This document shows, piece after piece, positions 1 through 64,000 of a stretch of DNA of 64,000 nucleotides. The notes under the pieces were generated by a model that was not told the origin of the DNA, did not search any database, and saw only the letters and a program-made list of their open reading frames with translations. Source of the stretch: Nitrospirales bacterium. Its GTDB lineage: Bacteria; Nitrospirota; Nitrospiria; Nitrospirales; UBA8639. The stretch spans positions 4,352,001 to 4,416,000 of the forward strand of contig OY820905.2 of assembly GCA_963555755.3 (NCBI GenBank). The letters are read 5' to 3'. Numbering within the stretch: position 1 is the first letter of the stretch; each line of letters begins with the position of its first letter. The position numbers were made by a program, and so were the translations under genes.

Positions 1-82
1 TCTGTATTTTGTTCAACACTCATGAGGCGATGAATCCGAAGATGATATTCTCGGTTAGCTTTGAATCGGCGCTGGCAAATGG

Positions 83-538
83 CTATGTATCAAGCTTCCC
101 AAAATCTTCCGGTTTAAGATTTTCCAGCCATCGTTCAAGTTCCTCTGAGTTTTGTTTTCGGAGAACCTCTTCGGTCGTAAAAATCGGAGCTTCGGTACGA
201 AGGGCTAGAGCAATCGCGTCACTTGGACGAGAGTCAATGGAATACTCTGAGTCGCCATACCAAAGATGTATTTTGGCAAAGTAAGTATTGTCCTTTAAAT
301 CCGTGACCACGGCACTCAAGACTTTTGCATCGACGTTGTCCAGAATGGATTTCATAAGATCGTGGGTCATGGGTCGTGGAGGGGTAATACTTTCCAATGC
401 AAAACTGATGGCACTCGCTTCAGACTTTCCAACCCAAATGGGGAGCATATCTGAGTTTTGTTCGTCACGAAGAATCACGATGTAGGCATTGTTGTACGGG
501 TCAAACAACAGACCCCGAACATTCATCTGTGTAATCAT
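83..538 (-). CDS. Bifunctional nuclease family protein (DUF151)
   Basis: LPIWVGKSEA, PRPMTHDL and IDSRPSDAIALA motifs; start moved to the ATG at 538. Confidence 0.9.
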   Translation of the reverse strand: MITQMNVRGLLFDPYNNAYIVILRDEQNSDMLPIWVGKSEASAISFALESITPPRPMTHDLMKSILDNVDAKVLSAVVTDLKDNTYFAKIHLWYGDSEYSIDSRPSDAIALALRTEAPIFTTEEVLRKQNSEELERWLENLKPEDFGKLDT

Positions 539-699
539 TGGAAACGGTCCACCGTTTAACGCACTTTTCCATCTTAAAGGAAATAAATTAGCACCCATTT
601 CTTTCTTTTGTCAACGTAAGTCCGAGATTTTAAAGGAAATCCTGGGTTTGAGCCTGCTATGCCGAGGGTGGGTAAATGGGGCAATTGATGGCGGTTAGA

Positions 700-1207
700 T
701 TAGATATGTGGGAGTTGAAAGGACGATAGTTGTTTTGTCAAATACGCAGTGACGTGGCTGGGCTCGATTTGGGCTACTTCTCCTGTTCGTCGATCCTTGA
801 TCTCGATAATCCCCCTGGCGAGCCCTCTGTCTCCAATGGTGACGTGGTAGGGTGCCCCGATCAGGTCCGCATCATTAAATTTCACTCCGGCGCGTTCGTC
901 GCGATCGTCCCATAAGACTTCTATCCCTGCTTCTGTTAATGCCTGATAGAGTGACTGGGTGGTCTCCTGAACTTTTTCAGAAGCCGTGACTGGGAGAAGA
1001 TGAACGTGAAACGGGGCTATCGGGGCAGGCCAGATCATCCCTTTGGCATCGTGATTTTGTTCAATAGAGGCTGCAGCCGTGCGGCTGACCCCAATCCCAT
1101 AGCATCCCATAATGGGTAAGGTTTCTTTACCCTGCTCATCGAGGAAGGTGGCTCCCATGGCTTGGCTGTATTTAATGCCGAGAAGGAAGACATGGCCGAC
1201 TTCAATG
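700..1207 (-). pseudogene. proS: Duplicated 3' fragment of proS (motif 3 plus anticodon-binding domain)
   Basis: Matches 21495-22002; about 410 bp identical, differences confined to the last ~100 bp of the gene. Confidence 0.95.
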
Positions 1208-1397
1208 AGAGGTGGTCCCAGGAATCGGACAGGGTTTTAGGCTACAATTGATGACTAAAGGAGGGTCATGGATTATGAGTCGAACCCGAAAGAATTATCC
1301 TGCCAATTTTAAGACCAAGGTTGCGTTGTCCGTGCTCCGAGAGGATGCGCCGATATCGGATCTGGCTTTAAAATATGGCGTGCATGCCACCATCATT
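1206..1397 (+). mobile_element. IS3-family left-end remnant with truncated OrfA
   Basis: IR-like TG..GTGGTCCCAGGAATCGGACA; OrfA HTH start MSRTRKNYPANFKTKVAL..LALKYGVH from 1275. Confidence 0.75.
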
Positions 1398-2114
1398 TCG
1401 AGGGCTTCAACAATTATTGTCGATTTAGTTGGTCTTCCTCAGATAATTACAGTCACCAAAAGACTAATAACCTCTTAGTCAGATCCCCCCTCTTGTTGGT
1501 TTTATCAGGATATTCATTCAGAAAGCATAGGTTTGCTAGTATACTAATTGACGTATGGGTGTCCTTATTTTCCAACAAAGGCGATCGAGACAGGAAGTAC
1601 TATGCCGAATGCACCCAACCCTGGGGTTTTTCATGTAAGTTGTGCATGAATCCATTCGTTTTTAATCAACGGCCGAAAAATCGATGTGAACCCAATCGAA
1701 CTACATTGGATCCAGCGGTGACACTATTAGTGTCACCGCAGAGTCTACTTTTTCGTTGAAGTCTAAAGTCGGGTTCATTTATTACCGAATACAACACTAT
1801 TAGGAATGATTTCCTTATAAAATCCTGTTGTATTTTGAAGAGTTGTAATTTGGGGTAGGCAGTCCAGACAATTCCCATAGCGGGCGATACTTTCATAATT
1901 GTCCTGTAATCCTTTTCTAAGGGGAAGTGCTGTTTGATTTCTAAGAATCCATTTGGAAACAGGTGATTCCTGGAGATTGTCCAGATTACCAGAAAGAAGC
2001 CACGTCCTGGGGTTAACAGAAGAAATGGTGAAAGGTGGCCTTTCCGGGTTGAAACGGGATAAGTTTTGAGTGGGGTAGTACCCTGGCATCATTAACTTTG
2101 GGAAGAAAGAACGC

Positions 2115-3293
2115 ATGAAGATTTTAGTGCTGAACTACGAATTCCCACCTCTAGGCGGTGGTGCATCTCCGGTCGGATATGAGATTTCCAAGCGGTATAT
2201 CGAGCGGGGCCACCAGGTTGATGTCGTGACCATGGGTTTCAGTGCACTGCCGAGTTTTGAGAATGTAGAGGGAATGAATGTCTATAGGGTTTGGTCTTTG
2301 CGACGGAAAAAAGAGATTTGCCAACCATACGAAATGCTTTCCTTCGTTCTCTCAGCAATTCGTTTCCTTTCCAATCGTCTTAAAACAGTTTCATATGACG
2401 TCTGCCACACTCATTTCATCATACCGACAGGTCTTGTGGCTTTGTATTTGCGCAAGAAATTTGGTCTTCCATACATCGTGTCCGTGCATGGGAGTGATGT
2501 GCCTGGATACAACCCTGATCGTTTTAATTTTTTTCACAAGTTCACTGCACCAATTATCAGAAAAGTCTGCCACAATGCCGCCACCATTGTTCCTTTGTCA
2601 AAGTACCTGGAGACATTGATTTATCCCCAACTAAATGGAGAGGCGGACGGGAAAATACAAAAAATCCCAAATGGCATTGATCCAGAAAAATTCCCTCCTG
2701 GTGAGAAGAAACCCATTCTTTTAGCCACCGGGCGGCTTCTTCCTCGGAAAGGGTTTCAATACTTGATTCAGGCTCTTTCAGATGAAGATTGTGGTTGTGA
2801 GATTCACATCTGTGGAGATGGGCCAATGCTATCGCATCTCAAATCGCTTGCAAAAAAATCTAAGACGAAAGTGATGTTGCACGGTTGGGTCAATAATCGT
2901 TCGGAATTCTATAGGGACTTGTTGGGCTCAGCTGCCATTTATGTCCTGGTCTCTAAAAATGAAAATGCGAGTGTGGCCTTGTTAGAGGGAATGAGTGCAG
3001 GTTGTGCAGTGGTGACCTCTAATGTTTCGGGTTGCCCAGAAACGATAGGGGATGCGGGAATCCAGGTTGTGCCGGAAAGACCTTCTGAATTACGACAAGC
3101 GCTGCTTACCTTGATCCAAAATGAAGATGTTCGGAGAAAATATCAGCACCTGGCTCGACAACGGGTTCTGAATGAATTTAATTGGGAGACCATAGTCTCC
3201 CGTTATGAAACGTTACTTAATAAATCGATGAAGGCGACCAGTATAAACCCAAACAGAAACACTTTAGAGTCATTGGCACAAAACTCGCAATAG
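2115..3293 (+). CDS. Glycosyltransferase family 4
   Basis: NYEFPPLGGGA N-terminus, HGSDVPG, GRL..RKG and EGMSAG motifs. Confidence 0.92.
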   Translation: MKILVLNYEFPPLGGGASPVGYEISKRYIERGHQVDVVTMGFSALPSFENVEGMNVYRVWSLRRKKEICQPYEMLSFVLSAIRFLSNRLKTVSYDVCHTHFIIPTGLVALYLRKKFGLPYIVSVHGSDVPGYNPDRFNFFHKFTAPIIRKVCHNAATIVPLSKYLETLIYPQLNGEADGKIQKIPNGIDPEKFPPGEKKPILLATGRLLPRKGFQYLIQALSDEDCGCEIHICGDGPMLSHLKSLAKKSKTKVMLHGWVNNRSEFYRDLLGSAAIYVLVSKNENASVALLEGMSAGCAVVTSNVSGCPETIGDAGIQVVPERPSELRQALLTLIQNEDVRRKYQHLARQRVLNEFNWETIVSRYETLLNKSMKATSINPNRNTLESLAQNSQ

Positions 3294-3378
3294 TATTCCG
3301 TACGAAAATAATTTAGTGGAGGTCAGGCTCGTCTGACCCACTTCAAGGTAACGTGCAGCTTAAAAAAAGTGGTATACT

Positions 3379-4170
3379 ATGAAATCCTTGAATATGAAGA
3401 TTCTGGAGCGCCACCAGCTGATCGAAGAAGTGATCGGGATGGTGCTAAGTATCTCGCCCACTTGTCTCCCCTTCTCGTCGCCTAAGGAGACGATAAGCCG
3501 CCTCTCACGGACATGGAACGCTGCCGATTTCCGCCTTCGCCTCCCGTTCCGCCGTCTCGAAGAACTGGTCGCCGGGCAAGCACTAGCGGTAACGATCCCA
3601 GACCTATATTCGGTTCAGGCTTCCCTGCCGCCCTATGAGAAGCTGATCCTGGCGTCGCTCGTCTCGATGCTGCAGCCGCGCAACATCCTTGAGATCGGTA
3701 CATTCGACGGAGCGACCGCCCTGCTCATGGCGGCCAACTCGCCCGGTGCGACAATTTATACCTTGGACCTGCCGGAAGATGCACCCGAATACACCGGGCC
3801 GGTCACCGAGGCCGATTTCGATCATATCACGAACCGGAGAGTTGGCCATGTGTACCAAGGCACCCCACAGGCGGAGCGGATCGTGCAGCTGTTTGGAGAC
3901 AGCATGACCTTCGATTTCGCCAGCATTGGCGTCACGTTCGATTTCGTATTTATAGATGGGGCGCATACCTACGAGTATGTTTCCTCAGACACAGAACGTG
4001 TCTCACCCTTCCTCTCCGAGTTGGCGTGGATCGTCTGGGATGACTACGACATGTATAATTCTGGAGTCCGGCAGTATCTGAATACACGTAAGGCGAGGGG
4101 ATCGTTTCGCGTGACCAATAGCCGTCTCGTAGTCGAGGATTCCGCAAACCGGTACGGCACTGGGACTTGA
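3379..4170 (+). CDS. Class I SAM-dependent methyltransferase (Methyltransf_24-like)
   Basis: ILEIGTFDG, FDFVFIDGAHTYE and VWDDY motifs; start uncertain. Confidence 0.85.
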   Translation: MKSLNMKILERHQLIEEVIGMVLSISPTCLPFSSPKETISRLSRTWNAADFRLRLPFRRLEELVAGQALAVTIPDLYSVQASLPPYEKLILASLVSMLQPRNILEIGTFDGATALLMAANSPGATIYTLDLPEDAPEYTGPVTEADFDHITNRRVGHVYQGTPQAERIVQLFGDSMTFDFASIGVTFDFVFIDGAHTYEYVSSDTERVSPFLSELAWIVWDDYDMYNSGVRQYLNTRKARGSFRVTNSRLVVEDSANRYGTGT

Positions 4171-4255
4171 ATAAAAGCCAAAGGGGAAAATAGAAATGGG
4201 AGTGTTCCCTGACTGGCATTAAGCTTTATGGTTTTGCGCCACGAGGAGGTTAGTT

Positions 4256-5485
4256 ATGAGGGTCTGTCTTTCCTGTGTCGAGTTTTTTTGTTATGGAAAA
4301 ATTGGAGGGTTTGGCCGGGCAACAAGGACCATTGCAAAAGGATTGGTGAAACGTGGACTCGAAGTGTTTGCTGTTGTCCCTCGACAAGCGGGCCAACCTC
4401 CAATGGAAAAGATAGACGGAATCACTGTGTTGAGTTTTCCCAAATATGAACCTTGGAGGATGTGGGGGCTTTACAAACAAGTCAACGCTGATATTTATCA
4501 TGCGTCGGAACCGTCACTGGCCACCTGGATTGGAATGAAGGCCATGCCAGACCGGAAGCATATTGTCGTCTTTCAAGATGCACGAAATTTCCATGATTGG
4601 ATGAAGGAACTTTCCCTGCCGGCCAAGAGCAAGCTTCAGGTCATTTCCAATTACATGTACGAGCACCACTTTCTGGCACAAATTGCCGTTCGCAAGGCGG
4701 ACGGGGTGTACACGCAGTCAGAAGAACAAACTGAGAAGATCAAAGACGTCTATAAACTTCAAGACGATGTCCTGCCTCTTCATAATCCGGTCACCGTACC
4801 AGCCAGCGTTGAAAAGGCGGCTGTTCCCACGGTTGGTTGGATGAATCGATTTGATCGAATAAAGCGCCCTGAACTATTTTTGGAACTGGCGGTCAAATTC
4901 CCAGAGGTCAAATTTATTGCCGCGGGCTTTTCTAAAGACAAAGAATGGGACCGCTATTTGCGGAACAAATATGGGCATCTTCCGAATCTCGAAATGCCAG
5001 GGTTTATCGACCAGTTCACTGATAGTAAACGGCACTCGGAGATCTTACAACAATCCTGGATCATGGTGAACTCATCGTTGAAGGAAGCGCTTCCAAACAA
5101 TGCGTATTTGGAGTCCCTCGCAAACAAGTGCGCGCTCTTGTCTAATATCCCCCCAGATGTCACGGATTTTTATGCGACGAATTTTGGCTATTGTGGGACC
5201 CAGGATGATCTCTCGGAAGGCCTTCGCTTTCTTCTTGAAAATGACCGTTGGCGGGAACTTGGCGAGAAGGGGTACAGTCATATGCTGGAACAATATCGTA
5301 CCGAGCTCGTTATTGACCAACACCTTCATGTCTATGACATGGCCATGAAGGGGCTTCCCCCGAACGTTGAAGGAGGCCAAATCAAACCACCCAATCACAC
5401 GCACGAATGTGAAGATGGGGCGTTCGCCATCAACGGAGAGTTAGACCGAAACCGCAATCCGAGGTACGAATCGGCATGCAAATGA
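4256..5485 (+). CDS. Glycosyltransferase family 4
   Basis: GKIGGFGR, RFDRIKRPE and NSSLKEALPN motifs. Confidence 0.88.
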   Translation: MRVCLSCVEFFCYGKIGGFGRATRTIAKGLVKRGLEVFAVVPRQAGQPPMEKIDGITVLSFPKYEPWRMWGLYKQVNADIYHASEPSLATWIGMKAMPDRKHIVVFQDARNFHDWMKELSLPAKSKLQVISNYMYEHHFLAQIAVRKADGVYTQSEEQTEKIKDVYKLQDDVLPLHNPVTVPASVEKAAVPTVGWMNRFDRIKRPELFLELAVKFPEVKFIAAGFSKDKEWDRYLRNKYGHLPNLEMPGFIDQFTDSKRHSEILQQSWIMVNSSLKEALPNNAYLESLANKCALLSNIPPDVTDFYATNFGYCGTQDDLSEGLRFLLENDRWRELGEKGYSHMLEQYRTELVIDQHLHVYDMAMKGLPPNVEGGQIKPPNHTHECEDGAFAINGELDRNRNPRYESACK

Positions 5486-5614
5486 AAGCCGCGATGTGAA
5501 GCTGAAACAAGAGACCGGAGGATCTCGCCAATTATCAGAAGTATCGTACGTTGAAAGTCTTCAGCCGAATTTCTTCACAAATATTTTCCTCTCATAGTCT
5601 TCAGATCATTTGAC

Positions 5615-6616
5615 ATGGATAAAAGACGAATCTTCAGTGTTCTCCTGAAACTTGGATTGACGGGAGTTGTGATAGGTCTTCTGCTCAACTTTGTTGGGTG
5701 GGATAAGGTAATCGGTGGAGTAAAACAGGCAGATCCAATATGGTTGATGGCATTCTTTGGTATCGCTCTGGTAGGTAGATGTATTGAGGCTATCCAAATG
5801 CGTCTGGTACTCACTAAGCTGGAGGTGAAAATCACAATACTTCGGATCTTTCAGGCCAATGCCTTATCCGTGCTCTACTCTCTGGTCGTGCCGGGCGATG
5901 TTGTAGCGAGTGTGGCCAAATGGAGTAATCTTTCGGCTGCGACAGGAAAAAAAACACTCATCCTCAGTGCGATGGTTTACAACCGAATCGCACTGCTCAC
6001 ACCCGTGCTTGCCGTAGGAACCGTAGCGCTGGTGATCGAAAACCCATTTACTGAAAGTACTTATATCGTCGTCGGGGTAATGCTGACCAGCATCCTGATC
6101 ATGTTACTGGCTCTGGGTTTGTTTCATCCGACTCTTAGTGTTTTTGGCTCTAGTGTTCTGCGATGGCTCTGCAAGCCATTTCCTCCCCGGATCCGCGAAA
6201 TGGTCGAGTATGTAATAGTCTCACTCGAGGGTTTCCGTAGATTTGGGGTCAGGGATCATCTGGCGGTATATGGATTGTCTCTGCTGGTGTCATTCACGAG
6301 TGTTACCATTTTAGGCTGTGCGACTCGCGCTATGGGGATCGAACTTTCCCCCTTGGTGTTATTTTGGATCATGGCGATATTGATTGTGGCACGTCAAATT
6401 CCAGCAACTGTGGGCAACCTTGGCGTTCGGGAAGGCCTCTTAATTATGTTGATGGGTCTCTATGGCGTTGAACCGGAACGTGCCTTGGCCGTGGGCTTGA
6501 TACTGTTCAGCGGCATCCTGATGTATGCGCTATTTGGTTTGGCCTACCAAGTAACCTTGAGTCTTGGGTTAGCGAGCTGGCGTCCTCAATTGGCATGTGA
6601 AACACGTGACCATTAG
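5615..6616 (+). CDS. Lysylphosphatidylglycerol-synthase-type (YbhN/UPF0104) flippase-like membrane protein
   Basis: Multiple TM segments; PGD and P.TVGNLGVREG motifs. Confidence 0.85.
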   Translation: MDKRRIFSVLLKLGLTGVVIGLLLNFVGWDKVIGGVKQADPIWLMAFFGIALVGRCIEAIQMRLVLTKLEVKITILRIFQANALSVLYSLVVPGDVVASVAKWSNLSAATGKKTLILSAMVYNRIALLTPVLAVGTVALVIENPFTESTYIVVGVMLTSILIMLLALGLFHPTLSVFGSSVLRWLCKPFPPRIREMVEYVIVSLEGFRRFGVRDHLAVYGLSLLVSFTSVTILGCATRAMGIELSPLVLFWIMAILIVARQIPATVGNLGVREGLLIMLMGLYGVEPERALAVGLILFSGILMYALFGLAYQVTLSLGLASWRPQLACETRDH

Positions 6617-7016
6617 CTAGATTATGGCCCTTCACCCCGAATCCTTTGTGAAAAGTACTCACTCTCACGTCTAGGGTTTCTCCTGCCACCTCATCACGTG
6701 CCCACATTACATATGAATGAATTGCTGATCACAGCCAAGGCTACCTTTTAGGTAGGGTTTGGCTATAATCGCCAAAAATTCATGTGTAGGGCCAACACAG
6801 GATGGCCCAAAAGCCCCACCAATGAATTTTTGGCCTAGGCGTCATAAGGAGAGAAGTTCTGAAAACATAACGGAAAATATTATATGTTTTTTGAAGTGCT
6901 GAACCGTGAACCGGGCCTACAAACGGCTAACAACAAGATATCACTATGGAAGAACGCAAAGGAAACGTAAGACACATAATAAACCTCATGGATTTGAGGT
7001 CCACCTACCGGTGGGG

Positions 7017-9594
7017 CAATGGCATTCGGTTTGGTTCGAACGAACAATCTGCCTTCTCTGTTATCAGCGGAACTGGTTGATTGATCAGGGCTTCTGAACC
7101 GAAGTCGCCCTGGTGTCCTTTTTCGCTTGACTTCTTTTCCGTCTTCTGAGAGACTATCCTCGATGAAGACTGTGGACACCTTACCCAAGACGACCTTTAG
7201 CGGGCGGCGGTTCACCCGCAAGCAGTTGGCGCAGGTCCAAGAAACCGTCCAGCTGTTCCCCCACCTGAGTCGGAAGGAATTGGCCCTCACCGTCTGTGAG
7301 CATCTCAGCTGGACCACGCCGACGGGCCACAACAAGATTCATTCCTGTTTGACCTTGCTGACCGAGCTGGAAGCGCACGGGATCGTGACTCTGCCGGCCA
7401 CGCGCCACAAGCGCGCGCCGGGACACCCCATCCCTGCGTTTCACGAGCCGCCCCCCACCGAGCCACTCACCGACACCCTCGCCGCCGTGGCCCCAATTAC
7501 CCTGCACCGGGTGGTCTCGAAAGAGGAACGCGAGAGCTGGAAAGCCTACCTGCAGACCTATCATTATTTGGGCTATAAACACCCGATCGGGGCCCAGCTG
7601 GGCTATCTGGTGAGATCGGCCGCCCAGCCGTACCCGCTGGGCTGTCTGCTGTTTTCGGCCTCGGCCGCCTGGGCGCTGGCCCCCAGAGATCACTGGATTG
7701 GCTGGGACGTGACGCACCGGAGGAAGCTCCTGCCATTGGTGTTGCGCAATGATCGGTTTTTGATCTTTCCGTGGATTGACGTGCCGAATCTCGCCAGCCA
7801 TGTGCTGGCGCGGGCCACCAAGCAGATCGGGGACGACTGGGTTGAAGTCTACGGTTATCGCCCGGTGCTGATTGAAACGTTCATCGATCCCTCCCGGTTT
7901 GCCGGGACCTGTTATCGAGCGGCCAATTGGCACTTCGTGGGCTACACCGAGGGGCGCGGGCGGTTTGGCTCAACGTCGGACCGTCCACCCACGACAAAAG
8001 AGATTTTTCTCTATCCGCTCCAACCCGACTGGCGCGCGTGCCTGACTGCCGGGCATCGAGCCGTCACGGTGAAGACACGCTATCGCAACGACGTGCGAGC
8101 CAGTCGCACACGGTCCGTCGGGGAAGGGTTTGTCGCCTGGTGGAAACAGGTGGTCCACATCCTCCACGACGTGGCGGCCCAGTACGATGACCAGTGGCGC
8201 GTCCGGAAACGGGTGATCGATTCCCTGATCCTGATGCTGTTGATCTTTCGGTTGGTGTCGTCAACCAACTCCCAAAGTTACGGCACCACCATTGATGACT
8301 TGTGGGACAGTTGCGACAACCTGGCGCTCGCGCTCCCGCAACCCCACAGCATCGCGCCGGCGTCCTTTTGTGTCGCACGTCGCAAACTGGACGAAGCCAT
8401 TTTCCAGTCCGTCAACCGGAACATTCTGGACGCCTATGCCCCACACGACTCCAACGACACTTGGTTGGGCCATCGGGTGTTTGCCGTCGATGGCTCCAAG
8501 CTTACACTGCCCCGCGCGTTGCGGGCGTGTGGCTACCCCTTGCCCTCTGACAATGCACACTATCCTCAAGGGTTGCTGAGTTGCCTCTACCACCTCACGT
8601 CGCAAGTGCCCTGGGATTTCGACCTCGTCGCGCATGGCAACGAGCGACGGTGCGCCCTGCGGCACCTGGCTGTGCTGAAGCCCAACGATGTCGTGGTGTA
8701 CGATCGAGGCTATTTCTCCTACGTCCTGCTGCATCAGCACTGGACCGCCGGGATCCACGCCGTGTTTCGTCTCCAAGACAGCGGGTTCAAGGAGATTCAA
8801 GAGTTTTTTGCCGGCCCGGACACCGACACCACGGTCACCCTCTTCCCCGCCGCACGCACGCAACGAGACATCCGGGCGGTCTATCCTGATCTCGCCATCA
8901 TCCCGTTGAGCCTGCGGCTTCTGAAATATGAGATGGCCGGCAGCCGATTTTGCTTGGGCACCACCCTGGTCGGCCCCCAGCAGCGGTATCCGCTCCAGGA
9001 GTTCATGGATCTCTACCATGCCCGTTGGGGCATCGAGGAACTCTACAAGGTGAGCAAGCGCCTGTTCCTCATCGAGGAGTTTCATGCCAAAACCGAGCGC
9101 GGCGTCAAACAAGAGCTCTTCGCGCATTTCGTCCTGATCACCATGAACCGGCTGTTCGCCAATCGGGCGGACCACGCACTCAATCCCGAAGCCCCCGCAG
9201 CTGAGCCCATGGCCCCTCCCGGATCGTCCATAGTTGGAACCGGCACCGGGGCGAGGCGGACATTCAAGACCAACTTCAAACATTGCCTTCACGTGTTTGC
9301 GCGAAGCTTCGAAGATCTGCTCGTGCTCCATGCTCGGATGCAGACCGCCGTCCAACGGGCCTTCGAGTCCATTGTGAGTCACTACCAACGGGTGAGGCCG
9401 GGCCGATCCTATCCTCGAACATCCATGAAACCGGAGTCCACGTGGCATCCACCCAAAAAGAACAGCCAGTCCAAGAACCCCACAGGGTCGATGGCCTCTA
9501 TCTGAAAGTCCCTTAAGCACATGGAATCCGTTTCTTAAACGAATGAGCCAAATCCTTAAACGAATGCCGCCCATTCCTTAAACGAATGCCATTG
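7017..9594 (+). mobile_element. IS4-family element with DUF4338-transposase fusion, copy 1 (2578 bp)
   Basis: Terminal IR CAATGGCATTCG; 10-bp TSD ACCGGTGGGG at 7007-7016 and 9595-9604. Confidence 0.95.
7127..9505 (+). CDS. DUF4338 (DruA-like) domain fused to IS4-type DDE transposase
   Basis: N-half HYLGY, RDHWIGW, NLAS, ETFID..GTCYRAANW; C-half AVDGS, YDRGY, LYHARWGIEELYK; start may be the ATG at 7163. Confidence 0.9.
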   Translation: MTSFPSSERLSSMKTVDTLPKTTFSGRRFTRKQLAQVQETVQLFPHLSRKELALTVCEHLSWTTPTGHNKIHSCLTLLTELEAHGIVTLPATRHKRAPGHPIPAFHEPPPTEPLTDTLAAVAPITLHRVVSKEERESWKAYLQTYHYLGYKHPIGAQLGYLVRSAAQPYPLGCLLFSASAAWALAPRDHWIGWDVTHRRKLLPLVLRNDRFLIFPWIDVPNLASHVLARATKQIGDDWVEVYGYRPVLIETFIDPSRFAGTCYRAANWHFVGYTEGRGRFGSTSDRPPTTKEIFLYPLQPDWRACLTAGHRAVTVKTRYRNDVRASRTRSVGEGFVAWWKQVVHILHDVAAQYDDQWRVRKRVIDSLILMLLIFRLVSSTNSQSYGTTIDDLWDSCDNLALALPQPHSIAPASFCVARRKLDEAIFQSVNRNILDAYAPHDSNDTWLGHRVFAVDGSKLTLPRALRACGYPLPSDNAHYPQGLLSCLYHLTSQVPWDFDLVAHGNERRCALRHLAVLKPNDVVVYDRGYFSYVLLHQHWTAGIHAVFRLQDSGFKEIQEFFAGPDTDTTVTLFPAARTQRDIRAVYPDLAIIPLSLRLLKYEMAGSRFCLGTTLVGPQQRYPLQEFMDLYHARWGIEELYKVSKRLFLIEEFHAKTERGVKQELFAHFVLITMNRLFANRADHALNPEAPAAEPMAPPGSSIVGTGTGARRTFKTNFKHCLHVFARSFEDLLVLHARMQTAVQRAFESIVSHYQRVRPGRSYPRTSMKPESTWHPPKKNSQSKNPTGSMASI

Positions 9595-10219
9595 ACCGGT
9601 GGGGAGGTGGGCCTGACAAAACCATATTAAACTCAGCCAAACAGCATGATCCTGCTATCGTCAAAACGACGGTGGTCTATCTGTGCTCAGATTGGGATAC
9701 TGATTTTTCACTCGGCACTAAGGCCAGGGAAATGGGACTTAATATTGTTGAGATCATTGAACACGGTGCATTTGATAGAAAAGCGTTCTTGGAAGTTGTT
9801 CGCATAGTTCGGGAACAAAAAATTGATATTATTCATTCACGTGACTATAAGACCAACCTGTACGCTCTTCTTATACGTTACTTCTTTCAAAAATCTGTAA
9901 AAATTGTAACCTTGGCTCATGGGTGGGTTGGAAGCGGGTTTAAGCTGCAGTTTTATTACACCATAGACAAGGTACTTGCCTCTTTTTTTGACCGAAACCT
10001 GCTGCTTTACAAATCACAGCGAGACCTGTTTATTCGAAAGCCAAATCGGGACAAAACAACCATCGTATTCAATGGTATAGACCCCCTAGATTGGTCACGT
10101 AGAAACATCTCGACCGATACCCTAAGGCAAGAGCTAAACATACCCAGCGAGCAGAAAATAATTGGTTTTGTTGGTCGAATAATGCCTGAAAAGGACATTA
10201 TTTCTATGCTAGCGAAAAG

Positions 10220-10720
10220 AAAAGGGGTCAGAAAAGGGGTCAAAAAGAAACAGGAAAAAGGGGTCAAAAAGGGGTCAAATCTTTGGTTGACTAAATAGTG
10301 TCTGAGAGAAAACGCAATCTCTAAGCCAGACGTGGAGTTTCGCAAAAGTATGCTGGTGAATCTTTTGCCTACTTGGGGAACAACCCCTGAAAACAGCGTG
10401 TTTTTCGTGTAGAATGCCGCAACATTCACCCCATCATCTGGAGGATCGAGGCAATGCGGCAACGCTTTGAACGGCAGTTGGAGTTAGGCCAGACCCCGAT
10501 TGAGGAAGTCTTCATTCCCTCCAAGAGTCGGGATGAACTACCGCCGGTGTTACGCGATAAGGGATAAGGGGTCGAATCTTTGGTTGACTAAATAACAAAG
10601 TTGCAAACTCTGCTTTGACCAGAGAAGGTCCGGGAAATCCCCACATTGAGCAACAAGCAGTTGCGGAGGGATGGCTGAGGGTATAAACCGAAACTCTTAA
10701 CCAAAGATTTGACCCCTTTT
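10220..10720. repeat. REP-like AAGGGGTCAAATCTTTGGTT repeats (direct at ~10269 and ~10566, inverted at ~10699-10718) with stuttered GGGGTC ends
   Basis: Read directly from the sequence. Confidence 0.75.
10299..10556 (+). mobile_element. ISNCY-like transposase 5' remnant
   Basis: MRQRFERQLELGQTPIEEVFIPSKSRDELPPVL from 10454, truncated. Confidence 0.65.
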
Positions 10721-10721
10721 C

Positions 10722-11067
10722 AATCCTCAACGTGGGCGTTGCTACGCCTGGGGTTTTGCTCCCTCAGATCGACTCAATCTGACCCAAATCTGGGCGCGAA
10801 TTCTGGGAAGGTATTGTTTCGCGAGCCCTCAGATCCCGCCTTCCAGAAATGCCTCGAACTCGTCTTTGACAAACTGAGGCAGCCCCGACCCCGTTTCCTG
10901 TTCGACTTGGGCCAAGAAGGTGTCGACGTGATCTTGGATCACCTGGTAGAGCGTGGTTTCTTCGGGACGGCGGCGTTCGTAGGGAGCCGGGGTGTCATCG
11001 GCTGGAGCCGGGCTCGCGGTCTTGGGGCTCGCGCCACCGCGCGTTGACGGAATCGCTGTCCCAAGGG
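10722..11067 (-). pseudogene. Duplicate of the IS91 transposase 5' segment plus half a MITE
   Basis: Near-identical to 20412-20757. Confidence 0.9.
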
Positions 11068-14000
11068 CAATGGCATTCGTTTAAGAAACTGGGTGCATTC
11101 GTTTAAGGAATTGGCCTCATTCGTTTAAGACACGGGTTCCATTCCCTTAAAGGGCTCTCAGATAGGGGCCATCGACGCTGTGGGTTTCCTTGGCTGTCTG
11201 TTCTTTTTGGGGCTTGTCAAGTTAACTGTGTAACTGAATTGTGGGCTAGATTGTTGGCACTCGATCTCCTAAGAACATGGCGAATTGGTTGAGAGCCCGC
11301 TTCCAGTGCGGAATGGGCATCGTCCATTGCTTCGCAATCCGCTGCATCCCTAAATACCGCACCTTCAGAATTGATTCATCTGTCGGAAAGGCTCCCCGAC
11401 TTTTCAGGACTTTGCGTAACGAAAAATTCACCGATTCGATCGCATTGGTGGTATAGAGGGCTTTCCTGATTTCTGGGGGATAATCAAAAAAGATCGTGAG
11501 CCGACTCCAATGCCGTCGCCACGTCGCACTGCTCGTCGGATATTTCGCATCCCCCGTCGGGGCAAATCGCTCGAATGCGGCTTCCGCCTCCGACAACGTC
11601 GCGGCGCCATAGAGGGCCGCAGATCCCGCGCCACGGCTCGTCGCGCTTTCCACACCACATACCGCAAGGATTGCCGTACCTTATGCACAATGCACAGTTG
11701 CACCTGGGTGTGTGGGAACACCGTCTCCAAGGCTTCTGGCAAGCCCTCAAGCCCCTCAACGCAAGCCACAAACCAATCCCGGACCCCGCGCTGCTGGAGT
11801 TCGGTGAAGATCGACAGCCAGAACTTGGCCCCTTCGGTCTCACTGATCCAGAGCCCCAGGAGTTCTTTCTCGCCCTGTAGATTCACCCCTAAGGCCACAT
11901 ACACGGCTTTATTCTTGACGACGCCCTCCTGCCGAGACTGCACACACAGACAATCGAAGGACAGAATCGGATACACGGCATCTAAGGGCCGACTCTGCCA
12001 GATGCGCACATCCTCCCACACCGCATCAGTGATGGCCGAAATAAGCGTGGGCGACACCTCCACGTCATAGAGTTCTTCCAGATGCCCTTGAATGTCGCGA
12101 GTCGTCAGCCCTCGGGCATACAACGCCAGGACCTTCTCATCAAACCCTTCCACGCGCCGGTGGCGTGTGGGCACCAACAGCGGCTCAAAGCGGCCTTGAC
12201 GATCACGGGGCACCTGGAGCGGGAGATCCCCGTGGGCCGTCTGCACCGTGTTCGACGGGCTCCCATTGCGGGCATTGCCGGATCCACGGCCCTCAGGGGC
12301 ATGAGGGGCATAGCCCCAATGCTCGGTCAGTTCTGCCCGCAGGGCGCGTTCTACGAGCCGTTTCGTGAGACGCTTCACCAGCCCATGTGTGCCGAATATG
12401 TCTTCGGGTGACGCACACCCTTCCCATAGCTCATCTAACAGCACATCGGTTTTGCTTGGGGTCTTGGCTCTGGTCATCAGTCCTCCTTATTCAATGGATC
12501 CGTCATGATAACCAGTTACACAGTTTATCTTACAGGCCCGCTTTTTGGGTGGACGCCACTTGGACTCCGGCTTCATGGATGTTCGAGGATCGGATCGGCC
12601 CGGCCTGACCTTTTGGTAGTGACCCACGATGGACTCGAAGGCGCGGTGGACTGCGGTCTGCATCCGGCTATGGAGCAAGAGCAGGTCTTCGAGGCTCCTT
12701 GCACACACGTGCATGCAATGTGTGAAGTTGGTCTTGAGTGTTCGTATCGCCCTGGTGCCGGCTCCAGACATGGACGATCCGGAAGGGGGCATGGGCGCAG
12801 CTGAGGGGGGCTCTGGATTGAGCGCGCGGTCCGCCCGATTGGCGAACAGGCGGTTCATGGTGCTCAGGACAAAATGCGCGAAGAGCTCTTGCTTGACGCC
12901 GCGCTCGGTTCTGGCGTGAAAGTCCTCGATGGTGAAGATGCGCGTGCTGACCTTGGAGCGTTCCTCGATCCCCCAGCGGGCATGGTAGAGATCCATGAAC
13001 TCGTGCAGCGGATACCGCTGCTGAGGTGCGACCAAGGTGGTGCCCAAGCAAAATAGGTTGCCGGCCATGTCATATTTGATGAGTCGCAGGGTCAATGGGA
13101 TGATGGCGAGAGAGGGAGAGGCTGTCCGGATGTCTCGTTGCGTGCGGGTGGCGGGAGAGATGGTGACCGTGAGGTCGGTCTCCGGGCTGGCAACACACTC
13201 TTGCATCTCCTTGAAGCCGCTGTCTTGGAGACGAAAAATCGCATGGATGCCGGTGTGGCAATGCTGAGGGAGCAGGACAGAGGAGAAATAGCCTCGGTCG
13301 TACACCACGACGTCGTTGGGTGCCAGCACGGTCAGGTGCTGCAGGGCGCACTGTCGCTCGTGGCCCTGCGCGACGAGATCGAAATCCCAGGGCAATTGTG
13401 ATGTGAGGTGGTAGCGGCAGCGCAGCAACCCTTGCGGATAGTGCGCGTTGTCGGAGGGCAGGGGGTAGCCGCACGCCCGCAACTCGCGGGGCAGGGTGAT
13501 TGTTGACCCATCGACGGCAAACAGCCGATGGCCCAACCAGGTGTCGCTGGCGGCCTCAGGCGCATACGCCTCCAGGATTTTCCGATTGACGCACGTGAAC
13601 ATGCCTTCGTCCAGTTTGCGGCGTGCCACACAACACGACGCCGGCGCGATGCTGTGGGGTTGCGGGAAGGCCAGCTCCAATGTGTCGCACCTGTCCCACA
13701 GGTCATCGATGGTGGTGCCGTAACTTTGGGAGTGTTGGGACGACACTCAGCGAAAGATCAAGAGCATCAGGATCAGCGAATCGATCACGCGTTTCCGGAC
13801 GCGCCACTGTTCATCATACTGGGCCGCTACCTCGTGGAAGATAGGGACCACCTGTTTCCACAATGCGACAAACGCCTCCCCGACGGATCGTGTGTGACTC
13901 GCTCGCACGTCGTGGCGATAGCGTGTCTTCACCTCGACGGCCTGATGGCCTTCGGTCAGGCACGCTTGCCAGTCGGCTTGCAGTGGATACAGCAAAATCT

Positions 14001-14927
14001 CTTTTTTCGTGGGCGGCCGGTCCTGAGTCAAGCCCCACCGCCCGCGCCCTTCGGTGTGGCCCACGAAGTGCCAATTGGCCGCCCGATAACAGGTCCCGGC
14101 GAACCGGGAGGGATCGACGAACGTCTCAATCAGCACCGGGCGATAGCCGTAGACCTCGACCCAGTCGTCCCCGATCTGCTTGGTGGCCAGCGCGAGCACG
14201 TGGCTGGCGAGATTCGGAACAGCAATCCACGGAAAGATCAGAAACCGATCGTGGCGCAACACCAACGGGAGGAGCTTCCTCCGATGCGTCGTGTCCCAGC
14301 CGATCCAGTGATCGCGCGGCGCCAACGCCCAGGCCGCCGAGGCCGAAAACAGCAGACAGCCGAGCGGGTGCTGCCGGACTGCCGAGACCACCAGAGAGGC
14401 TTTCCAGCAGGCGCGCTCTTCCTTTGAGGTCACCCGGTGCAGGGTGATGGGGGCCAGGGCGGCGAGAATGTCGGTGAGCGGTGCGGTGGCCGGCGGCTCT
14501 TTGAACGCCGGGATGGGATGCCTCGGCGCCCGCTTGTTGCGGGTGGCCGGTAGCGTCACGACCCCGTGCGCTTCCAGCTCGCTCAGCAAGGTCAAACAGG
14601 AATTCACCTTGTTGTGGCCAGTGGGCGTGGTCCACTCGAGATGGTCACAGACGGTGAGGGCCAATTCCTTCCGGCTCAGGTGGGGGAACAGCTGGACGGT
14701 TTCTTGCACCTGCGCCAACTGCTTGCGGGTGAACCGTCGCCCGCTAAAGGTGGTCTTGGGTAAGGTGTCCACAGTCTTCATCGAGGATAGTCTCTCAGAA
14801 GACGGCAAAGAAGTTAAGCGAAAAAGGACACCAAGGCGACTTCGGTTCAGAAGTCCTGATCAATCAACCAGTTCCGTTGATGACAGAGAAGGCGGATGTT
14901 TCGTTAGAACGAAAGTGAATGCCATTG
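11068..14927 (-). mobile_element. Degenerate DUF4338-IS4 element, copy 3 (diverged; internal stop and deletion; interrupted by IS256)
   Basis: Both IRs present; ORF pieces 13747-14808 and 12487-13746 are homologous to copy 1; flanks do not form a TSD. Confidence 0.9.
11210..12539 (-). mobile_element. IS256-family element with frameshifted transposase (12477-11246)
   Basis: IR GGGC(T/C)TGT..ACTGTGTAACTG; 8-bp TSD TCTTTTTG/GCTTTTTG; VPRDRQGRFEP, QLCIVH and YTTNAIES motifs. Confidence 0.92.
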
Positions 14928-15154
14928 CCCATCGGGCCCCTCCCCCGCGGCCTGGAGCCGCTGAACCTAACCGTGCCCGCTCACCCCCGAAGGACTTGCC
15001 CCGTCGAGGGCGCTCATGGCCTGATGGAGTGGACTCGCCCATGTCTCCCTTTTCCCCCTTTGGTGCCCCCTGGGGCGAGGCCCCCGCCCTGTCGGTTACC
15101 CCGGCCTGGGAGGGGGGCTCCTACTGGCAGGCCTTTGGGGGAGGCGGACCCTGG

Positions 15155-15874
15155 TTATTGTGGCATCGGAAGGCCACACGCATCGTTTCTATAGAAAGGG
15201 AAGGTCCCGCCCACCGTAAAAGCATCATGCTCCAACAGGCAGAGTTCGGCGGTGGGTAGATCTAACTGCATGCTAAGATCGAATCGACCTTCAGCAGTGG
15301 TCCCAAACACGGTGCAATTTCCAAATTCTCCAAATTTTCTGGCACCCGTGAAGAAATTGTTACCTACATCCTGCACACAAGCTGCCGTCGACTGGAACTC
15401 GATGTCCCCATCCTCATCGTCGTCAAATTTGTCCAGGCAACGGTCGAGAGTCCCGCAATCCGCTGGGGTATTCGTGAGCCACAAGTCGGCCAAGGTACTG
15501 CCTTCCGGCCACCCTTCCGGTTGCGTGCCATTCCAACACGGACACTCACTGTCCGAGACAAGGCAGGGCATCGGCGGATCGCCTTCCTGCATTTTCTTGT
15601 TGTAGTTTCGTAACAGGCGGTCGCCCGAACGGCCGCAGGCGGCGGGGTCCTCGAGACAGTCGGTTTCCCAATCCTGGGCTTCGCAGAAGGCAATGCATAA
15701 CCCGTAGAGCCCCTTGGTGTATCCATCTTTCAGTTCGTCGCACACGGACTTCTGGGCGGGCGTCTCGCCGTCTGGCGTTTGGGCGTGAGCGTGGCTGACC
15801 GCGCCACTCCCCACCCAGGCGATCAACACAAAAAAAGGCACACTCCACATCGTGCAGTATTGTCGTCGAGTCAT
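15155..15874 (-). CDS. Secreted cysteine-rich hypothetical protein
   Basis: AGGAGA RBS, signal peptide ending AHAQ, TPDGETPA..VCD..GLYGLCIAFCEAQD. Confidence 0.7.
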   Translation of the reverse strand: MTRRQYCTMWSVPFFVLIAWVGSGAVSHAHAQTPDGETPAQKSVCDELKDGYTKGLYGLCIAFCEAQDWETDCLEDPAACGRSGDRLLRNYNKKMQEGDPPMPCLVSDSECPCWNGTQPEGWPEGSTLADLWLTNTPADCGTLDRCLDKFDDDEDGDIEFQSTAACVQDVGNNFFTGARKFGEFGNCTVFGTTAEGRFDLSMQLDLPTAELCLLEHDAFTVGGTFPFYRNDACGLPMPQ

Positions 15875-15946
15875 GATCATTCTCCTTTCGGTTTTGAAGG
15901 TCTTCATCATCTTCCTGACTTCGAGGGTGGGGAGCTCCCATCGGGC

Positions 15947-18524
15947 CAATGGCATTCGTTTAAGGAATGGGCGGCATTCGTTTAAGGATTTGGCTCATTC
16001 GTTTAAGAAACGGATTCCATGTGCTTAAGGGACTTTCAGATAGAGGCCATCGACCCTGTGGGGTTCTTGGACTGGCTGTTCTTTTTGGGTGGATGCCACG
16101 TGGACTCCGGTTTCATGGATGTTCGAGGATAGGATCGGCCCGGCCTCACCCGTTGGTAGTGACTCACAATGGACTCGAAGGCCCGTTGGACGGCGGTCTG
16201 CATCCGAGCATGGAGCACGAGCAGATCTTCGAAGCTTCGCGCAAACACGTGAAGGCAATGTTTGAAGTTGGTCTTGAATGTCCGCCTCGCCCCGGTGCCG
16301 GTTCCAACTATGGACGATCCGGGAGGGGCCATGGGCTCAGCTGCGGGGGCTTCGGGATTGAGTGCGTGGTCCGCCCGATTGGCGAACAGCCGGTTCATGG
16401 TGATCAGGACGAAATGCGCGAAGAGCTCTTGTTTGACGCCGCGCTCGGTTTTGGCATGAAACTCCTCGATGAGGAACAGGCGCTTGCTCACCTTGTAGAG
16501 TTCCTCGATGCCCCAACGGGCATGGTAGAGATCCATGAACTCCTGGAGCGGATACCGCTGCTGGGGGCCGACCAGGGTGGTGCCCAAGCAAAATCGGCTG
16601 CCGGCCATCTCATATTTCAGAAGCCGCAGGCTCAACGGGATGATGGCGAGATCAGGATAGACCGCCCGGATGTCTCGTTGCGTGCGTGCGGCGGGGAAGA
16701 GGGTGACCGTGGTGTCGGTGTCCGGGCCGGCAAAAAACTCTTGAATCTCCTTGAACCCGCTGTCTTGGAGACGAAACACGGCGTGGATCCCGGCGGTCCA
16801 GTGCTGATGCAGCAGGACGTAGGAGAAATAGCCTCGATCGTACACCACGACATCGTTGGGCTTCAGCACAGCCAGGTGCCGCAGGGCGCACCGTCGCTCG
16901 TTGCCATGCGCGACGAGGTCGAAATCCCAGGGCACTTGCGACGTGAGGTGGTAGAGGCAACTCAGCAACCCTTGAGGATAGTGTGCATTGTCAGAGGGCA
17001 AGGGGTAGCCACACGCCCGCAACGCGCGGGGCAGTGTAAGCTTGGAGCCATCGACGGCAAACACCCGATGGCCCAACCAGGTGTCGTTGGAGTCGTGTGG
17101 GGCATAGGCGTCCAGAATGTTCCGGTTGACGGACTGGAAAATGGCTTCGTCCAGTTTGCGACGTGCGACACAAAAGGACGCCGGCGCGATGCTGTGGGGT
17201 TGCGGGAGCGCGAGCGCCAGGTTGTCGCAACTGTCCCACAAGTCATCAATGGTGGTGCCGTAACTTTGGGAGTTGGTTGACGACACCAACCGAAAGATCA
17301 ACAGCATCAGGATCAGGGAATCGATCACCCGTTTCCGGACGCGCCACTGGTCATCGTACTGGGCCGCCACGTCGTGGAGGATGTGGACCACCTGTTTCCA
17401 CCAGGCGACAAACCCTTCCCCGACGGACCGTGTGCGACTGGCTCGCACGTCGTTGCGATAGCGTGTCTTCACCGTGACGGCTCGATGCCCGGCAGTCAGG
17501 CACGCGCGCCAGTCGGGTTGGAGCGGATAGAGAAAAATCTCTTTTGTCGTGGGTGGACGGTCCGACGTTGAGCCAAACCGCCCGCGCCCCTCGGTGTAGC
17601 CCACGAAGTGCCAATTGGCCGCTCGATAACAGGTCCCGGCAAACCGGGAGGGATCGATGAACGTTTCAATCAGCACCGGGCGATAACCGTAGACTTCAAC
17701 CCAGTCGTCCCCGATCTGCTTGGTGGCCCGCGCCAGCACATGGCTGGCGAGATTCGGCACGTCAATCCACGGAAAGATCAAAAACCGATCATTGCGCAAC
17801 ACCAATGGCAGGAGCTTCCTCCGGTGCGTCACGTCCCAGCCAATCCAGTGATCTCTGGGGGCCAGCGCCCAGGCGGCCGAGGCCGAAAACAGCAGACAGC
17901 CCAGCGGGTACGGCTGGGCGGCCGATCTCACCAGATAGCCCAGCTGGGCCCCGATCGGGTGTTTATAGCCCAAATAATGATAGGTCTGCAGGTAGGCTTT
18001 CCAGCTCTCGCGTTCCTCTTTCGAGACCACCCGGTGCAGGGTAATTGGGGCCACGGCGGCGAGGGTGTCGGTGAGTGGCTCGGTGGGGGGCGGCTCGTGA
18101 AACGCAGGGATGGGGTGTCCCGGCGCGCGCTTGTGGCGCGTGGCCGGCAGAGTCACGATCCCGTGCGCTTCCAGCTCGGTCAGCAAGGTCAAACAGGAAT
18201 GAATCTTGTTGTGGCCCGTCGGCGTGGTCCAGCTGAGATGCTCACAGACGGTGAGGGCCAATTCCTTCCGACTCAGGTGGGGGAACAGCTGGACGGTTTC
18301 TTGGACCTGCGCCAACTGCTTGCGGGTGAACCGCCGCCCGCTAAAGGTCGTCTTGGGTAAGGTGTCCACAGTCTTCATCGAGGATAGTCTCTCAGAAGAC
18401 GGAAAAGAAGTCAAGCGAAAAAGGACACCAGGGCGACTTCGGTTCAGAAGCCCTGATCAATCAACCAGTTCCGCTGATAACAGAGAAGGCAGATTGTTCG
18501 TTCGAACCAAACCGAATGCCATTG
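15947..18524 (-). mobile_element. IS4-family DUF4338-transposase element, copy 2 (2578 bp)
   Basis: 10-bp TSD CCCATCGGGC at 15937-15946 and 18525-18534; same length as copy 1. Confidence 0.95.
16036..18414 (-). CDS. DUF4338-IS4 transposase fusion
   Basis: Protein identical to 7127-9505. Confidence 0.9.
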   Translation of the reverse strand: MTSFPSSERLSSMKTVDTLPKTTFSGRRFTRKQLAQVQETVQLFPHLSRKELALTVCEHLSWTTPTGHNKIHSCLTLLTELEAHGIVTLPATRHKRAPGHPIPAFHEPPPTEPLTDTLAAVAPITLHRVVSKEERESWKAYLQTYHYLGYKHPIGAQLGYLVRSAAQPYPLGCLLFSASAAWALAPRDHWIGWDVTHRRKLLPLVLRNDRFLIFPWIDVPNLASHVLARATKQIGDDWVEVYGYRPVLIETFIDPSRFAGTCYRAANWHFVGYTEGRGRFGSTSDRPPTTKEIFLYPLQPDWRACLTAGHRAVTVKTRYRNDVRASRTRSVGEGFVAWWKQVVHILHDVAAQYDDQWRVRKRVIDSLILMLLIFRLVSSTNSQSYGTTIDDLWDSCDNLALALPQPHSIAPASFCVARRKLDEAIFQSVNRNILDAYAPHDSNDTWLGHRVFAVDGSKLTLPRALRACGYPLPSDNAHYPQGLLSCLYHLTSQVPWDFDLVAHGNERRCALRHLAVLKPNDVVVYDRGYFSYVLLHQHWTAGIHAVFRLQDSGFKEIQEFFAGPDTDTTVTLFPAARTQRDIRAVYPDLAIIPLSLRLLKYEMAGSRFCLGTTLVGPQQRYPLQEFMDLYHARWGIEELYKVSKRLFLIEEFHAKTERGVKQELFAHFVLITMNRLFANRADHALNPEAPAAEPMAPPGSSIVGTGTGARRTFKTNFKHCLHVFARSFEDLLVLHARMQTAVQRAFESIVSHYQRVRPGRSYPRTSMKPESTWHPPKKNSQSKNPTGSMASI

Positions 18525-18729
18525 CCCATCGGGCCCCTCCCCCGCGGCCTGGAGCCGCTGAACCTAACCGTGCCCGCTCACCCCCGAAGGGCTGGGCCCT
18601 TCGAGGGCGTTCATGGCCTGGTGGAGTGGATTCGTCCATCTTTCCCTTTTCGCCCCTGCGGTTCCCCCTGCGGCGATGCCTATCGTGAGAACAAGGTTTC
18701 ATTGTCCCATGGAATGACAACGAGGACTA

Positions 18730-18802
18730 TCAGCTAAACCCCCAAATGTTCGTCAGCTAAACCCCCAAATGTTCGTCAGCTAAACCCCCAAATGTTCGTC
18801 AG
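18730..18802. repeat. 3 x 23-bp tandem repeat TCAGCTAAACCCCCAAATGTTCG
   Basis: Exact copies with period 23. Confidence 0.95.
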
Positions 18803-18807
18803 ATTTT

Positions 18808-20767
18808 GGGAATAGGAAATTCAAAAGGCCTTTTTGAGAGAATAGCAAAGTACCAAAGACCTCGTTGAGGATTCAATCCCCAGCTTCGCTGTCCGACATG
18901 CGAGCGTTCATCCTGCGAGGAGGGTCTGACCAGCACATTTTTCTTGGATCGGGCCAGGATGTCGCTCCATTGTGGCGCGTGGGCATGGGAACTGGGCAAA
19001 GGGGGAGTGTCGGTTCGGGTACCGAACCGGAATCCGGGGAGGGATTAGGCTGTTTGCATGAATGCGTCGAGGCGGGCTGGGGCTCGTGGTGGGGCGCGGC
19101 GGGGTAGGCCCAGGTGGCCCAGAATCTTGATGATCACCGCGGGATCCTCGATGCCTGTCCTGAGCCAGCCGAAGGGGCCGCGAGGATGGTCAATGGCCCG
19201 CCGCATTGTGGACAGGTGGTGAGGTCGATGGCGAAGACGCGTTTGAGTCATTGGGCCCAACTCAGGCGGGCTCGTGTGGAAGGAGCGAGGGCATCGCCCT
19301 CCTCATTGGCGGTGTTCGGCGCCGGGTCGGCCTCGCCGGGCACGATCTGGGACCGCAGCGCCGCGTTGGGTGCCAGCACGCCATGGAAACGAATGAGATG
19401 GAGCCGAGGACGTGGGACGAGGGTGGCCAGGCGTTGCAGGAATTCCAGCGGGGTCATCACCAGATGGGTGGTGCCATCGCGGTACGGGGTTTTGAGTTGG
19501 AGGACGACCTCGCCGGCTGGTGTACGGCGCAGGCGTTTATGGCCCAGGGCCGGACGGGTGATGTCGCGACAGCGCTGTTCGAGTTTTTGTCGCTGATGGG
19601 GACCACACCATGTGTCCGCATGCAGACTGAACCCTTGCGCACTGACACACCCCTGGGATTGCGGCATGTCTGGGCTCGCGAGGCGCAACGACGGATCTTT
19701 CCACGTCAGCACTTTTTGGCCGGCTCGGGGGCCAAGGGCAATGCGGTAGGTGCAGGCGGCCGCATGCAGCGGCGCCAAGGCGGGATCGGCATCGGGGTCG
19801 GTCAGATACGGAATCTCGGTGTCTTCCTCCGTGAGCGCACCGTGGCGCGTTAAGGCCTTCAGCAGCCGGGTGATGATCCGCGTGAGGACGGTCTGCAGTT
19901 GGTCAGCGGTAGGGGACGGCACGGGCTGACAGATCGGCCCCCCGTCGGTGAGGCGATAGACGCCATCGAGCATCAGGCAATGCAGATGAATATTGAGATT
20001 GGCGGCGGAGCCAAAGCGTTGGATGCGGTTTGCGCCTGGGCATGGGTCAAGCCGGCTTGGTGGATCACGAAGGTCGAGAGGGCGCGGTGAATGACTTGCA
20101 ACACTGGGGAAAGAAGCTGCGGCTGGGTTGCGAACAGATGCCGCAAGGGGATAGGACACGAGACCAGCCATTGGCGCACGGGCACGTGAGGGATCACCTG
20201 CTCCACCAGATGGGCGGCAGTCTCGGCCATGCGTCTGGCGCCACAGGCCGGGCAAAACCCGCGGCGTTTACAGGAGAAGGCCACCAGCTTCTCATGGGCG
20301 CAGTCCCCACATCGCAGGCGCAGAAACCCGTGCGCTCAGGGCTCGCGAAACAATACCTTCCCATTTTCGCATCCCAGCTTCAGGCCATCTTGAGCCGATC
20401 TTCACTCGCAAAATCCTCAACGTGGGCGTTGCTACGCCTGCGGTTTTGCTCCCTCAGATCGACTCAATCTGACCCAAATCTGGGCGCGAATTCTGGGAAG
20501 GTATTGTTTCGCGAGCCCTCAGATGCTGCCTTCCAGAAATGCCTCGAACTCGTCTTTGACAAACTGAGGCAGCCCCGACCCCGTTTCCTGTTCGACTTGG
20601 GCCAAGAAGGTGTCGACGTGATCTTGGATCACCTGGTAGAGCGTGGTCTCTTCGGGACGGCGGCGTTCGTAGGGAGCCGGGGTGTCATCGGCTGGAGCCG
20701 GGCTCGTGGTCTTGGGGCTCGCGCCACCGCGCGTTGACGGAATCGCTGTTCCCAGGGCCGCCAGCAT
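18808..20767 (-). mobile_element. IS91/ISCR-like rolling-circle element; transposase pseudogene
   Basis: YERRRPE, FSCKRRGFCPACGARRM, QRFGSAANLNIHLHCL (HUH) and PRPRLHLIRFHGVLAPN motifs; oriIS-like GGCCTTTTGAATTTCCTATTCCC at 18830-18808; frameshifts and a MITE insertion. Confidence 0.9.
20339..20518. mobile_element. 180-bp MITE inside the IS91 transposase
   Basis: IR GGGCTCGCGAAACAATACCTTCCCA; TSD TCA. Confidence 0.85.
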
Positions 20768-20785
20768 CGTTCGGGCGCCGTGGGC

Positions 20786-21361
20786 TTAGGTGGGATAGGT
20801 GCGTATCACCGCGATGACCACGGCGGCAATGCGCAGGTGCTGCTTCGGGACAATCGTCGGGAAGTGTGGGTTCGCGGGTTCCAGTAAGACGCGCCGCCCC
20901 CGCTTGCGGAACACTTTCATCGTCCACTCGCCATCGACCTCGGCAATCACGATGTCCCCCGTCTTGGCCTCCTTCCGGCGCTCCACCAGGACGGCATCCC
21001 CTGGGAGAATTCCGGCGTCGATCATGGACTCACCTTGAACCCGAAGTAGGTAGGTGGCCTGCGGGTTGCGGATGAGGTGTGTCTCCAGATTGATGGTGTC
21101 GAGGTGGACCTCTTCCGCCGGCGCGGGGATGCCCGCCTCCACGGTGCCCAACAGGCGAATCTCGGAAAAGTATCGACTGGGCAGGAGCCGCCCGGCGTCG
21201 TCCTGTTGGATCAGGTGGGCGGCGAGGAGCTTCTTAACCAGCTTGGCGGCGGCATTGGTGGAGCGAAACCCGGCCATCCGCATGATTTCCCGGTAGGTAG
21301 GCATGCGCCGGTGCGTGCGGTAGAAGGCGACAATGGCAGGGAAATGGGAGTGGGGTTCCAT
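20786..21361 (-). CDS. lexA: LexA-family repressor (winged HTH plus S24 peptidase)
   Basis: MPTYREI..GFRS HTH, VEAG cleavage site, GESM (Ser) and WTMK (Lys). Confidence 0.88.
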   Translation of the reverse strand: MEPHSHFPAIVAFYRTHRRMPTYREIMRMAGFRSTNAAAKLVKKLLAAHLIQQDDAGRLLPSRYFSEIRLLGTVEAGIPAPAEEVHLDTINLETHLIRNPQATYLLRVQGESMIDAGILPGDAVLVERRKEAKTGDIVIAEVDGEWTMKVFRKRGRRVLLEPANPHFPTIVPKQHLRIAAVVIAVIRTYPT

Positions 21362-21370
21362 GAGGGGGCA

Positions 21371-21400
21371 AGGGTAGGGTGAACAGATGTTCACTGTCAA
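21371..21400 (-). promoter_or_regulatory. Sigma70 promoter TTGACA-N18-TACCCT containing the palindrome TGAAC-N4-GTTCA (21380-21393), a putative LexA operator
   Basis: GAAC-N4-GTTC-type SOS box between -35 and -10, just upstream of lexA. Confidence 0.75.
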
Positions 21401-21494
21401 GCACCCCGGCCTTTTTTTTTGGTTAGGGAGGTCAGGTTTTGATTGAATCTATCTACCAGGGTGCCGCTGGCGAGATACGGGGGATCATTTATGA

Positions 21495-23216
21495 CTAAAT
21501 GTTTGGAAGTTGAAAGGACGATAGTTGTTCGGCCAAATACGCGGTGACGTGGCTGGGCTCGATTTGGGCTACTTCTCCTGTTCGTCGATCTTTGATCTCG
21601 ATAATCCCCCTGGCGAGCCCTCTGTCTCCAATGGTGACGTGGTAGGGTGCCCCGATCAGGTCCGCATCATTAAATTTCACTCCGGCGCGTTCGTCGCGAT
21701 CGTCCCATAAGACTTCTATCCCTGCTTCTGTTAATGCCTGATAGAGTGACTGGGTGGTCTCCTGAACTTTTTCAGAAGCCGTGACTGGGAGAAGATGAAC
21801 GTGAAACGGGGCTATCGGGGCAGGCCAGATCATCCCTTTGGCATCGTGATTTTGTTCAATAGAGGCTGCAGCCGTGCGGCTGACCCCAATCCCATAGCAT
21901 CCCATAATGGGTAAGGTTTCTTTACCCTGCTCATCGAGGAAGGTGGCTCCCATGGCTTGGCTGTATTTAATGCCGAGAAGGAAGACATGGCCGACTTCAA
22001 TGCCCTTGGCCGATGACAAAGGGGTTTGGGTTCGTGGTGAAGGGTCACCAGCCTGAGCCTGACGCAAATCCGCAAAGGTTTCCACTTTGAAGTCCCGATC
22101 CCAATTCGCATTCAGCAAGTGGGTATCATTGGCATTTCCGCCCACCACAATATTTTTCATGGCTCGTACGGCCTGATCCGCCACAATCCGTATTCCGTCC
22201 AACCCCACGGGACCGGCAAATCCTACTGGCGCTGAAGTCACTTTGGTGACGGTTTCCGGATCGGCCAAGGTAAGCTCGGTCGTGGCCAGCAGACGATTGA
22301 TCTTGATTTCATTGGCTTCGTGGTCACCGCGCACTAATACGGCGACGACTTCGTCTTCGGGCGTTTGGTACAGGAGCGTTTTCACCAGTCGTTCAGGAGA
22401 GATCTTTAAAAATGTACAGACATCCTCAACCGTTTTCATTCCCGGTGTCTGTACATGTTTGAGAGGTAACGCTTGTTCAGTTGACATGTCTGCCGGTGGC
22501 AGAACTTCAGCCTGTTCAACATTCGCGGCATAAGTCCCGTGCTCTTCGTACAAAATGGTTTCTTCCCCAGTTTCCGCCAGGACCATAAATTCATGGGACA
22601 TGCTTCCACCGATCATGCCGTTGTCTGCTTCGACCGCGCGAAAATTCAGCCCGCACCGCGTGAAGATGCGTTGGTAGGCCTCATACATCTTCTGGTAGCT
22701 CACCCGAGCGCTGGTGTCATCACGATCAAAGCTGTACGCATCTTTCATGATGAATTCGCGTCCACGCATGAGGCCAAACCGGGGTCGGATTTCATCACGA
22801 AATTTTGTTTGGATTTGGTAGCAGTTGAGGGGCAACTGGCGATAGGAGCGGATTTCTCGCCTGAACAAATCTGTGATCACTTCTTCGTGGGTTGGCCCAA
22901 AGCAAAAGTCGCGATCATGCCGGTCCTGGCATCGTAGTAATTCTTTTCCATAAAAGTCCCATCGACCGGTTTCGCGCCAGAGTTCGGCAGGAGAGAGAAT
23001 GGGCATCAGGATTTCCTGTGCACCAGCTCGATTCATCTCTTCACGAATGATGCCCTCAATTTTCCTAATGACCCGAAGGCCCATTGGTAAATAGGTATAA
23101 ATTCCCGCCGCGACCCTTCGGATCAAGCCGGCTCTGAGCATGAGCCGATGGCTGACGACTTCGGCTTCACCGGGATCTTCACGAAGGGTTGGAATCAAGA
23201 CTTGAGAAGTTCGCAT
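21495..23216 (-). CDS. proS: Prolyl-tRNA ligase
   Basis: GPTHEE, FRDEIRPRFGLMRGREF and MGCYGIGVSR motifs; INS editing domain. Confidence 0.98.
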   Translation of the reverse strand: MRTSQVLIPTLREDPGEAEVVSHRLMLRAGLIRRVAAGIYTYLPMGLRVIRKIEGIIREEMNRAGAQEILMPILSPAELWRETGRWDFYGKELLRCQDRHDRDFCFGPTHEEVITDLFRREIRSYRQLPLNCYQIQTKFRDEIRPRFGLMRGREFIMKDAYSFDRDDTSARVSYQKMYEAYQRIFTRCGLNFRAVEADNGMIGGSMSHEFMVLAETGEETILYEEHGTYAANVEQAEVLPPADMSTEQALPLKHVQTPGMKTVEDVCTFLKISPERLVKTLLYQTPEDEVVAVLVRGDHEANEIKINRLLATTELTLADPETVTKVTSAPVGFAGPVGLDGIRIVADQAVRAMKNIVVGGNANDTHLLNANWDRDFKVETFADLRQAQAGDPSPRTQTPLSSAKGIEVGHVFLLGIKYSQAMGATFLDEQGKETLPIMGCYGIGVSRTAAASIEQNHDAKGMIWPAPIAPFHVHLLPVTASEKVQETTQSLYQALTEAGIEVLWDDRDERAGVKFNDADLIGAPYHVTIGDRGLARGIIEIKDRRTGEVAQIEPSHVTAYLAEQLSSFQLPNI

Positions 23217-23325
23217 AATCGAAAGGCCTTTTTACAAATAAAAATAAAGGGAAAGCTGGCTTGGTGTTCCTTCTGTTCTTCTTGTTATCGTGAGAAGCAG
23301 AGGATTTTGTCAAGAGGGGAACTAG

Positions 23326-24690
23326 TTATTGAAGGAGGCGTTGGATATCGTTGAAAAAGGCAAAGATCATGAGGCTGAAGAGCAACAGCATTCCAACTTG
23401 CTGGGCAAACTCACGCTGGCGATCTCCGAGTGGACGACGCAAGATGGCTTCACAGGCAAAGAAAAAGAGGTGGCCTCCATCTAAAATGGGAATGGGTAGC
23501 AGATTGAGTATGCCGAGGTTGATGCTCAAGATCGCCACCAATAACACCAGATTGGACATGCCGTTTTCCGCAGCTTGCCCCGAGGCGCTGGCAATCATGA
23601 TGGGCCCACCAAGATTTTTCGATGAAATCTCTCCGGTGAGGATCTTGTAAATGCCGACGACGGTCAATTCCGACCATCCCCACGTGGCCTGAATGCCGTA
23701 AAACAGGGCCGTCAGGGGAGAATCCGCGCGGACGATTGAACGCCCAGGCCCGGTGATGCCAATTTTCCCAATTTCTATGGGCAGATCATGTTCCGTGGTC
23801 TCGAAAGGTTCTGGCGTAACCGTGAGTGTGATGAGGGCACCGTGTCGATCCACACGAAATTCGAGGGGTTGATTGGCACTCCCTCTGACGATTTTCGTCA
23901 TTTGGGACCACGTATGAATCGGCTCGTCCTCTATCGCCACGATCCGATCGTTTTCTTGTAGCCCGCCAGCCATGGCTGGCATGTCCGGCATGACGGACGT
24001 CACGACCGGTGCCGCTTCTTCGATTCCAATGAGGTAGACCGGTTCATCGGTTGGGTTGGGGTCCATGAGTTCGGGAGTGACGACAAACGTTTTGTGTTGT
24101 CCACCTCGCAGGATTTCAACGGTGAGAGGGCGTCCCTGACTTTCGGCGATCATCGCAAAGACGTCGTGGTGTGTCGTGATCTCTTGCTCATTGATCCGTG
24201 TGACCTTATCGCCGATTTCAAGCCCGGCTGTCCTGGCGGGCGACTCGGCTCGTATCGCTTGAATCGTCGGAGTTATTTCTTCGAAGGTTGGTATGGGAAG
24301 TGGAGCACCAGTTGCCAGCCACGCACTAAAAATGAGATAGCTCAGGAGGAAGTTAAACCCTGGGCCAGCCGCGACAATGAGCGTGCGTTTCCACAAAGAT
24401 TTATGGACGAACGATTCTTCCTGCTCTTGAGGAGAGATCGATTCGCCCAGATCTTCACCGAACATTTTGACGTATCCGCCCAGGGGAAACAGCGAGACGA
24501 TATATTCGGTATCCCCAACTTTGCGGCTAAACAATTTCGGGCCGAACCCGAGCGAAAATTTGAGTACCTTGACCCCGGCCCATCTGGCAACGATGAAGTG
24601 GCCGAACTCGTGAAACGTCACGAGCACACCCAGGACTACCAGAAACCACCAGAGCTTTTGACCAATGACGTAAATGAGATCAGGGGACAT
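23326..24690 (-). CDS. rseP: RIP metalloprotease RseP
   Basis: HEFGH, two PDZ domains, NLLPIPILDGG. Confidence 0.97.
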   Translation of the reverse strand: MSPDLIYVIGQKLWWFLVVLGVLVTFHEFGHFIVARWAGVKVLKFSLGFGPKLFSRKVGDTEYIVSLFPLGGYVKMFGEDLGESISPQEQEESFVHKSLWKRTLIVAAGPGFNFLLSYLIFSAWLATGAPLPIPTFEEITPTIQAIRAESPARTAGLEIGDKVTRINEQEITTHHDVFAMIAESQGRPLTVEILRGGQHKTFVVTPELMDPNPTDEPVYLIGIEEAAPVVTSVMPDMPAMAGGLQENDRIVAIEDEPIHTWSQMTKIVRGSANQPLEFRVDRHGALITLTVTPEPFETTEHDLPIEIGKIGITGPGRSIVRADSPLTALFYGIQATWGWSELTVVGIYKILTGEISSKNLGGPIMIASASGQAAENGMSNLVLLVAILSINLGILNLLPIPILDGGHLFFFACEAILRRPLGDRQREFAQQVGMLLLFSLMIFAFFNDIQRLLQ

Positions 24691-24726
24691 AGAGTTTAGT
24701 ACGAACCAAGGTTGTAGGAAGACATT

Positions 24727-25887
24727 TTATGATGTCAGGCTGTGAATACACGATTCCGCTTTTTCCCGAGCCCATCGGTCTGCTTCCAGTGCATCATCAA
24801 TGTAGGTTAAGGTTTGAGGCGTTGCCGCGTTCATAGTGTGATCAATCACCTGGGCAATGTCCACAAATGAAATGCCGCTGTTGAGAAAGGCCTCGACGGC
24901 AACCTCATTGGCGGCATTCAACACCGCAGGCAATGTGCCTCCTCCTTTGAGTGCTTCGTAGGCCAAATCCAAACAGGGAAATCGTGTCGTGTCCGGTTGA
25001 TAAAACGTCAATTTTCCATATTTCCAAAGATCAAGCTGTGGCGGATCCAAAGGAACGCGTTCTGGATAACTCATGGCGTATGAAATGGGTGTGCGCATAT
25101 CTGGCAACCCGAGCTGGGCTATCACCGATCCATCTCGATATTCTACCAGAGAATGAATGATACTTTCTCGGTGAACCACGATATCAAGTTGAGACGGCGG
25201 GCAATCGAAGAGCCATCGGGCCTCGATGACTTCGAGCCCTTTATTCATGAGCGTGGCCGAATCAATGGTAATTTTCGCGCCCATGTCCCAATTGGGGTGT
25301 TTCAGGGCTTTTTCCAGAGTGGCATCCTTCATTTGTTCGTAGGTAAAGTCCCAAAACGGACCTCCTGAAGCCGTCAAGATGATGCGCCGGACATCCTCAC
25401 GGCGATGGCCAACCAGGGCCTGGAAGATCGCGCTGTGCTCGCTATCAATCGGGAAGATTGGCAGCCCTTGTCGATGCGCTTCTTCTTGCATCAACTGGCC
25501 GGCCATCACCATCGGTTCCTTGTTCGCCAACGCCACACGCCGACCGGCCTGAATCGCCGCCAGTGTGGGGACTAACCCTGCGGCTCCGACGATCGCGGAA
25601 ATGACGAGATCACTGTCCGGGTGACAGGCGACGTCTTTGATCCCCTGCGGTCCATCCAAAATCTGCACGGTTGAATCATTGAGACGATCACGCAAACGCT
25701 TCGCGGCTTGGGGATCGGACAGGGCTACAACCTTTGGACGAAACGTTCGAATCTGTTCTTCGAGCTTGTCGTCACTCTTCCCGGCGACGAGTCCGAGGAC
25801 GGAGAACCGATCAGGAAATCTCGTGATAATGTCCAACGTACTGGCCCCGATGGAGCCGGTAGATCCAAGAATAATGATCTGTTTCAT
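24727..25887 (-). CDS. dxr: 1-deoxy-D-xylulose-5-phosphate reductoisomerase
   Basis: GSTGSIG, ANKE, PIDSEH and KITIDSATLMNKGLE motifs. Confidence 0.98.
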   Translation of the reverse strand: MKQIIILGSTGSIGASTLDIITRFPDRFSVLGLVAGKSDDKLEEQIRTFRPKVVALSDPQAAKRLRDRLNDSTVQILDGPQGIKDVACHPDSDLVISAIVGAAGLVPTLAAIQAGRRVALANKEPMVMAGQLMQEEAHRQGLPIFPIDSEHSAIFQALVGHRREDVRRIILTASGGPFWDFTYEQMKDATLEKALKHPNWDMGAKITIDSATLMNKGLEVIEARWLFDCPPSQLDIVVHRESIIHSLVEYRDGSVIAQLGLPDMRTPISYAMSYPERVPLDPPQLDLWKYGKLTFYQPDTTRFPCLDLAYEALKGGGTLPAVLNAANEVAVEAFLNSGISFVDIAQVIDHTMNAATPQTLTYIDDALEADRWAREKAESCIHSLTS

Positions 25888-25907
25888 AATGTTGGCTTCA
25901 TAATTCA

Positions 25908-26064
25908 GGGCTCGCGCAAGACTAACTTCCCTTGTTTGGGCGTCGATCCATCCCGTCTGGCGGCGGTGCTCGTCCTTTCCATACGAGGAGTATGCGCAGT
26001 CCTCGCGCCTTGCCAGACAGGTGTCTCAGCACCCAAACAAGGGAAGTTAGTTTTACGCGAACCT
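25908..26064. mobile_element. 157-bp MITE (same family as 56351-56507)
   Basis: IR GGGCTCGCGCAAG..TAACTTCCC. Confidence 0.8.
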
Positions 26065-26951
26065 TAAGACAGGGCCATGGAGTTTTTGATGACGACCATA
26101 TAATAATAGAATGTAGGCACAGTGAGAAGGAGGCTGTCAATGCGGTCCAAGAATCCTCCATGGCCGGGGATCAAGCTCCCTGAATCTTTGGCTCCGGCCT
26201 GGCGCTTAAACGCGGACTCCGAAAGATCTCCCACGGTGCCCAGAAGGGTCAGTGCGATTCCCAAGATCACGCAATCGGCCACGGTGAATGTCGGTAAAAA
26301 CCAGAGGCTTGCCATCCATGCGATGAGCGTGGCGCCAATCAAACCACCCACTAAGCCTTCGATGGTTTTCTTGGGGCTCAGGATGGGGGCCAAGGGTCGA
26401 GAGCCAAAACCCCTGCCGACGAAATAGGCGGCGGCATCTCCACCCCACGTGACCAGCAAGACAAAAAATATCAAAAATGGGCCGTCCGGGAGTGTTCGAA
26501 TCCTGAGGAAATGGCCGAGGGTGAGACTGATATAGAACACGCCGAACAAGAGCATGGGAATATTGCCGAACGATGGTGAGGGCGCCATCCACACTTGATA
26601 GGCAATCAGCACGGCAAGGATGGTAATACAAGTCGTGTGAAATCCGATCAAAGCCGGCCATTGCAGGGAGACCAAGATGATGCCTCCGCAGAAGAGCCCA
26701 ACGAGCGATGATTGCCGGTGGTGTTCGTCTACAAAAGTGAGACTGTAAAATTCCCACATGGCCAAACATGAAACGACTGTGATGAGGATAAAGAAAAAGA
26801 TGGGAGGTAAGTGACGCGTGAGAAGATAAAACAGAGGAACAAACACCAGCGCGGAGTACACCCGTTTGGGATCAAACGGTTTTGGCGGTTCTGAGGGAAT
26901 CAGGTCTGGAGTCTTCGAAGATGAGGGTGAGGAACCGGCATGAGGTTTCAC
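26064..26951 (-). CDS. cdsA: Phosphatidate cytidylyltransferase
   Basis: SPKKTIEG and KDSGSLIPGHGGFLDRIDS; GTG start overlaps the uppS stop (GTGA). Confidence 0.95.
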   Translation of the reverse strand: MKPHAGSSPSSSKTPDLIPSEPPKPFDPKRVYSALVFVPLFYLLTRHLPPIFFFILITVVSCLAMWEFYSLTFVDEHHRQSSLVGLFCGGIILVSLQWPALIGFHTTCITILAVLIAYQVWMAPSPSFGNIPMLLFGVFYISLTLGHFLRIRTLPDGPFLIFFVLLVTWGGDAAAYFVGRGFGSRPLAPILSPKKTIEGLVGGLIGATLIAWMASLWFLPTFTVADCVILGIALTLLGTVGDLSESAFKRQAGAKDSGSLIPGHGGFLDRIDSLLLTVPTFYYYMVVIKNSMALS

Positions 26952-27745
26952 GAGCCACGTTGCGAGGAAGCGGTCTGAGACACACGTCCAAACCGACGAT
27001 CTCGTTTTTGGTAATCCAGTAGGGCCAAGAGTACCTCTCGACGCCGAAAGTCTGGCCACTGGACTTTGGTGAAGTGCAATTCCGTATAGGCAAGTTGCCA
27101 AAGAAGAAAATTGCTGATCCGGGCCTCGCCACTGGTGCGAATCAGCAAATCCGGGTCGGGCAAGTCAGCCGTCGTTAGATACTGTTCAAATTGGCCTTCC
27201 GTGATAGGGATAGAGACCTTCCCGTTGCGAGCGTCCTCCAGCAGGTCATTGACCGCATCAATGATTTCCGATCGGCCACCGTAACTCAAGGCGACGGTTA
27301 ATATCCGGTCGGTGAAATGTGCAGTTTCTTCCGCGACATCATTGACCACGGCTTGGGTGGATATTGGTAAGGCGTTCAAGCGACCGATCGGCAAAAATCG
27401 CATTTTCCGATCTTGGAATGTTTGTCGCTCCTTTTGAAGAAATTGCTCAAGAAGGGTCATCAGTAAGGCAACTTCCGCGCGTGGCCGGTTCCAGTTTTCC
27501 TGAGAGAAGGCGTAAATGGTAAGAATGGGAATCGATAATTCGTCGAAAAAGTTAATGACCTCACGGAGGGCTGACAGCCCTTCCCGATGGCCGGCAATGC
27601 GGGGCAGGCCTCGCGAAGCGGCCCATCGTCCATTCCCGTCCATGATGATCGCGACATGGCGAGGCATGAGGTCAGGCTCAAGGCTCAACTGCAGCTCCTG
27701 CTCAGTGAGTTCCGAATGAATATCCGGTGCTGAAAATGTGTCCAT
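26948..27745 (-). CDS. uppS: Undecaprenyl diphosphate synthase
   Basis: HVAIIMDGNGRWA, YAFSQENW and IRTSGEARISNFLLWQ motifs. Confidence 0.97.
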   Translation of the reverse strand: MDTFSAPDIHSELTEQELQLSLEPDLMPRHVAIIMDGNGRWAASRGLPRIAGHREGLSALREVINFFDELSIPILTIYAFSQENWNRPRAEVALLMTLLEQFLQKERQTFQDRKMRFLPIGRLNALPISTQAVVNDVAEETAHFTDRILTVALSYGGRSEIIDAVNDLLEDARNGKVSIPITEGQFEQYLTTADLPDPDLLIRTSGEARISNFLLWQLAYTELHFTKVQWPDFRRREVLLALLDYQKRDRRFGRVSQTASSQRGS

Positions 27746-27930
27746 GCTGTCCAGGAAAGACCTTACGTAGAAACGATCCCCTCGAAAGGGGGATACGACA
27801 TAAAAACTAAGTCTAATCGGCATGTTCGGTCTTGTCAATCTTCTCTAAGCAGGTCCACGCATTTTTCATTGAGTCTATGCTGTGGGGGTTAATTGAGACC
27901 GTCGTGACAAATAGCCTTTCCAGGTTCAGC

Positions 27931-28725
27931 GTTCGTGGGTTAAAGGGTTCACGGTTGAGAGTGAAAGAGGTGTTAAGATTGATTTGTTTGAACATATTGA
28001 AGTTGGCAAAAGGACGATGCGAAGTTTCTAGAGCCAAACCCTGAACCTTTCAACGTTGAACCTGAAAATGCTGACAATTGCGTCACTGTGTTCGTGGGTT
28101 AAAGGGTTCACGGTTGAGAGTGAAAGAGGTGTTAAGATTGATTTGTTTGAACATATTGAAGTTGGCAAAAGGACGATGCGAAGTTTCTAGAGCCAAACCC
28201 TGAACCTTTCAACGTTGAACCTGAAAATGCTGACAATTGCGTCACTGTGTTCGTGGGTTAAAGGGTTCACGGTTGAGAGTGAAAGAGGTGTTAAGATTGA
28301 TTTGTTTGAACATATTGAAGTTGGCAAAAGGACGATGCGAAGTTTCTAGAGCCAAACCCTGAACCTTTCAACGTTGAACCTGAAAATGCTGACAATTGCG
28401 TCACTGTGTTCGTGGGTTAAAGGGTTCACGGTTGAGAGTGAAAGAGGTGTTAAGATTGATTTGTTTGAACATATTGAAGTTGGCAAAAGGACGATGCGAA
28501 GTTTCTAGAGCCAAACCCTGAACCTTTCAACGTTGAACCTGAAAATGCTGACAATTGCGTCACTGTGTTCGTGGGTTAAAGGGTTCACGGTTGAGAGTGA
28601 AAGAGGTGTTAAGATTGATTTGTTTGAACATATTGAAGTTGGCAAAAGGACGATGCGAAGTTTCTAGAGCCAAACCCTGAACCTTTCAACGTTGAACCTG
28701 AAAATGCTGACAATTGCGTCACTGT
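27931..28725. repeat. 5 x 159-bp tandem repeat
   Basis: Units start at 27931, 28090, 28249, 28408 and 28567; no differences seen. Confidence 0.97.
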
Positions 28726-28741
28726 AAGGCCTCGGTTATAC

Positions 28742-29409
28742 CTCAGTTTTTCCGTGAAGTCGAAGAATTGCTGGCCGAACGCGGCATCACCGTCACCTAT
28801 GAAACCGTTCGTCAATGGTGCCGAAAGTTTGAGTCGGTCGATGCGAGGAAATTGAAGAAGCGACAAGGTCGTCTCGGTGATACGTGGCATCTTGATGAAG
28901 TGTTTGTGTCCATCCACGGCGAACAGCAGTATCTCTGGCGAGCCATGGATCAAGACGGCGATACCATTGATATGTTGGTGCAACGCCGACGCAATACACA
29001 AGCGGCGGTCCGCTTCTTCCGCCGCTTACTGAAAGGCCAAGGCCGTGAGCCGCGCTGGATGATCACCGACACACTCAAAAGCTACGGGGCCGCACACCGG
29101 GCCGTCAGGCCGACCGTCGAGCATATCAATGCGGTCTACGCCAATAACCGAGTTGAAGTGTCACACCAACCCACGCGGCAACAAGAATATCATATGCGAG
29201 GGTTTTCTTCAGCAACTCACGCTCAACGGTTTTTGACGTTACACGGACTCACACAGAATCTCTTTCGTCTCGGCCGCCACCTCATGCAGACGGTCCATTA
29301 TCGACTGTTGCGCACCCAGGCCTTTCAGGTCTGGGAGGCAGCGGTGTGCGCATAAGCAGCTTGGGGTAGCTGGTTCAATGTGCCCATCGATCGTGAAGTT
29401 GACAATACC
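28742..29409 (+). mobile_element. 5'-truncated IS6-family element
   Basis: WHLDEVFV, YLWRAMDQDG and NNRVEVSHQPTR motifs; right IR GTTGACAATACC. Confidence 0.9.
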
Positions 29410-29570
29410 CCAGGGCGTTATGGGCAAATACCATCAAGGCCATTGCGGGCCGCGTGCAGAGTTTTGGGCCGTTAAATGGTTGGCGGAATTCTGATTCGTG
29501 CTTGTTCAGTTTCCTGAGACTCTGGTTCGGGCGGCCACAGACATTGTTGTATTCGCTGCGGAATGACGCC

Positions 29571-30095
29571 TTATTGATTAATGGTGTATTTGACATTCCA
29601 GTACTTGTCACTACTGTTCCACGATTTTTGGCAGGCGATCGTACAGGTCGCACACAGATTAACCAGGCTGGCTGTTTTGCAATCGTACGGCGTAAAAAAT
29701 GTAGCTTCGCCGCCTCTAAGCTGGAAATTGCCAATTTGGAACGAGCAAACGGCCGCAGCCGTGGTTGCACCAGTGTCCATTTCTAGCTTAACCAGGACAT
29801 CTTTTGAAGAACTAGTTATGGCCGTGGAGATACCGAAGTTTTGATGATCTTTATCGCCTGGTGAGAGTTCCAGGGTGTTTTTCAAATTGCCGTCTCTGAG
29901 GTACCTGACTGAAAACGTCATGTCGGTATTGTTTTTTATTCTGACCTTCGCTTTTTTAGCTTTTAAACCGGGGCCCGATTTCTCCGTGTAAACACAGTTT
30001 CCTGCCATTGCTGTCGATGCTAAGGCAATTCCGCATAGCATGCTGAACATCAGGATTGAACAGATCATTTTCCCGGTTTGGTTGTTAAGTCCCAT
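29571..30095 (-). CDS. Secreted hypothetical protein with several Cys
   Basis: AAGGAGG RBS, signal peptide ending AMA-G. Confidence 0.7.
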   Translation of the reverse strand: MGLNNQTGKMICSILMFSMLCGIALASTAMAGNCVYTEKSGPGLKAKKAKVRIKNNTDMTFSVRYLRDGNLKNTLELSPGDKDHQNFGISTAITSSSKDVLVKLEMDTGATTAAAVCSFQIGNFQLRGGEATFFTPYDCKTASLVNLCATCTIACQKSWNSSDKYWNVKYTINQ

Positions 30096-30233
30096 AGCAG
30101 AAACCTCCTTGTTGGCCAATCGGTGTATATTAGGAAGGATTTAGGTAATATACCCAGAAATCCATCGCTATTGAGTAGCTCGTTCTCGAAACCATTTACC
30201 TTGCTCGTTGCGTCACCCTCTAAATTTTGCGAC

Positions 30234-30735
30234 CCGATGATGCATGTGTCTTTGTTCTAGTCCTTCTTGCTCAAAGTGATTGTGAGCTTTTCCACCGTCA
30301 TGGTGGGCATGAACTGTTCCATCAATATAGCAAGGTGTGTTGTCAATCAAATCCTTCATGAATACATCATCTATGTTTAGGATCATGGTGGATGCTTCAA
30401 CTGCAGTTTTGAAAACCTGTTGTTTTGCAGCCACTGTTTCTATGATTTCAGATGATGACACGCCAGATATTTTCCTCAGGTTGGAATTAATCTCACCCCA
30501 TTTCACATTTCCATTATACTAGATACTAGACTTTGAAATTTTGTCCATAATAGTATTAAAGTAACTAATACATTCATCCCTAAATTACGTGCTAATGTCA
30601 ATGGTATTTCCTCTCCAGCATCAGCAAATCTCTCTACTGCGATTTGCTCCTTACTTTCAACAGTTCCAGCTCGCTGACTAATTTTTAGTACTACAATCCC
30701 CTCAGCAGAACCAGCACCATGTACAAGGAACAGAT
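30234..30735 (-). pseudogene. Group II chaperonin (thermosome/TCP-1) C-terminal fragment, frameshifted
   Basis: EQIAVERFADA.EEIPLTLARNLGM; IIETVAAKQQVFKTAVEASTMILNIDDV; His-rich tail. Confidence 0.75.
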
Positions 30736-31076
30736 TTTCCTCATGGTACAACGCTTCCAAGTGAATGTGGAAGTCAGAGACTTCAACGCCGGTAGGGAAG
30801 AAGTCTGTCTTAGTGATATTGGCCTTAGCGAAAGCCACTTGTGCCGATGTGCCCGTGTGCTGCGATGTTGATTCCTCGGGTTATCGCAGATACGAAGCCG
30901 TGGCTATACCGTAAGGTGGGGTGGGACCAAGGTCTGACCTGATGACACAGCCATAGCCAGGCAGGGCCTTTAAAAAAACCCGCCAGTTTCTCAAATTTTA
31001 TCAATCTAAAACGTGAGATGGGAGGAAGAATATGAAAATACAAACAATCATATGGCTTGGGTCTGGGGTCAGGTCT

Positions 31077-32545
31077 CAATACTGTTCACTTAGATGAAAA
31101 TCTGTTATGCTTCGCCTCCACACGTAATCTGGGAGGAGGCAACATGGCAAGAAAGAAAGTCGGCTTGGGGGCGGGGGCTCGATTGGCGGATTATTTGAGC
31201 ACGGGATTACTGGCTCGTGCCTTTCCGGTGGCCATCATCAACGAAGAACTTGACGCACATCATTGTAACAGTGAACGTGTCCGCACCTTTCCCGCTTCTG
31301 CCGTGGTGTACTACACCATGGCGTTGAGCTTATACAGCGAGGCCGCGTACGAAGCGGTGTTTGCCGCTGTGGCCCAAGGGCTGGCCTGGCAAGACCAGCA
31401 ACCTGTGGCTCCCGTGAGCGTTGTCAAATCCGCCATCAGCAAAGCCCGCTCACGGCTGACGTGGCAGGCGCTGAAAGCCATTGGGCAGCGCTGCTTGCGC
31501 CCGTTGGCTCGTCCAGAGCATGCCCACGCCTTTTTTGCAGGCTACCGACTCGTCGCGATAGATGGCTCCAACTTTGAGGTCCCGGATGAGGAAGCCACTG
31601 TGCAAGCCTTTGGGTACCCAGGGAGCCGAACCGGGCAGGCCGGCTACCCCCAAGCCCAGTGCGCCATTTTGACGGAATGTGCCAGTCACGCCATTTTGGA
31701 TGCCGAACTAGGGGCCTATAAGCAGGCCGAATGGGAGGTGGCCGCGCCCTTGGTGCGTCGCCTCACGCCCGACATGCTCTGCATGGCCGATCGCGGCTTT
31801 GTCGGGTACGCCCATTGGCAGGCCGGCCTTCAGACCGGAGCGCAACTGCTCTGGCGCATGCCGAAGCACTTGCTCCTTCCGGTTGACAAGCTGTTGGACG
31901 ATGGCTCGTACCTGAGCCGTCTGTACCCCAGTGAACGCGCCAGAAGAAAGCGAATCGATGGGATCGCCCTCAGGGTGATTGAGTATGTCTTACCGCAGGG
32001 GCCCAATAGCGAACCGCTGTACCGTCTCGTCACCACGCTGCTGGATGACCAAGGCGCACCCGCCCAGGACCTGGCTCAACTGTATCACGAGCGCTGGGAG
32101 GTGGAATTGGTGTTTGATGAGCTGAAGACGCACCTGGGGCAACGTCGTCGCGTCCTGCGCAGTAAAACGCCAGAGTTGGTGCGTCAAGAGTTCTACGGAT
32201 GGGTGATGGCCCACTACGCCGTGCGCTGGTTGATGTATCAAGGGGCCACCCAGGCAGACATCCCGGACCGCACAGTATCTTTTACGGCCACGGTGCAGTT
32301 AGTGCGTCGAACCCTGCCCCAATCTGGGGCCCTTCCCCCCTGAGCGCCAAAAAACATGGTATCGGCTGCTGTTTGAGGCGACGGCAAAACTGTTGTGTGA
32401 ATCCAGCCGGGGAAAAATCAAGCCGAGGATGGTGAAACGCCGAAACTCTCCATACGCACCGTACAAACGCCCGAGACCGCCCGTTGCGCAAATGGACTGG
32501 ACACCATCCATCAAACCACCGAAGATATCTAAGTGAACAGTATTG
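31077..32545 (+). mobile_element. IS4-family element A (1469 bp), transposase 31144-32343
   Basis: IR CAATACTGTTCACTTAGAT; TSD GGTCAGGTCT; AIDGS, ADRGF and YHERWEVELVFDELK motifs. Confidence 0.95.
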
Positions 32546-32588
32546 GGTCAGGTCTAACATTAATACATGCCCTGTTGTACTCAAGCCA

Positions 32589-32945
32589 TGGCCAGACCGT
32601 TACGACTGGAATTTGCGGGTGCGGTGTATCATGTCACCGCAAGAGGAGATAGGCGCGAGGTCATCTCTCGGGCTGCTGACAATAGAGAACACGGGCTGGA
32701 AGTCTTTGCCAGCGTCTGTGAAAGTTTCAACTGGGTCATGCAGGTGTAGGAATGTGAGACCCGACCCAATACTCCGGACCCTTGTCATTGGATGAATATC
32801 ACCGACGCTCTCAGAGGAGATAATGAAGCGATGGCCAGGCTTATCTATCAGGGGCTTACACGATGGCGGAGATCGGCGGTCATTTTGGTCTACACTACTA
32901 TATGACGGTGAGTCGAGCCGTGCAACAATTTGAAGGAACACAGCA
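32589..32945 (+). pseudogene. REP-associated tyrosine transposase (RAYT, Y1 HUH), internally deleted
   Basis: MARPLRLEFAGAVYHVTARGDRRE N-terminus; AYLSGAYTMAEIGGHFGLHY..VSRAV C-terminus; flanking REP inverted repeats. Confidence 0.85.
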
Positions 32946-33131
32946 TCCCATGTAGGAATGTTAGAACTGACCCCCAACCTGCTATGGTCGGTTCTGACCA
33001 TGGTAATTTGCTTGTCGCTACCCTTTAGTATAGATGTAGGTTATTGTAGAAGTTCATTGAGTTTTCTCCTTTTTTGGTTTAGCCGCCTTCCAGTATAGCT
33101 GATATGGCTAAGCTGGGGGAGAAGGCTCAAT

Positions 33132-33200
33132 GAGTATCAAAGCAATGAACAGGGATTTTTCAAGCTACGCTTTCAAAATCCGTTATTGCGGTCGTTATGT
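33132..33200 (+). other. attC-like recombination site (degenerate R'')
   Basis: Imperfect palindrome GCAATGAACAGGGATTTT / AAAATCCGTTATTGC with extrahelical bases, ending in GTTATGT. Confidence 0.65.
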
Positions 33201-33225
33201 GTACACTAGGCTTAAAATGAAAGTA

Positions 33226-34237
33226 TATGCCTTCCCATTTGACTAAGGTTAGTCCCTAGACTAGTCTGCTGGACTATGGACACAGGGTATGCTGCTGATA
33301 TCTTGGATTTTTCTGTTAGGTTCCACACCGAAGAAGCGTGCTTCGAGTACTTGCGGGCGATTCGGTGGCCAGACGGGTTTATGTGTCCAGCTTGCGGTCA
33401 TCGCGGTGGTTGGTGGCTCAAAAAATATTTCCGGTTTGAGTGTTCGTCGTGTCATAGACAGACATCACCGCTAAGCGGCACAGTGATGCATAGATCGCAC
33501 TTGCCGCTACGGCTTTGGTTTTGGGCTGCCTATTTCGTCTCCACGCACACACCTGGCATCAGTGCTGTGCAATTGCAGCGTCAACTCAGTATCAAGAAGG
33601 TGGATAGCGCCTGGTATTTGCTCCACAGATTGCGACGAGGAATGGTACGACAGAACCGTGAACGGCTCGCAGGAACAGTTGAAGCCGATGAAACCCATAT
33701 CGGTGGACCGGTAAAAGGCAAAACGGGCCGTGGCGTCGCGAAAGCGAAAACCAAGACGTTAATAGCCGGAGCCGTAGAAATTGTCACGTACACACAAGGG
33801 GATCACTTTCGAGAGAAAGCAGGGCGTTTACGATTAGCGATTCTTCAAGACGCTGGAGAGAACGAGATCAAAGCATTCCTCAATAGCCATGTCGCTGAGG
33901 GCAGTAAGATCAAGTCCGATGGTTGGAAGGGATACTCGGCAAAAGCCTTGGCAGGATACGAACACCTGAGACGGACCCAGGGTGACCCAGCAAGTGCTGG
34001 GAAGCACGCTCCACACATCCATAGAGCGTTCGGCAATCTGCAGACCTGGCTGAACGGGATTCACCATGGAGTGGATTCAAAATACCTGCAACACTATCTT
34101 GATGAGTTTGTCTTTCGCTATAACCGCCGTGAGACTCCAATGAGTACCTTCCAGAGTTTGTTGAAAATCCTGACCAGCAGCTCAAAACCCTTGGGATTCA
34201 ATAAACTGAAGCAACCTTAGTTAAATGGGAAGGCATA
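33226..34237 (+). mobile_element. IS1595-family element (1012 bp), transposase 33276-34220
   Basis: IR TATGCCTTCCCATTT.ACTAAGG; 8-bp TSD TGAAAGTA; zinc ribbon, VEADETHIGG, SDGWKGY and YLDEFVFRYNRR motifs. Confidence 0.93.
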
Positions 34238-34491
34238 TGAAAGTATATATATTTGCAGCTTTATTTGGATTATTTGTAACTTTTTTGGGTCTTTTTGCAG
34301 GGCTACAACTATCTCCAATTCTGGGGAATATATTAGCCTTCCCGTTTGTCATATCCGCGATTATTACTGGTACTGGCGTTTTCACTTATTCTAGAAGTGT
34401 ATTTCTTGGTCTATTTTTATTTACTAGTTTGTTTTGGGCCGCAATATTTATTCTAATAATAAAACTCAAAACTATATTTTTTCACAATTAA
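34237..34491 (+). CDS. Small membrane protein, probable integron gene cassette ORF
   Basis: 84 aa, hydrophobic, AT-rich; bounded by GTTATGT (33194) and ACATAAC (34502). Confidence 0.65.
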   Translation: MKVYIFAALFGLFVTFLGLFAGLQLSPILGNILAFPFVISAIITGTGVFTYSRSVFLGLFLFTSLFWAAIFILIIKLKTIFFHN

Positions 34492-34541
34492 CAATGTTTA
34501 AACATAACAAGAATCCGGGGTTAGGGTCTGGGGTCAGGTCT

Positions 34542-36010
34542 CAATACTGTTCACTTAGATATCTTCGGTGGTTTGATGGATGGTGTCCAGTCAATTTGCG
34601 CAACGGGCGGTCTCGGACGTTTGTACGGTGCGTATGGAGAGTTTCGGCGTTTCACCATCCTCGGCTTGATTTTTCCACGACTGGATTCACACAACAGTTT
34701 CGCCGTCGCCTCAAACAGCAGCCGATACCATGTTTTTTGGCGCTCAGGGGGGAAGGGCCCCAGATTGGGGCAGGGTTCGACGCACTAACTGCACCGTGGC
34801 CGTAAAAGATACCGTGCGGTCAGGGATGTCTGCCTGGGTGGCCCCTTGATACATCAACCAGCGCACGGCGTAGTGGGCCATCACCCATCCGTAGAACTCT
34901 TGACGCACCAACTCTGGCGTTTTACTGCGCAGGACGCGACGACGTTGCCTCAGGTGCGTCTTCAGCTCATCAAACACCAATTCCACCTCCCAGCGCTCGT
35001 GATACAGTTGAGCCAGGTCCTGGGCGGGTGCGCCTTGGTCATCCAGCAGCGTGGTGACGAGACGGTACAGCGGTTCGCTATTGGGCCCCTGCGGTAAGAC
35101 ATACTCAATCACCCTGATGGCGATCCCATCAATTCGCTTTCTTCTGGCGCGTTCACTGGGATACAGATGGCTCAGGTACGAGCCATCGTCCAACAGCTTG
35201 TCAACTGGAAGGATCAAGCTCTTCGGCATGCGCCAGAGTAGTTGCGCTCCGGTCTGAAGGCCGGCCTGCCAATGGGCGTACCCGACAAAGCCGCGATCGG
35301 CCATGCAGAGCATGTCGGGCGTGAGGCGACGCACCAAGGGCGCGGCCACCTCCCATTCGGCCTGCTTATAGGCCCCTAGTTCGGCATCCAAAATGGCGTG
35401 ACTGGCACATTCCGTCAAAATGGCGCACTGGGCTTGGGGGTAGCCGGCCTGCCCGGTTCGGCTCCCTGGGTACCCAAAGGCTTGCACATTGGCTTCCTCA
35501 TCCGGGACCTCAAAGTTGGAGCCATCTATCGCGACGAGTCGGTAGCCTGCAAAAAAGGCGTGGGCATGCTCTGGACGAGCCAACGGGCGCAAGCAGCGCT
35601 GTCCAATGGCTTTCAGCGCCTTCCACGTCAGCCGTGAGCGGGCTTTGCTGATGGCTGATTTGACAACGGTCACGGGAGCAACGGGTTTGTGGTCTTTCCA
35701 TGCCAGCCCTTGGGCCACAGCGGCAAACACCGCTTCGTACGCGGCCTCGCTGTATAAGCTCAACGCCATGGTGTAGTACACCACGGCAGAAGCGGGAAAG
35801 GTGCGGACACGTTCACTGTTACAATGATGTGCGTCAAGTTCTTCGTTGATGATGGCCACCGGAAAGGCACGAGCCAGTAATCCCGTGCTCAAATAATCCG
35901 CCAATCGAGCCCCCGCCCCCAAGCCGACTTTCTTTCTTGCCATGTTGCCTCCTCCCAGATTACGTGTGGAGGCGAAGTATAACAGATTTTCATCTAAGTG
36001 AACAGTATTG
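34542..36010 (-). mobile_element. IS4-family element B (1469 bp), transposase 34744-35943
   Basis: Close homologue of A in the opposite orientation; same TSD GGTCAGGTCT. Confidence 0.95.
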
Positions 36011-36177
36011 GGTCAGGTCTCACATTCCTACATGCCCTGTTGTACTCAAGCCATGGCCAGCAAATTCCAGCCGTAACAGCAAATTCCAGCCGTAAAGGTT
36101 TTGCCAAGCAAAGCATGTAGGAATGTGAGAACTGACCCCTCCACAGAACTGACCCCACCACCCACCATGACCAGCAC

Positions 36178-37110
36178 CTAAAATATTGATAATTTCGTTC
36201 TGGTCGTTAAAAATTCAAGAATTTTCATGCCTTTATACGAGTTGCCTTTGGCATTTAATTTTGGGCTCCAAACCGCAATACTAAAGTGCCCGGGGTAAAT
36301 AGCGATAATCCCACCGCCGACTCCACTTTTTCCCGGCAATCCCACCTTAAAGGAAAACTCTCCGGCTTCGTCATAAAACCCGCAGAGTTGCATAATGGCA
36401 TTGATCCGCTTGGATTTACTCACATTCACCACGCGTTCATGGGTGAGTGGATGAACCCCCTTGGCGGCAAGAAACAAAAACCCTTGAGCTAATTCCTTAC
36501 ATGTCATTTCAATGGAGCAGAGATGGAAATATAAGTCTAAAACGATCTCGATATCATTGTGAATATTGCCAAAGGTCTTCATTAAATTAATGAGGGCCGC
36601 GTTGGTATAGCCCGTTAATTTTTCTGATTCAGCAACCCGGGGGCAGTAATCTATCGTGGGATTCCCGGATACCTTTCTCGTGAATTCAAGAAATTCTTGT
36701 TTAGGGTGTTGCAGGCGGCTTACCAGAATATCGCAAAGGACCAAGGCGCCCGCATTGATGAACGGGTTACGAGGAATTCCCTTTTCATATTCTAATTGAA
36801 CCAATGAATTAAACGGGGTGCCGGAGGGTTCCACCCCGACTCTCTCCCACAAAAAATCATCTTCCAATTCAAAGGCTAAGACCAAGGATAATACTTTGGA
36901 AATACTTTGAATCGAAAATTTATCATTGGAATCGCCCAAGCTATAATTCTGATTATCGATGGTGGTCAGATGAATGCCAAATTTCTTGGGATCCACATTT
37001 CGTAATTCAGGGATATAGGAAGCCAGATGGCCGATGTCTTTCAAGTGTCGTAATTCGATCGCCATGTCCGAAAATAGTTTTTTATAATCCAGACCCTGAT
37101 CGGATTTCAT
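36178..37110 (-). CDS. glsA: Glutaminase
   Basis: FSIQSISK, GVEPSGTPFNS, NPFINAGA and GLPGKSGVGGG motifs. Confidence 0.95.
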   Translation of the reverse strand: MKSDQGLDYKKLFSDMAIELRHLKDIGHLASYIPELRNVDPKKFGIHLTTIDNQNYSLGDSNDKFSIQSISKVLSLVLAFELEDDFLWERVGVEPSGTPFNSLVQLEYEKGIPRNPFINAGALVLCDILVSRLQHPKQEFLEFTRKVSGNPTIDYCPRVAESEKLTGYTNAALINLMKTFGNIHNDIEIVLDLYFHLCSIEMTCKELAQGFLFLAAKGVHPLTHERVVNVSKSKRINAIMQLCGFYDEAGEFSFKVGLPGKSGVGGGIIAIYPGHFSIAVWSPKLNAKGNSYKGMKILEFLTTRTKLSIF

Positions 37111-37373
37111 GTCAAATACTCACGAGGGTAAGGGATGACCACTTGCCAGCTTTAAGATTGCAGCTGTAAGTCTAGACTCCGTGTTCCCGTGTCGCAAGAT
37201 AGATTCGCACAGCTAGTGCCTACGCCTTTTCCAGTCTTGCAGTCGGTACAATAGGTGGGATCCTGGGAAGCCCCATGGCCACGTCTGCACCTACCCTGAG
37301 TTGGAATACTTTTCCAGAGCTGGGGGTCCACTGGGAGGCAGTCTTCGCATTTCTACCAGGGGACTGTTGAAAA

Positions 37374-37402
37374 TTGCGTCACTGTAAGGCATCGGTTATA
37401 CT
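37374..37402 (+). promoter_or_regulatory. Predicted sigma70 promoter of tldD (TTGCGT-N17-TATACT)
   Basis: Canonical spacing, 55 bp upstream of the ATG; duplicated at 28714-28742. Confidence 0.6.
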
Positions 37403-37457
37403 CCTTTTCGAAATTTGGTAATCGGAAAATTCCCTTAGAATACTATTTGGAGCATTC

Positions 37458-38894
37458 ATGGAACCTCAAGCCGTTGAACTTGCACATTTTTCGCTGCATG
37501 AGAGCGAAATCCAGCATGCCTTGGGTCGGGTGAAGGTCAAGGATGTTGATTACGCCGATATTTATATCGAATCGACAATCTCTGAATCAGTGTCCATGGA
37601 AGAAGGCATCGTCAAGCGGGCGGTGAAAAGTATTTCTCAAGGTGCGGGCGTTCGAGCCACGGCTGGGGAAAAGACCGGGTTTGCGTATTCCGACGAAATC
37701 TCGAAACGGGATTTGGAAATTGCCGCGGATACCGCTCGGTACATTGCGAGTTCTCCGCAGGGGGAAACGCCTATTGCGGTGACGCATCGTCCACCGCTTG
37801 CACAAAATCTCTATCCCATCGACCAACCCAACACTGCCATTGCGACCCAAGATCGGGTCGATCTGCTGAATCTCATCGATGTGGAAGCCAGGCGGTACGA
37901 TTCGCGCATTACCAAAGTCATGGCGTCATTCAACACCGAGCACAAGGTCATCATGGTGGCGACAACCGATGGTTTGTTGGTGGGGGATGTTCAACCGCTC
38001 TCTCGCTTGCAAGTGACGTGTATTGCCGAGGAGGGGACGAATCGGCAAGTCGGGTCGTACGGGGGTGGGGGGCGAATTGGGTTTTCATTTTATCTTGAAC
38101 AGGATCGCGCTCGTGAATACGCACGAGAAGCCGCGCGCCAAGCGATATTGAACTTGAGTGCCGTGGATGCCCCAGCTGGCGTCATGCCGGTGGTTTTGGC
38201 CGGGGGTTGGCCGGGGATTCTGTTGCATGAAGCCATCGGGCATGGGCTGGAAGCGGATTTTAATCGAAAGAAAACCTCAGCGTTTAGCAATCTCCTTGGC
38301 CAACGCGTGGCTTCGGAAGTGTGTACTATTGTCGATGATGGCACGCTGCCCGCACGGCGCGGGTCGCTGAATATTGATGATGAGGGTACGCCAACAACGC
38401 GGACCGTTTTAATCGAAGACGGGATTTTACGCGGCTATATTACCGATCGTCTCAATGCCCGGCTCATGGGGATTCCCCTGACTGGTAATGGTCGACGGGA
38501 AGATTTTCGGAGCATCGTATTGCCACGGATGACCAATACCTTCATGTTAGCCGGGAAATCTGATCCGGAAGAAATCATTGGCTCCGTCAAGAATGGCCTG
38601 TATGCGGCCTCCTTTGGTGGCGGGCAAGTTGATATTACGAATGGCAAGTTTGTGTTTTCCGCGAGCGAGGCCTATTTGATCGAAGATGGGGTGGTGACGA
38701 AACCTGTCAAAGGTGCGACCCTGATTGGCAGTGGCCCAGAAATTCTTAAACAGGTTTCGATGGTGGGGCATGACCTGAAGTTGGATTCGGGGATCGGGAC
38801 CTGTGGAAAAGAAGGGCAATCCGTTCCCGTTGGTGTGGGTCTTCCCACGATTCGCATTGATGAAATTACCGTTGGTGGAACCGCTGCTTCATAG
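37458..38894 (+). CDS. tldD: Metalloprotease TldD
   Basis: GWPGILLHEAIGHGLEAD, PRMTNT and GTCGKEGQSVPVG motifs. Confidence 0.97.
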   Translation: MEPQAVELAHFSLHESEIQHALGRVKVKDVDYADIYIESTISESVSMEEGIVKRAVKSISQGAGVRATAGEKTGFAYSDEISKRDLEIAADTARYIASSPQGETPIAVTHRPPLAQNLYPIDQPNTAIATQDRVDLLNLIDVEARRYDSRITKVMASFNTEHKVIMVATTDGLLVGDVQPLSRLQVTCIAEEGTNRQVGSYGGGGRIGFSFYLEQDRAREYAREAARQAILNLSAVDAPAGVMPVVLAGGWPGILLHEAIGHGLEADFNRKKTSAFSNLLGQRVASEVCTIVDDGTLPARRGSLNIDDEGTPTTRTVLIEDGILRGYITDRLNARLMGIPLTGNGRREDFRSIVLPRMTNTFMLAGKSDPEEIIGSVKNGLYAASFGGGQVDITNGKFVFSASEAYLIEDGVVTKPVKGATLIGSGPEILKQVSMVGHDLKLDSGIGTCGKEGQSVPVGVGLPTIRIDEITVGGTAAS

Positions 38895-39016
38895 TAACTA
38901 TTCAGGTTCAGAGTTAATGAGTGACTGGTTCACGGTTTAGGGTAGACAGAGGAAGCCAAAAGGGTTTGGAACTATGTATTCGTGGCAAAAAGGCTATAAA
39001 AAAACCCAAGAAAGCC

Positions 39017-39112
39017 AACCCCGAACCCCGAACTTTGAACCCCGAACCCTGAACCCTGAACCCTTAACCTTGAACCCTGAACCCTGAACCCTGAACCTTG
39101 AACCTTGACCCT
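39017..39112. repeat. Heptamer (ACCCTGA-type) tandem repeat
   Basis: Over a dozen degenerate 7-mers; complementary GGTTCA arm at ~38903-38940. Confidence 0.8.
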
Positions 39113-39171
39113 AAGCAATTAAGTTTTTTGTTTATCCTCACCTCCTACTTTTTACCAAGGATTGCGCAATC

Positions 39172-40533
39172 ATGACCGACCCCTCAGACCACCTTCGTGA
39201 CGTGGCTGCTGATTTAATTACTCGAGCAAAAGCCCATGGGGTAACGAGTGCAGATGTGCTGGTCGCTGAAGGCGATTCGGTGTCGGTTCAGGTTCGGTTG
39301 TCTGCGGTGGATCGTCTCAGCAAGGCCAGGGAAAAGAACTTGGGCATTCGCGTGTTTTTTGGAAAGCGGTCGGCGAGCACGTCTACCTCGGATTTTACGC
39401 CGGAATCATTGGATCAGTTAGTGACTGATACCTGCACGCTCGCTAAAGCTGTGGCCGAAGATGATACGTCCGGATTGCCGGATGAAGGGGCGATGGCCAG
39501 TGATCATCCTGATTTAGATCTGTTCGATCCGACAACGCTGACTATAGATGAAGAGATTGCGTTGGCTCGGCGGGCTGAAGATGCTGCGATGGCAGCGGAT
39601 GCACGGATCACAAATTCGGAAGGAGCTGATTGTGCCTACGGGAACGGTTCAGTGGTCTTAGCCAATACCCATGGGTTTCTTGACTCTCATCGTAGCTCAC
39701 GATTTTCGTTGTCCGTATCACCCATTGCCGTTGATGAAAAAAATGGCGGCGGGATGCAACGCGATTCATGGTACACCATCAAGCGAAACTACTCGTTACT
39801 CGATACGCCGGAATCCATCGGGCAGATTGCTGCGAAGCGTACGATTCGCCGGTTAGGCGCGACCAAAGTGAGCACGCAGCGTGTTCCGGTCATCTTTGAT
39901 ACGGAAACCGCTGAGAGTTTGTTGGGACATCTGGCCAGCGCTATCTCGGGATATACTCTATACAAGGGCGCGTCATTTCTTCTTGGACAATTGGGGAAGC
40001 GGATTGCGCCGGAGTTTGTCTGCGTCGAGGACGATGGACGCTTGGTTGGTGGCCTGGGATCGAGGCCATTTGATGGAGAGGGCTTAGCCACCCGGAGAAA
40101 CATCATTCTGGAGAATGGGGTGCTGTCCAGTTATTTGCTAGATACCTATTCCGGACGAAAGTTAGGAATGCCTTCCACGGGGAATGCTGCGCGAAGTGTG
40201 GGGGAGAATCCTTCTGTGGCGACCACGAATTTCTTTTTGCGACCTGGGACCACGACTCCGAAAGAGATTATTGGTTCGGTGAAGCAAGGGTTGTATGTCA
40301 CGGAATTGATCGGGTTTGGCGTGAACATGTTGACGGGTGATTATTCGCGTGGTGCCTCGGGGCTTTGGATTGAGAATGGTGAACTGGCGTATCCTGTGGA
40401 AGAAGTGACCATTGCGGGAAATTTGAAACAGATTTTTGAGCAGATCGAAGTCATTGGGAACGATCTGGAGTTTCGCGGGCGAATGGCAAGCCCCACGATA
40501 AAAATTGCCGAGATGACGGTTGCTGGGAATTAG
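39172..40533 (+). CDS. pmbA: TldE/PmbA peptidase subunit
   Basis: SRPFDGEG, TGDYSRGASG and EVTIAGNL motifs. Confidence 0.95.
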   Translation: MTDPSDHLRDVAADLITRAKAHGVTSADVLVAEGDSVSVQVRLSAVDRLSKAREKNLGIRVFFGKRSASTSTSDFTPESLDQLVTDTCTLAKAVAEDDTSGLPDEGAMASDHPDLDLFDPTTLTIDEEIALARRAEDAAMAADARITNSEGADCAYGNGSVVLANTHGFLDSHRSSRFSLSVSPIAVDEKNGGGMQRDSWYTIKRNYSLLDTPESIGQIAAKRTIRRLGATKVSTQRVPVIFDTETAESLLGHLASAISGYTLYKGASFLLGQLGKRIAPEFVCVEDDGRLVGGLGSRPFDGEGLATRRNIILENGVLSSYLLDTYSGRKLGMPSTGNAARSVGENPSVATTNFFLRPGTTTPKEIIGSVKQGLYVTELIGFGVNMLTGDYSRGASGLWIENGELAYPVEEVTIAGNLKQIFEQIEVIGNDLEFRGRMASPTIKIAEMTVAGN

Positions 40534-40583
40534 GGGTTCGCGCGAGAATGTCAACCTGGTCAACCAAAATTTGAAGGACATAT

Positions 40584-40856
40584 GTGGCACGATTCACGTT
40601 GGAGGAATTCTCAGAGCGACGGCCGAAGTTGGTCTATATTGCGGGAAACGTGGTGGATGCTAAACACGTGGAAGCCGCACTCAGTGAAATTCAAATTGAT
40701 TACGCCATGAATGTTGAACCCTATGCCAACAATTCGTTTCTCGAGGGCACCTATCACGGTGTGTTTTTTTATGTGTCGGAAGGCGAGGCGCCACGAAGTC
40801 GGGAATGCTTGAATGGCCGTGGCTTCACCAATACCCTTGCCCTAGAAGATCAGTAA
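40584..40856 (+). CDS. Hypothetical protein
   Basis: GAAGGA RBS, GTG start, co-oriented with the operon. Confidence 0.6.
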   Translation: MARFTLEEFSERRPKLVYIAGNVVDAKHVEAALSEIQIDYAMNVEPYANNSFLEGTYHGVFFYVSEGEAPRSRECLNGRGFTNTLALEDQ

Positions 40857-40940
40857 AGGGACTGTATGGGACGGTTGAATAATTCGAAATTTCCCGTGCC
40901 TGAATCCCGTTTGAAATCTTTCATGAATCATCAATAGCAG

Positions 40941-41061
40941 AGGGCTCGTTCAAAAAGGCCGTCCAGCAAGGCCGCAGGCCCGTTGGCGCGCGGAGCGTAC
41001 TCGGGTACGTGAGCACGACAACGGGCCGAGAACGCCGCTGGCGGACTTTTTGAACGGGCCC
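40941..41061. repeat. MITE-like repeat (family also at ~43641-43906, 53514-53634, 60392-60515, 61160-61280, 62986-63107)
   Basis: TT(C/G)AAAAAGG...CTTTTT(C/G)AAC IR with shared CAGCAAGGCCGCAG/GCGCGGAGCGTAC core. Confidence 0.85.
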
Positions 41062-41074
41062 TGAATAGGAGTGA

Positions 41075-41587
41075 ATGATGCCGTTAGATACTGAAGATGG
41101 AGCCAAAGCGTTACAACTGATTACCTCTCGTTATGATGCACGCGAATGGCGAAAGAAAATTGAAAAAACCTTGAGCCTACCACCGAAAGGCATGGAAGAT
41201 GACGTGCAGCGGAAAATTTTTTTGCATCTCAAGCTGGCGTTGCAAGCGTATAAATCACGACGTGCCGACGCCCCGGCTTGGGTGGTGGGCGGGTATGGCA
41301 CGAAAGAAGTCATTGATCGAGCCAAGCTTCGTCCCACGGAAATTGATCCCGCGATGACTCCAGATCAGGTGGCGTTTTTGGGGGAAGACCCTGGTTCTGA
41401 AGTTGATCAAACTTGGTGGGAAGACATGCTCGTGAAGTGGTTTGAAGAGCCTGAAGAAGAGGTGGTTGAAGCGGAAGCTTCTGATGAAGAAGGCGAAGAC
41501 GACGAAGAAGGGGAAGACGGTAAAGACGGTTCTGATACCGCTGCATCGGATTCGGATACATCCGAACCAACGAAAAAATCAACATAG
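41075..41587 (+). CDS. Hypothetical protein with acidic C-terminal tail
   Basis: AGGAG RBS; 170 aa. Confidence 0.75.
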   Translation: MMPLDTEDGAKALQLITSRYDAREWRKKIEKTLSLPPKGMEDDVQRKIFLHLKLALQAYKSRRADAPAWVVGGYGTKEVIDRAKLRPTEIDPAMTPDQVAFLGEDPGSEVDQTWWEDMLVKWFEEPEEEVVEAEASDEEGEDDEEGEDGKDGSDTAASDSDTSEPTKKST

Positions 41588-41751
41588 GAGTTTTGTGTCT
41601 CCCTGCCTTGTGCTCGCACGATGGGCTGGGCAATTTTTAGGTGGCTCTTTGCCTAATTGTGCGGGTACTTTTTTTTGAAGATTCCCACTCAACTTCCCCT
41701 TTCCCAAAGGGGGAGATATACAATACCCTCTCACCAATGCTTCTCCTTGAA

Positions 41752-43506
41752 CCTAGAAACCGCAGTTGGATCACAAAAGTCCGCGCAAGCTCTTAGGACC
41801 TGCGAGAAAATAACTTGATCAATCTCGCATCCAATCTTCGGGCCATCTTTGAACGGGCCTCAATCGAAAAACCCTCACCATAGCTGTGCTATGCCTCGAG
41901 TGTTTCGGATCATACAGAAATTATGGTTCTAGGAGTCGCATTCGGATCAATTGCCCAATGAGTGGCGTGAAGCTCAATCCTCGTTTTTCGAGTCCCGGCC
42001 ATTGCCGGTAGCCAAAGACAAAAGGCTCTTCGCGTCACCGGGAGGGTGAATGGGTTGAATAATTCCCCGCCTGTTCCCCCCTTGGGAAAAGGGGGGCTTG
42101 GGGGGATTTTCTGATCCGGAGCAGGCAAGTTCTGCACATTTCTTGCCTCCCACAAAGCGGGTTCCCCCGGCGTGGCTGCCGATCCAACCGAAGGGGCAAA
42201 GCGGGTGCCGGCACCAACGGCCCCCATCCTGACTCGGGGGCGGCCCTAGTCGCTCAGACAGTGCAAGCTTGGTGTGTGAGGGTATGGTTATCGTAAAATC
42301 CCCCCTCCCCCCCTTTTCCAAAGGGGGAGCCTCCCGAGCACCGCTTCCCAAGGGATGTTCTTCCATCACCTGCAGAGGAGAATCTGGCCAACCGACCGAT
42401 ACGGATTGATGAAGCCCCAGAAAAATCTAGAAACCCGGATGGCTCGCCCATGAGCTCCCTGGGGGTCTAGTGGCCACAGATGGGTCCTCTATTATTGGCA
42501 CGGGGTTCCTACAAAATTCATAGAGAACCATAAATTCTGTATGATCCAGTGTTTCCCAATCGTTCCGTCCAAATCCGACCCAAATCTTGGCGCGATATTG
42601 ATCAAGTTATTTTCTCGCAGGTCCTCAGGGTCCGTCACGAAATAACCGGGACAATTGGCCGAGACGATTTTGGAGCGAGCCAAGGAGCGAAGAGCGCGCA
42701 TACCGGGAGTATGGAAGCGATGAGCGACGCCGGCGCAGCCCAAAAGCGTCCGGCCCTCCGGGGAGGCCCATCTTTGGCCCGGGGCGGCGTTGCTCCTCGG
42801 TCACAGAGCCCCGCTAGGCTCCCTCGTCGCGCCTTGCCCCGATCACAAATCTGGGCCTCCCAATTGTCCCGGTTATTTCGTGACGGACCCTTAGCGCACC
42901 TGGCAAAATAAAAAATGTCTTATCACCACCAGGGATTACCCCCCACTCTTGTCATTTCGGGAATAAATGCCAAAAAGTGTTGGGAAAGTTACAAGGAAGT
43001 TCTTCGGTGACAACACGTTACCCTAGAAACGGCAGTTGGGCGCAAAAAAGCCGTGTAAGCTATTGGTGTGCATGGTGAAATAAAAAAAGTCGCAGTCACC
43101 TTCGTGGTGATGGGACATTTTTTTATTTTGCCAGGTGCGCCAAGAGCTTGCGCGGACTTTTGTGATCCAACTGCCGTTTCTAGGGTTACGCATCTTTGTG
43201 TTGAAAGGGTTTAACAAAGGGATGCGGTGATGAGAAAGATGACAGGTGCCTCTCACGCCAAAGTCTCATGAAGACGGCTCCTAATGCGTATTCTCGATGG
43301 TATGAGTATCTCCAACCAAGATTAAAAACCAACACTATTTGGCATTTATTCCCATTTCGACCCTTGGGAGAAATCTGTGGTTCGGCAGAAGGGAGATTTC
43401 TCCCAAGGGTCGAAATGACAGACCCGAGGTGACCACGACTTTTTTTATTTCACCATGCACACCAATAGCTTACACGGCTTTTTTGCGCCCAACTGCCGTT
43501 TCTAGG
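41752..43506. mobile_element. Nested stack of non-autonomous elements
   Basis: At least five IR-bounded elements inserted into one another, several with TSDs. Confidence 0.85.
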
Positions 43507-43906
43507 TTAAAGCGTTGAGTGAGGCGGAATATTCGTCAGGGGGGCAGGACCGGGGTGATCAGAATGGCCTATTGAATAATAGGCAAATCTTAAAAATTCC
43601 GTTCACCTGTGACTTATCTTATGAAATGCCGAGAGCAACAGGGGATGTTCAAAAAGGTGCGCTCAGCCAGATGGTCTCCAGGCTTCCCATCTGACTTTCC
43701 CAGGGGCTCTGCCCCTAGGACGGCCCAAACAGCAGGGCCTGTGACCCCTCGAAGGGGGAACACCCCCTTCGAACATCCCCCCCACCGAGTGGTACTGACT
43801 ACTCGGTGGGCAAGGCCGCAGGCGCTTTGGCGCGCGGAGCGTACGGGCGAGTACGTGAGCACGACAAAGGGCCGAGAACGCCGCTGACGCCCTTTTTCAA
43901 CATCCC

Positions 43907-44515
43907 TTAGAAAAAATCCATTTGAACCGGTTTGGCCGTAGACGGCGAAGGCTGGCTGTCTTCTTTGGACATGTCATCCAGAATCTGTTTGAGCTTTTGA
44001 AAGTCTTCGCGGAGCGGGGTCATGAGATTTCCCTGGTGCAGGGCGGCGGCTGGATGCAATAAAGGGAAGAGAATAAAGTCGGACAACCGAAATATTTGGC
44101 CGCGAACTTTGGTAATTCCAATTTTTCTTTCCAGCAATGTCTGCATGGCAAAGTTTCCGAGCGAGCACACCAGCTTGGGTTTGATGATCTGAATCTGCTG
44201 AAGCAAAAATGGTTTGCAGGTCTCGATTTCATCCGCTTGGGGATTGCGGTTATTGGGAGGCCGGCATTTGATGACATTGGCAATGTAAATTTCGGCACGA
44301 GACAGTCCGACGGATTCGAGCAGTTCCGTCAATAACTTCCCCGCCGCCCCCACAAACGGAACTCCCTGTTTGTCTTCATAAAATCCCGGGGCTTCGCCCA
44401 CAAACATTATAGACGCGTGCGGATTGCCCGTTCCAAAGACAACCTGTGTGCGCCCTGATTCAAGCCGACAAGCCTGGCATTCGCGTAATGATTGATCTAA
44501 TTCATCGAGATTCAT
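43907..44515 (-). CDS. Uracil-DNA glycosylase family 4
   Basis: CxxC, GEAPG, PFVGAAG, NVIKCRPPNNR and HPAA motifs. Confidence 0.95.
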   Translation of the reverse strand: MNLDELDQSLRECQACRLESGRTQVVFGTGNPHASIMFVGEAPGFYEDKQGVPFVGAAGKLLTELLESVGLSRAEIYIANVIKCRPPNNRNPQADEIETCKPFLLQQIQIIKPKLVCSLGNFAMQTLLERKIGITKVRGQIFRLSDFILFPLLHPAAALHQGNLMTPLREDFQKLKQILDDMSKEDSQPSPSTAKPVQMDFF

Positions 44516-44549
44516 AGAGTCGCATCATAGGAAGCGGAGTTTCGGGTTG

Positions 44550-45896
44550 TCAATGACGCTTGTACAACTGGTTGATCATGGTTTGTGCGCACATATTCCC
44601 ACTGGCGATGGCGCTTTCCATTTCGGTCGAGGCTCCCGTGTCCGTCCAACTTCCCGCGAGGAAAAAATTGCGGATCGGGGTTTGATTGGAAGGTCGGGAC
44701 CATTCGGTTCCCGGCATGTCGGGCACAAAACCCAATGGTTGCCGGACGATGTGATAGTGGTGGAGAAGCTCTGGGTTTAAAAACGTTTGATCTGGAAAGA
44801 CGTTTTGGAGAGTTTCAACCGCACAGGCTTTGATCCGTTCGTCCGTCTCTGAGAGGAAATCGGTGTCCCCAGTTGATACGCAGGAAAGCAGAGTGGCACG
44901 GCCCTGCGATGTGTGAGTCGGACGGCACAGCGTCCAGGAAAACCGGCCGTCATGAAGGATGAGTCGAGGTGTGTTGATCGTGTGGTCCGAGATCGCATTG
45001 AAGGTCATCCTAGGAGTAACGGTGGTGTGATTTATCTGATGAAAGGATGAATATCGGGCGAGTAAACGTTCGGGGAGAAACGAGGACAACGTCGTCGGGT
45101 GGACCGCCGCGATATACGAGTCAGCCGTGTAGAGGGTTCCGTTGGATGCACTGACGCCTGTGATCTGTTCTGTCCCAGCTTGGAGGAGTTCAATGGCTGG
45201 AATGCGATGAATGGTCATACCTTGTTGTTCGAGTTGTGTGATTAGGGATTTCACGAGCAAGGTTGAAAGTTGCGGTAAGGGAGTTATCCGCGGGCTGTGA
45301 TGTCGGGATTGGAAAAAGACACGGGTCAACATGGTTGTGAAATTGCCAGCACGAGTGTGCGAAAGGCTTGTTCCTATGAGAAATCGGCATAACGGATCCC
45401 AGATCATTTTTTGAACAGGATGGGTTTGCCCGATACTGGTCAGCCAGGATTCAGCAGATTGCAGATCCAGGGAGCTCGGCAGGACGGTTGCTCCCTCCCA
45501 CACTTTCTCCAGGTAATTGAGAAGGCGCCAACGCTGGCGATACGGAAGAGCCGAAAACGTTGAGATGCCCCACAGGGTATGCCACGGGGCTGGGAGGGGA
45601 GGGGTTGGAAATCGAGCGAGCGTTGAGGACGCGGTGTTACATTCAACAGATATCCGTTTCCAGTTTGATTCTTGTTTCGATATTCCCAAGTCTCGCAATA
45701 ACGAATCAGTATGTGTGTGAGGACCATACAAGACCAAAGGGTCTGACGTTTCATTCGGAGGGGTGGGGGAAACGGGTGTTTCGTGAAGGTTATTGTTCGT
45801 CTTGAGAATGGTGACTGTGAAATCAGCAGCACAAAGCTGCCAGGCTGTGACTAATCCCGCCAGCGTATCGCCGAGGATCAGAGCATGGGGTTTCAT
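44550..45896 (-). CDS. hpnE: HpnE-like FAD-dependent oxidoreductase (squalene/hopanoid pathway)
   Basis: LAGSWTDTG..MESAIASG; adjacent to hpnD; divergent dinucleotide-binding motif. Confidence 0.75.
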   Translation of the reverse strand: MKPHALILGDTLAGLVTAWQLCAADFTVTILKTNNNLHETPVSPTPPNETSDPLVLYGPHTHTDSLLRDLGISKQESNWKRISVECNTASSTLARFPTPPLPAPWHTLWGISTFSALPYRQRWRLLNYLEKVWEGATVLPSSLDLQSAESWLTSIGQTHPVQKMIWDPLCRFLIGTSLSHTRAGNFTTMLTRVFFQSRHHSPRITPLPQLSTLLVKSLITQLEQQGMTIHRIPAIELLQAGTEQITGVSASNGTLYTADSYIAAVHPTTLSSFLPERLLARYSSFHQINHTTVTPRMTFNAISDHTINTPRLILHDGRFSWTLCRPTHTSQGRATLLSCVSTGDTDFLSETDERIKACAVETLQNVFPDQTFLNPELLHHYHIVRQPLGFVPDMPGTEWSRPSNQTPIRNFFLAGSWTDTGASTEMESAIASGNMCAQTMINQLYKRH

Positions 45897-46783
45897 CGTC
45901 TCATGCTAAATCGATTAGTGAGTGAGGTGCGAAGCCAACTGCTGATGGCGATGAGAATGCGTAGGGGCGTGGATAAACTGATTCGAGATTCAAACACGGC
46001 GTAGTTGGAGTGTTGGATGCGAGTGAGAATTCGGAAATACACGCCGCGCATGATTTCTGCTGCGAGCAGGGATTGCCGATCGATTCGGGACAGGGTGTCA
46101 TAGATCGCTTGGGCTTTGTCGTAAAATGCATGGGCTCGGGTGGCTTCGAACTGCATGAGCTCAAGAAATTCTGATGAGTTCGTTTTCGCGAACAGTTGCT
46201 GCTCGGTGTACTTGAATCTCGCCAGATCTTCTTGTGGCAAATAAATACGCTGACGGTCGGCATCGGCTCCAACATCTCGTAAAATATTCGTGAGTTGAAA
46301 GGCGACTCCAAGGTTGATGGCATACTCCTGAGCCCGTGGGTCTTGGGTGCCAAATACCTTGAGACAGATCAATCCTACGATCGACGCGACACGATAACAG
46401 TAGGGATAGAGTTCATCGAAGGTGGCGTATCGTGTGTGCGTTAAATCCATTTCCATGCCGGTCACGAGTTCTTGCAGGTACTCTTCGGGGATCCCAAGCT
46501 GTTTGACATGGGCGGCTAAGCTTATGGTCACCGGGTATTGAGGGGTGCCCTGATAGACGGCCTTAATCTCCTGTCGCCACTGAGAGAGTTGCTCCTGGGG
46601 TTTCGTGCCTGGGGGCGGATCATCAACTGCATTATCGACTTCGTGGCAGAAGGTATACACGGTATACATGGCCTCCCGGCGGAATCGAGGGAGGAAGTAA
46701 AATGAATAATAGAAATTGCTTCCACTCGCTTTGGTCTTCGCGGTGCAATATGCGTGTGCTTCTTCAGCAGTCATGTGGGCCAT
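45893..46783 (-). CDS. hpnD: Presqualene diphosphate synthase HpnD (squalene/phytoene synthase family)
   Basis: SGSNFYYSF, YCYRVASIVG, FQLTNILRDV and RIYLPQED motifs. Confidence 0.9.
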   Translation of the reverse strand: MAHMTAEEAHAYCTAKTKASGSNFYYSFYFLPRFRREAMYTVYTFCHEVDNAVDDPPPGTKPQEQLSQWRQEIKAVYQGTPQYPVTISLAAHVKQLGIPEEYLQELVTGMEMDLTHTRYATFDELYPYCYRVASIVGLICLKVFGTQDPRAQEYAINLGVAFQLTNILRDVGADADRQRIYLPQEDLARFKYTEQQLFAKTNSSEFLELMQFEATRAHAFYDKAQAIYDTLSRIDRQSLLAAEIMRGVYFRILTRIQHSNYAVFESRISLSTPLRILIAISSWLRTSLTNRFSMRR

Positions 46784-46790
46784 AGTCAAA

Positions 46791-47302
46791 GAACCTGAGA
46801 TAAACTAACTTGGACAATATCGCGCCAAGATTGGGGTCGGATTTGGACGGAACGATTGAGAAAGACCCGAGGCATAGCACAGCTATGTTGAGGGTTTGTC
46901 GATTGAGGCCCGTTCAACCTAGAAACAGCAGTTGGGCGCAAAAAAGCCGTGTAAGATATTGGTGTGCATGGTGAAATACAAAAAGTCGTGGTCACCTCGG
47001 TGGTGATAAGACATTTTTGTATTTTGCGAGGAGCCTGTCCGAGATTAGCGATCGTGACGAGGGGGGGCTGGTTTGAGTCAGATGTTTCGATCGTTTGAGG
47101 CGAATAGTGGTGACTATTTAACGAGAAGGATCGAAAGATCTGGCCAAATCCAGCGCACCCGCAGTAGATCGGTCTAATCTTGGACAGGCTCCTTGGTGCG
47201 CCAAGAGCTTGCGCGGACTTTTGTGATCCAACTGCTGCTTCTAGGTTCAATGATGGCCCGAAGATTGGATGCGAGATGTCCAAGTTATTTTCTCTCAGGT
47301 CC
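46791..47302. mobile_element. Three-layer nested MITE
   Basis: GGACCTGAGAG-type MITE containing a CCTAGAAAC-type (TSD TTCAA) containing a GGAGCCTGTCC-type. Confidence 0.85.
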
Positions 47303-47400
47303 TTAGTTCGTTGATTTTTGATCGGGGGGTTATTGCCCATACTCGGTTCGAGGATTGTAACGAAAGTTGTGGAGGGAGAAAAGACTTCTGGGAGCAGGGA

Positions 47401-47615
47401 TAGGCTGAAGGCTGAAGAAGGCTGAAGGCTGAAGGCTAAAGGCTAAAGGCTGAAGCCTACCACTCAAATGCCTGACGTTTTGTATGATCCCGCATGCTTG
47501 CCTCCTCAAAGCCTTCAGCCTTCAGCCTATCCTTACATATATGCCTGACGTTTTATAAGATCCCGCATGCTTGCCTCCTCAAAGCCTTCAGCCTTCAGCC
47601 TTCTTCAGCCTTCAG
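47401..47615. repeat. GCTGAAG/CTTCAGC heptamer inverted arrays with a ~73-bp internal duplication; related copy at 51083-51177
   Basis: Read directly. Confidence 0.75.
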
Positions 47616-48185
47616 TCTCGACTGGGTTTTGAGTTGATGCTGACCGATCCATCCTGATGCGCCCGACTTGGTATGGACCAGGTAGATCCATGCATTATTG
47701 ACGAGGGCGCCATCTAAAATCGTGAGGAGCTCTCCGGCTTTGACGGAGGGGCCAGGTTGCTTCCCTTGAGCATCACCAGTCAGTTTTAAAGATGATGGTC
47801 CTGAAGGTTTGGCCATCACCATCACAAGCTGACCTTCTTGAAACGATGGCATTGGAGGTTGGGATGTTACAGCTGTGTTGGTTCCGTCAGGGCCGGGAAT
47901 GTTCGAGCCCGCATCGGAGTCCGGGGCCTTGGAACCCGGGGCTGTGATCATGCTGGTGAGGGACGAGAGTGCTCCTGGATCCATCATGAAATACCCTACG
48001 CTTGCAACCACGAGAAGCAGGAGAATCAAAACCAGCGGGCGTCGACTCGGCGGCTTGGGATCCAGATCATCCATGTCATCCAAACTATCGTCAAAATCAA
48101 GGTCCTGGTCTGCGTCCTTGGCAAAAAACAGGGGCCAAGGGCTGAAGGAACCTGGATCCAATGACATGGGAAACGTTGGATTCAT
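47595..48185 (-). CDS. Single-pass membrane protein with possible C-terminal SH3-like domain
   Basis: Acidic N-terminus, TM helix, W.YLVHTKSGASGWI. Confidence 0.7.
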   Translation of the reverse strand: MNPTFPMSLDPGSFSPWPLFFAKDADQDLDFDDSLDDMDDLDPKPPSRRPLVLILLLLVVASVGYFMMDPGALSSLTSMITAPGSKAPDSDAGSNIPGPDGTNTAVTSQPPMPSFQEGQLVMVMAKPSGPSSLKLTGDAQGKQPGPSVKAGELLTILDGALVNNAWIYLVHTKSGASGWIGQHQLKTQSRLKAEEG

Positions 48186-48432
48186 GGGTGAAACCCTTCG
48201 TATGGGTTTGAGGGTGAGGCGTTGCCTATTGAGGTGGTTTCGCGTTTCGAAAAAACGTTTCCCATTGTCGATGACAATACGCGTAGGCCATACCACCCAT
48301 TCATATCATTCATCATGGGGCATGTCAATCAATGGGTGAGATCTGCGAGGCATCGTGTGTGATCCGCTTTCTGCAAAGAGTGATGTGTGTTGAGTCGAAG
48401 GGCATGATGAAATGGTGACTCGTGATGCGTAA

Positions 48433-48612
48433 GGACCTGAGAGAAAATAACTTAAACAATTTCGCGCCAAGATTTGGGTTAGATTTGGACGGAACGATTG
48501 AGAAAAACCCGAGGCATAGCACAGCTATGTTGAGGGTGTTTCGATTGAGGCCCGTTCAACGATGGCCCGAAGATTGGATGCGAAATTGTTCAAGTTATTT
48601 TCTCTCAGGTCC
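48433..48612. mobile_element. 180-bp MITE
   Basis: IR GGACCTGAGAGAAAATAACTT; TSD TAA. Confidence 0.9.
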
Positions 48613-48789
48613 TAAAGGGTGATGGGAAAAATTGGAACCCTCTTTTCCTCACAGATCACGCATGATGGGTTACGCATCACGACTGCTTTTCCCTTTCCCG
48701 TTTCTTCACTGATGACGACTCAAATTGCTTGCATAACGGTCTGTCCTTATGCAAAATGCACATCACACACGGTGATCGTCGTGTCATCT

Positions 48790-48900
48790 ATGGAGTTGTA
48801 TCGAGAAGAACTGTGGGTTGAAACGAAAAACCGTCGTGCCTACATGAATATTACTCCTCAGGTTGAAGCCGTCGTCAGGAACAGTCGTATCAAAGATGGT
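48790..48900 (+). pseudogene. YjbQ-family (UPF0047) N-terminal fragment
   Basis: MELYREELWVETKNRRAYMNITPQVEAVVRNSRIKDG, then similarity is lost. Confidence 0.65.
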
Positions 48901-49045
48901 CCGAGGTGGGATGCGAGGGGTCCATGGTATTTTTTAACAGGCCCTAAGCGCTTGTGATTCCTCAGACACATACCGAAGAATACTGAGATGTTGAGTGCTG
49001 AATCCGTTCATTTGAACCAGACACTGTGCTTGCGAGGAAGATAGC

Positions 49046-50059
49046 ATGTCGAGTTGGTATCGCCCCGATCCGTTAACACGGGATTTGATTCATTTAATCA
49101 ATGCCCGGCGTCATGATCATGGGGATTCTGAACTAGCCCTTGAAGTGCTACAGGCTCTACTTGAACAGGAACGGGAACATGAGGTGTTGACCGTCCTGGC
49201 CGCGCTGGATGAAGAAATGGCGGAATGGCTGTTTGATCTCCTCGCCGAAGCCTCGTGTTCCGTGATGATCGATGGCGATCCAGATGATAAACCGGCCTAT
49301 GCTGTGCTCGGTGCCATTGAGTTACCGCTTCAGGCGAATTTGCCGAGTCCGCTTCAGTTGAAATTACAGCCCGAACGCACGGCTGATTTATTGAGAGAAT
49401 GTCTCCACATTCCACCAGGGACGGTGGTGACGGTGGAACGTCGTTTGTTGACGGACACGACGCTGGATTTTTTAAGTCTTCAAAAAATTTACGATCATGT
49501 GTCCGCGATTGCCAGTTCGCATCGTCGCCAACCGGTGGCAGCTCGCCTGCATCCTCCCGTCGAGTCCACGGCATTTTTATTTTTCGAACTCATCGGCGCT
49601 GGAGATTCCTCGCTGCCGGAAACATTAGAAGAAAAAGACCGAGAGGCGCTGATCCAAGACTTAGTGGCTCAATGCTCGGAAATTGCGTTGGCGCCCAATT
49701 CCCTCGAAGCGCCGGTGTATGCCGCCTATGCGATGTTTGATGCGCAAAATGCCGTGCGACTGCATCGGTTAGCAGATGAAACTGCAGCCGTGTGGCATGA
49801 TCTCGACCCACCTGTTCGTAGCCGAACGATTGTGCATCTTCATACCCAATGCGGAAATGGCGTGTATATGCCAGTGTGGACCGACTTATTCGATCCTGAA
49901 CTTCCTGAAGATTATGGCCCAATCTGGACCTCGCCCGATGTCTGGGTCTTTACCGCCGACCTGCCTATTGAATGGCCGGGAGAAATGTTAACGAATCGAC
50001 TCCTCGCCGAAGGCTGCACCCGATTCGAAAACCACATTGTCGAAGCCCAAGATAATTAA
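49046..50059 (+). CDS. Hypothetical protein
   Basis: 337-aa ORF with GAGGA RBS; no recognised motif. Confidence 0.75.
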   Translation: MSSWYRPDPLTRDLIHLINARRHDHGDSELALEVLQALLEQEREHEVLTVLAALDEEMAEWLFDLLAEASCSVMIDGDPDDKPAYAVLGAIELPLQANLPSPLQLKLQPERTADLLRECLHIPPGTVVTVERRLLTDTTLDFLSLQKIYDHVSAIASSHRRQPVAARLHPPVESTAFLFFELIGAGDSSLPETLEEKDREALIQDLVAQCSEIALAPNSLEAPVYAAYAMFDAQNAVRLHRLADETAAVWHDLDPPVRSRTIVHLHTQCGNGVYMPVWTDLFDPELPEDYGPIWTSPDVWVFTADLPIEWPGEMLTNRLLAEGCTRFENHIVEAQDN

Positions 50060-50073
50060 TCGATTTAATTCTC

Positions 50074-50193
50074 CAAAATTGGGGCCATCAAATTTGGGGT
50101 CAGACTCGATTAAATTACACGATCGACCGTTCACAAAATTGGGGCCATCAAATTTGGGGTCAGACTCGATTAAATTACACGATCGACCGTTCA
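50074..50193. repeat. 2 x 60-bp tandem duplication containing REP-like GGGGTCAGACTCGATTAAAT
   Basis: Exact duplication. Confidence 0.9.
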
Positions 50194-50195
50194 GG

Positions 50196-51041
50196 CTAAT
50201 GACGGGCTGCGATTCTGAGTGGCTCTAACAATTTCTCAGTGACTTTCAAGTCACCTCTCCCCCTTCCAACTTGGATATCTGGTTTGGCAGTGCCGTGAAA
50301 GTCACTGCCGCCGGTCATCAGGAGATCGAGCTTTCTGGCCAGCTCCAGGTACTCCGACGTTTGGCGCTTTGTATGAGTCCCGTAAAACACTTCGATGCCC
50401 ATGAGCCCGGCTTCCTTTAATGTGCTGCACATCACTTCTAACTCCTTCCCTTTTCGTCTGGTCCAATGTGGATGGGCTAACACCGGCACACCGCCTGCTT
50501 CACGAATCCAGGCAATGGCTTCGCGTGAATCCGGTAGCTCGCGTAATACATACGCAGGGCCGCCTTCGGCAAGGTAGCGGTCGAAGGCTTCTTTCGTTGA
50601 GTTGACGTACCCTTTGTCCACTAACACGCCGGCGATGTGTGGGCGGCCAACCGAGCCCCCTCCTGCCTTGGCTGTGACATCCTCATAGGAAAGTTCCAAA
50701 CCCAGGTGATTGAGTTTTTCTACGATGCGAGGATTGCGTTCATGACGGCTTGCTTGTTGGTGAGTAAGCCGGGTGTGTAATGTTGGATCCTGCCAATCGA
50801 AAAAATATCCCAGGATGTGCGTTTCCCGACCGTCAAACCGTGAACTCAATTCGATTCCTGGAATGATTTCAATGCCAACGGTTGCTCCGGCTTCCATGGC
50901 TTCGGGGATGCCCTTGACAATGTCATGGTCCGTAATGGCCAGGGCCGTCACGCCAGCTTCGTGAGCGAATTGAATGACTTCAGCGGGGAAATGACTGCCA
51001 TCCGAATAGGTCGTGTGGAGGTGTAAGTCAATGCATGCCAT
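50196..51041 (-). CDS. PHP-domain phosphoesterase (TrpH/YciV-like)
   Basis: DLHLHTTYSDG, AITDHD, GRPHIA and GGSDFHG motifs. Confidence 0.93.
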   Translation of the reverse strand: MACIDLHLHTTYSDGSHFPAEVIQFAHEAGVTALAITDHDIVKGIPEAMEAGATVGIEIIPGIELSSRFDGRETHILGYFFDWQDPTLHTRLTHQQASRHERNPRIVEKLNHLGLELSYEDVTAKAGGGSVGRPHIAGVLVDKGYVNSTKEAFDRYLAEGGPAYVLRELPDSREAIAWIREAGGVPVLAHPHWTRRKGKELEVMCSTLKEAGLMGIEVFYGTHTKRQTSEYLELARKLDLLMTGGSDFHGTAKPDIQVGRGRGDLKVTEKLLEPLRIAARH

Positions 51042-51177
51042 GATACTGTCCCTATCCCTAAATCGTTACTACTCAGGTATTGAGGCTGAAGACTGAAGGC
51101 TATCGCTCATAATGCCAGAAGTTTTGTATGCTCACGCATGATTGGTACCTAAAAGTCTTCGGCCTTCAGCCTTCAGT

Positions 51178-52128
51178 CTATCCACCTGAGCAGTTACCCT
51201 CAACCTTTTGGGCAACTAATCGTGCCGTAAAGGCCGGCTGTTGTCCTCCTGTGTGGTCTTGGTGTTGGCCTTCTTCGTAATAGAGTACGCGCAAGCCGTG
51301 AGTCAATTGAAGAAGTTCATTGTGTTCTAAACAAAATTCTTTCCGGCGTGGATGCTGAAATCGGTAATGATTATCGATGAGAAATGTTTCGTAGATTAAC
51401 ATGCCGCCTGGCTTAAGAGCTTTGATGATGTTCGGAAAGATCGGGCGATATAAATAGTAGAAGACGAGCACCCCAGTAAATTCATTTTTTCCAAGTGAAG
51501 GTGGATTGGTCGAATCAAGTTCAAGATCGAGTTCCCGGATCGTGAGGTTAGGGAGACCCTCATCCTGCGCCGCTTTTGACAGGGTAGCCAGAGCTTCTGT
51601 GTTGCGATCAAGCCCGGCGACCTCATATCCGCCCTTTGCTAAATGCAGAGCGTGCCTCCCGGATCCACAAGCCAGGTCCAACACTCGGCCGTGAGGGATC
51701 TGTTGGCCATACTTCATTAAAAAGGGCGAAGGACCAGTTGAAGACGTTTCCCCAACCCTGGCTGCCGTTGGTCGATGATAGGTGAGGCGCACGCCGACGG
51801 ATCCGAGGACATAATCGAGGGGCGGCTTGGCTTTCCGCACCCAAATGCGAAGCGTTTCGATGGGAAACTCGGCTAAGAGAACACGACAAATCCGGTCCGC
51901 CAGCGTTTCGATCAGCGCACATTTTTCGGAACGTCCGATGTCAACGACCCGGCTAGCCACTTGAGCATAATCAATGGTTTTGGAGATTGTATCAGATTGA
52001 ATCGCGTCTTTTGCTGAACAGGCGAATTCGAGGTCAACCAACAGAGGCTGGGGTTTGGATCGTTCCTCCAGAGGAACCCCACAGCGGCCCTGAAAACTGA
52101 TTCCTTCAATGATCAATCCTTCGTCCAT
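51178..52128 (-). CDS. folB: Dihydroneopterin aldolase fused to a TehB-like class I SAM methyltransferase
   Basis: GV..EER..Q, TIDY, LIETLAD and VRK in the N-half; VLDLACGSGRH and LKPGGMLIYETF in the C-half. Confidence 0.88.
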   Translation of the reverse strand: MDEGLIIEGISFQGRCGVPLEERSKPQPLLVDLEFACSAKDAIQSDTISKTIDYAQVASRVVDIGRSEKCALIETLADRICRVLLAEFPIETLRIWVRKAKPPLDYVLGSVGVRLTYHRPTAARVGETSSTGPSPFLMKYGQQIPHGRVLDLACGSGRHALHLAKGGYEVAGLDRNTEALATLSKAAQDEGLPNLTIRELDLELDSTNPPSLGKNEFTGVLVFYYLYRPIFPNIIKALKPGGMLIYETFLIDNHYRFQHPRRKEFCLEHNELLQLTHGLRVLYYEEGQHQDHTGGQQPAFTARLVAQKVEGNCSGG

Positions 52129-52261
52129 CGAGGTATTGTCGAAAAGCCAACTGGGCGTGTCAAGCCGGTGGCATGACACCTCGCCTTGCTTGACCTGCTT
52201 TTAGTGCGACTTCTATAATGTCATTCTGGTGAGAAAACCCTGGAAATTGAAGCGAATCCTT

Positions 52262-52792
52262 ATGGCTGATTTTACACATTTTAATGAGTCAGGTCGGGCA
52301 AGGATGGTCGATGTGTCGACCAAAGCCAATACTGAACGCGTGGCGGTGGCTCAAGCCCGCGTGTTCATGCAACCCGAGACCTTACGTCGTATCCAAGAGG
52401 GAAAAATTGCCAAGGGCGATGTTCTGGCTGTCGCCCAGGTGGCTGGGGTTATGGGGGCCAAGCGGACGCCCGATCTTATCCCGATGTGCCATCCCTTATT
52501 GGTAACCAGCGTGAACATTGATTTTCAGGAAAACCCCGAGTCTAACAGTTCCGGGCAATGTTCGCTGACGATTCAAGCTGCAGCAAAAACAACAGGACAA
52601 ACTGGGGTAGAGATGGAGGCGATGACCGCGGTCTCGGTGGCTGCCCTCACGGTCTATGATATGTGTAAAGCCGTGGATAAAGGCATGAGTTTTGGTGAGA
52701 TATTTTTAGTCTCCAAAGAAGGGGGAAAATCTGGCACCTATGTGCGTCCGGGGTCGGAAGTGTTTTCTCCAACCAATGGAGTGCAATCATGA
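52262..52792 (+). CDS. moaC: Cyclic pyranopterin monophosphate synthase MoaC
   Basis: [20 protein letters not shown] and YDMCKAVD motifs. Confidence 0.97.
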
Positions 52793-53511
52793 TCCTGACG
52801 GCTAAGCTCTTTGGCATGCTCAAGACGTTGTTGAAGCAGGAATCAGATTTGACCGTAGAGCTTCAAGATGGTGGCCAGGTGAATGATCTTATCGCCGAAG
52901 TGCAGAGAATCAATCCGGAGCTGGGTGATTTACTCCTCAAGAAAAAAGTGTTGGTGTCGGTCAACCATGAGATTGCCCATGGGGAAATTCTGTTGACAGC
53001 AACCGATGAAATTGCGCTGCTGCCGCCGTTTGCCGGTGGAGCTCATAGTAGGGAGAGCGAGCCCATGTCAATCGTTGAGGCCGAAGAAGCCATGCTGGTG
53101 CGTGTGCAACGCGAGAATTTCTCCATTGATGAGGAAATCCATCGAGTCAAAAATCGGTCCAAGCGGATTGGAGGCATTGCCACGTTTTTGGGAGCAGCCC
53201 GCGATCGTTCGCAAGGTCGAGACGTCAGCAGCATCACGTTTGAGCATTATGAAGGCATGGCGCAAAAAACGTTGCGGGACATTCGAGAACGGGCGCTTCA
53301 AGACTTTGACATCATCGAAGTGCTGATTCTTCATCGATTTGGTGAGATTGAAATTGGCGAAAATATCGTGTTGGTTGTCGTCGGCGCCGAGCATCGAGCC
53401 GATGCTTTTAAAGCCTGCAAGTGGTGTATTGATGAACTCAAACAAATTACCCCCATTTGGAAGCTTGAGAAGACGGTAGATGGTGAGGTATGGGTAGAAC
53501 AACATCCCTGA
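52789..53511 (+). CDS. moaE: MoaD-MoaE fusion (molybdopterin synthase)
   Basis: ThiS/MoaD fold ending LLPPFAGG followed in frame by MoaE (HRFG, HRADAF, PIWKLE). Confidence 0.92.
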
Positions 53512-53708
53512 GGGGAGGCTGTTGAAAAAGTCCGCCAGCGGCGTTCTCGGTCCGTTGTTGTGCTCACGTACTGGTGTACGCTCCGCGCACCAACGGCCCT
53601 GCGGCCTTGCTGGACAGCCTTTTTGAACAGCCTCCTGTCCCCTTTACAGGGGAGCGTGTTGAGAATTTGTTGCCCAATGGAAAAATTCTTAATTTTGTAG
53701 AAACCCTT

Positions 53709-54767
53709 ATGAACAACGTGACTGGACAGCCCATGACTTCCGATTTGCTGGATACGTTTGATCGACCTTTGCGAAGTTTGCGGTTGTCGGTGACGGATCG
53801 GTGTAATCTCCGTTGCCAATATTGCATGCCGGAAGAAGAATATGCCTGGTTGCCGCGCAATACGCTCCTGACCTATGAAGAGATGAATGTCCTCGTGAGC
53901 ATCTTTACCGAATTTGGAGTTGATCGGGTTCGGTTAACCGGTGGAGAACCGTTACTCCGTCGTGATCTTTCAACCTTGATTCGGATGATTCGCCAGCACG
54001 CCGGTATTCAGGACATTGCTCTGACCACGAATGGCATTCTTTTGGAGGAACAGGGGCAGGAGTTGTTCGATGCCGGATTGCATCGGGTGACGGTGAGTCT
54101 CGATACTCTGAAGCCCGACCGGTTCAAAGCCTTAACACGCCGTGAGACGTTTGATCGTGTGCTCGCGGGAATTCAAAGTGTCGAAAAGGTCGGGTTCACC
54201 GGTCTCAAGATTGACACGGTCGCGATGAAGGGCTTTAACGACGATGAGCTCGCCGATCTTATTGAATATGGAAAATCCGTCAATGCTGAGGTGCGCTTTA
54301 TCGAATATATGGATGTGGGCGGGGCCAATGATTGGACGATGGAGAAAGTGTTTTCCCGTGCTGAAATCCTCTTGTTGCTGAGAAAAACCTATGGCCCAAT
54401 TGAGCCCGTACAGAGGAATAGCTCTGCGCCGGCTCAACAATTTCTTTTGCCGGATGGCACGACCTTTGGCATTATCCCTTCGACCACGGCACCGTTTTGT
54501 GCCACCTGTGATCGAAGTCGTCTTACCGCAGATGGTTTCTGGTATCTGTGTCTGTATGCCAAACAGGGAATTGATTTACGTGAGCCGCTTCGAATGAAAG
54601 ACCTCACAGAGGTCCGCAATCGGATTCGGTCGGGTTGGCAGACTCGAACGGATCGTGGAGCCGAAGAACGGAAACAACTTGAACAGTCTAGTATGCGTGG
54701 TCGTTTTATCGAAATTGAAAAACTCCGTCAAGATCCCCGCCTCGAAATGCATGCCCGTGGTGGATAG
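53709..54767 (+). CDS. moaA: GTP 3',8-cyclase MoaA
   Basis: CNLRCQYC, FCATCDRSR..C and C-terminal GG. Confidence 0.97.
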   Translation: MNNVTGQPMTSDLLDTFDRPLRSLRLSVTDRCNLRCQYCMPEEEYAWLPRNTLLTYEEMNVLVSIFTEFGVDRVRLTGGEPLLRRDLSTLIRMIRQHAGIQDIALTTNGILLEEQGQELFDAGLHRVTVSLDTLKPDRFKALTRRETFDRVLAGIQSVEKVGFTGLKIDTVAMKGFNDDELADLIEYGKSVNAEVRFIEYMDVGGANDWTMEKVFSRAEILLLLRKTYGPIEPVQRNSSAPAQQFLLPDGTTFGIIPSTTAPFCATCDRSRLTADGFWYLCLYAKQGIDLREPLRMKDLTEVRNRIRSGWQTRTDRGAEERKQLEQSSMRGRFIEIEKLRQDPRLEMHARGG

Positions 54768-55135
54768 TACTCTTCACGTGTTCCCCGCCTCTTCATCCCG
54801 TACTTTCCTTTTCTCTATAGACCTCAAGTTTTGTCCAGAATACAAGGGGAAAATCCGCAATTCGAATATCGAAATACGAAACCATTCAAAGGTCCAATTA
54901 TCAAAAACGAATATTCCGTTTGAAACATTCATATTTTGAATTTCGGATGTGTTTCGAATTGCGATATTCGAGTTTCTCATTTCAACCTTGCCTCCTGCAG
55001 CCGTATGTTTTTCCTGCCAGTGGATCAGTGAAAGGATCACCGTTTTCTTGATGAAAGGTAGATGCTGTGGTACATTTCTTTTTTCGTAAACTGAGCTTTT
55101 TTGCTTAGTGGGGATTCCTAAAATGGTGAGACAAC

Positions 55136-55981
55136 ATGGGATGGTTTAAAAAGGCTCCAGCGAAAGATTCCGAAAAAGGGAAGTTGAATATTACCGAAGG
55201 CATGTGGTTGAAATGTCCATTTTGTCGGGGCATTGTGTATCGAAAGGAAGTGGATAGGAATCTGAAGCTGTGCCCAAAGTGCGAATATCATTTCCCCCTG
55301 TCGGTGACCGAACGGATTGAGATGCTGCTGGATCCAGAAAGTTTTCAAGAATGGGAGACCGATTTATCCCCGGCCGATCCACTGACTTTTGTGGATACAC
55401 AACCCTATGTTGACCGATTGACGGTGAATCAAGAGAAGACTGGCAGGAAGGATGGGATGGTCATTGGAGGAGGTTCGGTGCAGGGGAAACCTCTCGTGAT
55501 TGCCATATTTGATTTTCGGTTCATGGGTGGGAGCATGGGGTCGGTGGTGGGTGAGAAAATTTGGCGAGCCGTTGATCGTGCCTTGAAACTGAAGCACCCC
55601 TTTGTTCTGGTGGCAACTTCCGGGGGCGCTCGGATGCAAGAAGGCACGCTTTCCCTCATGCAAATGGCTAAGACCGCCGGGGCCGTCGCTCGTCTTCATG
55701 ATGCCAGGCTTCCTTTCCTGTCGCTGCTGGCCGATCCCACCTTTGGTGGCGTCACCGCGAGTATTGCCATGCTGGGGGATATCATCTTCGCTGAGCCAAA
55801 GGCCCTGATTGGTTTTGCAGGCCCTCGGGTGATTGAGCAGACGATCAAGCAACGATTACCAGAGGGATTCCAGCGTGCCGAGTTTTTGTTAGAGCATGGT
55901 ATGATCGACTCTATTGTCTCGCGGCCACGCCTTCGTGAGACCATTCATACTATTTTGACGCATCTGGTGGGCACACATTAG
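55136..55981 (+). CDS. accD: Acetyl-CoA carboxylase carboxyltransferase beta
   Basis: Zinc finger, FMGGSMGSVVGEK, SGGARMQEG and GFAGPRVIEQ motifs. Confidence 0.97.
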   Translation: MGWFKKAPAKDSEKGKLNITEGMWLKCPFCRGIVYRKEVDRNLKLCPKCEYHFPLSVTERIEMLLDPESFQEWETDLSPADPLTFVDTQPYVDRLTVNQEKTGRKDGMVIGGGSVQGKPLVIAIFDFRFMGGSMGSVVGEKIWRAVDRALKLKHPFVLVATSGGARMQEGTLSLMQMAKTAGAVARLHDARLPFLSLLADPTFGGVTASIAMLGDIIFAEPKALIGFAGPRVIEQTIKQRLPEGFQRAEFLLEHGMIDSIVSRPRLRETIHTILTHLVGTH

Positions 55982-56029
55982 TTGTCCGCAAGTTGAAGAA
56001 GAGCTTGTCAGAAATTAGCGATCGTCAGA

Positions 56030-56507
56030 TCCCTTCTGTCATTTCGACCCTTGGGAGAAATCTCTCTGTTAGGGTTGGAATGCCTTGGCAGGTGTGGCAG
56101 GAACGGGGAGATTTCTCTCAAGGGTCGAAATGACAAAAGGAGGGGACCTCAAGGTTGCAGGAGCCTGTCCGAGATTAGCGGTCGTCATCTGGGGCTGGTT
56201 ACTAAAGGGCACCTCTACAAACCAGGCATTTTTTGTGAGGGCAAGGAAGCCGCGCGCGGAAAACCGGAGTGTATGGGCGAATACATGAGGATGTGAGCAC
56301 GCGACTGACGCCGCCATCACGGAAAAGGACGGTTTTTAGAGGTGCCCTAAGGGCTCGCGCAAGAATAACTTCCCATGTTTGGGTGTTGAGGCACCTGTCT
56401 GGCAAGGCGCGAGGACTGCGCATACTCCTCGTATGGAAAGGACGAGCAACGCCGTCAGACGGGATGGATCGACGCCCAAACATGGGAAGTTATTCTTGCG
56501 CGAGCCC
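56030..56507. repeat. Adjacent MITE/REP cluster (GTCATTTCGACC palindrome; 56207-56347; 56351-56507)
   Basis: IR pairs and TAA TSD. Confidence 0.8.
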
Positions 56508-56526
56508 TAAAGCCAAAAGGCCAAAC

Positions 56527-57828
56527 ATGTCAGGGTCGTACGAAGCGTGCCTCACCTACCTCTACGGACTTCAGAAACATGGCATCAAGCTTGGTCTCGA
56601 TACGATTCGAACATTGTTGGCTCAATGCCAGCATCCCGAGCGGCAATTCACGGCTTTGCATATAGGCGGGACGAATGGAAAGGGGTCCGCTGCGGCCATG
56701 ACCGCCGCCATTCTCAAAGCTGGGAATGTTCGGGTGGGGCTCTATACCTCTCCGCATTTGATCGATTTTCGGGAACGAATTCAAGTCCAAGGTGAACGGA
56801 TTCCAGAGTCTCGAGTTGTGGACCTTGTCGAACGCTTTCGGAAGTGTTCTGACGTGGCAGGCCCTCCAACGTTTTTTGAAACCGCGACGGCCATGGCCTT
56901 CCAATACTTTGCCGAAGAGCAGGTGGAGGTGGCGGTCATTGAGGTGGGGATGGGGGGGCGATTTGATGCTACCAATGTGTGCCATCCCAGTGGTGTGTTG
57001 GTGACCAATGTTTCGTTGGATCATGAGTACTATTTAGGCCATACCCTTGAGCTAATCGCCTTTGAAAAAGCTGGAATCATCAAGCCTGGTGTTCCTGTGG
57101 TGATGGGGCCAATGCCAGCAGAAGCCCATACCGTGATTCGGCAAGGAGCCCATGAGTGTGGTGCTCCTCTCCGTCAATATGGGTCGGAATTCACAATCGA
57201 TGTTCACGAGGACGGTCTGTTTGATTACCGAGGGCCCACTCACAATTTTTCAGACCTTCCCTGCGCCTTGAATGGTGCTCACCAACGTGTGAATGCGGCA
57301 TGTGCATTGGCTCTTCTTGAGCAAAGCGTGATGCCTCGTCGAGCGATTTCAAAGGAGGCTATTGTTCAGGGGTTGAGTTCTGTTTCTTGGGAAGGCCGAT
57401 TGGAGACCCTCATGAGCCATCCGCTCATGGTCTGCGATGGAGCGCATAATCCTGCTGCGGCAACCTGTTTGGCTCAACACTTGCGGATTATGATTCATGC
57501 TGTACCGGATCGGAAGTTGATTCTTATTGTTGCCCAGATGCGTGACAAAAATATCGAAGCCTTTCTGGCCGAACTCATTCCGTTAGCCGATGTCATAATT
57601 TGTACACAGATTGATCACTTACGATCAGCGACAGTTCAAGAGTTACAAGACCAACTACCGACCGGTGCTCCAACGGTTCATGGTGTCCCCATCCCGTCTG
57701 ATGCTCTCGCTTTGGCGACTCGACTCGCCGGCTCGCGTGATCTGATTTGCGTGACGGGATCGTTGTTTCTTGTTGGAGCCGTCAAGAGTGTGTTAGCTGG
57801 ATCAATCTATGCTCCTATTGTTGGATAA
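56527..57828 (+). CDS. folC: Folylpolyglutamate/dihydrofolate synthase
   Basis: GTNGKGS, YTSPHL, EVGMGGRFDATN and DGAHN motifs. Confidence 0.96.
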   Translation: MSGSYEACLTYLYGLQKHGIKLGLDTIRTLLAQCQHPERQFTALHIGGTNGKGSAAAMTAAILKAGNVRVGLYTSPHLIDFRERIQVQGERIPESRVVDLVERFRKCSDVAGPPTFFETATAMAFQYFAEEQVEVAVIEVGMGGRFDATNVCHPSGVLVTNVSLDHEYYLGHTLELIAFEKAGIIKPGVPVVMGPMPAEAHTVIRQGAHECGAPLRQYGSEFTIDVHEDGLFDYRGPTHNFSDLPCALNGAHQRVNAACALALLEQSVMPRRAISKEAIVQGLSSVSWEGRLETLMSHPLMVCDGAHNPAAATCLAQHLRIMIHAVPDRKLILIVAQMRDKNIEAFLAELIPLADVIICTQIDHLRSATVQELQDQLPTGAPTVHGVPIPSDALALATRLAGSRDLICVTGSLFLVGAVKSVLAGSIYAPIVG

Positions 57829-60289
57829 TCGACAGACGAAACCTCTTTGTTTTTTTTCACCTTAGGACCTGAGAGAAAATAACTTGGACAATATCGCGCC
57901 AAGATTTGGGTCAGATTTGGACGGAACGATTGAGAAAAACCCGAGGCATAACACAGCTATGTTGAGGGTTTTTCGATTGAGGCCCGTTCAAAGATGGCCC
58001 GAAGATTGGATGCGAGATTGTCCAAGTTATTTTCTCTCAGGTCCTTACTGCTGGCCCGGAAGGATTTTCCTTCTTGTGAGTATGATATTGGGGGGAGGTT
58101 TCCCTTTTCAGGTATATGCCCAGCCTTCTTTTCCTGTCGCCGAACGTTCAAAAACAGCCTCCCGTCCCCCCTTAGAGGTGACAGCAGAGCAAGTCCAATT
58201 TGATCAGGTGACGGAAGTCTTTCAGGCCATCGGATCAGTTGTCGTCACCCAAGGCCCTCTTCGATTGACCGCCGACGAAGCTACCATTCACAAACTCTCT
58301 GGAGCCTTGACAGCTAAGGGAAGGGTGCATCTGAATGATCAACTTACCGAGGTATGGGCCGAGGAGTTGGAGATTAATGTCTATACCGAAGCCGGTATTA
58401 TGACGAATGGAAAAATCTTTCTAAAGGAAACCAATACCTGGATTCGTGGACGGTTATTGCAACGGTTCTCAGAAACCCATTATCGAGTGAAAGATGGCAC
58501 GTTTACCAATTGCGATGCTGCTGATGGACAAATTCCCGATTGGAGTTTTGCGTTTGCGGATGTGGATTTAGAGCAGGGTGATAGTATTTATGCCAAGAAT
58601 GTGTGGTTTCAAGTCAGGAATCAACGCCTGTTACCCTTGCCGGTCCTTCGATATCCCATGCCTGGGGCACGCAAAACAGGGTTTCTCCTTCCAACGGCCG
58701 GGTATGATAACGTCTTAGGGTTCCAATATCGACAGGGTTTTTTCTGGGCCATTTCTCCAAGTCAAGATATGTTGCTGACGCCTCAGATTCTATCTGACCG
58801 GGGCTTTGGGGGAAATGTGGCCTATCGATACATTCTCAACCGTCGCTCCAAGGGCAATTGGATGTTGAACTCACTCTATGATACGGAAGTGGATCGAGCC
58901 CGCGCGCAAATCACGGGCGCGCATGTCCAACAGGTGAACGAAGATTTATGGTTTCAAGCGCAGGTGAATTACGCCACTGACCGGTCGCTGTTGCAAGACC
59001 TATCCAGCTCCGGAATATTTCGCGCCCTGCCGAGTCAAGAATCGGTTCTCAATGTGACTCATCGCTTGCCAGGCGGAAGTGTCTATTTGAAGGCCCAATA
59101 TTTACAACCCTTGAACTCAGGCGGGCGTGGAACATTTCAACGCTTGCCTGAAATTGGCCATCTGTATACCAGCCCGGTTTTGGCCAGCGGGACTTTCATC
59201 GTGGGCATGAATTCCAATTTTGTTCATTTTTGGCGTGAGCAGGGTTTTCAGGTCAGCCGCCTTGATTTGATGCCTGGTATTTCCACGCAAGGGCTGCATC
59301 TTGGACATATTGTGGGACTTCGTCCGCAGATGAAATTGCGTGAAGTTATCTATTCGCATGGCCGAACGTCTACCCAGGATGATGCTCGTGATCGAGGCAC
59401 GTTCTGGTTGGGATTTGAGGCGATGACCAGCCTGTCTCGTCGTATTCCCCTGGGTCAGGGTCGTCGGCTTCGTCATACCATCGAACCTCGTCTCTTTTAC
59501 GAATTTGTGCCCAATACGACACAATCCGATTTAGTGCAAATTGACGCTGTGGACAATCTGCCCGAGAAAAATTTGGTAACCTATTCCTTGAGCACCCGTT
59601 TGAAAGGTGAGCGTTTGGGAGGCAAGTCCACCACCTTATTAGATCTCTTTTTTGCCCAAAGTTATCACTTGGGCAAGACACCGGGGGAAGCCAGTATCTT
59701 TTCAGATGTGTGGGGACGTGCTATCGTGGGCCTGCCAATGGACCGCTTGCCGCTGTTTTTGAATAAAGCCTCGGTCTCATTCGATACGTTTTTTGATCCG
59801 GGAGAGTCTGAATTCAGTCAATTCAACACTGATATCTTGTTGCAGGCCAGTCAAACAGCGTATATACAAGTCGGCTATCGGCATACCCGTGCCGGGACGG
59901 TGCCACGGCGAGGAGACATTTGGAATCCGCTTTCGTTTAACGAGGTCTTGGCTCCGCAATCGGAAATTGATTTTCTGACCCTGGGAGGGGCAATTCGTAC
60001 ACCATATGGATGGACCATCGGTTCAAAGGTGTATCATGACTTTGCCAAAGGGCAAACTCCGGAATGGGATGTGGTGGGATTGTACCAGAACCCTTGCCGG
60101 TGTTGGTCCTTAGGGTTGTATTACATTCGCTTGGGTGGAGGAGATGGACTGCCGGAACGAAACCAGTTTAATTTTGTCTTGACCCTTCGAGGCCTCGGAG
60201 CAACCCAAGGGAATGGCACGGCCATTCTCCAATCGATTTTGGGTCCCTTGCTTGAGAATGAGCCGGGGGTGCCTTGGTCTATTGAATAG
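57821..60289 (+). CDS. lptD: LPS assembly protein LptD (5' end interrupted by a MITE; functional start uncertain)
   Basis: OstA-like N-domain, FTNCD, RKTGFLLP, QRLPEI, C-terminal CRCW barrel strands; follows folC. Confidence 0.88.
57865..58044. mobile_element. 180-bp MITE
   Basis: IR GGACCTGAGAGAAAATAACTTGGACAAT; TSD TTA. Confidence 0.92.
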
Positions 60290-60294
60290 CACTA

Positions 60295-60584
60295 GGAGCC
60301 TGTCCGAGATTAGCGATCGTCACGAGGATGTGCTGGTTTGAGTCAGATATTTCGATCGTTTGAGGCGAATAGCTGGACTATTCAACGAAAACGGGGAAGG
60401 TTCAAAAAGGCCGTCCAGCAAGGCCGCAGGGCTTTTGGCGCGCGGAGCGTACATGGAGTACGTGAGCACGCCAAAAGCCTGAGAACGCAGCTGGCGGCCT
60501 TTTTCAACATTCCCCGAAAAGGATCGGAAAATCTGGCCAAATCCAACGCATCAGCAGTAGATCTGTCTAATCTTGGACAGGCTC
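60295..60584. mobile_element. GAGCCTGTCC-type MITE with a second MITE nested at ~60392-60515
   Basis: IR GAGCCTGTCC(G/A)AGATTAG. Confidence 0.8.
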
Positions 60585-61324
60585 ATAGACAAAAATGGAT
60601 AAGGGACCGGGGGGTAAGCCAATCGGGTACCTTTGGGAATGCGGAAACGGAAATTGGCTGAAAGATTAAGGAAGGCTAATTGGACGATAGGGTATTTTGT
60701 GCTTGCGATGTGCCGGTGAGTCCAGGGTAGTCCAACCCAATGGGAGTGGCCGAGCAATGGGAGCTCCACCATTCAAGCATATCATTTAAAAATGGATCAT
60801 CTGGGCCAGAAGCTATCAAGTGGCCGTACAAATAGCCTGTTTTACTATCAAACAGAATAAACAGAGGTAATGATGGTTTTTCAGGAGGCATGGAGACTCT
60901 CCCTGCATGTCGCTTAGAGTGAGCGGAAAATGGTCAAGGTTGATTCTGAACATGCGAACCGCGTTTACTGTATATTGTTCGGATATCCTCACAAATTACT
61001 TGAGGGTCTAACCGCGAGCATGTGAATCAAACGGAAACAAGATTCAGCGAACGTGATGAGGGTGAGCACAAAAGAGAATATCAATTTTGGGACGGTTGAA
61101 TAATTGAAAAAGTTTTCCTATTCACATGTGACCCATCTTATGAAACGCCAAGAACAACAGGGATGTTCAAAAAGGTGTGCTCAGCAAGGCCGCAGGCCCT
61201 TTGATGCGCGGAGCGTACTCATAGTCCGTGAGCACGACAAAGGGCTGAGAACGCCGCTGACGCCCTTTTTCAACATTCCCTTGACGAGGGATTGATGGCT
61301 TCCAGGGAAGGAAGGAAACCTGAC

Positions 61325-62749
61325 ATGAGCAATTCACCCGCGCAAATTCTGATCGTTGAAGACGAAAGTGATGTGCGAGAGGCACTGTTAGCGCAACTTC
61401 AGATCGAAGGGCATCAAATCGTTGAAGCCCGTTCGGGAAGTGACGCAATTGAATTGGTATCCCAGCAGTCCTTTGATGTGGTGTTGACCGATGTCCAAAT
61501 GCCCGGGCTGAATGGGATTGAGCTGCTCAAACGGATTGCACCAATGCCTTCTGCACCAGCGACTATCGTGATGACGGGATATGGGACTATATCCATGGCC
61601 TGTGAGGCTATGAAAGCTGGGGCCCATGGCTTTTTGGAAAAACCGTTTAGTGGCGAAATCTTACTGGCTACCGTTGCCAGCGCTCTTCGCATGAGGCGGT
61701 TGGGAAATGAAAACGTAGAATTGCGTCGGACCGTACAAGGCCAATTTGGCTTCGGAAAATTGGTGAGTCAGAGCGAGGTCATGAAAGAAGTCTTTCGACT
61801 GATCGAATGTGTGGCTGATTCTGAGGGAACCGTTCTGCTTCTCGGAGAAAGCGGAACCGGGAAAGAACTGCTTGCGCAAACGATCCATTACAACAGTTCT
61901 CGGCGGAAAGGGCCGTTGGTTCCGGTGAATTGTGGTGCGATTCCCGAATCGTTGCTCGAAAGCGAATTGTTTGGTCATGAAAAGGGCGCCTTTACCGGCG
62001 CCATAGCGACAAAAGTTGGGCGGTTTGAATTGGCGGAAGGCGGCACCATTTTTTTAGACGAAATTGGTGACCTCAGTCCGCCGCTTCAGGTGAAAATTCT
62101 ACGTGTTCTTCAGGAACGAACCTACGAACGGGTAGGTGGCGTTCGAACGTTAAAAACGGATGCCCGAGTCGTGGCGGCAACGAATCAGGACCTGGAAGAA
62201 CTCGTGAGTACCAAGCGATTTCGTGAAGACCTTTTTTATCGTCTCAATGTGGTTCCGATCATGGTTCCACCACTCCGGCAGCGGAGTGGGGATATCCCGC
62301 TGTTGATTCATCACTTCATTGAACAACTCAATATACGGCGTAACGCCTCTTTGACTGATTGTTCACCAGAAGCTTTCAGGTTATTGTCAGAATATCAATG
62401 GCCAGGTAACGTTCGGGAGCTTGCGAATTTAATAGAACGGGTTGCCATTTTGAAGCGAAAGGGACAAATTGAGGTTGCCGATCTTCCGGAAAAATTTCGG
62501 CGACCCAGTGTGGTTCCTTCATTATCAACCTCTCCTTCCATTCCTGGCGCGGGTATCGATCTGGGCCGAGTTGTTGAAGAATTCGAGAATCGGTTAATTC
62601 TGGAAGCGCTCGAGCGGACCAATTGGGTTAAAAGCCGGGCCGCACAGTTACTTCAGATCAATCGCACCACACTCATTGAAAAACTTAAAAAACGATCGTT
62701 AGCTACCGCCGCCGCTCAACGTCAAGGCCCAGCTTCTCCATCCTCCTAA
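61325..62749 (+). CDS. Sigma-54-dependent response regulator (NtrC family)
   Basis: Receiver domain, GESGTGKE, GAFTGA, FREDLFYRLNV and Fis HTH. Confidence 0.95.
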   Translation: MSNSPAQILIVEDESDVREALLAQLQIEGHQIVEARSGSDAIELVSQQSFDVVLTDVQMPGLNGIELLKRIAPMPSAPATIVMTGYGTISMACEAMKAGAHGFLEKPFSGEILLATVASALRMRRLGNENVELRRTVQGQFGFGKLVSQSEVMKEVFRLIECVADSEGTVLLLGESGTGKELLAQTIHYNSSRRKGPLVPVNCGAIPESLLESELFGHEKGAFTGAIATKVGRFELAEGGTIFLDEIGDLSPPLQVKILRVLQERTYERVGGVRTLKTDARVVAATNQDLEELVSTKRFREDLFYRLNVVPIMVPPLRQRSGDIPLLIHHFIEQLNIRRNASLTDCSPEAFRLLSEYQWPGNVRELANLIERVAILKRKGQIEVADLPEKFRRPSVVPSLSTSPSIPGAGIDLGRVVEEFENRLILEALERTNWVKSRAAQLLQINRTTLIEKLKKRSLATAAAQRQGPASPSS

Positions 62750-63260
62750 CACCCGCTCTCTGGTTGACAGTGAGACTGTTGAAAATCCTGCCCTCCCCAG
62801 GCCCCCCACCCTAGTAGTGTTGTTAGAGACGTGAAGTGTGGAAGAAACCCACGTGGATCTTTATCTCCCCTATCCTTCACGAATCTGGTTTTCCTTGGTC
62901 CCACACCGCAAGGGACTGTTAAACAATTGAAATATTTTCATTATCCCGTCCGCATGTGATCCATTTCGTAAACTTCAAGAGCAAGAGGGGATGTTGAAAA
63001 AGGTGCGCTCAGCAAGGCCGCAGGCGCTTTGGCGCGCGGAGCGTACTCATAGTACGTGAGCACGACAAAGGGCCGAGAACGCCGCTGACGCCCTTTTCCA
63101 ACATTCCCCCCTGCCAGGATTTTTGACTCTCGCGTCAACCCACTGACGGCGTTCCCCTTCTTTTCCCCGGTCCATTCGGTAATATTTCTCTCAGATTCCC
63201 TGTGTTCATTGGTAGATACAGCATTCGGTAAAAGTGGTCCAAAAATTGCTCAAGGTTTGT

Positions 63261-64000
63261 ATGGGCAAAAAAGGATGTGGTGGTGTGGCGCGTCTTCTGA
63301 CGATTTATGGATTGGTCCTAATGCTGACATTTGCCTTTTCACAATCTGGTGAGGCTTCGTCTTGCCACACGTTTCCCTGGGAGGATACTGGGACAACCGA
63401 GACCCTTCCCCAGGCATTGTTGCAAGGGCGGCAGGCCATGGAGGATGGGTTTGCCAAAGAGGCTGTTCAGCAGTTTCAGACTTTTATTCGTGAACATCCT
63501 CAGGATAAGAAAAGCATTGGGGCCCGGTTCGCCTTAGCGACCGTGTTGGCCTCGCGAAAAGACCAGGATGACGCGTTTTTGGAAACCATTGGACATCTGC
63601 AGTCCGTGCGTGGGCGATATCCTGATAGCGAGTATAGTGCGTGGGCGTTGTGTCAGATCGGGAATTTATACCTTCAAGCGGGTTGGTCCCCTGAGGCCAA
63701 GGGTTCGTTTGAACAATTTTTTGAAGCCTACCCTGATCACCCGTTAACTCCTGGTGTACTCATTGGGGCAGCCACGAATTTTCTGAACAACCAACAAAGC
63801 CTTGAAGCCACACTCATCTTTCGTCGCGTCTTAACCAAGCCTGCGTGGAATGAGTTTTATCTCGAAGCCGCGCTGGGGTTGGCGGATGGGGCGGCGATGT
63901 CTAAGGCCTGGAAACAAGCGCAGTATTGGTATGAAACAGTGGCGTTGGAAGCGCCCGAATTGTTACGAGCTTCAGCCCCCTCTTTGTATCGGCGGGGACT
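63261..64000 (+). CDS. Secreted TPR-repeat protein (partial, runs off the window)
   Basis: Manual translation MGKKGCGGVARLLTIYG..; YPDSEYSAWAL and YPDHPL TPR-like turns. Confidence 0.75.
   Translation, partial: MGKKGCGGVARLLTIYGLVLMLTFAFSQSGEASSCHTFPWEDTGTTETLPQALLQGRQAMEDGFAKEAVQQFQTFIREHPQDKKSIGARFALATVLASRKDQDDAFLETIGHLQSVRGRYPDSEYSAWALCQIGNLYLQAGWSPEAKGSFEQFFEAYPDHPLTPGVLIGAATNFLNNQQSLEATLIFRRVLTKPAWNEFYLEAALGLADGAAMSKAWKQAQYWYETVALEAPELLRASAPSLYRRG

Follow-up and report, generated by a model that had tools for sequence, protein, structure and literature searches.

The uppS-tldD interval and its chaperonin fragment

The window, a stretch of 64,000 nt, lies in the chromosome of a marine Nitrospirales bacterium whose genome (G000, the host genome) measures 4.62 Mb in 2 contigs and is 99.4% complete and 0.83% contaminated (CheckM-type values). 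The genes surrounding the feature under study are bacterial (proS, rseP, dxr, uppS, glutaminase, tldD and pmbA), and the named members of the dxr protein cluster are Nitrospirae/Nitrospirales. A search of the host genome for archaeal amoA, run without a positive control, was blank. As regards nitrite oxidation by the host, a 1158-aa frame of the DMSO-reductase family scored under the cut-off.

The features of the locus are collected in Table 1. The stretch between uppS and tldD is an insertion hot spot: it is empty in the congeners G003 and G004, where the two genes are 320-365 bp apart, while G002 carries a different 3-kb insert, G006 has another gene there, and in G005 the contig breaks off at a repeat immediately upstream of uppS. 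In the host genome the interval holds IS6, two IS4, ISXO2-like sequences, Y1 remnants and the glutaminase gene. IS expansion in this genome has been heavy and recent, with 38 near-full ISXO2-like copies besides those of IS4 and IS6 given in Table 1, and many MITE-like repeats. A 159-bp unit is found in five identical tandem copies at 27931-28725, upstream of uppS, and is absent from two of the metagenome loci described below (L050 and L051). A ribosome-binding-like site and the start of a short frame at 31033-31059 (plus strand) are cut by the IS4 element at 31060, and no continuation of that frame was recognized beyond the IS4.

Table 1. Features of the uppS-tldD interval (window positions) and of a second, probably archaeal island (chromosome and locus positions)
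Feature	Position	Strand	Remarks
uppS, bacterial anchor	26948..27838	-	joined directly to relic island in L050 and L051 (98% nt)
Variable region, uppS to tldD	27848..37444	.	9.6 kb, holds the relic
IS6/IS240-family element	28732..29409	+	8 near-full copies in G000
Orphan 174-aa Cys-containing protein	29571..30095	-	predicted to be secreted (N-terminal hydrophobic stretch)
Spacer between relic and orphan gene	30096..30236	-	AAGGAGG ribosome-binding-like site; 94-97% identity in five other carriers
Archaeal relic	30237..30739	-	codons ~398-561 of a 563-aa His-tailed Nitrosopumilaceae thermosome paralogue
His-rich tail coding stretch	30237..30320	-	diagnostic of the thermosome paralogue
Frameshift site	30516..30540	-	1-base loss and micro-duplication; net +11 in G000
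Orphan right flank	30740..31058	.	48% GC; common to run X1, partly to L053
IS4-family element	31060..32555	+	21 near-full copies in G000
Second island, probably archaeal	G000 C1:2168190-2173350 (L199:8190-13350)		3.5 kb with host IS inserted

DNA alignment to archaeal genes gave an archaeal-type chaperonin piece (hereafter, the relic) of 503 bases on the minus strand, with limits about 4 bases off those first proposed (30234..30735). It has no start, its 3' end falls two codons before the end of the donor gene, and it corresponds to the last 164 codons (the last 29%) of a thermosome gene, frameshifted; relative to the archaeal locus L002 there is a 12-base insertion and a 1-base deletion at about 30516-30540. 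At 39.0%, the GC content of 30234-30735 falls below that of the window (52.3%) and of the chromosome (50.9%). Two minus-strand frames match Pfam PF00118 (Cpn60_TCP1), at model positions 371-430 (E 6.7e-11) and 443-487 (E 2.2e-5). In NCBIfam, thermosome models are the three best matches for the upstream piece and group II models the only matches for the downstream one; neither matches a GroEL model. PDB matches named as subunits are thermosome or CCT chains. Chance expectation is E 2e-140 for the DNA matches and E 8.8e-45 for a 97-aa piece searched against 5.8 billion proteins. As judged by these profiles, the relic belongs to the group II chaperonin (thermosome) family. The original prediction of an AT-rich, frameshifted C-terminus of a group II chaperonin was thus borne out by model matches in two frames, and the His-rich tail that it quoted is present letter for letter.

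Spanning residues ~398-561 of 563, the relic is not a full-length subunit of ~550 aa with ATP-binding equatorial domain, apical domain and built-in lid, and the nucleotide-sensing loop region presumably lies outside the fragment. The rest of the gene was not found elsewhere in the host genome, which has one full chaperonin frame, of GroEL size (555 aa), at another place. The relic is not a working chaperonin subunit.

Relationship to a thermosome paralogue of ammonia-oxidizing archaea

The 97-aa piece had 1145 protein matches, the best of which are 563-aa proteins with 86-89% identity. Organism names are attached to nine of the best 120 of these, and all nine are Nitrosopumilaceae; likewise, all 44 GTDB loci found with the relic sequence belong to Nitrososphaerota, so that the archaeal best matches anticipated by the original prediction were recovered. 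Aligned to one of the best proteins (P0002), the relic shows 84% (68 aa) and 90% (93 aa) identity and covers residues 398-561. Over 164 residues it is 85% identical at the amino acid level to P0002-P0005 and P0018, a tight clade of 563-aa proteins. The His-rich tail motif, taken in the original prediction as the mark of a thermosome paralogue of ammonia-oxidizing archaea (AOA), does mark such a paralogue: it occurs in 118 of 120 hits as well as in the relic itself, and none of five canonical AOA thermosome C-termini inspected has it, their tails being of the Gly/Met type or short.

A quick maximum-likelihood tree (IQ-TREE, without bootstrap; 88 rows, AOA only, with no bacterial or non-AOA rows) was built from subsampled protein hits, with duplicates and rows of <100 aligned residues dropped. 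It nests the relic in a clade of near-identical proteins including P0005-P0036 (SH-aLRT 97-98), within the His-tailed paralogue, and this paralogue is split from 13 canonical AOA copies at SH-aLRT 100. Five AOA genomes with the His-tailed paralogue hold 2-4 other full-length thermosomes each.

In the archaeal loci L002-L007 the intact paralogue lies behind an ORF with a solute-symporter-like translation, and in L003 and L005 it is followed by ORFs with urease-like translations. The relic lacks this neighborhood, and its flanks have no match among the archaeal loci. An extra thermosome has been described in Nitrosopumilaceae by Zhong et al. 2020 (PMC7265257), and the arrangement in the AOA loci, symporter-like upstream and urease-like downstream, agrees with that description. 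Going by this synteny, the donor family of the relic would be the very gene of MTA1 in that account; what differs here is that a bacterium carries just the last 29% of the gene, with a frameshift and without the neighboring genes. No donor species was found among 401 family and 151 genus genomes, where the best GTDB matches reach 81-82% nucleotide identity.

On alignment and phylogeny, the relic descends from the His-tailed AOA thermosome paralogue. It matches Nitrososphaerota, it nests within an AOA paralogue, and none of 400 other genomes of the host's phylum matches P0002 at E<1e-15; therefore the direction is from archaeon to bacterium. That some bacteria possess thermosome-like group III chaperonins (PMC12696368) might suggest instead a native Nitrospirota group II/III chaperonin gene that decayed in place. 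Given the same count of 0/400 for the phylum, the nesting inside an AOA-specific paralogue, the sharp junctions within coding sequence at both ends of the relic, and the ordinary GroEL-size frame of the host, a native origin is scarcely conceivable.

Residence in the bacterial chromosome

Five sequencing runs contain all sampled words of the island; a further 17 runs with small word shares (0.12-0.19) were left out of the evidence. In three of the four runs compared (X19, X21 and X23), one contig (29335-31088/31094) spans both junctions with 0 differences, and its depth of 23.5, 47.8 and 61.9, respectively, is close to that of single-copy neighbor DNA (22, 42.7 and 60.3). X19 and X21 represent one sample, and the assembly itself may derive from either these or X23. 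Sediment run X1 provides a divergent contig that bridges the 5' junction (28 differences and 8 gaps in 625), and another that extends 30 bases beyond the 3' junction, a single base too few for the bridging rule.

In all five metagenome loci found with the neighboring 174-aa ORF (L049-L053, from three assemblies), the relic is present and has its 3' junction at the same place; since these loci were found through that ORF, the retention of the 3' end of the relic is biased among them. L053 has the 5' junction identical in place too. L050 and L051 run from the relic island directly into uppS-cdsA(-dxr) with 98% identity to the host genome and lack both the IS6 element and the tandem repeat. The IS6 is therefore a later insertion, and at least the left-hand IS arrived after the capture. 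The IS elements beside the relic belong to different families, and together with the absence of the IS6 from L050 and L051 this means that the relic is not the cargo of a composite transposon. None of 40 related genomes yielded the island.

The relic thus lies in bacterial DNA, with the same junctions in several assemblies. The read support demanded for the junctions by the original prediction came from contigs of public runs that bridge them and from their recurrence in other assemblies. A chimeric assembly, or contamination from a co-occurring archaeon, might have been suspected because the community contains a related thermosome that is 12-75x deeper (in X19, X21 and X23) and because multi-copy IS elements bound the island. 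However, the deep thermosome contig differs from the relic at 35 of 234 bases (15%) and is therefore not its source, one contig crosses the two junctions at the depth of the host, and the low contamination estimate given above also speaks against it, as does the pseudogene damage in the relic, which would be unexpected in an archaeal read. Moreover, the same junction recurs in divergent sequence in L049-L053 and X1, two of these loci being continuous with uppS without any IS. Such an artifact is extremely improbable, and the recurring junctions already refute it.

Decay since capture

The relics of the host genome and L053 differ at 19 of 414 bases, distributed 6/9/4 over the three codon positions, whereas pairs of AOA genes differ mainly at third positions (8/4/38, 18/10/37, 16/11/51 and 9/2/20); the relic distribution departs from the first and second of these pairs with Fisher p 5.5e-5 and 0.008. 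In protein sequence the relic deviates from the donor clade at 20 of 159 residues and at 17 of the 140 columns that are invariant within that clade, and its branch in the quick tree has a length of 0.15 against 0-0.018 for clade members. The copies are also broken in different ways. In L049 and L050 the relic is cut at 30370 by a repeat of ~122 bp (a MITE) that is multi-copy in the host genome, and L053 has a deletion of ~63 bases. At the frameshift site, L052 and L053 show the same 1-base loss and micro-duplication but with a different length, giving a net +9 with an in-frame stop. These substitution patterns and lesions indicate that the relic has lost codon constraint and has been cut differently in different lineages, and it probably has no product or function. 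Third-position divergence of uppS and dxr between the host genome and L051 (25/682 codons) is of the same order as the 4.6% of the relic, consistent with one capture event that coincided with, or shortly preceded, the radiation of the species cluster of ~98% identity.

A different fate for part of the fragment was considered, in which its AT-rich 3' part has been kept as a promoter or regulatory sequence for the downstream gene of the predicted secreted protein. The last 134 bases are indeed present in all carriers with contigs that reach them, at 97.7-100% identity compared with 94-95% for the 5' part, and the downstream ORF is intact in all six copies. But the loci were ascertained through this very ORF, the difference between the two parts is small (3/133 against 15/264), and L052 and L053 have a 1-base deletion in the 3' part. 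A sigma-70-like site is absent from the minus strand, and the region has one match, on the plus strand, against 3.0 expected. Such a new role is very improbable, and we retain the reading of the relic as a decaying pseudogene.

The orphan gene and the flanking DNA

The 174-aa ORF adjoins the relic in every carrier and is hypervariable, with six conserved cysteines and 72-83% identity among clusters, compared with 98% for housekeeping genes. Its differences are distributed 26/25/17 by codon position versus 9/4/25 for uppS and dxr (Fisher p 6e-5), although the counts may be inflated near indels; this pattern suggests that the ORF is under diversifying selection. Just four clusters were found in 5.8 billion proteins, and the ORF is absent from the 400 phylum genomes searched. 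An ESM Atlas match (0.87) is a weak lead only. Its GC3 of 0.52 is host-like (host genes, 0.55-0.57). The right flank (30740..31058) has no match in the host genome, in 2.4 Mb of archaeal loci or in PHROGs, and an archaeal origin of the flanks or the 174-aa ORF was rejected, since searches of 2.43 Mb of archaeal loci with blastn and tblastx gave no match.

Because both the flanks and the 174-aa ORF are orphans, the main rival to direct capture is a transfer in two steps, in which the archaeal piece, along with the orphan gene and flanks, was first acquired by another bacterium or by a mobile element, and the whole 1.65-kb island was then inserted between uppS and tldD. The flanks have no match in the host genome or in 40 relatives, the ORF is confined to the four clusters mentioned and absent from the phylum genomes, relic and ORF occur together in 5/5 loci, and the interval is a hot spot with a different 3-kb insert in G002. 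Against this, the island has no match in 72,556 plasmids or 50,697 phages, so that carriage by such elements was rejected, and it has no integrase, att-like repeat or terminal repeat. The host-like GC3 of the ORF also counts against an intermediate. A viral vector was rejected too: thermosomes of viruses do exist and have been placed near Euryarchaeota (PMC5649160), but in IMG/VR neither P0002 nor the 174-aa ORF nor the C-terminal domain of the second island (see below) has a relative. Overall, a two-step course is unlikely, though the least so of the alternatives considered here; if it did take place, the archaeal origin would stand and only the first recipient would differ.

Route of entry

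The observation itself, a real archaeal chaperonin relic, is confirmed. We are fairly confident of a direct explanation, namely that a piece of a Nitrosopumilaceae thermosome gene lies in a Nitrospirales chromosome as a decaying pseudogene and likely entered once, recently, as free DNA via illegitimate recombination. Free archaeal DNA would have been taken up by competence from abundant AOA sharing the habitat, then joined in by illegitimate recombination and perhaps trimmed later. By comparison with the AOA relatives, both ends of the relic are sharp junctions inside coding sequence, and a search for terminal or target-site repeats at these junctions gave only chance-type pairs. Intact comEC and dprA frames are present in the host genome, with matches also in 10 and 11, respectively, of 14 control genomes; these are common genes that are merely permissive and no proof of competence. 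A base-level empty site was not found, because the flanks match nothing elsewhere.

The cross-domain capture put forward in the original prediction is therefore supported. Its further proposal, that the donor was an ecological partner of nitrite oxidizers, may hold and draws on the co-occurrence of AOA with the host.

A second island

When the host genome was scanned against the whole 1.885-Mb genome of a member of the genus Nitrosopumilus (G782), the relic was the top blastn match of 32 (408 bits) and the top protein match (78%), the next protein matches (58-67%) being in ordinary host-like frames. Two short non-coding matches pointed to another region, the second island of Table 1. A 5th-order Markov model ranks its two halves first and second in the chromosome for likeness to AOA, with the relic 10th of 45. 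The single gene of the island, about 1,040 codons long, combines three cupredoxin repeats with a PQQ-type propeller, a MopE-type motif and, at the C-terminus, a domain of AOA type. Its GC3 is 0.17-0.18, compared with 0.55-0.57 for host genes, and it has no close full-length homologue (the best is 44% over half). A profile of the C-terminal domain found matches in 11 of 91 Nitrosopumilaceae genomes and in 0 of 100 other genomes of the host phylum. The 230-bp tail of the island matches intergenic DNA in 25 of 151 genomes of the genus, with up to 38/38 and 46/48 bases identical, and was found in none of 60 host relatives, one of which matched the MopE motif only.

An IS1380-family element, which has terminal repeats and a clean 5-bp target duplication, interrupts the gene. 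The host genome contains six further full copies of this element (99.5-99.9%), and 2.43 Mb of archaeal loci contain none. The island is bracketed by a pair of Y1 transposase elements that are 99.5% identical. Tandem frames at C1:2.162-2.166 Mb are, judging by their translation, reverse transcriptases of the group II intron type. Rfam gave no match on the island, and a 27-base motif from it has no exact match in IMG/VR. An ESM Atlas match of the C-terminal domain (0.90, viral clusters) is a weak lead only. Codon composition and these matches make the second island probably archaeal and resident; with repeats on both sides, it may possibly be mis-joined.

Two sequence families came to light in passing. 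The C-terminal domain (L199:12721-13113) is ~130 aa long with an LPC motif and, in this copy, no Pfam match, and its 72 relatives are either stand-alone proteins or the C-termini of varied surface proteins. The tail (L199:13117-13345; also L201-L209) is a conserved Nitrosopumilus intergenic repeat of several 36-70-bp motifs, found in the 25 of 151 genomes and apparently undescribed, and is possibly a MITE remnant or regulatory element.

Other candidate islands were rejected: of the 20 AT-rich regions that come next in likeness to AOA (45 exceeded the threshold), 18 lacked an archaeal match and the matches of the other 2 were weak or ordinary. At C1:2659000-2662000 (L216) there is an AT-rich block of short (~135-aa), related orphan frames beside an outer-membrane-type gene, also without an archaeal match.

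Comparison with known systems and significance

Transfer from archaea to bacteria is mostly inferred from old, fully adapted genes. The group III (thermosome-like) chaperonins of Firmicutes are a proposed case, dated to about 3 Ga (PMC12696368), and resemble the relic as archaeal-type chaperonin DNA in a bacterium. They are intact and functional, while the relic is broken, of species level and 85% identical to living AOA proteins. Nor is it an intact gene native to a bacterial lineage, as group III would be; it is a fragment only, with 0/400 in the phylum. Exchange between the same two guilds, AOA and nitrite oxidizers, has been described for cynS and focA/nirC, shared by Nitrososphaera gargensis and Nitrospira (PMC10753782). 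These transfers are ancient and functional, and went into the archaeon or came from a third donor, whereas the relic is recent, archaea-to-bacterium, junction-resolved and non-functional. In mechanism, the nearest likeness is SPDIR (10.1101/2023.11.22.568220), in which fully heterologous DNA is integrated without homology or transposase, and which is boosted by natural transformation; the patches given there measure 3 to about 100 bp, a range that the relic exceeds at 503 bp.

Inter-domain transfer and the donor paralogue are thus already known, and no earlier report of the relic transfer was found in the open-access literature on transfer between domains or between AOA and Nitrospira. The novelty lies in an archaeal fragment that is recent, neutral and resolved at its junctions and that segregates within a bacterial species cluster, probably accompanied by a second, larger capture. 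The relic represents a raw stage of transfer: neutral archaeal DNA with base-resolved junctions, a living donor clade and several differently decayed alleles. Neutral scraps of this kind could gauge how frequently DNA passes from one domain to another when selection does not filter the outcome. On balance, we lean toward a Nitrospirales lineage that repeatedly integrates DNA of co-living AOA, with a whole surface-protein gene of Nitrosopumilus type and its intergenic tail as the second, more recent capture, since knocked out by a host IS1380 copy; nitrifier consortia would in that case be a standing, measurable channel of DNA from archaea to bacteria. With the second island, the long-standing question whether DNA exchange between AOA and nitrite-oxidizing bacteria proceeds at a measurable rate becomes testable.
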